Positions 1 through 33,531 of a DNA stretch of 33,531 nt are shown here, piece by piece (the first letter of the stretch is position 1; each line of letters begins with the position of its first letter). The position numbers were made by a program, and so were the translations under genes. A model generated the notes under the pieces. The model was not told the origin of the DNA. It searched no databases and worked only from the letters and a program-made list of their open reading frames with translations. The stretch is from a virus (lineage: Duplodnaviria; Caudoviricetes), in the IMG/VR virus record IMGVR_UViG_3300037518_000469, positions 1 through 33,531 of that record, one strand, 5' to 3'.

Positions 1-910
1 CCTTTTGCAGGCGGGCTTTCGTCACGTCGGGCAGTTCTGCCTCAGCCAGCTGCGAGGATACAAAATCACCAGCCTCGCGGAAAAGCAGCTGCTCACGCGC
101 TTTGGCCAGTTCGGCTTCAGCGGTGGTTTTGGCCTCTTCGACTGCCTTCAGCGCGTCGCGGGCCTCTTTTAATTCTTGTTCGCTCATAGCGTCCTCCATG
201 TCTGTTTGCGCGCGAACATCGTCGCCCGCCTCGCTTACGTCGCTTTCCTCGTCACTATCCATCAGCGACAAAACGGCCGTCAGTTGCTCCAACGCCGCCT
301 TCAATTTCGTTTCGTTGGCCTTGCTCAGCACCCGCCCGGCCTCGCTCAAAAATGCGTCAATGCCATTGGGTTGGGTAGGGGGTGGCAGCTTGCCCGCATT
401 CGGGGCGCTCTCAAAAATGGAGACGATAGCCCCGCCCGCGCCGGGCACGGTCACAAAGTCCACCGATTTACCGGCGGCGATCTCTTGAATGATACGGCCG
501 CTTTTACCCTCCGCTTCCCCGGTAGTGTGCCGACCCATGCCGCGAATGCTTACGCCGATGTGCTCGCCAATTTCGTCAATGGCATTGGCGTAGCCCGCAA
601 ACGGCCGTGCTTCAGCATACATGCCGGGGCCGTGGGGTCCGCCTTCAAGCCAGATAGGATCGGAAACGGTGACGGCAGCCAGATCGCGCAGATCGCCCTC
701 GGGTCGCTCCATCTCCTCAGAGGGGGTGGCATGGTTCCACATCATATGAGTGCCCGCCGGGAAAACTTTGGGGATGTCGCGCTCTAAAACGTCGCGGGGG
801 TAGTAGCCGCTGCTGCCCCAGCCGGGCTGGATCAGCTTCAGGCTAATGGTGCCATCACGCCGGACAGCACGTTCGGAGAGGGGAATAAATTCGGATAGTT
901 GGTCGGCCAT
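1..910 (-). CDS. Prohead (capsid maturation) protease/scaffold, runs off the window edge
   Basis: Not in the ORF track. Hand translation from ATG 910: MADQLSEFIPLSERAVRRDGTISLKLIQPGWGSSGYYPRDVLE..MMWNH..IGVSIRG..SVDFVTVPGAGG, followed by an Ala/Glu-rich helical region; lies downstream of portal and MuF. Confidence 0.85.
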   Translation of the reverse strand, partial: MADQLSEFIPLSERAVRRDGTISLKLIQPGWGSSGYYPRDVLERDIPKVFPAGTHMMWNHATPSEEMERPEGDLRDLAAVTVSDPIWLEGGPHGPGMYAEARPFAGYANAIDEIGEHIGVSIRGMGRHTTGEAEGKSGRIIQEIAAGKSVDFVTVPGAGGAIVSIFESAPNAGKLPPPTQPNGIDAFLSEAGRVLSKANETKLKAALEQLTAVLSLMDSDEESDVSEAGDDVRAQTDMEDAMSEQELKEARDALKAVEEAKTTAEAELAKAREQLLFREAGDFVSSQLAEAELPDVTKARLQK

Positions 911-955
911 GCTGTAACGCTACAACAGAGGCCGGACAGTTTTTGACCGTTTGCG

Positions 956-1189
956 CTAGTAGGGGGAAATTGTGAGGGGGAGATCGGACTCCAGGATGCG
1001 CCAGACGCCCGTTTCGTCACGATAGATGGGCACGGCCCGGGAAACGGCCGTAAACAGCCGCCGTGCCGTGCGCTGGCTCACTTGCAAATTTTCGGCCACG
1101 TCAGCGGTAGAGAGTTCGCGGCCAGACACCAGCCAATAGGTGACAATGGCGGCGCGTTCGGTGGGGGTGGATTCGGTGATGTAGGTCAT
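956..1189 (-). CDS. Small winged-HTH DNA-binding protein
   Basis: LSTADVAENLQVSQRTARRL helix-turn-helix followed by a wing hairpin (PIYRDETGVWRI). Confidence 0.75.
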   Translation of the reverse strand: MTYITESTPTERAAIVTYWLVSGRELSTADVAENLQVSQRTARRLFTAVSRAVPIYRDETGVWRILESDLPLTISPY

Positions 1190-1207
1190 TTGGTGAGTAG
1201 GGAGGGG

Positions 1208-1495
1208 CTATCTCCTCATCATTTGTTCGCGGATATGCGCGTCAATAATACGCTTTAGGGGCGGGTTGTTTTCTACGTGGGTATTGATTGCGGTTATCGT
1301 TGTCCTAATCTCCCGCCGTATCGGCTCAAACGCCTTTAAGATTTTATCCGCCATTTCTTGAATTTCGGCAGTTACCGCCTCCCGCTCCTCCGGCGTCATG
1401 GAATCAAACCACTCGCGGACAAGCGCCTTTTTCATCAGAGGCGTTTGTGTGACCATAAGAATATCAATCATCTCGCTCAAGGTTGCCTTAATCAT
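1208..1495 (-). CDS. Hypothetical helical protein
   Basis: ATG 1495 overlaps the MuF stop (ATGA) with AGGAG upstream; lower GC. Confidence 0.65.
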   Translation of the reverse strand: MIKATLSEMIDILMVTQTPLMKKALVREWFDSMTPEEREAVTAEIQEMADKILKAFEPIRREIRTTITAINTHVENNPPLKRIIDAHIREQMMRR

Positions 1496-2382
1496 GCTTT
1501 TCTCCTGTACATGGTGGCGCAACGGCAGCCGGGGTCGCTGGGGAACGTCATGTCCCCGCTGGGGAACGGGTCATCTAACCCAATCCAGCCCGCCGCCGCG
1601 TTGTCTACGTGCGAGGGTCTCACCCTATCATCCCCGGCCGTCAATGCCTTCTTCTCCATCTTTAACCCGGCGTCTTTCAATTCACCCGCCGCCTGGAAAT
1701 TGCCCTGTTCATAGGCCGATCCCAACTCGTACACCGCCACCCGCCGCGATCGCGGATTATCCCCGCCGGTGGCAAACTCAGTGAAGCGCTCGCCTATCGA
1801 ATCGCTCAGCCGGTCATAGCTCCAGCCTTCATCAACCGCCTGGCTAATCATGCTGTTCAGGTAGCTGCGCGTGGTGTCGTTGATTTTCGTCACCTGCTCG
1901 GCCGCGTGTTGTTTGGCGTAGGCCACGGCGCGGGGGTTTTTCAGGTTCCAGGAGACGCCCAGCTCCTCTTGTTCGTCAGCGGCAATGCCCAGCCCGGCAA
2001 TGAGATCGCCGCCGCCTAAGATGAGCATGTCGAGGATGGCGGCTTGCAGCGGGTCGGTAAGGTCGAGTTTGCTATCCCGCGCCGCCGCGTTCCAGAACGG
2101 TATCCAATCGGCGGGGTTGACGGCTTCGCGCAAAACGATAACGCGCCTGCGGTGGCCTGGTTGGTAAATGGCCGCCGTTTCCTTCACCGTTTCCGCGTTC
2201 TTATCAAACTCGCCCCTGAGCTGGCCCAGGCTACGCAGAAATAACCGCCCCTGCTTTTGGAATGCCTTTGCAACGGCCGTTTCCAGCCGTTTGCGCCGCT
2301 GCTCTACCAGTTTATCCCGGCGAATGGCGGCGTTGGCTTCCAGGAAGCGGGTGAGGGGGACGATTAAATCAGCTGTGACCAT
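1492..2382 (-). CDS. Head morphogenesis protein (SPP1 gp7/Mu gpF family)
   Basis: C-terminal K..LTAGDDRVRPSH...FPSG...P.DPGCRC motif; directly follows portal. Confidence 0.9.
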   Translation of the reverse strand: MVTADLIVPLTRFLEANAAIRRDKLVEQRRKRLETAVAKAFQKQGRLFLRSLGQLRGEFDKNAETVKETAAIYQPGHRRRVIVLREAVNPADWIPFWNAAARDSKLDLTDPLQAAILDMLILGGGDLIAGLGIAADEQEELGVSWNLKNPRAVAYAKQHAAEQVTKINDTTRSYLNSMISQAVDEGWSYDRLSDSIGERFTEFATGGDNPRSRRVAVYELGSAYEQGNFQAAGELKDAGLKMEKKALTAGDDRVRPSHVDNAAAGWIGLDDPFPSGDMTFPSDPGCRCATMYRRKA

Positions 2383-4090
2383 TGGCCCCCATCGCCTCCT
2401 TCAACTCCACCAGCAAATCAGAAACGGCCGTTACCTGCCGATTCCAAATCGCTTCACTGGTGGTTTCTTCCTCGGTTTCCTCTTCCTCACTATCGTCCTC
2501 TTCCTCATCCGCCGGGGCAGGGGGGGCACTCACCCGCGCCGCCATCTCATCCGCCCGCGCCTGGCGCTCTTCCTGCTCCTCTTGCCAGATACCCATCACG
2601 GCGTCAACATCGTCCACGCCCAACTCGGACAGCAAACGGCGTACGGCCGTTTCCAGCGGAATGCCCGCGCCCTCGCTGCGTCCGGCCAGCGTTTGCGCGT
2701 CAATGATCGCACTGATGGTCTCTTTGATGTCATGCTGAATAATCGACGGAAAGGCCACGGTTACAGTCGGGTCAATGTCATCATTCCAGGCCACGCGCTC
2801 ATGCACCTGGTCGCCGTCTTTTTCCGGCACCATCCGCCCTAGACTGCGCAGCGGACCTTGCGGCGCTTTCACTGCCCACAGCAGCGCGTAGCCTATGATG
2901 TCACCCAGAACCGACTTCCACAGCGCCTGCCGATCCATAATCAGCAGCTCTGTCGGCCGGTCCAATGATTTCGCCGTAGCAAGGCTGCCCACAGAGGCGT
3001 CACCGAAAAAGGTTTCGGGGAAGCCAAAATCCATAATGGCCATGAGGAGGAGGCGACGGCCATCCTCCGCGCTCATGGTGGCCCCGGCCGTGCGGAATGG
3101 TTGCAGGTCCGTACCCTCGCCGCTGATGAAGGTAGAGCCGGTGACCGGCGGCGGGTTCGTTTCATCGCCCAGCCCGCCGCCCAGGGTGGTGTTCAGTTTG
3201 GCCTTAGCCGCTGCCACGCCGCGTTTGCCGCCCTGTACGGTGAGTTTGGCGGCCCAGCGAGCCAGCGCCTGCCACACCGAGGCTAATTGTTCCAGGAAGG
3301 ATTTATAGGCCAGCGCCCAATCGTTGCCCGCGTAAAATTCCGATACTCCCCAGCGGCCCATCTTGTTTGTGGCCACGTGGTAGACCGGGGTATCCCAGTC
3401 GATACGGCCGTTCAGTCCGCCCAGCGCCGCCAGTTTTTCGGTAAAGCCGACTTTGGAGCGGGGTGTAAATTGCCAATCGGGGTAATAGACCGTGTGGGCC
3501 ACCGTGCCGCCGTCTAGATTCCGCTGCGTCCACATCCGCTTGTAAAACCACGGTTCACGCTTGTCCTCTGGATTGCAGATGATGTCGTCGATTTCCTGGG
3601 GGTCTATGGTGCTGAGGCGGATACGGCCGTTTAGCGCGTTGACGTGGAAGCGAAAGAATAGATTCCCGTCCTGCTGCAAATCCGTTTCCCGTTCGCCGCG
3701 CGCCTGGTGGCCGGTCAATTCGGCCCGGTTGCGTTCATCGTCGATGAACGCCTGCACCGTGGCGTTAATGGTTTCGTCAGCGGCCGAAATGTTGACGCCC
3801 TGTGCCCAAACGTAGAGGCGCTGGATTTTCACGCCGCGCTTGATGATTGGGTTTTTCAGGCGCATGATCCGGGAGAGTTCCGTGATTTGGCGCAGGCCCG
3901 CGCGGGTAAACTCCTGATCGGCCTGCATACTCATCATACGCCATTCGGTGCTGTAGAGCAGCTGCTCCAGGCGCTGCAGAGATTCGGTGAGCTGCCAGAT
4001 TTGGCCGCTTTGGGAAACGGCCGTTTCCTGTAGACTGCTCAGTTTGCCGCCGGTCAGCCGGTCGGCTATGGATTCGGTTATTGTTGCCAT
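2369..4090 (-). CDS. Portal protein
   Basis: 573 aa between TerL and MuF; DGNLFFRF, GFPETFFGD..GSLATAKSL segments; acidic C-terminus. Confidence 0.85.
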   Translation of the reverse strand: MATITESIADRLTGGKLSSLQETAVSQSGQIWQLTESLQRLEQLLYSTEWRMMSMQADQEFTRAGLRQITELSRIMRLKNPIIKRGVKIQRLYVWAQGVNISAADETINATVQAFIDDERNRAELTGHQARGERETDLQQDGNLFFRFHVNALNGRIRLSTIDPQEIDDIICNPEDKREPWFYKRMWTQRNLDGGTVAHTVYYPDWQFTPRSKVGFTEKLAALGGLNGRIDWDTPVYHVATNKMGRWGVSEFYAGNDWALAYKSFLEQLASVWQALARWAAKLTVQGGKRGVAAAKAKLNTTLGGGLGDETNPPPVTGSTFISGEGTDLQPFRTAGATMSAEDGRRLLLMAIMDFGFPETFFGDASVGSLATAKSLDRPTELLIMDRQALWKSVLGDIIGYALLWAVKAPQGPLRSLGRMVPEKDGDQVHERVAWNDDIDPTVTVAFPSIIQHDIKETISAIIDAQTLAGRSEGAGIPLETAVRRLLSELGVDDVDAVMGIWQEEQEERQARADEMAARVSAPPAPADEEEDDSEEEETEEETTSEAIWNRQVTAVSDLLVELKEAMGANGHS

Positions 4091-4092
4091 GG

Positions 4093-4242
4093 TTACATAC
4101 CCCCAAAAATAATAAGTCCGGCAAGAAACGCGATGGCAAAATAAGCTAAGGCCATCGCAATGCCATAAGATGCCCCGCCCGTTTTAACTTGCGTTGTTGT
4201 GGGCTCAGGTCTGGGTCTCGGTCTTGGGTTTTTCTCGTCCAT
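4093..4242 (-). CDS. 49-aa single-pass membrane peptide
   Basis: Hand translation MDEKNPRPRPRPEPTTTQVKTGGASYGIAMALAYFAIAFLAGLIIFGGM*; GGAGG SD; fills the TerL-portal gap. Confidence 0.65.
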   Translation of the reverse strand: MDEKNPRPRPRPEPTTTQVKTGGASYGIAMALAYFAIAFLAGLIIFGGM

Positions 4243-4251
4243 TCAATCCTC

Positions 4252-5493
4252 CTAATACGGTGAGATCACCGCCGGTTCTTCGTCAATAACGACGCCGCTG
4301 TAGCTCGGCTCTTCCATTTCCATGACGCCTTGCCAGGCCAATGCCAGCGCCATCACGCAATCGTCGTGCATACCAGACGGGGCACTGTAGCGCAACATCC
4401 CCGACGGCAGCCGCTCCATCTCGTAGGCTTGCAGCTCGCCTATTAAAATCAGGTCACTCAGCACTTCGATCTCGCCCCGCTCAAAAGCCATTGCTAATTC
4501 GTCAATGGCGCGGGTTTTGGTGGCGTTGGTAGTAGTGAAGGGGAGGACGGGCAAGCCCTGGCGTTGCAGCTGCTCTATAATGGGATCGCCCATGCTGTTA
4601 CGCTCGGCCACAATGCCCACGGGCTTGAACTTCTCCGCCAGCGCCGCCAGCCTGCCTACCTGTACATGATAATCAATCTGGTTGAAGCGGTCGATATAGG
4701 CCATGCGCTTCATTTTGGCATCCATCACCGCAATGACGGTGAAGTCATTCATCTTGCCCCAATCGACACCAAATACATACGGCCCTGGTCCTGGCTTCTC
4801 CTCGGGAACGGCCGTTGCTGCATCCATCACCCGCCGGAATACGCCGCCCGCATCCTCCAGAAATTGCGCCATCACCTCCTGATTGTAAACCAATTCAGGC
4901 ATGGATAGGCGCATGGCTTCGATTTCTCGGGGGGCGATGAACGGGTTGGCGTGCGTCGGCATCTGCCAGCTGGCCCACTCTGGCTGTAGTTCGTCTTGCC
5001 CCCACTGGTACATCTGCCAGAAGCCATTACGGCCTTTGGGTGTGGACAGGAACCAGGCATCACCCTGGTAATCTGCCAGGGTGGAACGCAGCACGATTTG
5101 CCAATGGTCCATTAACGCCTTGACTATTGCCGCCTCATCCACAATGATGCGCTTGTATTCACGGCCGCGCCCGGCGTTGATGTCATCCAATGACCAGAAC
5201 TCCAGCAAGCCGCCGGTGACAAATTCAATCCGGCGCTCCTGGGCATTTTTGCGCTTTTCGATGGGCTGGAAGATGATCGACGCTTCACGCCACACTTCCA
5301 GCAACAGTTTGTAAGTGGGGGAGAACCAGCCGACGGGATAGGACAGGACGGCCGGATCGGCGGCACGGTCTAGGCCCAGCTGCGTTTTGCCAAAGCGACG
5401 GCCGCAGTCCACTACGTTGAACCGGGCGGCCTCGCTAATGACGCGGGCCTGGGCGGCGTGCGGTTTAGGCAGGGTTATCGTCAGTTTCGGCAT
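4252..5493 (-). CDS. terL: Terminase large subunit
   Basis: Walker A CGRRFGKT, Walker B IIVDEAA, motif C STP, RNase H-like nuclease GVDWG...HDDCVMALALA. Confidence 0.97.
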   Translation of the reverse strand: MPKLTITLPKPHAAQARVISEAARFNVVDCGRRFGKTQLGLDRAADPAVLSYPVGWFSPTYKLLLEVWREASIIFQPIEKRKNAQERRIEFVTGGLLEFWSLDDINAGRGREYKRIIVDEAAIVKALMDHWQIVLRSTLADYQGDAWFLSTPKGRNGFWQMYQWGQDELQPEWASWQMPTHANPFIAPREIEAMRLSMPELVYNQEVMAQFLEDAGGVFRRVMDAATAVPEEKPGPGPYVFGVDWGKMNDFTVIAVMDAKMKRMAYIDRFNQIDYHVQVGRLAALAEKFKPVGIVAERNSMGDPIIEQLQRQGLPVLPFTTTNATKTRAIDELAMAFERGEIEVLSDLILIGELQAYEMERLPSGMLRYSAPSGMHDDCVMALALAWQGVMEMEEPSYSGVVIDEEPAVISPY

Positions 5494-5995
5494 ATCTAAC
5501 CACTACCTCCAATTTGTCGCCGCCGGTGGTGATGTCCTGCTTATCCACCAGATCCCCGGTAAGCGTGAAATAAGTCCGCTGCGACTGGGCAAACTGCCCG
5601 TGCTCCTTATCCGTCACCACCTGACCCAGCGCCTCCACCGCGCCCAGCCGATAGCGGCCCAGGATTCGGGTAAACGTCATCTGCTGCCCGGTGGCGGCGA
5701 ATTCGGCGTGCTCCTCCTGGTATTTGCGGATGGTGCGGGCAGACACGCCCAGCAGTTCGGCAAACTCCTTTTGCTTGTCAGGCAAGCCAACCATTTTGAG
5801 CAGGTTCAGGCCGCTGTTGTCTTTGGCGGTTTTGTGGGATTCCCAGGCGGCCCATAGTGCGATCCGGTGATGGGCGGCTGTGGAACGGCCGTTGTTCCGT
5901 TCCTTCAGTTCGTGGCGGACGTTGTGGTAAACGTCCGCTAATGGGCTGTCGTTGAAAATGGGTGAAGTGTGGTCGAACTCTGGCGCGTTGCTCAT
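5465..5995 (-). CDS. terS: Probable terminase small subunit
   Basis: HTH QKEFAELLGVSARTIRKY, C-terminal DKQDITTGGDKLEVVVRY tail, overlaps the terL start. Confidence 0.75.
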   Translation of the reverse strand: MSNAPEFDHTSPIFNDSPLADVYHNVRHELKERNNGRSTAAHHRIALWAAWESHKTAKDNSGLNLLKMVGLPDKQKEFAELLGVSARTIRKYQEEHAEFAATGQQMTFTRILGRYRLGAVEALGQVVTDKEHGQFAQSQRTYFTLTGDLVDKQDITTGGDKLEVVVRYAETDDNPA

Positions 5996-6046
5996 ATTGT
6001 CCAAAAAGCGGAAAAAGCGGAATTTTTCAATTCTGGCAAATCCCCC

Positions 6047-6637
6047 CTAAGTCACTGCGTGAGTTATCACTATCCGAAACAATTTATACTCCAAACAATC
6101 TTCATTATTACGAGTATGGGCATATTTTACCCGCCTGCCCTTACGGCCGTTGCTACAACCCAGTCGCCCCAGCCAGCCAGGCCGCAACCAGCAGCGCTTT
6201 CCCCAGCTGGTCCCAGTTGACCCGGGCGGCCACACCAGCCGCGGCAACGGCCGTTTCCGGTTCCCCGGCCATCGCAGCAAAAAAGCCAGCGGCGCTTGTT
6301 CCTCCGCTGGCTCCAAAACTTGAATATCGAATGATGCTTTGATTGGCCAGGAAACGGCCGTTTCCAACTCGTTCAGCACCGCCGTGTAATCCATCCGGTA
6401 CTTTTTCGACAGATACCCGGCAAACCGCGCCCGCTGCGGTTCTGACAAATCGCCCAGGGCGAGATCGTAAGCCAGGACCGGAAACGCCCTGCCCTGCTGC
6501 TCTTGCCATCGCGGGGTGGCTGCCAGCACCGGCAGCGTATCCGTACCAAAGACGTGCAGCCAGGTAGCCTGGCGCTTTTCGTCAGTGGTTTGGATCAGGT
6601 GCCCGGCTGGGCTGGTAGAACGGCCGTTCGTGAACAT
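6047..6637 (-). CDS. Hypothetical protein; C-terminus uncertain (possible frameshift at 6279-6284)
   Basis: First about 118 aa are protein-like and have their own promoter; an alternative -1 frame ends at 6153. Confidence 0.55.
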   Translation of the reverse strand: MFTNGRSTSPAGHLIQTTDEKRQATWLHVFGTDTLPVLAATPRWQEQQGRAFPVLAYDLALGDLSEPQRARFAGYLSKKYRMDYTAVLNELETAVSWPIKASFDIQVLEPAEEQAPLAFLLRWPGNRKRPLPRLVWPPGSTGTSWGKRCWLRPGWLGRLGCSNGRKGRRVKYAHTRNNEDCLEYKLFRIVITHAVT

Positions 6638-6646
6638 TATTGAGAT

Positions 6647-6675
6647 ATTGTACCAGGTTACGTTTCATTTTGGAA
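6647..6675 (-). promoter_or_regulatory. Sigma70-type promoter
   Basis: TTCCAA-17nt-TACAAT with TG extension, 9 nt before ATG 6637 (nearly leaderless). Confidence 0.55.
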
Positions 6676-6699
6676 CATTACCGACTGGAGGAGCAATCC

Positions 6700-7062
6700 T
6701 CACAACAAGCTCGCCTGCACCAGCTCCCGCCAAAACAGAACATGATAGCGCACCTGGTCAGACGGCCGTTTCCCCGGCTCTCCCCTTAACCACGGCTCCC
6801 AATTGATCGTACCCGCGAAACGGCCGTTTCGCTTCAGCGCTTCGCGCAAATCGCGCTGAGTGGTACGCACCTCATTCTCGCTCGGCCACACACCCCGGCG
6901 CGATAGCGTGAGCCGGTACACGCCTGGCTCGGCCCGGTTGTGGCTGCCGGGGGTGTAGGCGAGGATGAGGCCGCCAGAGAGCGGCTTGAGTTTGCGCGGG
7001 TCCTGGCTGGCGATGAGGCCAGCCAGGACATCGACTAGATCGGGCTTGGGCTTGGTGGTCAT
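6700..7062 (-). CDS. Hypothetical protein
   Basis: ATG 7062 (MTTKPKPD) with GGAG upstream, adjacent to the previous stop. Confidence 0.7.
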   Translation of the reverse strand: MTTKPKPDLVDVLAGLIASQDPRKLKPLSGGLILAYTPGSHNRAEPGVYRLTLSRRGVWPSENEVRTTQRDLREALKRNGRFAGTINWEPWLRGEPGKRPSDQVRYHVLFWRELVQASLL

Positions 7063-7063
7063 G

Positions 7064-7366
7064 TCACTCTCCGTGCCGTAAATCGTGATCGATGGCCCAC
7101 TGGCCGCACTTGGAGCAGGTCGCGGTGCTGATGTAGCCCATTTCGTCTGATGCCTCGACGAATGGCCCATCCCAGACATGATCGCAAGTGTCGCGGGTAT
7201 CAATTATGACGTAATCCTCGTCCTCTTCCTCGAATTCGTCATAGTCGTTGATGTGGTCGTAGTCGCACCTGACATGCCAGCAGTGGTCGCAAAAGACTGC
7301 CCCTATCTGCATATCCTTTTCAGTAAGCGGATTGCCGCATTGTCGGCAGTTGGTTGGTTCACTCAT
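7064..7366 (-). CDS. Cys/His-rich Zn-ribbon protein
   Basis: CRQC, CDHC, CDH and CSKC pairs; acidic linker. Confidence 0.7.
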   Translation of the reverse strand: MSEPTNCRQCGNPLTEKDMQIGAVFCDHCWHVRCDYDHINDYDEFEEEDEDYVIIDTRDTCDHVWDGPFVEASDEMGYISTATCSKCGQWAIDHDLRHGE

Positions 7367-7689
7367 CAGTTCAGACTCCCGGTAACTTCTGGATGCCGCT
7401 CCAAATTGTGATTAAACGGCCGTCCCCCGACCCTACCCCGCGCCTCCCCTATCGGCAGCCGCTTACCCTCCAGCGGTTGGCCATCAATGACAAACTTAAT
7501 TTCCGCTTCGGCCGCCAGGCAGTCGTCACAGATAACGGCCGTTGCCCCATCCATCGGCAAGCCGCACTGAAGGCAGCCCCAACCGGTGCCCGGCACCGGC
7601 GCGGTGAAGTCCAGCATCATGAGATTGCGTACGCTGTTGCCGGTGCGGCCGCAGGCGCAGCAGGGGCCGAAGTCGAGGGTGTTGTTCAT
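7366..7689 (-). CDS. Cys-rich Zn-binding protein
   Basis: CCAC, CLQC, CDDC; AGGAGG SD, ATGA coupling. Confidence 0.75.
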   Translation of the reverse strand: MNNTLDFGPCCACGRTGNSVRNLMMLDFTAPVPGTGWGCLQCGLPMDGATAVICDDCLAAEAEIKFVIDGQPLEGKRLPIGEARGRVGGRPFNHNLERHPEVTGSLN

Positions 7690-7886
7690 GGTGCCTCCTG
7701 GGGCAATTTGTACGCGCCGGAATAGACCTCAACGGCCGCCCCGTTGAGTGCGGCCAGTGTTAGCATGGTGGTCGCTTCCCGGATACTTAGACCGGCAAGA
7801 TTCGCAACCACCGATACTGGCTGCGGCGAATCGGATAAATAATCAAGTATGTTAATGCTGGTCGAAAAAAGCGTTTGCTGGCTCAT
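7686..7886 (-). CDS. Small winged-helix protein (DprA-WH-like)
   Basis: ILDYLSDSPQPVSVVANLAGLSIREATTMLTLAALNG..GAY pattern; SD and ATGA coupling. Confidence 0.65.
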   Translation of the reverse strand: MSQQTLFSTSINILDYLSDSPQPVSVVANLAGLSIREATTMLTLAALNGAAVEVYSGAYKLPQEAP

Positions 7887-8077
7887 GATGCCTCCTGGGA
7901 AACGGCCGTTTCCCCAGCCGAGTGCTTATGTCTCTTCTGAAACCGCTTGATGTACGCCGTAAACTCAGTCATTGGCGAGGGCAGCGGCGGGATGACGCTT
8001 TCGCGGCAAACGGGGCAGTGGAGCTCGTAACGGCCGTCCGGTAGGGTTTTGATAACGGGTTCGGTTGATTTACTCAT
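7883..8077 (-). CDS. Small Zn-finger-like protein
   Basis: CPVC...HKH; SD and ATGA coupling. Confidence 0.7.
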   Translation of the reverse strand: MSKSTEPVIKTLPDGRYELHCPVCRESVIPPLPSPMTEFTAYIKRFQKRHKHSAGETAVSQEAS

Positions 8078-8373
8078 GTGGGGGTCTCCTGGGTAACGGC
8101 CATTTCCCTAAACCTCCGCTTTGCATTTTCAATAGATTTTTGCCTTGCCCCGCGCATGAATGGCAGCGGCATCCTCTCACCGTCCTGATGATTACGACCG
8201 CAGCGCAGGCACGTAACACTCCAGCCATACCACGGCGTAAAAATGCCGATGAACCAGGAGCGCCGCCAGCCGCAATCGCGGCAAATGCCAGAGGCTATTC
8301 GCTTGTCAGTTGGTTGTGGGGCGTGGATGTGTACCCTCACGGTGTCAGTTAGAATGCCGTTTGATTCGTTCAC
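8074..8373 (-). CDS. Zn-ribbon protein
   Basis: CRDC...CLRC; GTGA coupling with AGGAGG. Confidence 0.7.
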   Translation of the reverse strand: MNESNGILTDTVRVHIHAPQPTDKRIASGICRDCGWRRSWFIGIFTPWYGWSVTCLRCGRNHQDGERMPLPFMRGARQKSIENAKRRFREMAVTQETPT

Positions 8374-8675
8374 GCGCTCACCTCCTGGGAAACGGCCGTT
8401 TCCGCCAATTCCTTCTCGCAGGGACTATTAAACTGGTGCGCAAGCAGATCTGTCTCATCGCTGAATTCCTGGGCGCACACCTCGCATACCCAAGGGTCAG
8501 CAACGGGCGTTTCCAACAACATCGCCACACCGCAATGTTTAGGCCAGCCGTCGGCTAGATATTTTGCGGCCTGTGCAGCGGTGAAAGTTTCATTGTGGCT
8601 GCACTTCAGGCAGGTCAGTTTGCCGCCGTTGGGGAAAACGTCGTTGGCGATGTTGGTGTGGATATTCCCGATCAT
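8370..8675 (-). CDS. Zn-finger protein
   Basis: Start ATG 8675 (MIGNIH) after AGGAGG; CLKC..HC and C2H2-like CEVC...F.....L..H....C. Confidence 0.7.
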   Translation of the reverse strand: MIGNIHTNIANDVFPNGGKLTCLKCSHNETFTAAQAAKYLADGWPKHCGVAMLLETPVADPWVCEVCAQEFSDETDLLAHQFNSPCEKELAETAVSQEVSA

Positions 8676-8902
8676 GGTTGGTCCTCCTGGGAAACGGCCG
8701 TTTCCAGCTCCCGTCGCTCTTTGGCAATCGCCAGCAGGTCGGCGGCCGTAAACTGGTAGCTGATGCCGGTGGCGTCGGTTACGCTGATGAGTGTTTGGCC
8801 GCAGCCCCAATCGCACTCCAGCAGCGTGACGTTGCCATGGTCCGCCATTACTACGGCGGCGCTGTGTTCGCAGGTTTTGTATGTTGGTTTGGGTTCGGTC
8901 AT
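8672..8902 (-). CDS. Small Cys/His protein
   Basis: CEH...CDWGC; GGAG SD. Confidence 0.7.
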   Translation of the reverse strand: MTEPKPTYKTCEHSAAVVMADHGNVTLLECDWGCGQTLISVTDATGISYQFTAADLLAIAKERRELETAVSQEDQP

Positions 8903-8993
8903 TTTGTCTCCATTTGGTTTGGTTTGGTGGAACGGCCGTTTCCCCCTGCCCTGTTGTGCGAGGGGTGGGGGACGGCCGTGCGGCCGTGGTTGG

Positions 8994-9851
8994 TTATGCC
9001 TCTATTGATATCCCTTCTGGGAGAGGCGTCTTGTATTGGTATTGTCGCCAATAGGCGATTACTTCTTCTGGTACGTCGAGGCGGACATACTCGCCTTCTA
9101 ATGGCTCCCTTCTTATGGCTATGGTTATGCCTAAAGAATCGTCATTGTAGACACCTAGCCACGATCCGGAATTCTTTCTATTGAAAATGCAATTCTTGAG
9201 GGCCGTATTCAGGGCACTTTCGACGGAACTTCGTTTTGACCGATATTTATTATGAACCCCCTCTATCACATCTCCTACCCTGCTAACGGTTATATATTGT
9301 TCATTCTCCATGTGGAAACGAAGGCCGGGGGCGTGCATTACATACCACTCGTCATATTCGACAAGCTCCCAAAATCCGCCGTAATCAAAACTGATTCGCT
9401 CCCAAAATCCCCAGGGGTTTGTGGTTGGGTAACGAAATTGCCCCTTGTGGCTCATCTTGAATGTGAATGACTGCCCAATCTCCAGAGAAAAAGGCGCATT
9501 CTCTCGCATTACGTCATCGCCTAGGGCATCATGCAGATCCTCGAATTCCTGGACTGATGATTCTGGCTGCTGAATAGCAACCTTCGGGGATTCCTGCCAA
9601 TCGGGAAAGGCGGCCTTCACGGCCTCAATAAATGACATTAACCTATCGTTTTCCTTATACCACTCCCCACGTACAAGATGCTCAGAAAAAGCCTCTTGTA
9701 AACCAGATTCAAACCCAATATCTCCCGGCATAACCGCCAACATATCCAGAGAATCAGGGCTTCCAGTTTGTAGGCTTGCCATTCGCTTCCAGGGATTATC
9801 TGACTTCCCTATTTTGATACAATCACCAGACCTTATGAAGTAAACCGCCAT
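8994..9851 (-). CDS. GIY-YIG-superfamily (T5orf172/MUG113-like) domain protein with unknown C-terminal domain
   Basis: VYFI...IKIGKS..P.KRM..LQTGSP..L.....E...Q..F....RGEWY; low GC; GGAGG SD. Confidence 0.85.
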   Translation of the reverse strand: MAVYFIRSGDCIKIGKSDNPWKRMASLQTGSPDSLDMLAVMPGDIGFESGLQEAFSEHLVRGEWYKENDRLMSFIEAVKAAFPDWQESPKVAIQQPESSVQEFEDLHDALGDDVMRENAPFSLEIGQSFTFKMSHKGQFRYPTTNPWGFWERISFDYGGFWELVEYDEWYVMHAPGLRFHMENEQYITVSRVGDVIEGVHNKYRSKRSSVESALNTALKNCIFNRKNSGSWLGVYNDDSLGITIAIRREPLEGEYVRLDVPEEVIAYWRQYQYKTPLPEGISIEA

Positions 9852-9866
9852 GCTGACCTCCAATGC

Positions 9867-10013
9867 AAAAATGCCGCCGCTACTTTGTAGTTGTCTAGGC
9901 TACAGCGGGGGCATCCCGCAAAAGTAACGGCGGCATCTCTGCCACAAAGTATTTGATTGTCGGGATCAAAAAATGCCCCGAACGCTATAGCCTAGACAGC
10001 TAAAATTATACCA
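9867..10013 (-). promoter_or_regulatory. Extended -10 promoter plus structured leader with interleaved inverted repeats
   Basis: TGGTATAAT at 10005-10013; stems 9973-9998/9892-9914 and 9919-9936/9871-9887 followed by a U tract. Confidence 0.65.
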
Positions 10014-10031
10014 CGAAACGGCCGTTTTGGA

Positions 10032-10256
10032 TCATGCAGTTTCTGCCTTTTCCTCAACAAGCGGGGCATAACCCAGCGCCCCGCCTGCTAAGGTAACGTC
10101 ACCTACAAAAAGGATGACACCCGCCGGGCGATCCGGTTTTGCGGTAACATTTTTCACCGCTACCAGAAGCCCGGCGGCCTTCATTTCCTTGATGGTCGTT
10201 GCCAGGAACTCGACGGCCGATTTTTGTTCAAGATGCTCTACATTATATTTACTCAT
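10032..10256 (-). CDS. Hypothetical protein
   Basis: ATGA-coupled ORF. Confidence 0.65.
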   Translation of the reverse strand: MSKYNVEHLEQKSAVEFLATTIKEMKAAGLLVAVKNVTAKPDRPAGVILFVGDVTLAGGALGYAPLVEEKAETA

Positions 10257-10644
10257 GAGATCGCCCTTTTGCCTCCAGATTTGTACTCATTGATGCGCTT
10301 TCCGGTTTTCTTATCTACCTTACCTTTGCGCTTTCGGTAATTATAGTGGAGCATCGTTGACCCGTCTTGCTTATGGTAGTACCGCTTTTCGATACGCCAT
10401 ATTTTTGAGTCCACCTTGTCTACCGCAAAAAAATCTACATCCGCAAAATCCTCATCCTCATCATCAAAAAAACCTACCGCAAAATCATCGTCTTTGGTTT
10501 TTGCGGTAGCCCGTTCTACCTCTGGTTTTTGCGGTAGTTTTGCGGTAGATTTTTCCGGCTCATCCTGCTTTTTTGCGGTAGATTTTTCGGCTGGTTTCTC
10601 CGCCGGGCGATCCGGTTTTGCGGTAACATTTTTCACCGCTACCA
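10121..10644 (+). repeat. Perfect 45-bp direct repeat (10121-10165, 10600-10644) and TTTTGCGGTAG array
   Basis: Read directly from sequence. Confidence 0.9.
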
Positions 10645-10747
10645 CATCGCCACATGCCCCAGAAGAAACGGCCGTTTCCTCATCCTCGACAACTTCCATT
10701 ACTGGAACGGCCGTTCTATCGCCACCTTGACGCGCTGCGTCATTCAC
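10253..10747 (-). CDS. Hypothetical protein, low-complexity N-terminus and basic C-terminal domain (possibly DNA-binding)
   Basis: GTGA-coupled; C-terminus KIWRIEKRYYHKQDGSTMLHYNYRKRKGK..; hosts an 11-mer DNA array. Confidence 0.65.
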   Translation of the reverse strand: MNDAARQGGDRTAVPVMEVVEDEETAVSSGACGDVVAVKNVTAKPDRPAEKPAEKSTAKKQDEPEKSTAKLPQKPEVERATAKTKDDDFAVGFFDDEDEDFADVDFFAVDKVDSKIWRIEKRYYHKQDGSTMLHYNYRKRKGKVDKKTGKRINEYKSGGKRAIS

Positions 10748-11685
10748 TCCAGACTGTCCCCGTCGCGCTTTGGGTAGTTGTACCCGTTGCGGCCGTTGTT
10801 CTGCGCCTGGCGCGGCGCTGGCGTAGGGCGGGTGGCTGGCACCTCCTGGCGCGGTTGTGGTGCTGGCTGGCTGGGAGGGGCACTTTTCGCCATGTTCCGA
10901 ACTTGCTGGGTGCGTTCATCGTTTAGGCCCATCGCCCGCGCCACTTGCTCCAGAGCATCATCAACAAAGATGTTGTTTTCCCCCATGCCTTGAATCAGCT
11001 CCTCGATCTTGTCTTTCGTGCCCTGGGCGATACCGGCAATCATCTGGTCCTGAGCGGTGCGGGCCACGTGCAGCGCCTTGGCGCGGTTGCGGTTGCGTTT
11101 TGAGCTATCCCCAGCTGCATAGTAGATAAATACGGCAAGCCCGAAGACGGCCCAGCCAACAGCAATGTTGGCCACGTTGACACCTGCGGCCGTGTCTGCA
11201 TCGTACCAGCCAGGCATCAAGCCCTGGAGCAGGTAGGCGAAAAAGCTCACGGTGCTAATGGCTGCACTCACGGCAGATGCCAATCCCGCAATCCAGGCCA
11301 CAGTTACCTGAGTGCCGTTGATCTCGTAATCGCTTTGCAGTTTGGTTTTCCAAATCCACACGGCCGCCTCGCCGGGCATAATGGCCGCGAGGCCCAGCAA
11401 GCCACCAATCATATACGCCAATACCTCAGTCCAGCCCAGGTCTAGCAAGCTGCCACCCAGGGCCACCACCATGTAAATGATGGTGAATAGGGAGGAGAGA
11501 GCCAGGCCCAGCATGATACCGGTTTCGGCTTTTCCGTTGCTGCTGGCGGCTTCCTCGGTGCGCATGGATTCCTGCGCCTGGTTAAAAATTGTTTTCTGTT
11601 CTTTTACTGGGTTCATTTTTCGTTTCCTTTTTTGGTTGGAAACGGCCGTTTCATCGGTTACAATGTTGGCGGCCGTTTCCTGCAT
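10744..11685 (-). CDS. Four-TM membrane protein with cytoplasmic helical tail
   Basis: Four long hydrophobic segments, then a helical region and a Pro/Gln tail. Confidence 0.8.
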   Translation of the reverse strand: MQETAANIVTDETAVSNQKRKRKMNPVKEQKTIFNQAQESMRTEEAASSNGKAETGIMLGLALSSLFTIIYMVVALGGSLLDLGWTEVLAYMIGGLLGLAAIMPGEAAVWIWKTKLQSDYEINGTQVTVAWIAGLASAVSAAISTVSFFAYLLQGLMPGWYDADTAAGVNVANIAVGWAVFGLAVFIYYAAGDSSKRNRNRAKALHVARTAQDQMIAGIAQGTKDKIEELIQGMGENNIFVDDALEQVARAMGLNDERTQQVRNMAKSAPPSQPAPQPRQEVPATRPTPAPRQAQNNGRNGYNYPKRDGDSLE

Positions 11686-11733
11686 AGTTGACGGTCCAAG
11701 TGAGGCCAGGCGTTCGCGTCTGGCCTTTATTGT

Positions 11734-12021
11734 TTAGCGCTCCCAGCTTTGGCGGGGCAGCTCCGGGGCGGTGTCTACGATGTCAAACTCACCGGCGTAA
11801 TAGTGGGCAATTTGTTCCGGTGAAGCGGGCGAGCCATCGTAATTGACGAACTGTCGCCCGCTGCCGTCGCAGCGTTCACGGATGGCCGGCTGGCGCTGCG
11901 GCTGCTGGATGACAATAACCACCGGTCGCCGGATGATGGGGTGGGTGATAACGGCCGTTTCCCGGCCGGTGTCAATGCCGATTAGGTTCAATAACGGGGT
12001 AATGCTTTTGATAATGTTCAT
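11734..12021 (-). CDS. Hypothetical protein
   Basis: ATG 12021 (MNIIKS) ATGA-coupled, GAGG upstream. Confidence 0.6.
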   Translation of the reverse strand: MNIIKSITPLLNLIGIDTGRETAVITHPIIRRPVVIVIQQPQRQPAIRERCDGSGRQFVNYDGSPASPEQIAHYYAGEFDIVDTAPELPRQSWER

Positions 12022-12422
12022 TTGTCGTTCCTCATGCTGACATACTGCTCGCACAGGCCGCGCTGGGGCTCCGGCAGCGTGCCCAACTGGCCGGCGTTGA
12101 TAATCGACTCGCACAGGTCAATCTCTTGCAACGAGTACGGGCCCATCGGCGGCAAATTGTAATCAGGCACCAATGGCACGGCCGTGGGCGACGCTTCGCT
12201 TACGCTGGGCTGGGGTGCGTAGGTCGGTTGTGGGGCAAAGGTGGGTTGGGGTACGGCCGTATCCGTCGGCACGGCCGTGGGGTAGGTCACCGTTGCCGGG
12301 GCGCCAGTGTCGATGGCGTAGGCGTTCGTGGGTGGCACGGCCGTCAACTGCGGCGGGCCTTTGACGAACATGTATACCACCAGGCCGATCAGGATGAGGA
12401 TGATAAAATCTTTGAGTGTCAT
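12018..12422 (-). CDS. Membrane-anchored Pro/Thr-rich protein
   Basis: N-terminal TM, PTAVP/PQPT repeats, C-terminal Cys pair; AAGGAG SD. Confidence 0.75.
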   Translation of the reverse strand: MTLKDFIILILIGLVVYMFVKGPPQLTAVPPTNAYAIDTGAPATVTYPTAVPTDTAVPQPTFAPQPTYAPQPSVSEASPTAVPLVPDYNLPPMGPYSLQEIDLCESIINAGQLGTLPEPQRGLCEQYVSMRNDK

Positions 12423-12448
12423 GTGTTGCTCCTTTTTTGTTACAATTA

Positions 12449-12835
12449 TTAAATCCGGGTTTGGGTTGCTCCTTTCCCGGTGAGCTGGCCGTGGTCGCGG
12501 CCAGCTCTTTTTGATCTAATTACCCGCCGGGCGTACTCTGTGTCGAGTCGGCCGTCCTCGATTTCTCCCAGCGCCCGCAGGACGTGCCTGCGCTTGATGA
12601 GCGTATCCGGCTTGCGGCGCTGCCGGGGCCTGGCCCGATTGCTCTGATACTGCCGACACAATTCCCGGTACCAGGCTGGGTTGCGCTCGCACACCACGCG
12701 GCGCTGCTGGTCTGTGGGCCAATGCTCCACCGGTGACGGCACCAGCACCACCTCCAGCCGTCGGCTGGCCAGTTCGTGGCGCATCTGCTCGGCGATGAGC
12801 TGGTGGAGGTAGGGGGGGGTATCGTCAACATTCAC
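12449..12835 (-). CDS. Hypothetical basic protein
   Basis: GTGA-coupled to the replication gene. Confidence 0.6.
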   Translation of the reverse strand: MNVDDTPPYLHQLIAEQMRHELASRRLEVVLVPSPVEHWPTDQQRRVVCERNPAWYRELCRQYQSNRARPRQRRKPDTLIKRRHVLRALGEIEDGRLDTEYARRVIRSKRAGRDHGQLTGKGATQTRI

Positions 12836-13593
12836 GCCTTTACCATGCCCTCACAGCGATAGCAGAACTGCCCTTCCAGGCTCCACAGCTGCACGCTGTC
12901 ACACTCCGGGCAGCGCGCCAACTTCACATCCGGCACCGGGTCGCCGTCCAGCAGCTTGGTAATCAGCCAGTTGACCGGATACTTCTCCTCGTTGGCCAAC
13001 GTAGCTTCGCGGGCGGCGATGTGTCCTCTGACAAAATCAGGATCCAGGTTCAGGTCTAGAATCTCATCCAGTTTCTTGGACCGCTTGCCAATCCCGGCCG
13101 CTACCAGGCAATGCCGCAGCTCGTCTTTCACCGGGTTTGGCAGAAAGTCGGAAATTTTCCGACTTTCTCGCGATTCTTCTTCTTCTCCTTCATTTCCTGC
13201 TAACTCTGAATAAGTTTGTGAAGAAGAAGAAGAAGAAAGGGGCAGAAAACCGGAATTTTCCCGATCATCGGAAATTTTCCGACTTTCTCCGTCGAGCAAT
13301 GCCACGGAACCCGCCCCTTCGCCTGGCAATGCCGCGAAGGGTAACGGTAGCTGTCGGACGGCTGCTGTCAATGACCAGCCATTAAATTTCCCGTTGTTCT
13401 GGATCAGCCCCTTAAATTCCAGCCAGGTCAATCCCTGCAGGATCGTTTTGTCGGACATGTCACAGGTGAACATCAAATCCTTGCCCGTCAGGCTGCGGCC
13501 GGATAAAAGCAATATCCACAAAATCTTGGCGGCGGCCGGACTCATACTGCGTACAAAATCCACCTGCTCTTCCCACGTGGCGGCGATGCTCAT
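12832..13593 (-). CDS. Probable replication initiator (lambda O-like layout)
   Basis: N-terminal wHTH, low-complexity linker carrying DNA iterons, C-terminal helical domain and CPEC..CYRC ribbon. Confidence 0.7.
   Translation of the reverse strand: MSIAATWEEQVDFVRSMSPAAAKILWILLLSGRSLTGKDLMFTCDMSDKTILQGLTWLEFKGLIQNNGKFNGWSLTAAVRQLPLPFAALPGEGAGSVALLDGESRKISDDRENSGFLPLSSSSSSQTYSELAGNEGEEEESRESRKISDFLPNPVKDELRHCLVAAGIGKRSKKLDEILDLNLDPDFVRGHIAAREATLANEEKYPVNWLITKLLDGDPVPDVKLARCPECDSVQLWSLEGQFCYRCEGMVKA
13139..13289. other. Putative replication origin (iterons)
   Basis: 13-bp perfect IR AGAAAGTCGGAAA-t-TTTCCGACTTTCT at 13142-13168; TCGGAAATTTTCCGACTTTCTC repeated at 13268-13289; variant at 13241-13264; (GAA)n tracts. 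Confidence 0.65.
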
Positions 13594-13602
13594 ACCATGC
13601 CC

Positions 13603-13719
13603 CTATTTCACCGACCGCTCGTAACGGCCGTTTCTGTACTTCAGCCACTTCCCAACCAGCACCCCCAGCGGCAGGGCTGCCAGAAAATAGATCGCTGCCA
13701 TCAGCAATACGCTACTCAT
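13603..13719 (-). CDS. 38-aa membrane peptide
   Basis: Hand translation MSSVLLMAAIYFLAALPLGVLVGKWLKYRNGRYERSVK*; GGAGG SD. Confidence 0.6.
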   Translation of the reverse strand: MSSVLLMAAIYFLAALPLGVLVGKWLKYRNGRYERSVK

Positions 13720-13933
13720 CCCCCACCTCCTCGGAAACGGCCTGCCCCGAGCCTGTCGCGGGGGCCGTTTTCAGGATCGCTTCAATACGGCGATGTGCCG
13801 CCTGCGGCAGTCCATAAACGGCCGTCATGGCAGACAGCAGGCTGCTGTAGGTTTGCGTACGGCCGTGCAGGTCCACGACTGCGACGGTCTTGATCTCATC
13901 AGGGTTGGGTGTAAAAATCTGCTCGTTGGTCAT
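13712..13933 (-). CDS. Hypothetical protein, first gene of the leftward operon
   Basis: ATG 13933 with AGGAG. Confidence 0.65.
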   Translation of the reverse strand: MTNEQIFTPNPDEIKTVAVVDLHGRTQTYSSLLSAMTAVYGLPQAAHRRIEAILKTAPATGSGQAVSEEVGDE

Positions 13934-14103
13934 AATATTGCTCCTGTGTAAAATAGTGGGGCGGCGGGCATCTTGCCAAAGTAACACCCGCCGCCGGATT
14001 AGCTGAGAGCGCGACTTGAGACCATTTCTAATGGTTTTGGGCCGCGCTTTCGGCTATCTGCGCACATCTATAGTCGCGGCCAGTCAAAAAATAGGGAGAA
14101 AAA

Positions 14104-15021
14104 ATGATAAACCTCACCGTGTCTGCTGCTTTGGATCAGTTCCTGTCCGATCCCCGGCGCAAGCTCATCACCCGGAAAAAATACCTCTACAAATTACGGC
14201 CGTTTCTCGACCAGTACGGCGCTTGCCAGCTCACCAGCATCACCGCCGACCACATCCTGCAATGGTTCCACCGCATGGAGGCCAGCGGCTCGGCCGAGGC
14301 TACCCTGGCTATGATCCGCTCCTGTCTGGTGGCGTTTCTAAATCACTGCGTGGCGGCTGGCTGGCTGGAATCAAATCCGGCCAAAGTGCTGCCCCGCTAC
14401 GACGGCCGTCCCAAGCGGGTCATCACCGCTGACCCAGACCACGTGGCCCAGGCGCTGACTATTTGCGGTTTCTTGGCTAAATCTAGGGATGCGACTAACC
14501 GGCGAGATGCTGCTGTTTTTGCCCTGGCTGCCATCTCTGGCGGCCGTCGCTCCAACATCATGATGATGCCGCACCGGGAAACGCTGTCTGCGCTGGCCTA
14601 TCCCGAGACCGACGCGGCCGTGGGCAATATCTACGCCGTGGCCACGAAGGGAAAAACCCCAATTGAAATTGTGTTTGGGGAATGGCACGCCAACATTCTG
14701 CGCGCCTGGTTGGAGGTGCGGCCGGAAAGTGAACATAACCGGCTGTTTGTGCATTTGCGCCCCGTCTCACTGGGTAGACCGCTGGAAGCCAACGGCCTGG
14801 GCCGCGCCCGGAAAAGCATTTGCAAAATCGCCGGGGTGCCAACGATAACATTCCAACAGCTCCGCAAACTAAAGGGTACACAGATCGCCCGTCGGTACGG
14901 GCTGGAGCTGGCTGCGTCTGCCCTGGGTCACATCAGCGGCACGCGGGTCATCCGGGAGCACTACTACGATCCAGACAAGCACGCTGCGCATGTGGCGATT
15001 TTGGAGACGGGGAAGAGTTAG
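14104..15021 (+). CDS. int: Tyrosine recombinase/integrase (core-binding plus catalytic domains)
   Basis: RDAAVF..SGGRRSNI (catalytic R), TKG, FQQLRK (HxxR with H>Q), LGH, EHYY. Confidence 0.92.
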   Translation: MINLTVSAALDQFLSDPRRKLITRKKYLYKLRPFLDQYGACQLTSITADHILQWFHRMEASGSAEATLAMIRSCLVAFLNHCVAAGWLESNPAKVLPRYDGRPKRVITADPDHVAQALTICGFLAKSRDATNRRDAAVFALAAISGGRRSNIMMMPHRETLSALAYPETDAAVGNIYAVATKGKTPIEIVFGEWHANILRAWLEVRPESEHNRLFVHLRPVSLGRPLEANGLGRARKSICKIAGVPTITFQQLRKLKGTQIARRYGLELAASALGHISGTRVIREHYYDPDKHAAHVAILETGKS

Positions 15022-15300
15022 GGAGAAGGGGCAAAGAGTCTGCCAACGGCCGTTTCTCGGAGATGACAAACGGCCGTTGGCTAGAAGAAGAGGGTATTCT
15101 CGCGGCCGGGTCGCAAACGGCCGTAGGAACCAAAGAAAAAGGCGGCGGGGAAAACACAGTTGGAGAAGCCGGTTAATAAAAACCCGCCGCCAGTTTGCAA
15201 AACGGCCGTGCGCGTTTGGTAATCGACGGCCGTAAATGCTGAAATCATCCAGGAGCTAGCCCGTGCAGGGCTAATTCCTGGGGACGCCCCCACCACGAGT

Positions 15301-15346
15301 TAGCCCTTTCAAGGCTAAGACCGGAGTTCGAATCTCCGTGAGGGCA
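15301..15346 (+). other. attP core: 3' part of tRNA-Glu(UUC)
   Basis: Anticodon arm TAGCC-CTTTCAA-GGCTA, T arm CGGAG-TTCGAAT-CTCCG, acceptor 3' strand TGAGGGCA; no D arm; 280 bp after the integrase. Confidence 0.85.
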
Positions 15347-15472
15347 TGAGAATCTTGATTTTCCGATCCGCCATTGGGATCGGTTCGGTTGTAAAGGTTC
15401 TGATCAAACAGCCAGGGCCGGAAACATTAGGCCGTCTGCGGCCCTGGCTGTGAATTTGTTAAGGGTAAAATT

Positions 15473-15754
15473 ATGCGTTGGGAATATTGCAAGATCGTAT
15501 GGCTTAAGGCGCAGGTCGAAAATGGGGATTTCCCCAGTGACTTTAAAGGCGCAATCGTATCTGACCCGGTTCATGATGTGTCTGCTGCCGTAGTAGGCCA
15601 TATTTATTACCCAAATCGCAGAGATACTACGACTAACTTGCTAAAAACAATCGCCCGTCTCGGAGACGACGGTTGGGAGATGGTTTCTCATTCCTTCTCC
15701 CGCGAAAAAGCGGGCGACACGGAAATCCTTTATTTCAAGCGGCTAGTTCAGTGA
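15473..15754 (+). CDS. DUF4177-like small protein
   Basis: MRWEY...LG.DGWEMVS...YFKR signature; low GC. Confidence 0.75.
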   Translation: MRWEYCKIVWLKAQVENGDFPSDFKGAIVSDPVHDVSAAVVGHIYYPNRRDTTTNLLKTIARLGDDGWEMVSHSFSREKAGDTEILYFKRLVQ

Positions 15755-15976
15755 ATGATATGCCGCCCATTTAGAGAACTCTTGCGGCGTCATCACGGGA
15801 CGGGTAGGGATTGTGGCGACTTTGCGACTCACCCCTAAAAGGTAAACGGCCGCGCCAATGACTAAAACCAGTAAAGTGAATCTAAATTTGTTCATTTGAG
15901 ATAACGCATCCTTTTGGGTGCTTAATCTAACCCTCTCCTGCCGTTGGTTCGCGCTCGCTGGCGGGGAAGGGTGAGC

Positions 15977-16011
15977 AAAAAGCTCGTGGCCTTATGGTTG
16001 CGGGCTTTTTT
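15977..16011. terminator. Bidirectional intrinsic terminator
   Basis: AAAAAGCTCGTGGCC-TTAT-GGTTGCGGGCTTTTTT between convergent genes. Confidence 0.75.
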
Positions 16012-16015
16012 CCTC

Positions 16016-16306
16016 TTACTGGGCCGGTTCACTTTCCTTAGGCACGAAATCAAAAACCTCGCCAAGCTTCAATTGCTTGACTTCATCAACTGTCAACCCC
16101 AGACCATTAATTAAAATCCCGAACAAAACCTCGCTAGAAATCATTTGAACTGACTCCGGATCGGTAATGTACTTGTGGATGGTTGGATAGCTGACATCCC
16201 CGTCTTTTGCAAGGCGGTACATTGATGTTCCGTACTTATCAAGTAACTCTCGGCCTTTCAGTCGGACAAAGCCATTTGCCATTAAATTCATTGGGCCTCC
16301 GTTCAT
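16016..16306 (-). CDS. Cro/C1-type HTH repressor
   Basis: RLKGRELLDKYGTSMYRLAKDGDVSYPTIHKY HTH; divergent from the early operon; start at 16306 (leaderless) or 16291 (SD). Confidence 0.85.
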   Translation of the reverse strand: MNGGPMNLMANGFVRLKGRELLDKYGTSMYRLAKDGDVSYPTIHKYITDPESVQMISSEVLFGILINGLGLTVDEVKQLKLGEVFDFVPKESEPAQ

Positions 16307-16313
16307 GGTCGCC

Positions 16314-16400
16314 ACTATAACACACCCCTGCGCAGTGTGTCAACACTAACTTATATAACTAGGTATTGACAACTATATCAATACCTGTTAATATACCTAG
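16314..16400. promoter_or_regulatory. Divergent promoters and operator (genetic switch)
   Basis: Minus: TTGACA(16338-43)-18-TATAGT. Plus: TTGACA(16366-71)-17-TAATAT. Inverted repeat AGGTATTGA-8-TCAATACCT at 16361-16386 plus a third ATACCTAG half-site. Confidence 0.8.
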
Positions 16401-16476
16401 TGAATTCAGGCAACAAAAAGGCCCCCGCTCTCTCCAAAGAACCAGGGGCCACGAAACTCACAAGGAGCTTCAAAAC

Positions 16477-16791
16477 ATGAACACAATCGTAATCGACCTT
16501 TCTCCCTCAGTCAAGACCAAAGCGGAAAACGAAACCGCTTTCGCTCACCTGCAAACGCTGGCCACGCAGCGCATGGCCGAATTTGAACAGGCTTACGGCT
16601 TCCCCACCTCCCTCACCTACGAAGAGGTGCTGGCAACCCTCATGGCCGTTTACACCCGCGAAGGTGGCTACGACTTCACGGGCATGGTTGCCCGTGAAGA
16701 CTTTGCCGACTGGGTAGCGCAGATGGAAGCGGATTTTGATGACATAGCCGACGCCCAGCTTGCCAGCCGTTCAGGAATCCCAATGTTTTAA
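16477..16791 (+). CDS. Hypothetical early protein
   Basis: ATG 16477 with AAGGAG. Confidence 0.7.
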   Translation: MNTIVIDLSPSVKTKAENETAFAHLQTLATQRMAEFEQAYGFPTSLTYEEVLATLMAVYTREGGYDFTGMVAREDFADWVAQMEADFDDIADAQLASRSGIPMF

Positions 16792-16837
16792 ATGAGGCAG
16801 GGGGCGAAAGCCCCCACCTCTCCCAGGAGAAAACACC

Positions 16838-17290
16838 ATGTTACTCGACATCAACTACAACCGCACCCAAAAACAATACGAATGGACCGACCCGGATTCA
16901 GGCGAAATTCTCACCGCCCCGTCCGGCCCCGAAAACAAAGCCCAGCTTTTCCGCGCCGCCGTCGGTATCTTTGACCCCGACTTACACGCCGCCGCCCTGC
17001 GCATGATCGAAGCCCAGCCACAGCTGGAGCGGGTTGTGTGGAAAGCGGTCGAGATCGTAGCCAATGACGGCATTGAAGTTTTTGACGTTGCCCAGGGCAA
17101 CGTCCTGGCAATGGTCAACAGCAGCGACGGATACGGCCGTTACGCCGTTTACAGCGACAATGGCCACACAGCCTGTCAATGCGAACACTGGCAATCCCTC
17201 GTGGCCCCGTTGACCCAAAGCGGGCGTCGCGTCTGCAAACACATCGCCGCTATGTACCTCTGGAAGTTCACCAAAGAAGATCGTTTCTAA
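16838..17290 (+). CDS. SWIM zinc-finger protein
   Basis: Y.V......CQC...CKHIAA. Confidence 0.85.
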   Translation: MLLDINYNRTQKQYEWTDPDSGEILTAPSGPENKAQLFRAAVGIFDPDLHAAALRMIEAQPQLERVVWKAVEIVANDGIEVFDVAQGNVLAMVNSSDGYGRYAVYSDNGHTACQCEHWQSLVAPLTQSGRRVCKHIAAMYLWKFTKEDRF

Positions 17291-17354
17291 ATTTATTTAC
17301 AAAGTGGGGCAGGCAACTGCCCCCATAACATTCCCTACAAGGAGACCCAATATC

Positions 17355-17903
17355 ATGAGTAAAAAAGATGTAGCAGTAGTAGACCCCCAGGAAACGGCCG
17401 TTACGTTTTTCCCGATTAACGACGTGCCGAGCAAGGCCCCGGCCCCACTGCTGGACCTGAGCAACCCGAATCTGTCCTTTGATGACTTGTTCCCCAGTAA
17501 CTATTTCAGCATGGAGGATTTGGACGCCTGGCTGCGAGAGTACGACGCCGAAAGCCGCGTTCTCACCGTGACCGGGGGAAGCATTGAGTATGTTTACGAT
17601 CCCGAGAAAGGAGAGGAAACCGGCGAATATAAATTCTGCTTATCTTTCGCAGAGGTGCCCACGATGCTGGTAATCAACAAATCGCGTGGTCAGCAGCTGC
17701 GGCAAATGACCGGCTCGCCGTTCCCTCGTGTTTGGGTCACGGTCGGACGAATCGCCATTAAGCCCGGCATCAGCAACGGCAAAGCGCAAATCATCATTAC
17801 GGCCGTTCCCGGCAGCGACCCCGTTCCCGCCAACGGCAGCGGCAAGGATTGGAACAGCCACACCGACAACGAAATCGACGAAATGTTTAGCTACAACAAG
17901 TAA
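17355..17903 (+). CDS. Conserved phage protein, possibly ssDNA-binding
   Basis: FPSNYFSMEDL...LTV...K..L.F....LVINKS...W.. pattern and acidic C-terminal tail; AAGGAG SD. Confidence 0.55.
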   Translation: MSKKDVAVVDPQETAVTFFPINDVPSKAPAPLLDLSNPNLSFDDLFPSNYFSMEDLDAWLREYDAESRVLTVTGGSIEYVYDPEKGEETGEYKFCLSFAEVPTMLVINKSRGQQLRQMTGSPFPRVWVTVGRIAIKPGISNGKAQIIITAVPGSDPVPANGSGKDWNSHTDNEIDEMFSYNK

Positions 17904-17966
17904 CCACCTCGCCGGGAAAGGAGCAACCGCGAGCCGGGGCGCGTAATCCCCGGCAAAGGAGACATA

Positions 17967-18125
17967 ATGCAAACCGCAGTTCAACAAGACAAGAAGCCGC
18001 CAGTCGATCCGGAGGCGGAACCGAAGCTGCCCCTGACAAAAGAAGATCAAATCGAATGGTTCAAGCGCCAGGCCGAAATTGACCTGGCTGCTCAGAAATT
18101 GTTCCAGGAAAGGAAACCGACATGA
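17967..18125 (+). CDS. 52-aa hypothetical protein
   Basis: Hand translation MQTAVQQDKKPPVDPEAEPK..; AAGGAG SD; ATGA coupling. Confidence 0.65.
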   Translation: MQTAVQQDKKPPVDPEAEPKLPLTKEDQIEWFKRQAEIDLAAQKLFQERKPT

Positions 18126-18322
18126 TCAACGAACAATCCAATAAAACAGTCTGGGTCATGCACCCGGATGACAACGTACCCGTCGAAGCCACCAAAACCG
18201 GCTACTACCTGCAAAACGGCCGTGCCGTGGGTCTGGAACTGCAATTCCCCGACGGCAGGCGCGTCGGCTTCACCTACGATGAAATCAGATCGTCGATGGC
18301 GCAGGCGGCGGAGATTTTTTAA
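18122..18322 (+). CDS. Hypothetical protein
   Basis: ATGA-coupled, AAGGA SD. Confidence 0.7.
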   Translation: MINEQSNKTVWVMHPDDNVPVEATKTGYYLQNGRAVGLELQFPDGRRVGFTYDEIRSSMAQAAEIF

Positions 18323-18380
18323 TAGTGAGGTACTCAGAGCGCCTAGGCGCGCAAACGGCCGTATGGCCAAAGGAAGCGAA

Positions 18381-18611
18381 ATGAAAATCACAGTCGAGCT
18401 CGAAGTTGAAGATATTTCAGAAAAGCTGGTCATGTTTGAGGATTTCGGCGAACTAACCTCAAACAACGGGGATACCCTGAAGGCGTATCGGGACTATGTA
18501 CTGAAAAGCCCCATTGTCCACTCGCCATCTGGCGAGCGCCGGTACATGATCGACATTCGGCAGATTTACCTGGCGCTCGCCAAAGAAATCACCGAAGGCA
18601 TCTTGCAATAA
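18381..18611 (+). CDS. Hypothetical protein
   Basis: ATG 18381 (MKITVE) after AAGGA. Confidence 0.7.
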   Translation: MKITVELEVEDISEKLVMFEDFGELTSNNGDTLKAYRDYVLKSPIVHSPSGERRYMIDIRQIYLALAKEITEGILQ

Positions 18612-18662
18612 ACGGCCGTAACCCGGCCCCAGGGCCGCGAGGCGGCAAAGGAACAACCATAA

Positions 18663-19085
18663 ATGACGAACATAAACACAATCAATTACAGGCGAGAGCG
18701 CGCAAAGGCTGCAAACGAATTGCTGGAAACAATCGCTGTCTATGGACGACGGTTCTTCAATTACCGGGGCCGGCACGGAATCAGTAAATTCGAGGTTGAT
18801 GATCGCGGCCGCATTTGGTTCATTGACGGCTGTACAGGTGAGAAAATTTATTTGCATTACCGTTACTGGGGAAAAGGATTTAGCGAAGGGGGCACGCTTA
18901 GGGCGCTGGTTGACGCCCTAAAAGTGTTCATTCAAATTGGTCATCCCGTACCGCAATCACATTTTGGCCCGTGGCCCGAATGGGTGTGCGGCGGTGACTT
19001 GTGGGGGTACGGGAGTGACATGGGAACAATTCGCCAAACAGCGGCGAGATTGGGAGTAACCCGCAGTATCGAAAAAGCGAAGTAA
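18663..19085 (+). CDS. Conserved phage hypothetical protein
   Basis: GRRFF..D.RGRIWFID..T..IY..W.GFSEGGTL..LV pattern; SD. Confidence 0.75.
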   Translation: MTNINTINYRRERAKAANELLETIAVYGRRFFNYRGRHGISKFEVDDRGRIWFIDGCTGEKIYLHYRYWGKGFSEGGTLRALVDALKVFIQIGHPVPQSHFGPWPEWVCGGDLWGYGSDMGTIRQTAARLGVTRSIEKAK

Positions 19086-19144
19086 CAGCAAAAACGGCCG
19101 TAACCCGGCCACCAGGCCGCAGCGGGCGGCGAAGGAGTGATCGC

Positions 19145-19339
19145 ATGAGCAAGGTTGTAATCTGTTATGGCCGTTTCGAGATAACAACAGAAAAAGGGGA
19201 GGATGGGCACAGAGCATTGGTCAACCATCCAGAACTAAAACGGCCGTATTTTACCGATTATTACAAAGACCCGACAAAGGCGGTCGAGGCGGCGAAGCGG
19301 GCACTCGCAGACCTAACAAACGAGTTAACCCGTCGTTGA
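19145..19339 (+). CDS. Hypothetical protein
   Basis: AAGGAG SD. Confidence 0.7.
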   Translation: MSKVVICYGRFEITTEKGEDGHRALVNHPELKRPYFTDYYKDPTKAVEAAKRALADLTNELTRR

Positions 19340-19415
19340 AAATCTAACAGCAAAAACGGCCGTTTCCCCACCTCGTCAAAGACAGGAAACGGCCGTATCA
19401 CGAGGAACTAAACCC

Positions 19416-19667
19416 ATGACAGAACCATTTTACCACACCGTGATCATCCATCTACACATAGCCTACGATGGTCACTTTTACTTCTACAACCGCCACGAAA
19501 ACGGCCGTATCGTCATCGATGCTGATCGCATCAGCGCCCAGCGCGCCGCCGACATCATGAAACTCAACGACGATGACCCGGCCGTGCAAACGAGCAAGCG
19601 TCCCATCGGCAGCGGCTGGAGCTGGATGGCCAGCGTCAATGTTCAGGTGGAGGAGGAGGCGGCATGA
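19416..19667 (+). CDS. Hypothetical protein
   Basis: GAGG SD; coupled to the next gene. Confidence 0.7.
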   Translation: MTEPFYHTVIIHLHIAYDGHFYFYNRHENGRIVIDADRISAQRAADIMKLNDDDPAVQTSKRPIGSGWSWMASVNVQVEEEAA

Positions 19668-19978
19668 ACCTGTTATCACCTGCATTACTAGCTTTAGTAA
19701 CGGCCGTCCTGCTCATCCTCTTTGGCTACTGGCTGCACGGCCGTACCGAAACGGCCGTAACCCCAGCACCACCGGCCCCCGCCTGGCTCAGCCGCGAGGA
19801 GGCAGTGGACCAGTTGCGCGCCCTGCGCGGTGAACTGGAAACCGACGGCGAGTTCGGCCAGGCTCAGGCGCTGTTGCTGTTTGACTGCTGCGCGTTCCTG
19901 GGTTTTGATGAAGGCGAAATCCAGGCTGTCATCGGCGCGGCCTGGTTTGACGCCATCGAGGAACCGGCCGATGTATGA
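19664..19978 (+). CDS. N-terminally membrane-anchored protein
   Basis: Hydrophobic N-terminus; ATGA coupling. Confidence 0.7.
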   Translation: MNLLSPALLALVTAVLLILFGYWLHGRTETAVTPAPPAPAWLSREEAVDQLRALRGELETDGEFGQAQALLLFDCCAFLGFDEGEIQAVIGAAWFDAIEEPADV

Positions 19979-20174
19979 GGACCTGGCCATCATCAACCTG
20001 CAAACTGGCGAAATAACCCCGCTCGACGAATGGCTTCATGACCACCGGCGGCGGCAGCTGCAACTCATTTTGGCCCAGCTGGGGCAGGTGCCCACGGGAG
20101 TGGGGGAGGCAGGGGAGGGGGTAGACCCTGACGAAATGGCGCGGGCGCTGTTTGCGCGGCGGGAGGAGGGGTGA
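19971..20174 (+). CDS. Hypothetical protein
   Basis: ATG 19971 (MYEDLA) with GAGG. Confidence 0.6.
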   Translation: MYEDLAIINLQTGEITPLDEWLHDHRRRQLQLILAQLGQVPTGVGEAGEGVDPDEMARALFARREEG

Positions 20175-20191
20175 AAAAATTTAGTGAAGTT

Positions 20192-20222
20192 AGCCCGGCC
20201 TAATCCGTCGGGCTTTCTTTTT
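20192..20222 (+). terminator. Intrinsic terminator of the early operon
   Basis: AGCCCGGC-7-GTCGGGCT-TTCTTTTT. Confidence 0.7.
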
Positions 20223-20493
20223 GCCAAATCAATGCCCTCGCCACCTCCCCTAAAAACGGCCGTTCCCCCCACTTCTCGCAGCCAACACGCAAAATCCACC
20301 GCGCCAGATTGCGCCGGTGCCGTGGCGGCAATAGCGGTTGCTCATCCCCCAGCACGTCGGCCGCCAGCTGGGCCAGGTCGGGCAGGGCGGCCGATTCCAG
20401 CCGGATAAAATCGCCCTGGTGGTGTTCTGGCTCGGCGTCGGTGAGCACACGGCCGTAACCGCTGCCTCTGTGGTAGATTTTGAGGACGCGCAA
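20200..20493 (-). CDS. Hypothetical protein
   Basis: TTG start with AAGGAG SD. Confidence 0.55.
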   Translation of the reverse strand: MRVLKIYHRGSGYGRVLTDAEPEHHQGDFIRLESAALPDLAQLAADVLGDEQPLLPPRHRRNLARWILRVGCEKWGERPFLGEVARALIWQKESPTD

Positions 20494-20641
20494 GGTGTCT
20501 CCTTTTTTCGACTGTTGATACGGCCGTATGCGCCTGGTTGCTGAGTGGAGTGGGGCGCATCCCTCGCGGCCGTTGTGAATCGAATATTTGACCAGTTTTG
20601 AAATTGGTAGAAAAATTTAAGGTAAATAGTACCTTTTGCTA

Positions 20642-20670
20642 TTGCTAAACCCAAGCGGTTAGCTTACAAT
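20642..20670 (+). promoter_or_regulatory. Cassette promoter with dyad spacer
   Basis: TTGCTA-17-TACAAT; imperfect dyad GCTAA...TTAGC across the spacer. Confidence 0.65.
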
Positions 20671-20708
20671 AGAGACATCTTACAAATACAGCAGAAAGGG
20701 ATACGGAA

Positions 20709-21017
20709 ATGACAACATACTTCACCTACAGCGGCAGAAATGAAAAGAAAAACTTACAGTTAGACGGCAATTTATTGACCGGTGATACCTATGATGTAAA
20801 AAACTTTATCCGTCAACATTGTGGCGGAACCTGGGATGAAGCCACGCAGGGCTGGCGCATAAACGTTGACAAATTGATGGCCCTCACGGAAATCCGTAAC
20901 CAAATCGGCCTTGATATTGACAACAGCCCCCGCCCCCAAGCCGCGCAGCAACAATCAACAATGAGCCGGGCGCAGTATTACGACCTCATCACCGAGGGGC
21001 ATGGAAAAGATTGGTAG
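20709..21017 (+). CDS. Hypothetical moron protein
   Basis: GDTYDVKNFIR..GG.WD....GW motif; low GC. Confidence 0.75.
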   Translation: MTTYFTYSGRNEKKNLQLDGNLLTGDTYDVKNFIRQHCGGTWDEATQGWRINVDKLMALTEIRNQIGLDIDNSPRPQAAQQQSTMSRAQYYDLITEGHGKDW

Positions 21018-21077
21018 TCTGGCGATTAAAAATAACCTTCGCCGGGTGGGTGGGTAAACCCGACAAGAGGAAAAATC

Positions 21078-21368
21078 ATGAGAATCAAAATCTACATTAA
21101 AGACCTTGAGCTTGACAAAGTCCTAGAGCAGTTGGGTGAGTGTGTATGTGACAGCCCTGGTCGGGCATTGCAGATATATGAAGATAAGCAACTGCTCTGG
21201 GCAGAACGCGGCTATCAGCCTACGCTTTGCTACGAAGACATCAGCGACCCAGCCGCGCAATCCCTAGGCCGTCGGGGCGGATCCGTCACCAGCAAAGCCA
21301 AATCCGCAGCAGCCCGCGCAAACGGCCGTAAAGGTGGCCGCCCGCGTAAAAATCCCGCACCAAAATAG
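21078..21368 (+). CDS. Small protein with basic LGRRGG..SKAK..AAR.NGRKGGRP tail (probably nucleic-acid binding)
   Basis: Motif recalled from small phage proteins; GAGG SD. Confidence 0.7.
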   Translation: MRIKIYIKDLELDKVLEQLGECVCDSPGRALQIYEDKQLLWAERGYQPTLCYEDISDPAAQSLGRRGGSVTSKAKSAAARANGRKGGRPRKNPAPK

Positions 21369-21393
21369 GTCAAATATTCGATTGTAAAAGTAC

Positions 21394-21419
21394 AGCCCGG
21401 CGCCCTTGCCGGGCTTTTT
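21394..21419. terminator. Intrinsic terminator between the cassette and the endolysin
   Basis: AGCCCGGC-gccctt-GCCGGGCT-TTTT. Confidence 0.75.
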
Positions 21420-21425
21420 CATTTC

Positions 21426-23774
21426 CTACCCAAACGCCTCGTGATAGCAGCTGCCAGCGATCTTATTCGGCTGCTGGTCGGTGTGGGGAATCAGCTCCTT
21501 GATCCAGCTCTCGCGGCCGTGCCGGTTCGACCAACCTGCATAGCCTAGCCCGGCAGCCAGCCAGTATTGTTCTTCCACCACGCCATTGACCAACCATTGT
21601 AAATGCGCCACGTTTGGCAGCTTGATACCGTGCGGGCTGGTCCATTCCGGGTACAGCGCCTTGAACAGCATGACGTTTGTCCAGCTGCTCTTCTCCCCCG
21701 TCGGCTGGCAGTTTGACTTAAAATAGAATGTGGTCGTCTCCTGCCGGGTAAACGTCTGGCCCACGGCCCACTGTGCCGGGATCCAGCCGGTCGGTGAGTT
21801 AACGGTGTAGTATTTGCCATCGCCAGGCGAATCGTCTATGAGGAAGTAGATACGGCCGTCCACAATCATCCGCTTCTCAAACTCACCGCCTTTTGTTACA
21901 AACAGGTAGCCGCCGTGGAGCTGGAGTTGCTGGCGCACGTCGCCCTGTCCCCAGTTGGTCGGCTTGATGCTGATGTCACCGTAGGTACGGCCGTTGGGCG
22001 GCAGGTAGTATTGGGTCATATCTACCGTTTGGGCGGGCGGTGGTGGTGGGGGAGGGGGTGGCGCGGCCGTTTCCGGCCGGTAAAAAATCGCCTCCAACAC
22101 ATCACTGCCGGCAATCGCGTAGCGGCTGTTGACTGTGGCAATGTCGCCCCACCATGGATCCATCATGTAAAAATCCGTCTCGCCCTCGTAGCCAATCACC
22201 AGCACCCAGTGCTGATCAAAATCACTGTCGGCCGGATCGAAATCCACCCGGCAGGGCACTGGCCAGCCATTATCGATCCACTCGCGGATCTTCGGCCGCA
22301 TGGCCGCCGACTCGCGGCCCAGAAAGCCATCGTAGACCACAGATTCGGGGTAGGCAGTGCGCAGCGCGGCCGGCTGGATAAATTGCGCGCTGAACGCGCC
22401 CTGGCTCACGTAGTGGGCATTTTCCGCGTCCGGCAGGCGGGTGGTCAGCTGCCAGTAGCGGGCCAGGGCTGTGTAGGCCACAAGTAGGCAGCCCCAGCTG
22501 CCGATGGTTTTGCCGTGCCCCGTCGCCTGGCCCAGCGTCGCGTTGGCCCAACGGCCGTCACGCTGTCCCAGCGGCTCGACGTTCAGATACGGCAGTTCCG
22601 GTTCTGGTTGCTGGCCGTTGCTATACAGCGGCTGCCAGCCGTAGCCCGCCGCATCGACCAGGTCCACTGCCGCATCGTCCCGATCCGGATGAGAAAACTT
22701 GACCAGCGATTCCTCGTTGCCACCGGCCAGGATGGTCATCATATCGTCGTGGCTGGCCGTCATTGTATGCCGAAAGGGGTAGGTGGTGACGGCCGCTTCC
22801 TGCCACTCTTCGGCCGTCACGTCTTGGGCCACCTTGACCACAATCGCTTTATGTTTGTCCATTGGTTGCTCCACCTCCGGGGGTGCCCATTTCGGCAGCC
22901 CCTTATAAAGTTTTGGTTCGATTTGCTTCAAATAGGCCGTGTAATCGGCATTAAACTCGCTGCCGCCCGTTTCCCACCAGCACAGGCCAATCAGCAGCCC
23001 GCTTTCGGCATACGGCCGCAGCGCCGCCTCCCAGCCCAAAACCTGCTGCTCAAAACGGCCGTAATCCACCACACCGTAGCCGGCCTCAAGCCCACATTCG
23101 GTGAGGATGCCGCCGCCGCCGTACCCGGCAGATTTCAAATACTCCAATTCCTGAATCACCCGCGCTGGTTGGCCGGGTTTGGGCGAGCCGTCCGGCAAAA
23201 CCAGGCTGCCGGTGCCGGGAATGTCTTTGCCGGCGGCATCTGTGTCAGCCTGGCCGTAAACGTGACGGCCGTACACATGCCCCCAGGTTTCCCACGCTTC
23301 GATAACAAACGGTGCAATAATTTGCTGCCACAACGCAAAATCACCCGGCGTGCCCCCGGCCAGGTTGCCCACGCAGCATTTATAGCCGTCGGCACCGGCC
23401 GCCCAGCTAATGGCCCGGTCAATATCCACCATGCGCTGGATGGCCCACGGGTCATTACCGCCCTGTTCGTTTTGGATAATTCGGTAATGGGTTGGGTTTT
23501 TGTCCCAGGCGGCGCGAAAGCTGCCGCCGTTTTCCGTGCGCTCTTTGAACCAGTAGCGGCCGTACTGGTCCCAGGTTACAGCACCTGGCTGGAACGTGTG
23601 GAAGTCAGGGCTGGTTTCACCGTTGGGGAAAACGCGGGTATCGCGCAGCACAGTGATGGTGTCTGGGAGCTGCTCGTCACCGCCCAACCCCACGCCGTTC
23701 AGCGAGACCACCGCCCGCGCCGGGTACTGTTCGATGCCGTTAGTTCGCATGTGGAGCCCGGTTAAACCGACCAT
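21426..23774 (-). CDS. Multidomain endolysin-like hydrolase (GH TIM-barrel-like + C39-like peptidase + beta-rich C-terminal domain)
   Basis: IIQNE and ILTECG (clan-A GH-like Glu pair); LGQRD..W..GCLLVA..QHWVLVIG..MMDPW (C39-like); poly-Pro linker; downstream of the holin. Confidence 0.7.
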   Translation of the reverse strand: MVGLTGLHMRTNGIEQYPARAVVSLNGVGLGGDEQLPDTITVLRDTRVFPNGETSPDFHTFQPGAVTWDQYGRYWFKERTENGGSFRAAWDKNPTHYRIIQNEQGGNDPWAIQRMVDIDRAISWAAGADGYKCCVGNLAGGTPGDFALWQQIIAPFVIEAWETWGHVYGRHVYGQADTDAAGKDIPGTGSLVLPDGSPKPGQPARVIQELEYLKSAGYGGGGILTECGLEAGYGVVDYGRFEQQVLGWEAALRPYAESGLLIGLCWWETGGSEFNADYTAYLKQIEPKLYKGLPKWAPPEVEQPMDKHKAIVVKVAQDVTAEEWQEAAVTTYPFRHTMTASHDDMMTILAGGNEESLVKFSHPDRDDAAVDLVDAAGYGWQPLYSNGQQPEPELPYLNVEPLGQRDGRWANATLGQATGHGKTIGSWGCLLVAYTALARYWQLTTRLPDAENAHYVSQGAFSAQFIQPAALRTAYPESVVYDGFLGRESAAMRPKIREWIDNGWPVPCRVDFDPADSDFDQHWVLVIGYEGETDFYMMDPWWGDIATVNSRYAIAGSDVLEAIFYRPETAAPPPPPPPPPAQTVDMTQYYLPPNGRTYGDISIKPTNWGQGDVRQQLQLHGGYLFVTKGGEFEKRMIVDGRIYFLIDDSPGDGKYYTVNSPTGWIPAQWAVGQTFTRQETTTFYFKSNCQPTGEKSSWTNVMLFKALYPEWTSPHGIKLPNVAHLQWLVNGVVEEQYWLAAGLGYAGWSNRHGRESWIKELIPHTDQQPNKIAGSCYHEAFG

Positions 23775-24245
23775 CTAATCAATCTCCTCGACGCGAACCA
23801 TGTCGGTGTGCCAATCCCAAACCAAATCGTGCATAGGGTACGGTGACAGCACATCAACCGGCACGACCCAAACGCCGTAGCCGTCGTGGTAAAACGGCTG
23901 CCGGTAACTCTCCAGGCCAAAATTATCATAGCAGGCAACTTGTAGCTCCTGACCCTGCCACACAAACGATACGGCCGTTGTCCAGTAAAATAATGTCCAA
24001 TCCTGGATACACGCCCCAACTTTTTGCGCGTGGTCTGGTGACGTTGGCTGCATGTTGGCGTATGCCTCTGGGCTGCCGTCGGCTTGCCCGTTCCACGGTA
24101 TGGGCTCACCGTCTGGCCCAAAAAACCAATATGCCGTAACGGACAGCGGCATTTGTCCGATTGGCGGTACGGCCGTTACCGTTTCCACAGCGCCGCTGAT
24201 TGCGAACAGGATACATACGGCCGTTTGGCATAGGGGGACTATCAT
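23775..24245 (-). CDS. Exported protein, 3D/double-psi beta-barrel-like
   Basis: Signal-like N-terminus; SVTAY...ADG...CYDNFG...VDV spacing. Confidence 0.5.
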   Translation of the reverse strand: MIVPLCQTAVCILFAISGAVETVTAVPPIGQMPLSVTAYWFFGPDGEPIPWNGQADGSPEAYANMQPTSPDHAQKVGACIQDWTLFYWTTAVSFVWQGQELQVACYDNFGLESYRQPFYHDGYGVWVVPVDVLSPYPMHDLVWDWHTDMVRVEEID

Positions 24246-24375
24246 CTGCGCCTCGTGGCTAGCGTGACAACAATCCAGCCGCCCAACAGCACAACAACGA
24301 CAATTCCAACGGCGGGCAGACGTCCGCTAAGATATTCAGTAGCTCAATTTGCTGACCCGTTTGAAGGGGTATCAT
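24242..24375 (-). pseudogene. About 44-aa TM peptide gene with an apparent 1-nt frameshift
   Basis: ATGA overlaps at both ends but 134 nt long; the second frame encodes AVGIVVVVLLGGWIVVTLATRRR*. Confidence 0.4.
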
Positions 24376-24710
24376 GTATCATCCTCACTATCTGGATTCA
24401 AGCGCCAGACCCATTTCGGCCGGTCGCCCTCCAGGAATCCAATGAATACATCCATTGTTTTGCGCCGGTAAAAATGCCCTACCAGCGCCTGTATCTTGCC
24501 CCGCTTTTCGTCACCACCCAGGGATTCGTAATCGACGCCCATGTCAAAACAGAGCTGTGCCAATTCCGCCCGGCTGTAGGCTTGCGTCATTGTGGCCGCG
24601 AGGTGACCGGCCTGGGCCTTGCGGCGGCTCTCTTTCAGCCGCCCGGTATCGGTCGGCCGTTTGGGGATGATAAAAACCCCGCTGTCCGACTCGTTGACGA
24701 CGGCCGTCAT
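24372..24710 (-). CDS. Effector-associated domain (EAD7-like, Death-like fold) protein
   Basis: YSRAELAQLCFDMGVDYESLGGDEKRGKIQALV...RR...F...RP matches the EAD7 pattern F..EEL..LCFDLGVDY..L.G..K..K..EL as I recall it. Confidence 0.7.
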   Translation of the reverse strand: MTAVVNESDSGVFIIPKRPTDTGRLKESRRKAQAGHLAATMTQAYSRAELAQLCFDMGVDYESLGGDEKRGKIQALVGHFYRRKTMDVFIGFLEGDRPKWVWRLNPDSEDDT

Positions 24711-25024
24711 TTCTCGGGCAACCGATACAACGCTCTCCAGCGCCGTAAAACGACCCTCGTATGATTCAAATCTTCGACCGAGGCGGATAGCCAGCTTTTG
24801 AAGCCAGTCGGCAAGACGGGCAGCTTTTTTTTTGTGTCCTCGCTGCGGTTCAGCACCACCGCCAGCCCACCGCCAATCTGGTCCACTTGCCGTTCAACCG
24901 TTTCCAGGCGGTTGCTGATCTCTTCCTCAAACGCCTTGAAACGGCTGTCCAGACGGCCGTCCAGTCGCTCAACGGTCAGCGACAGCCGCTCGACGGCCCG
25001 GATCAGCTCCTCACCGTCACTCAT
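24707..25024 (-). CDS. Coiled-coil protein, probably the N-terminal part of a frameshift fusion with the EAD ORF
   Basis: Heptad pattern up to the A9 run at 24825-24833. Confidence 0.65.
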   Translation of the reverse strand: MSDGEELIRAVERLSLTVERLDGRLDSRFKAFEEEISNRLETVERQVDQIGGGLAVVLNRSEDTKKKLPVLPTGFKSWLSASVEDLNHTRVVLRRWRALYRLPEK

Positions 25025-25316
25025 CAGCCGCCGCCTTCAGATTGGTGATCACCGACTCCAGGAGCACAACCCGCGCATTTAATTCAGAAACCTGCTCTTG
25101 TAGTTCCTTGATGTCGCTTTTGCGCCGCGTGGCCAGCTCCTGCCACACCTCCGCTCGTGACTGAGCATCAATAAATTTCCTTGTGATTTCTTCCAGCTGC
25201 TCCTCGCGGCGTTTCAGATTCACCATGTCCAGATCGGCCAGGGCGTTCACCACCGCGATATGTACGGCCGTTTCCAATCGCGCATTAAAGCCGGGGAATA
25301 ATTCGTCGTCTGCCAT
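25017..25316 (-). CDS. Coiled-coil protein in the lysis module
   Basis: Heptad repeats; GGAG SD. Confidence 0.7.
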   Translation of the reverse strand: MADDELFPGFNARLETAVHIAVVNALADLDMVNLKRREEQLEEITRKFIDAQSRAEVWQELATRRKSDIKELQEQVSELNARVVLLESVITNLKAAADE

Positions 25317-25343
25317 GATGTGTGCTCCGAGGTACGGCCGCCG

Positions 25344-25670
25344 CTACTCCATTGCCGCTTCTATCTGCGCAGGACTGGCGGCAACAACAGCCACGGTTTT
25401 GCTGCGCACTTTTTGGATTACATCATGCGTCGCGTTGGCCACACGACTGAACAGGATACCGGTGAACACGCTGCCCAAAAACGGCACCACGGCGTTTAAG
25501 CCCGCCGCCGCATACACATCCTGCTCAAACACCACGGCTCCAGCGATCCCGGCCACCAGCGCGGCAATGAGCCGCCAGTCGAAATTACGTTTCACCGCCA
25601 GCTGCTCGGTGTAATACACAATGGCCTCAATGAGCAGGCCGATCAAAATTGGTAATTGAAATTCCATCAC
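25344..25670 (-). CDS. Holin-like protein
   Basis: Three hydrophobic segments, GSVFTGILFSR.AN..HD motif; first gene after the tail genes. Confidence 0.75.
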   Translation of the reverse strand: MMEFQLPILIGLLIEAIVYYTEQLAVKRNFDWRLIAALVAGIAGAVVFEQDVYAAAGLNAVVPFLGSVFTGILFSRVANATHDVIQKVRSKTVAVVAASPAQIEAAME

Positions 25671-25691
25671 AATCTCCTTAAATAAAATTAA

Positions 25692-27440
25692 CTAAAATCC
25701 TTCTTCACGCCGGGCCACCAAAAACTCTAGACTGGCTGGCGGCTCCTCCGGAACCGGCGTCAAAACATCCGCCATCACGTCATACCCATTCTCCTCCAGC
25801 AAAAACGTACGCACCCGGTCCACCTCACTGCCCAACGTCGGCGGTAAATTCCGTATGTTCATCGTCTGGCCCGCCCGCGCCAGCCATTTCGGGGCAATCG
25901 CCCCCGTCTGGTCCATTAAATAATCCGGCTGCAATTCACTGCGCGGTTTCACCACCCGGCCATCCTCCAGCGCCGCATCCCGATGTTTGCCCGCCTGCGT
26001 CGCGCTGGTCGTGCTGGCGCTGATCACCCCGCGCCGCACAATACCGTACTGCGCCTGGCTGGTGGCATCATCGGCTACGGCCGTGCGCAGCGTCCGGTTG
26101 TTGGCGTCCTGGTAGCTGGCGTACATGCTGTTGCGCAGCAGCTCCAATGTGCTGTTGACGGTCAATTCATCGGCATCGATGGCCCACACCTGGGAGTCGC
26201 TGCCCTTCGGTCGGAAATGGAGCTTCTGGCCCTCCCACACGCCAACCTCCCATAGGCGCGGCGGCGTCTGGTTGTCACCCAGGCCGGCCAGCTTGGTGGC
26301 GATGTCGCCGGGGTATTCGTCTTCGTACACCTCGTCGAGGAGATCGAGGCCGGGGGATTCGCTCAGGGCCGTTGAGGCGGAGAGCTGATCGGGGTTGACG
26401 GCCGTTACGTGGCTCACCAGGTCGCTGATTATCTGATCGGCATAGACTACGTGCGCGTGGATCGTGGTGGTGCCGCTGTAACCGTTGGCAAAATCGGCCG
26501 TGAAGGTTGTGGCGGTAACGGCCGTTACCGTTACACTTTCGCTGGTGGCTGCCCCATTGGCAATGACCAGGCGCTGGCCCACGTAAATTCGCGCCATGCT
26601 GGCGGGGGTCACCACGCGGGCCGCGCCTGCTGTGATCGTGGTGGAAGTGGTGGTGTTCACTGCATTGGTCACACTCGTGACCACTCTCACATTGGTTATT
26701 TTCACATAAGCTGCACCGGTTTCGCCGGTATAATTAGCCGCTGTTGTGTTGAATAAAAAGCGAAACGTAAGGGACTGGCAGGAAGAAAGCAGCCTAAAAA
26801 CCGATCTAGATGTTGGCGAGCCAGCGGACGCCAATGTGTATTCGGTGCTAATGTAGCCGTAGTTTGCATCCCGCCGGTCCATTACCAGCGTCCAGTTGGA
26901 CGGCGCATCCATTTCAATGTTGAACAGGACACCCGAGATGTTTCTGGTGCTGGCGTTGGGGATTCTGATACCCCAGATGGCCTGGCTGGATGTCCCAAAA
27001 TTCTCGTTTTTTCGAGGCGCAAAATACAACCGATTATTATTGTCTAATTCGTACCGCTCGGGTGTCAGGGAGCTGCCAGTAACCACCCGCCACCCCGCCG
27101 TCCCACTCTTCGACCACAGCGCCGTATACGGCACATCGAACAGCGCCCGCCACGCCCCAAACGCCGTCACCTGCAAGCCCGTGCCATCCTCGGCAATGAC
27201 CACGGTTGGATCTTCCAGCCTCCCCTCCCACACCACACCACAACCATAATTCAGGCTCAGCCACTTCGCCTTGCCCTGCTCAGATATGGCAAAAGCCAGC
27301 TCTAGCGGCATCGGCACAAAGCAGGTGAGCGACCGGAAACCGTGACGGCCGTTGTCAATCACGCAGTCGGTGGCATCGGAGAGGTCGGCGATCAACGCGC
27401 CGCCGGGGGATTCGTAGAGTTGCAGAGCTAAAGGAATCAT
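25692..27440 (-). CDS. Tail tip/baseplate hub-like protein with an inserted domain
   Basis: VVWEGRLE, SQAQYGIVR and GQTMNI segments typical of hub/Tal-like proteins; start at MIPLAL. Confidence 0.7.
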   Translation of the reverse strand: MIPLALQLYESPGGALIADLSDATDCVIDNGRHGFRSLTCFVPMPLELAFAISEQGKAKWLSLNYGCGVVWEGRLEDPTVVIAEDGTGLQVTAFGAWRALFDVPYTALWSKSGTAGWRVVTGSSLTPERYELDNNNRLYFAPRKNENFGTSSQAIWGIRIPNASTRNISGVLFNIEMDAPSNWTLVMDRRDANYGYISTEYTLASAGSPTSRSVFRLLSSCQSLTFRFLFNTTAANYTGETGAAYVKITNVRVVTSVTNAVNTTTSTTITAGAARVVTPASMARIYVGQRLVIANGAATSESVTVTAVTATTFTADFANGYSGTTTIHAHVVYADQIISDLVSHVTAVNPDQLSASTALSESPGLDLLDEVYEDEYPGDIATKLAGLGDNQTPPRLWEVGVWEGQKLHFRPKGSDSQVWAIDADELTVNSTLELLRNSMYASYQDANNRTLRTAVADDATSQAQYGIVRRGVISASTTSATQAGKHRDAALEDGRVVKPRSELQPDYLMDQTGAIAPKWLARAGQTMNIRNLPPTLGSEVDRVRTFLLEENGYDVMADVLTPVPEEPPASLEFLVARREEGF

Positions 27441-27441
27441 A

Positions 27442-27915
27442 TTAACTCGCCCGGTAGAACCCGGCGGCATTCAACGCCGCTGTAACTGCGCTGCCGTCAA
27501 TGGTGATGGCGAAATCGTAGCAGGCCAGCGGAATGATATTGGTATCCGTGCCGCCTGTGGTGTCACTGTCATAGCAAATCAACAGGTCGGTCCAGTTCAC
27601 ATCATCGGCGGTGATGGCTCCGAACTCCAGATCGGCCATGTCCAAATCCATCCGGTCGTTGGCGTCATCTGGCGACAAGGCAGCCAGGTCCGCATCGGCG
27701 CGCACAATGCGGGCATAGCCCGTGTTGGCGGCCTCCACCGTGTTGGCGTCAGCAATCACCGCCGCCAGCGTGTCTAAATCTTTTAGCGTGGCGTCCGTGG
27801 CCGTCGTGTTGATCGCCACAATCACCAGCGCCGAGTTGGTTGGGTCATTGGTCTGCACCCGATTATAAAATTCTGCCACTCGCCCCAGGGCGACGTTAAA
27901 AATAAAATCTGACAT
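27442..27915 (-). CDS. Minor tail/structural protein
   Basis: EAANTGYAR...D.AD..F.. pattern; tail module. Confidence 0.7.
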   Translation of the reverse strand: MSDFIFNVALGRVAEFYNRVQTNDPTNSALVIVAINTTATDATLKDLDTLAAVIADANTVEAANTGYARIVRADADLAALSPDDANDRMDLDMADLEFGAITADDVNWTDLLICYDSDTTGGTDTNIIPLACYDFAITIDGSAVTAALNAAGFYRAS

Positions 27916-27927
27916 GACAATCTCTCC

Positions 27928-28293
27928 TCAATCGTTCGTTCTGGAACGTTTCAAATACAGTTTGCCGATAAATATCACTTGCTCCTGATTGGAGGCATCC
28001 ACCACCCGGCATTCGTGATGCTCGTACGTTCCGGCGGCTAATTCGTCGGTGTCATCCGTATCAACGGTGATTTGCACCCCGTCATCTGTACCGCTCACAT
28101 CCACCAGCACAATCCCGCTGCCCAGCGTTTTAGCCAGCGCCGCCGTACTGCTTTCTAGCTTCTGATATACCGACCAGCGTACGGCCGTCGCCCCGGTCAG
28201 GCTCACCGGATCGCCCGCGCTGTCAGTCACCGGCACGGTGATCACCGTATCCTCGCCCTGCCACATCGTTATGTTTTGCGCCAGTTTGGTCAT
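27928..28293 (-). CDS. BppU-like/Ig-like tail protein
   Basis: QGED..I.V.D..G.PVSLTGA..W...DT..L..G.Y. Confidence 0.65.
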   Translation of the reverse strand: MTKLAQNITMWQGEDTVITVPVTDSAGDPVSLTGATAVRWSVYQKLESSTAALAKTLGSGIVLVDVSGTDDGVQITVDTDDTDELAAGTYEHHECRVVDASNQEQVIFIGKLYLKRSRTND

Positions 28294-29453
28294 AATTCAC
28301 CCGCCAATGTAATGGCCACCTCAAATTCACCGGCCAGCGATACGGCCGTTTCATACACACCTTCCAAAGCAACGGCCGTTTCAAACTCACCGTCAAGCGT
28401 CAAATAACGCACCACGCCGTCACCACCACCCGTCACCAGCGCCAGCGCCGTGCCGGTTTCGCTCACAAAGCCAATGAATGCTGTTTTGCTGCTGCTGAAG
28501 GCAAACACAACGGCCGTTTCCTCTACCAGGCCCAGGATCCTGCTTTTCTGCCCCGCCACGCCCAGCGGAACGGCCGTTTCCTCCACAATCCCAATCACCT
28601 TCGTTTTCAGCCGCGTCATCGGCAGCGGCACGTCCGTTTCGGTCACAATGCCGATGGTTGTTTCACCAGCGGCCGTCACCGGCAGCGCCGTGTTGGTTTC
28701 GGTAACAATCCCCAGCGTTTTGGTTTTTACCCTGGCCAGGGGCAGGGGGGTATTGGTTTCGCTGGCCAGCCCGGCTGCTTTGCTCTTTTGCGCCGTAAGG
28801 GAGAGGGGCGTATCTGTTTCGGTTGGCAGCCCGGTTGTTTTGGATTTTTCGGCCGTCAACCCCAGCGCCGCATCCGTTTCGCTGTTGAGGCCAATGGCCG
28901 TACCGCCGCCCGCCGCCGTAAACTCAATATGCAGCGCCGCCGGGTCACCAGTCCCTTCCAGGCTGACCACCGCAAACGTACTGAGTGCATCGCTGCGGCC
29001 GTCCATAAAAATGACGATGCCCGCGCCGTTGACCAGGCCGCCGTTATCGTCAACCAATTCCTGCAAGACGGAAACAATCGACGGCGAATTAACCGGGCTG
29101 GTGCCGATCCCCGTCGCCGTCCACTGCGCACTGGCGGCCGTGCGCGTCCGGCTGGTTACGTCGGCGTTGGTCACAAAATCCGGCGCGTCGGCGCTGTCCT
29201 CGGCGCTGATGTCCACGTTTGGATCATCAGCCGCCAGCGCGTTGGCCTGCACCGTGATGTAAGCGGCGTCGATGGTAGCCCCAGCCGGGATTTCGGCCGT
29301 GAGCACAAATTCAAAGCCGCCAAAATAGACCCGGTTGGGCGTCCCGATTGCTGTGTGTGCCGTGCAGGTAACAACCGCCGCAGAATCCGAGAAATTATTC
29401 CCGGTGCTGTCTTCGTGCGCGTCGCTGTTGACGGTGAGGTCTAGGGTGGTCAT
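28290..29453 (-). CDS. Minor tail protein with about eight 20-aa repeats
   Basis: N-terminal beta domain (IPAGATIDAAYI), G[LI]xxET[DN]xxLxLxxxKxK repeats, then 10-aa LxGEFETAV repeats. Confidence 0.75.
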   Translation of the reverse strand: MTTLDLTVNSDAHEDSTGNNFSDSAAVVTCTAHTAIGTPNRVYFGGFEFVLTAEIPAGATIDAAYITVQANALAADDPNVDISAEDSADAPDFVTNADVTSRTRTAASAQWTATGIGTSPVNSPSIVSVLQELVDDNGGLVNGAGIVIFMDGRSDALSTFAVVSLEGTGDPAALHIEFTAAGGGTAIGLNSETDAALGLTAEKSKTTGLPTETDTPLSLTAQKSKAAGLASETNTPLPLARVKTKTLGIVTETNTALPVTAAGETTIGIVTETDVPLPMTRLKTKVIGIVEETAVPLGVAGQKSRILGLVEETAVVFAFSSSKTAFIGFVSETGTALALVTGGGDGVVRYLTLDGEFETAVALEGVYETAVSLAGEFEVAITLAGEL

Positions 29454-30850
29454 CGGGGCACCAGGTAGGCCGGGCGGCGAAGGGCAGCCGTATATAAATC
29501 CATCACTGCCCCCACCGCATCGCTGCGACGCCAGTGCGCGGCGCTGCTGCCACCCGTGGATAGATATAATACTGTCAAGGTGTCAGATTTCGTATACAGT
29601 GCCGCTATGCCGTCGTATCCAATTGCACCAAGCGGGTAACTTGGGTCGGAGGTCTTTTTCAAGTATGCTCGGGGCTTTGGCGTTTCAAGCAAACTGTGAT
29701 CGAAAATAATCTCCGAATCGCCGGAGCTCCAATTTGATGTATCCGTAACCTCGTGCAAAGCAACCACATGCACCCTGTCCATGTTCACCAAAACAACGGT
29801 ATCTATATCTAGCAACGGCGTCCCCGTCACGTTTTCTACTTGTGACCTCAATATGATGCTTTTTAGCTCTGTGCGCAAAAGAGTTGGTCCAAGAAAATAC
29901 CAACCTGGCGACGTTGCCCCGGCGGGAATATTGAGTGGGTCAGAGAGAATCCCAGATGAGCCATCAATGGAGAGATATTGCCCATACTCCAATTTGACAT
30001 TAAAAAAGTAATCACTCGACGAATTTTTAGCGTTGATAAATGCACCGATATTACGCGTCGCTTCTGCCATCGTGGTTACGCCCAAGATATTTGTGCCGTT
30101 ATAATTCGTGTTTGACGGCGTATATCGAAGAACATTCGTGTTCCGAGCCAGGTTTGTGCTATCGTTCACACTAGAGTAGCCTGTTGTGCCCGACACAGTC
30201 TCAGCATTGATTACCACGATATCTTCACTTGATTCGGCTAATAGTAGATACCCTCCCCAGGTTTTGTCATTTCCGCTGTTGTTAAACACCCCCAATTTCA
30301 GAGCAGTGGGGGAGAGTATATTTGCGGCAGTTAAGTTAATGGTCGTTAGTTCGCAATTATTGACCGTAGAAGAACTATCACTCTCCTCATCCCCCAACCA
30401 CTCGCCCCGCCGCTCCAATGGCAGCGTCACCGGGTTCACCTCAAACACCTGCAAATTTTGGTTGAACGTCACCGGCAAACTCAGCATATCGGCCGCGTCT
30501 GCAGGCGTGCCCAAAACGGCCGTTTGCAGCGCACTCGCCAGCGTCGTGCCATCAATCGCATAATTCAAAATCACCGCGTCAACGGCCGCGCCATCTTTCC
30601 AATCCCGCGCCTGGTCCATTGCCGCTGCCAGCAGCTCCAAAAACTGTACGCAGTCAGCCGCACTCGCCCCAAACACCCGCAGCGGAATAGATTCCACCAC
30701 GTCCTCGTGCCGCTTACCGCCCAGCACGCCGCGCCGTCGTTTGGCCACACGCGGCCGCCAGCCGGGTAACAGTTGGATATTGGCCCCGTTCAGATCGAGG
30801 ATTCCGCCGGTAACGGCGCTGACGCCGGAGAGGTAGAGTTGGGTTGCCAT
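29450..30850 (-). CDS. Distal tail (Dit)-like protein with a low-GC internal domain
   Basis: Immediately downstream of the tape measure gene. Confidence 0.6.
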   Translation of the reverse strand: MATQLYLSGVSAVTGGILDLNGANIQLLPGWRPRVAKRRRGVLGGKRHEDVVESIPLRVFGASAADCVQFLELLAAAMDQARDWKDGAAVDAVILNYAIDGTTLASALQTAVLGTPADAADMLSLPVTFNQNLQVFEVNPVTLPLERRGEWLGDEESDSSSTVNNCELTTINLTAANILSPTALKLGVFNNSGNDKTWGGYLLLAESSEDIVVINAETVSGTTGYSSVNDSTNLARNTNVLRYTPSNTNYNGTNILGVTTMAEATRNIGAFINAKNSSSDYFFNVKLEYGQYLSIDGSSGILSDPLNIPAGATSPGWYFLGPTLLRTELKSIILRSQVENVTGTPLLDIDTVVLVNMDRVHVVALHEVTDTSNWSSGDSEIIFDHSLLETPKPRAYLKKTSDPSYPLGAIGYDGIAALYTKSDTLTVLYLSTGGSSAAHWRRSDAVGAVMDLYTAALRRPAYLVPR

Positions 30851-30852
30851 AG

Positions 30853-33345
30853 TTAGCCTGTCCTTATGCGCACGTCGGCACGACGGCCGCTGGTTGCCAG
30901 CTCTTCGCGGATAATGCCGCGCAGCCGGTCCACGGTTGGCGCGTCGGTGCCCCGTGCGTCGATGTTGATAGTGGTTGAAGAGCCGCCGGATAGGGCAGGG
31001 GAGGAAACGGCCGTTGCTGTTGTCTCCGCATTTATTTGCGGCTGCACCGTGGCAAAGGGCAGGGTCATTTCGTTCACCAGGTCGGCTACGCTGCGCTGAA
31101 TCGGGGCTACGTCGCCCAACCCCAGCGCCAGCCCCTCAGTGAACGGCTCGCCAATTTGCATCGCCGCCACTTTAGACGGCGAGTCAATTCCCAAGAACGC
31201 TTTCGCCGCGTCCAGCGCCGCCTGAGCTGCGTTTTGCGCCGCTTCAGCAATGGCCCCGGCCCCGGCAGTTATCGCCCCGGCAATGCCGTTGATGATGTCC
31301 CAGCCAACCTGTGCCCAATCCGTATCCTGGAATTTAGCGATCAGGTCAAGGATTAGCCCGGCGGCAATTTCAATAATTGTGTCTTTGATGGTTGTGAAAA
31401 TCTCGCTAATTTTTGCCCACGCCGTATCCCATGCCGTTCGCAGGGTTTCGCCAAAGCCCTCCCAATCTCCCTCGAATGCCAGCTTGAACGCCGCGAACAC
31501 TGTACTAATGACACTGGTTACCGTTTCGACAATGCCCTGAATAAACTCCCAGGCTGTCGCCGCCGCCGCCATGATGGTTTCGCCGTGCGTGGCCCAAAAC
31601 GTTTGGATCGCGGTTGAAATTGTGGTGATGATGGTTTGGATGGTGGTAATTGCCGTATTCACCGCCGTCTGAATCCCCGTCCAAATCTCCCGAGCTTTGG
31701 CCATGATGGCCTCGCCGTTCTCAGCCCAGAACGCCTGCACACCCGCCATAACGGCCGTAATCACGCCGCGTATGAATTCCACCGCAGCGGCCGTTTTCTC
31801 CTGAATCCCGCCCCAATTTTGCTCCCAGGCCGTGCGTAGCAGGGCGACGATGGCAATCACGGCCACGATGGGCGCGGCAATGGCCAGAATGGAGAGGAGG
31901 AGGGAGCCGAGGATCGGGAGGATGACGCTGGCCAGAACAATACCCAGAGCGATTAGTACATCTTGCCAGCCCACAAAGCCCAAAGCCATATCAATGATCG
32001 GTTGCACATTGGCCGTAAACCATGCGCTCAGGCCGGGCAAAACGTTATCACGCAAATCCACCAGGAAGGCCAGCACTTCAGGCGGGGCAATATCCCAAAT
32101 GGCTTCGATGAAGGCGTTTAGGGGTGACATGCCTTCAGATAGATTATTCATGAACGACTGAACCAGCCCGGCCACGGTCTCAATTGCGGGCGCAATGTTC
32201 GTTTCAAAAACGGCAAACGCCTGATCCACCAGCGGCATGGCGCTGTTGGCTATATCTAGCAGGATGTCGCCAATCGGTTGCAAAGCCAGCAGCGCCTTGC
32301 GTTTGTAGCCCTCCACGGCGCTGCCCAGCGTGTTGTATTTGGCGTCGAGGCTGCCCACGGCCCCGGTCATGTCGCCCAGCTCGGTGCCAATCAGGGAAAG
32401 AGCCAGCGCCCCCTCCGTGCCTAAATCCTCAAACTGTGTGCCTAATAGCCCCACGCCCGCCTGCATTTGGATATTTTGATCATCCACATTCGCCAGGGCA
32501 TCTGTCACCAGCGTGAAGGCATCGGCGGCAGTCAAACTGCCGTTAGCCATCTGCTCTGATATTTCCTCAGAGGATAGCCCGATCATTTCCAGCGCTTCAG
32601 CCGTGGCCGTGCTGCCGTCCTGAATCCGTACCCTAAATTCCTTGAAAGCGTCCGCCGCCTTGTCGGTGCCCAACATGCCGCCCTGCATACCGCTCTCAAG
32701 CAGGCTGAAAAACTGCCCGGCGTCCGCGCCGCCGCTGGCAAACTGGACAGAGTATTCCCCGATGGTGTCAAGAAAATCATCGGAGCTGTTCAGCCCCTTT
32801 TGAAATCCAGTGGCGATAAAATCAAACGCTTCTTCGCTGCTCAGGCCAAACTGCTGCATGAGCGTTTTAGCCGCGTCCACCGATTCGGGCACTTCGATAC
32901 CAAACACATCTTGCAGGCGGAAAGCGTTTTCTGTGGCCCGTTGCAGTTCGTCATCAGCCAGATCACCAAGCTGCTGCCGAATCAACCCCACGGCCCCGGC
33001 CGCTTCGGTAATGCTCCCGGCAAAATTGTTGCCCCAAACGTCGGTAGCAATGTCGCCCAGTCGCTCGGCTTCTTCGGCCGTCGTGCCTAGCTCCGCCTGG
33101 ATATTGGCCGTAGCCGTGGCCACATCGCTGGAAACGCTGAACGCCGCCGCGCCAATCGCCACAACCGCCACGGCAATCGCCGCCGCCGCTGCAACCGCCA
33201 CCCCCTGAGCGATTTTGAAGCCGTCGCCAATCGTTGCCCCTATCCGATCCCGAAAAGACGATGCCTCTTTTTGCGCATCGTCAAGCCCGCCGGTGTAATC
33301 GGCGGCGTCCAGGAGGAGGGAGACAAACAGTTTTTGAATTTCCAT
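30853..33345 (-). CDS. Tail tape measure protein
   Basis: 830 aa; DFLDTIGEYS..TDKAADAFKEF, QFEDLG motifs; Trp-spaced repeats; GIDSPSKV. Confidence 0.95.
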   Translation of the reverse strand: MEIQKLFVSLLLDAADYTGGLDDAQKEASSFRDRIGATIGDGFKIAQGVAVAAAAAIAVAVVAIGAAAFSVSSDVATATANIQAELGTTAEEAERLGDIATDVWGNNFAGSITEAAGAVGLIRQQLGDLADDELQRATENAFRLQDVFGIEVPESVDAAKTLMQQFGLSSEEAFDFIATGFQKGLNSSDDFLDTIGEYSVQFASGGADAGQFFSLLESGMQGGMLGTDKAADAFKEFRVRIQDGSTATAEALEMIGLSSEEISEQMANGSLTAADAFTLVTDALANVDDQNIQMQAGVGLLGTQFEDLGTEGALALSLIGTELGDMTGAVGSLDAKYNTLGSAVEGYKRKALLALQPIGDILLDIANSAMPLVDQAFAVFETNIAPAIETVAGLVQSFMNNLSEGMSPLNAFIEAIWDIAPPEVLAFLVDLRDNVLPGLSAWFTANVQPIIDMALGFVGWQDVLIALGIVLASVILPILGSLLLSILAIAAPIVAVIAIVALLRTAWEQNWGGIQEKTAAAVEFIRGVITAVMAGVQAFWAENGEAIMAKAREIWTGIQTAVNTAITTIQTIITTISTAIQTFWATHGETIMAAAATAWEFIQGIVETVTSVISTVFAAFKLAFEGDWEGFGETLRTAWDTAWAKISEIFTTIKDTIIEIAAGLILDLIAKFQDTDWAQVGWDIINGIAGAITAGAGAIAEAAQNAAQAALDAAKAFLGIDSPSKVAAMQIGEPFTEGLALGLGDVAPIQRSVADLVNEMTLPFATVQPQINAETTATAVSSPALSGGSSTTINIDARGTDAPTVDRLRGIIREELATSGRRADVRIRTG

Positions 33346-33349
33346 CGGT

Positions 33350-33531
33350 TTACTGTGGCTTATTCGGGAAACGGCCGCCCATCGCGGCGAAACGCATCAT
33401 GAGTGCCATTTCCATTTCTTGCAAAGACATTTCCTTACCCGTCTGCCGAAACTCCAGCAAAAACGCCTTAGCCGGTTTGCTGGCCTTGCTCTTGCCCCGG
33501 TTCATGTTGTAGGTTTGCTCCAACAGCCGGG
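33350..33531 (-). CDS. Tail assembly chaperone, C-terminal fragment
   Basis: Hand translation ..RLLEQTYNMNRGKSKASKPAKAFLLEF..PQ*, ending 4 nt before the TMP start. Confidence 0.6.
   Translation of the reverse strand, partial: RLLEQTYNMNRGKSKASKPAKAFLLEFRQTGKEMSLQEMEMALMMRFAAMGGRFPNKPQ

What the first reader, a model, noticed from the sequence alone, without database searches (positions are those of the whole stretch)
24372..24710. Phage-encoded EAD7-like (Death-like) adaptor domain: candidate decoy against host immunity
Seen: ELAQLCFDMGVDYESLGGDEKRGKIQALV..RR..RP.W with no enzymatic effector attached, located in the lysis module. Known: effector-associated domains were described as homotypic adaptors coupling sensors to effectors in NTP-dependent ternary conflict systems of multicellular bacteria including Chloroflexi, and phage CARD-only proteins inhibit CARD-based gasdermin defence. 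Inference: an EAD mimic that blocks host signalling or, given its late position beside the holin, co-opts host death effectors for lysis. I know of no characterised example.
Basis: partly seen in the sequence, partly recalled or inferred. Interest (0 to 1): 0.8.

Follow-up and report, generated by a model that had tools for sequence, protein, structure and literature searches.

The report
Phage death-fold adaptor behind A9 slip
A temperate phage, likely of Anaerolineae bacteria, carries among its lysis-region genes a copy of the host's immune docking domain EAD7, written in a second reading frame behind a run of exactly nine A's kept in very distant phages, so the domain is likely made in small amounts as the tip of a coiled-coil protein that would jam the host's suicide-defence complexes late in infection.

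Summary
The EAD7 domain is real (Pfam E 4e-15; AlphaFold pLDDT 94; weak but consistent likeness to CARD/Death folds). The 112-aa ORF is probably not the main protein. Its frame opens at an A9 run (24825-24833) inside the upstream coiled-coil ORF; a one-base slip would give a 217-aa coiled coil-EAD7 fusion. The run is exactly nine A's in this phage, five relatives and six distant (pro)phage loci (products mostly 20-37% identical), in all three codon phases. That favours RNA-polymerase slippage over ribosomal frameshifting. The ATG at 24710 is not conserved. A second lineage uses a likely +1 shift, and unbroken 152-225-aa homologs exist. The likely host order (attP equals a tRNA-Glu end; terminase 92%) carries 7-38 EAD7 matches per genome in five of six genomes checked (4 in the sixth), and Chloroflexota EAD7 proteins are fused to STAND, TIR, caspase-like and SIR2 domains. 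Best reading: a dosed, late decoy against EAD7-wired defence (45%); rival: a trigger of host death for lysis (25%). Binding and function are untested. No paper on it was found, but this scan noted the same theme on other phage DNA before.

The parts
24372..24710 (-).
24711..24824 (-). -1 frame extension upstream of the ATG (coiled coil). The first 14 codons after the run are constrained in both frames; codons 15-38 are constrained in the -1 frame only
24825..24833 (-). A9 run (A_AAA_AAA_AAG in frame 0), the predicted recoding site and the only homopolymer of 8 or more in the window
24707..25024 (-). 105-aa coiled-coil ORF: the unshifted product, and the first 67 aa of the predicted 217-aa fusion; its stop overlaps ATG 24710 (ATGA)
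25017..25316 (-). 99-aa coiled-coil ORF; homologs sit upstream of the EAD7 gene in both the A9 and the +1 lineages
25344..25670 (-). small hydrophobic ORF, inferred holin; replaced by an unrelated small membrane gene in L001
24242..24375 (-). small membrane-peptide gene after EAD7; split over two frames here and in L001, a single 42-44-aa ORF in L003 and L004
21426..23774 (-). modular endolysin-like gene (C39-like stretch here; amidase or M23 in relatives)
15301..15347 (+). attP-like core beside the integrase, 47 of 47 bases identical to a stretch in G510; the matching stretch in G501 is a tRNA-Glu(TTC) gene. Host evidence, not part of the cassette

Best explanation
The phage encodes an EAD7 domain in the -1 frame behind a conserved A9 run, and likely makes two late proteins from this gene: an abundant 105-aa coiled coil and, by a likely RNA-polymerase slip that adds one A, a rarer 217-aa coiled coil-EAD7 fusion that would bind the host's own EAD7-tagged defence proteins and uncouple sensors from effectors while virions are assembled. 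Shown: the domain, the frame layout, conservation of the run, unbroken homologs, and EAD7-rich defence proteins in the probable host group. Inferred: that the slip happens, that it is transcriptional, that expression is late and low, that the domain binds host EAD7, and that the effect is inhibition. A 112-aa product from ATG 24710 may be made as well in this genome.
For: Recoding. The run is exactly A9 in 6 of 6 distinct close loci (window, L002, L003, L004, L005, L092) and in 6 distant loci (L197, L198, L202, L205, L248, L251); in all 12, one added A opens a single frame of 154-226 aa through EAD7. Background: 2 A9/T9 runs in 811,823 bases, 0.0007 expected per 560 nt. Selection switches from frame 0 to the -1 frame across the run, and L092 has a 21-nt heptad insertion in the -1 frame. 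Unbroken homologs of 152-225 aa exist, and P0081 aligns across the slip site; in-frame copies occur in genomes (L245; L246 between a major-tail gene and a holin-like gene). Transcriptional rather than ribosomal: three codon phases, 3' base G, T or C, A_AAA_AAG in only 4 of the 10 loci tabulated (all from the window's family), no covarying stimulator (0 of 17 pairs), and nine is the reported slippage threshold (PMC1088944, passages). Decoy. Host EAD7 is fused to NACHT, nSTAND1, TIR, CHAT, trypsin and SIR2 domains (70 of 83 ORFs scanned). STAND sensors detect late proteins such as the major capsid protein (PMC13581612, abstract and passages), which would explain a late decoy. The terminally repeated relative G004 has a single EAD7, so no second phage EAD7 was found as partner. 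A phage CARD-only protein inhibits CARD defence (PMC10312443, passages).
Against: No RNA or protein data. The window's EAD7 lies on a long branch and is at most 38% identical to any non-phage EAD7 sampled, which is more drift than expected for a close mimic. Coiled-coil clustering of Death-fold domains usually activates rather than blocks (recalled: CARD9/CARMA). Placement beside holin- and endolysin-like genes fits a lysis role equally well. In this family the in-frame heptamer is the classic shift-prone A_AAA_AAG (PMC5009743, passages), every A9 also holds A_AAA_AAA in frame, and the ATGA overlap allows re-initiation. The host is inferred from MAG bins and a tRNA end searched in one order only, with no out-group. 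The six distant loci were picked from short-frame EAD7 hits (6 of 29 regions).
Confidence: 0.45

Rival explanations
1. Lysis trigger: the coiled coil clusters EAD7, mimics an activated sensor and nucleates host TIR, caspase-like or SIR2 effectors to kill the cell or help release from the filament. The slip keeps the trigger scarce, and the short coiled coil dilutes it as a timer.
For: The gene lies between a holin-like and an endolysin-like gene in the window family and the +1 family. L088 places EAD7, coiled coil and a membrane helix between such genes. Repeated arrival at dose-limiting recoding (A9 and TTT-C) suggests the full product is harmful in excess. No membrane helix in the predicted fusion.
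Against: In-frame versions exist. L246 places the gene after the major tail gene. The phage has its own endolysin-like gene. Host death effectors would also halt virion assembly.
Confidence: 0.25
2. Phage-internal part: EAD7 was domesticated as a self-associating cap on a coiled-coil scaffold that works with the holin-like protein, the 99-aa coiled coil and the small membrane peptide, with no host EAD7 partner.
For: A distinct subfamily: the DTG motif before EAD7 was found in 66 of 366 EAD7 records (duplicates included), all phage-type loci or proteins of 225 aa or less. Long branch. Conserved neighbours across lineages.
Against: EAD7 sequences differ widely between phage lineages and some look host-like; the upstream neighbour is swapped between two unrelated genes.
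Confidence: 0.15
3. One reading: a stand-alone 112-aa EAD7-only decoy started at ATG 24710 by coupling to the upstream stop is the main product.
For: ATGA overlap in the window and L002, GTGA in L004. Databases hold the short form.
Against: The start codon is lost in L092 (ATA) and reads Ile in P0003, and the overlap is lost in L003 and L005. The upstream -1 frame is conserved. No Shine-Dalgarno-like stretch at normal spacing. It does not explain the A9.
Confidence: 0.1
4. The run is a DNA-level phase-variation switch or a broken gene.
For: Homopolymers can slip in replication, and in-frame relatives exist.
Against: All 12 split loci have nine A's. No length variant in the covering contigs of five runs (contigs drop rare variants). 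The in-frame loci L245 and L246 have no A run of 6 or more in the gene (the single L245 hit of that script is mis-placed and only 6 long). The downstream frame is under selection.
Confidence: 0.05

Closest known systems
EAD7 (Pfam PF19960), effector-associated domain of NTP-dependent conflict systems (PMC7159879, PMC8195603; passages read)
   Same: Small all-helical non-enzymatic domain above the Pfam cut-off; Chloroflexota distribution.
   Different: Phage-encoded, single copy, no core NTPase or effector partner found in the phage, tip of a coiled coil, DTG motif, expressed through a predicted frame change.
pCARD of Acinetobacter phage 133, a CARD-only inhibitor of gasdermin defence (PMC10312443; passages read)
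   Same: Phage-borne Death-like adaptor domain without effector.
   Different: pCARD is domain-only, lies beside rIIAB and was tested; this one is EAD7, coiled-coil fused, recoded, in the late lysis region and untested.
A9 transcriptional slippage genes: Thermus thermophilus dnaX, IS elements, Shigella mxiE (PMC1088944; passages read)
   Same: Run of nine A's joining two overlapping ORFs; as in mxiE, the slip would give the longer product.
   Different: Here in a phage lysis region and gating an immune adaptor; slippage not measured.
Tail assembly chaperone G/GT -1 frameshift of lambda-like phages (PMC5009743; passages read)
   Same: Short and long late proteins with a shared N-terminus, conserved in layout rather than sequence.
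   Different: Not between the major tail and tape measure genes in this genome; the extension is EAD7; run length rather than a heptamer is what is conserved.

Membership tests
EAD7 domain (PF19960) | Profile match above the curated cut-off | tested here: met
   55.8 bits against 32, E 3.9e-15
EAD7 domain (PF19960) | Small, all-helical, non-enzymatic | tested here: met
   four helices, pLDDT 94; no other Pfam family above cut-off
EAD-coupled conflict system (Kaur 2020) | One EAD copy on a core NTPase component and one on an effector, often adjacent | tested here: not met
   no such neighbours among 31 window ORFs scanned; one EAD7 match in each of 3 phage records
EAD-coupled conflict system (Kaur 2020) | Homotypic EAD-EAD binding | not testable with these tools
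   needs the true host's EAD7 proteins and a binding assay
Death-fold superfamily | Six-helix Death fold | tested here: inconclusive
   VIA-align: about 44 of the top 50 chains are CARD/DD/PYD/DED by title or my recall; best Z 7.4, rmsd 3.1 over 73 residues, under the tool's noise level of 8. Foldseek E above 1. The model has four long helices
Viral Death-fold-only decoys (pCARD) | Protein made of the adaptor domain alone | tested here: not met
   conserved coiled-coil extension and unbroken 152-225-aa homologs; an extra 112-aa product is not excluded
Viral Death-fold-only decoys (pCARD) | Inhibits the cognate host defence | not testable with these tools
   needs a defence assay
Programmed transcriptional slippage | Conserved run of 9 or more A or T joining two frames, independent of codon phase | tested here: met
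   12 loci with A9, three phases
Programmed transcriptional slippage | mRNA with non-templated extra A | not testable with these tools
   no RNA holder listed
-1 programmed ribosomal frameshift | X_XXY_YYZ heptamer with a conserved stimulator | tested here: inconclusive
   heptamer present; downstream folds no better than shuffles and shows no covariation

The most novel reading that the evidence does not exclude
Temperate phages of filamentous Anaerolineae share a late-gene module that plugs a coiled-coil-clustered EAD7 into the host's EAD7-wired death network, and have tuned its dose more than once by recoding (A9 polymerase slippage, a +1 ribosomal shift, or none). The ratio of short to long product would act as a rheostat that holds host suicide off during assembly and may release it at lysis.
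Probability: 0.3. Interest if true: 0.9.

Novelty: new variant of a known kind. Interest (0 to 1): 0.72.

Why it matters
EADs are predicted, not shown, to wire bacterial immune sensors to effectors by like-with-like binding. A phage copy kept across many lineages is natural evidence that this network matters in infection, and it offers a probe to test the EAD principle. It would extend viral Death-fold mimicry from CARD to EAD7 in an unexplored multicellular phylum. It also gives a rare candidate of programmed transcriptional slippage in a phage lysis region. Gene callers annotate all these genes as truncated stand-alone ORFs.

Tried and rejected
Sequencing error at the homopolymer: rejected. 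RNA stimulator 3' of the run: none beyond shuffles, no covariation. Co-folding of the phage EAD7 with one stand-in host EAD7 (from a TIR-EAD7 protein of Ca. Leptofilum, L135) gave 'no answer' (score 0.00, controls not run); it is not evidence either way. No RNA holder listed. Foldseek against PDB and BFVD gave no match at E 0.001 or better. No tblastn match among 50,697 GenBank phage records. A search for longer in-frame forms with the 105-aa ORF alignment found none among 6037 candidates, which is weak evidence; they were found only by the full HMMER search. The 99-aa ORF profile gave only four weak coiled-coil hits in long frames in 401 Anaerolineae genomes, although a homolog lies in G493. 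The tree (quick method, 82 columns) separates the A9 clade and the +1 clade but is unresolved and cannot count acquisitions. Promoter and terminator scans were at chance level. Runs X4 and X9 laid nothing. Literature searches found no paper on phage-encoded EAD7 or on recoding of such a gene; the library lacks most subscription papers, and the supplements of the two Kaur papers, which list EAD architectures, were not read.

Full report
Observation. The window is a 33.5-kb fragment of a temperate tailed phage: terminase, portal, tape measure and integrase hits, no terminal repeat. ORF 24372-24710(-) matches Pfam EAD7 at 55.8 bits against a cut-off of 32. An AlphaFold model from a 130-row alignment has pLDDT 94 and four helices. 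Foldseek finds nothing significant. VIA-align lists CARD, Death, Pyrin and DED chains in about 44 of its top 50 rows (counted by title and my recall), with best Z 7.4, under the tool's noise level. 'Death-like' is therefore a fair but unproven label; Kaur 2020 relates EAD7 to EAD1 and EAD6 and names bDLD1/EAD3 as the Death-like one (passages).

The gene is longer than the ORF. The EAD7 frame is open to 24842 and overlaps the 105-aa coiled-coil ORF 24707-25024. The two meet at an A9 run (24825-24833), the only homopolymer of 8 or more in the window. Five relatives (L002, L003, L004, L005, L092; predicted products 53-84% identical for the three tabulated) keep the run. In four of them the EAD7 frame is closed by a stop 1-3 codons before it. 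Upstream of the run only frame 0 is conserved (7 of 11 codons invariant in amino acid, against 1 of 11). The next 14 codons are constrained in both frames (10 and 9 of 14). In codons 15-38 differing codons score 0.98 in the -1 frame and 0.0 in frame 0. The ATG at 24710 is ATG, GTG, GTG, TTG and ATA in the relatives, and the frame-0 stop moves (104-129 aa). One added A, or a -1 shift, would give 217 aa. Covering contigs from five runs show no indel at the run.

Unbroken homologs. The full HMMER search (2612 hits, best 150 listed) gave nine single-frame coiled coil-EAD7 proteins of 152-225 aa among the 30 I read. One, P0081, aligns across the slip site (profile positions 69-207); P0099 is from a Chloroflexota MAG. 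A DTG motif before EAD7 occurs in 66 of 366 EAD7 records (duplicates included), all phage-type or short, none a long host protein; L197, L198 and L248 show that it is not universal in the phage type.

The run recurs in distant phages. I fetched 29 regions from MAGs of the order of G002, chosen as phage-like matches or short-frame EAD7 hits. Six are split at an A-run (L197, L198, L202, L205, L248, L251), two are in-frame coiled coil-EAD7 genes (L245, L246), and the other 21 looked like host genes or had no run (L203 fell in the cut part). All six runs are exactly nine long, in three codon phases, followed by G, T or C; products are 20-37% identical between lineages, except 52% for L198 and L248; 0.0007 such runs are expected per 560 nt. 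Fixed length with free phase, no covarying stimulator and the known nine-base threshold (PMC1088944) favour polymerase slippage (my estimate about 65%) over -1 ribosomal frameshifting, which remains possible because A_AAA_AAA is always in frame and this family has A_AAA_AAG. A second lineage (L065, L076, L077, L100) has the same layout with EAD7 in the +1 frame, crossing at an in-frame TTT followed by CC; UUU_Y is described as +1 shift-prone (PMC5009743). All 27 of 27 hits of that lineage at E 1e-20 or better are 78-126 aa, none the predicted 163-169 aa, within a searched range of 60-203 aa. L088 has yet another layout: EAD7, coiled coil, membrane helix.

Host. Of the best 80 GTDB loci with EAD7, 77 are Chloroflexota by title. 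In the order of G002 (Ca. Leptofilum, Promineifilaceae), 3 of 167 genomes hold the terminase at E 1e-20 or better, the best at 92% on a 22.5-kb contig that also carries an A9-split EAD7 gene. A 47-base stretch beside the integrase is identical to G510, and the matching stretch in G501 is a tRNA-Glu gene. This was not compared with other orders, and MAG bins can hold foreign contigs, though L198 and L246 lie on contigs of 257 and 183 kb. G002, G406, G488, G493, G510 and G547 have 38, 28, 21, 9, 7 and 19 EAD7 matches; G001 has 4; 14 control genomes have none. Among 70 of 83 EAD7 ORFs scanned, partners include TIR (4), nSTAND1 (4 among the families shown), NACHT (3), CHAT, trypsin, SIR2 and TCAD9 (2 each). 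Small enzyme-free EAD7 proteins also occur on host chromosomes.

Mechanism. Shown: domain, two-frame layout, conserved A9, unbroken homologs, lysis-type neighbourhood (holin inferred only), and an EAD7-rich probable host group. Inferred: the slip, late and low expression, binding to host EAD7, and the sign of the effect. I favour a decoy (0.45): STAND sensors respond to late proteins such as capsid (PMC13581612), host EAD7 is predicted to join such sensors to effectors, no second phage EAD7 was found, and pCARD is a tested precedent. Against it, the domain is at most 38% identical to sampled host EAD7, and clustered Death folds usually activate (recalled), which supports a lysis trigger (0.25). 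A phage-internal scaffold (0.15), a stand-alone 112-aa product as main form (0.10) and phase variation (0.05) follow.

Novelty. Six literature searches found EAD7 only in host systems. Five earlier unchecked notes of this scan describe phage EAD7 genes on other DNA, one split at A9, two with other frame breaks and two membrane-anchored; they are not independent support, but one pointed to an unbroken 182-aa form, which I then found as P0081. I had reached the A9 reading before the look-up (notes). Verdict: a real member of EAD7, not a member of an EAD conflict system nor a domain-only decoy; a new variant of viral adaptor mimicry with unusual recoding. Interest 0.72.

Noticed in passing
window 24242-24375 (-): The small membrane-peptide gene after EAD7 is split over two frames here and in L001 but whole in L003 and L004; similar peptides follow EAD7 in L100, L065, L197 and L202.
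   Followed up: partly
window 24250-24760 against L001 6060-6590: The window and L001 are identical over EAD7 and downstream but clearly diverged upstream, with an unrelated holin-like gene: a recent module exchange.
   Followed up: no
window 21426-23774; L001 7066-9399; L003 7423-9735; L004 6279-8627: Large modular endolysin-like protein with no Pfam hit for its N-terminal part and a swapped middle domain (C39-like, Amidase_2, M23).
   Followed up: partly
window 15292-15355: attP-like copy of a tRNA-Glu(TTC) 3' end next to the integrase.
   Followed up: yes
L088 4965-5390: An unrelated temperate phage has EAD7, coiled coil and a membrane helix in one gene, between a holin-like gene and a C39 peptidase gene.
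   Followed up: partly
L108 3956-4372; L165 3776-4204; L252 (EAD7 frame near 2143-2538): Host EAD7 proteins made of EAD7 plus short G/N/Q/V-rich repeats that look like amyloid signalling motifs (recalled likeness; not tested).
   Followed up: no
L005 2510-2782; L100 22-297; L202 upstream of the split gene: A second upstream gene type replaces the 99-aa coiled coil and is shared between A9 and +1 lineages.
   Followed up: no
L247 and L249: EAD7 genes next to CRISPR Cas6-like and PIN-like ORFs (by eye, not scanned), one with a SAVED-like tail.
   Followed up: no
window 8994-9863 (-): MUG113/T5orf172-type (GIY-YIG-like) gene in the lowest-GC stretch of the window.
   Followed up: no
window 23775-24245 (-): 156-aa gene with a hydrophobic N-terminus and no Pfam or PHROG hit, between EAD7 and the endolysin-like gene; replaced in L003 and absent in L092.
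   Followed up: no
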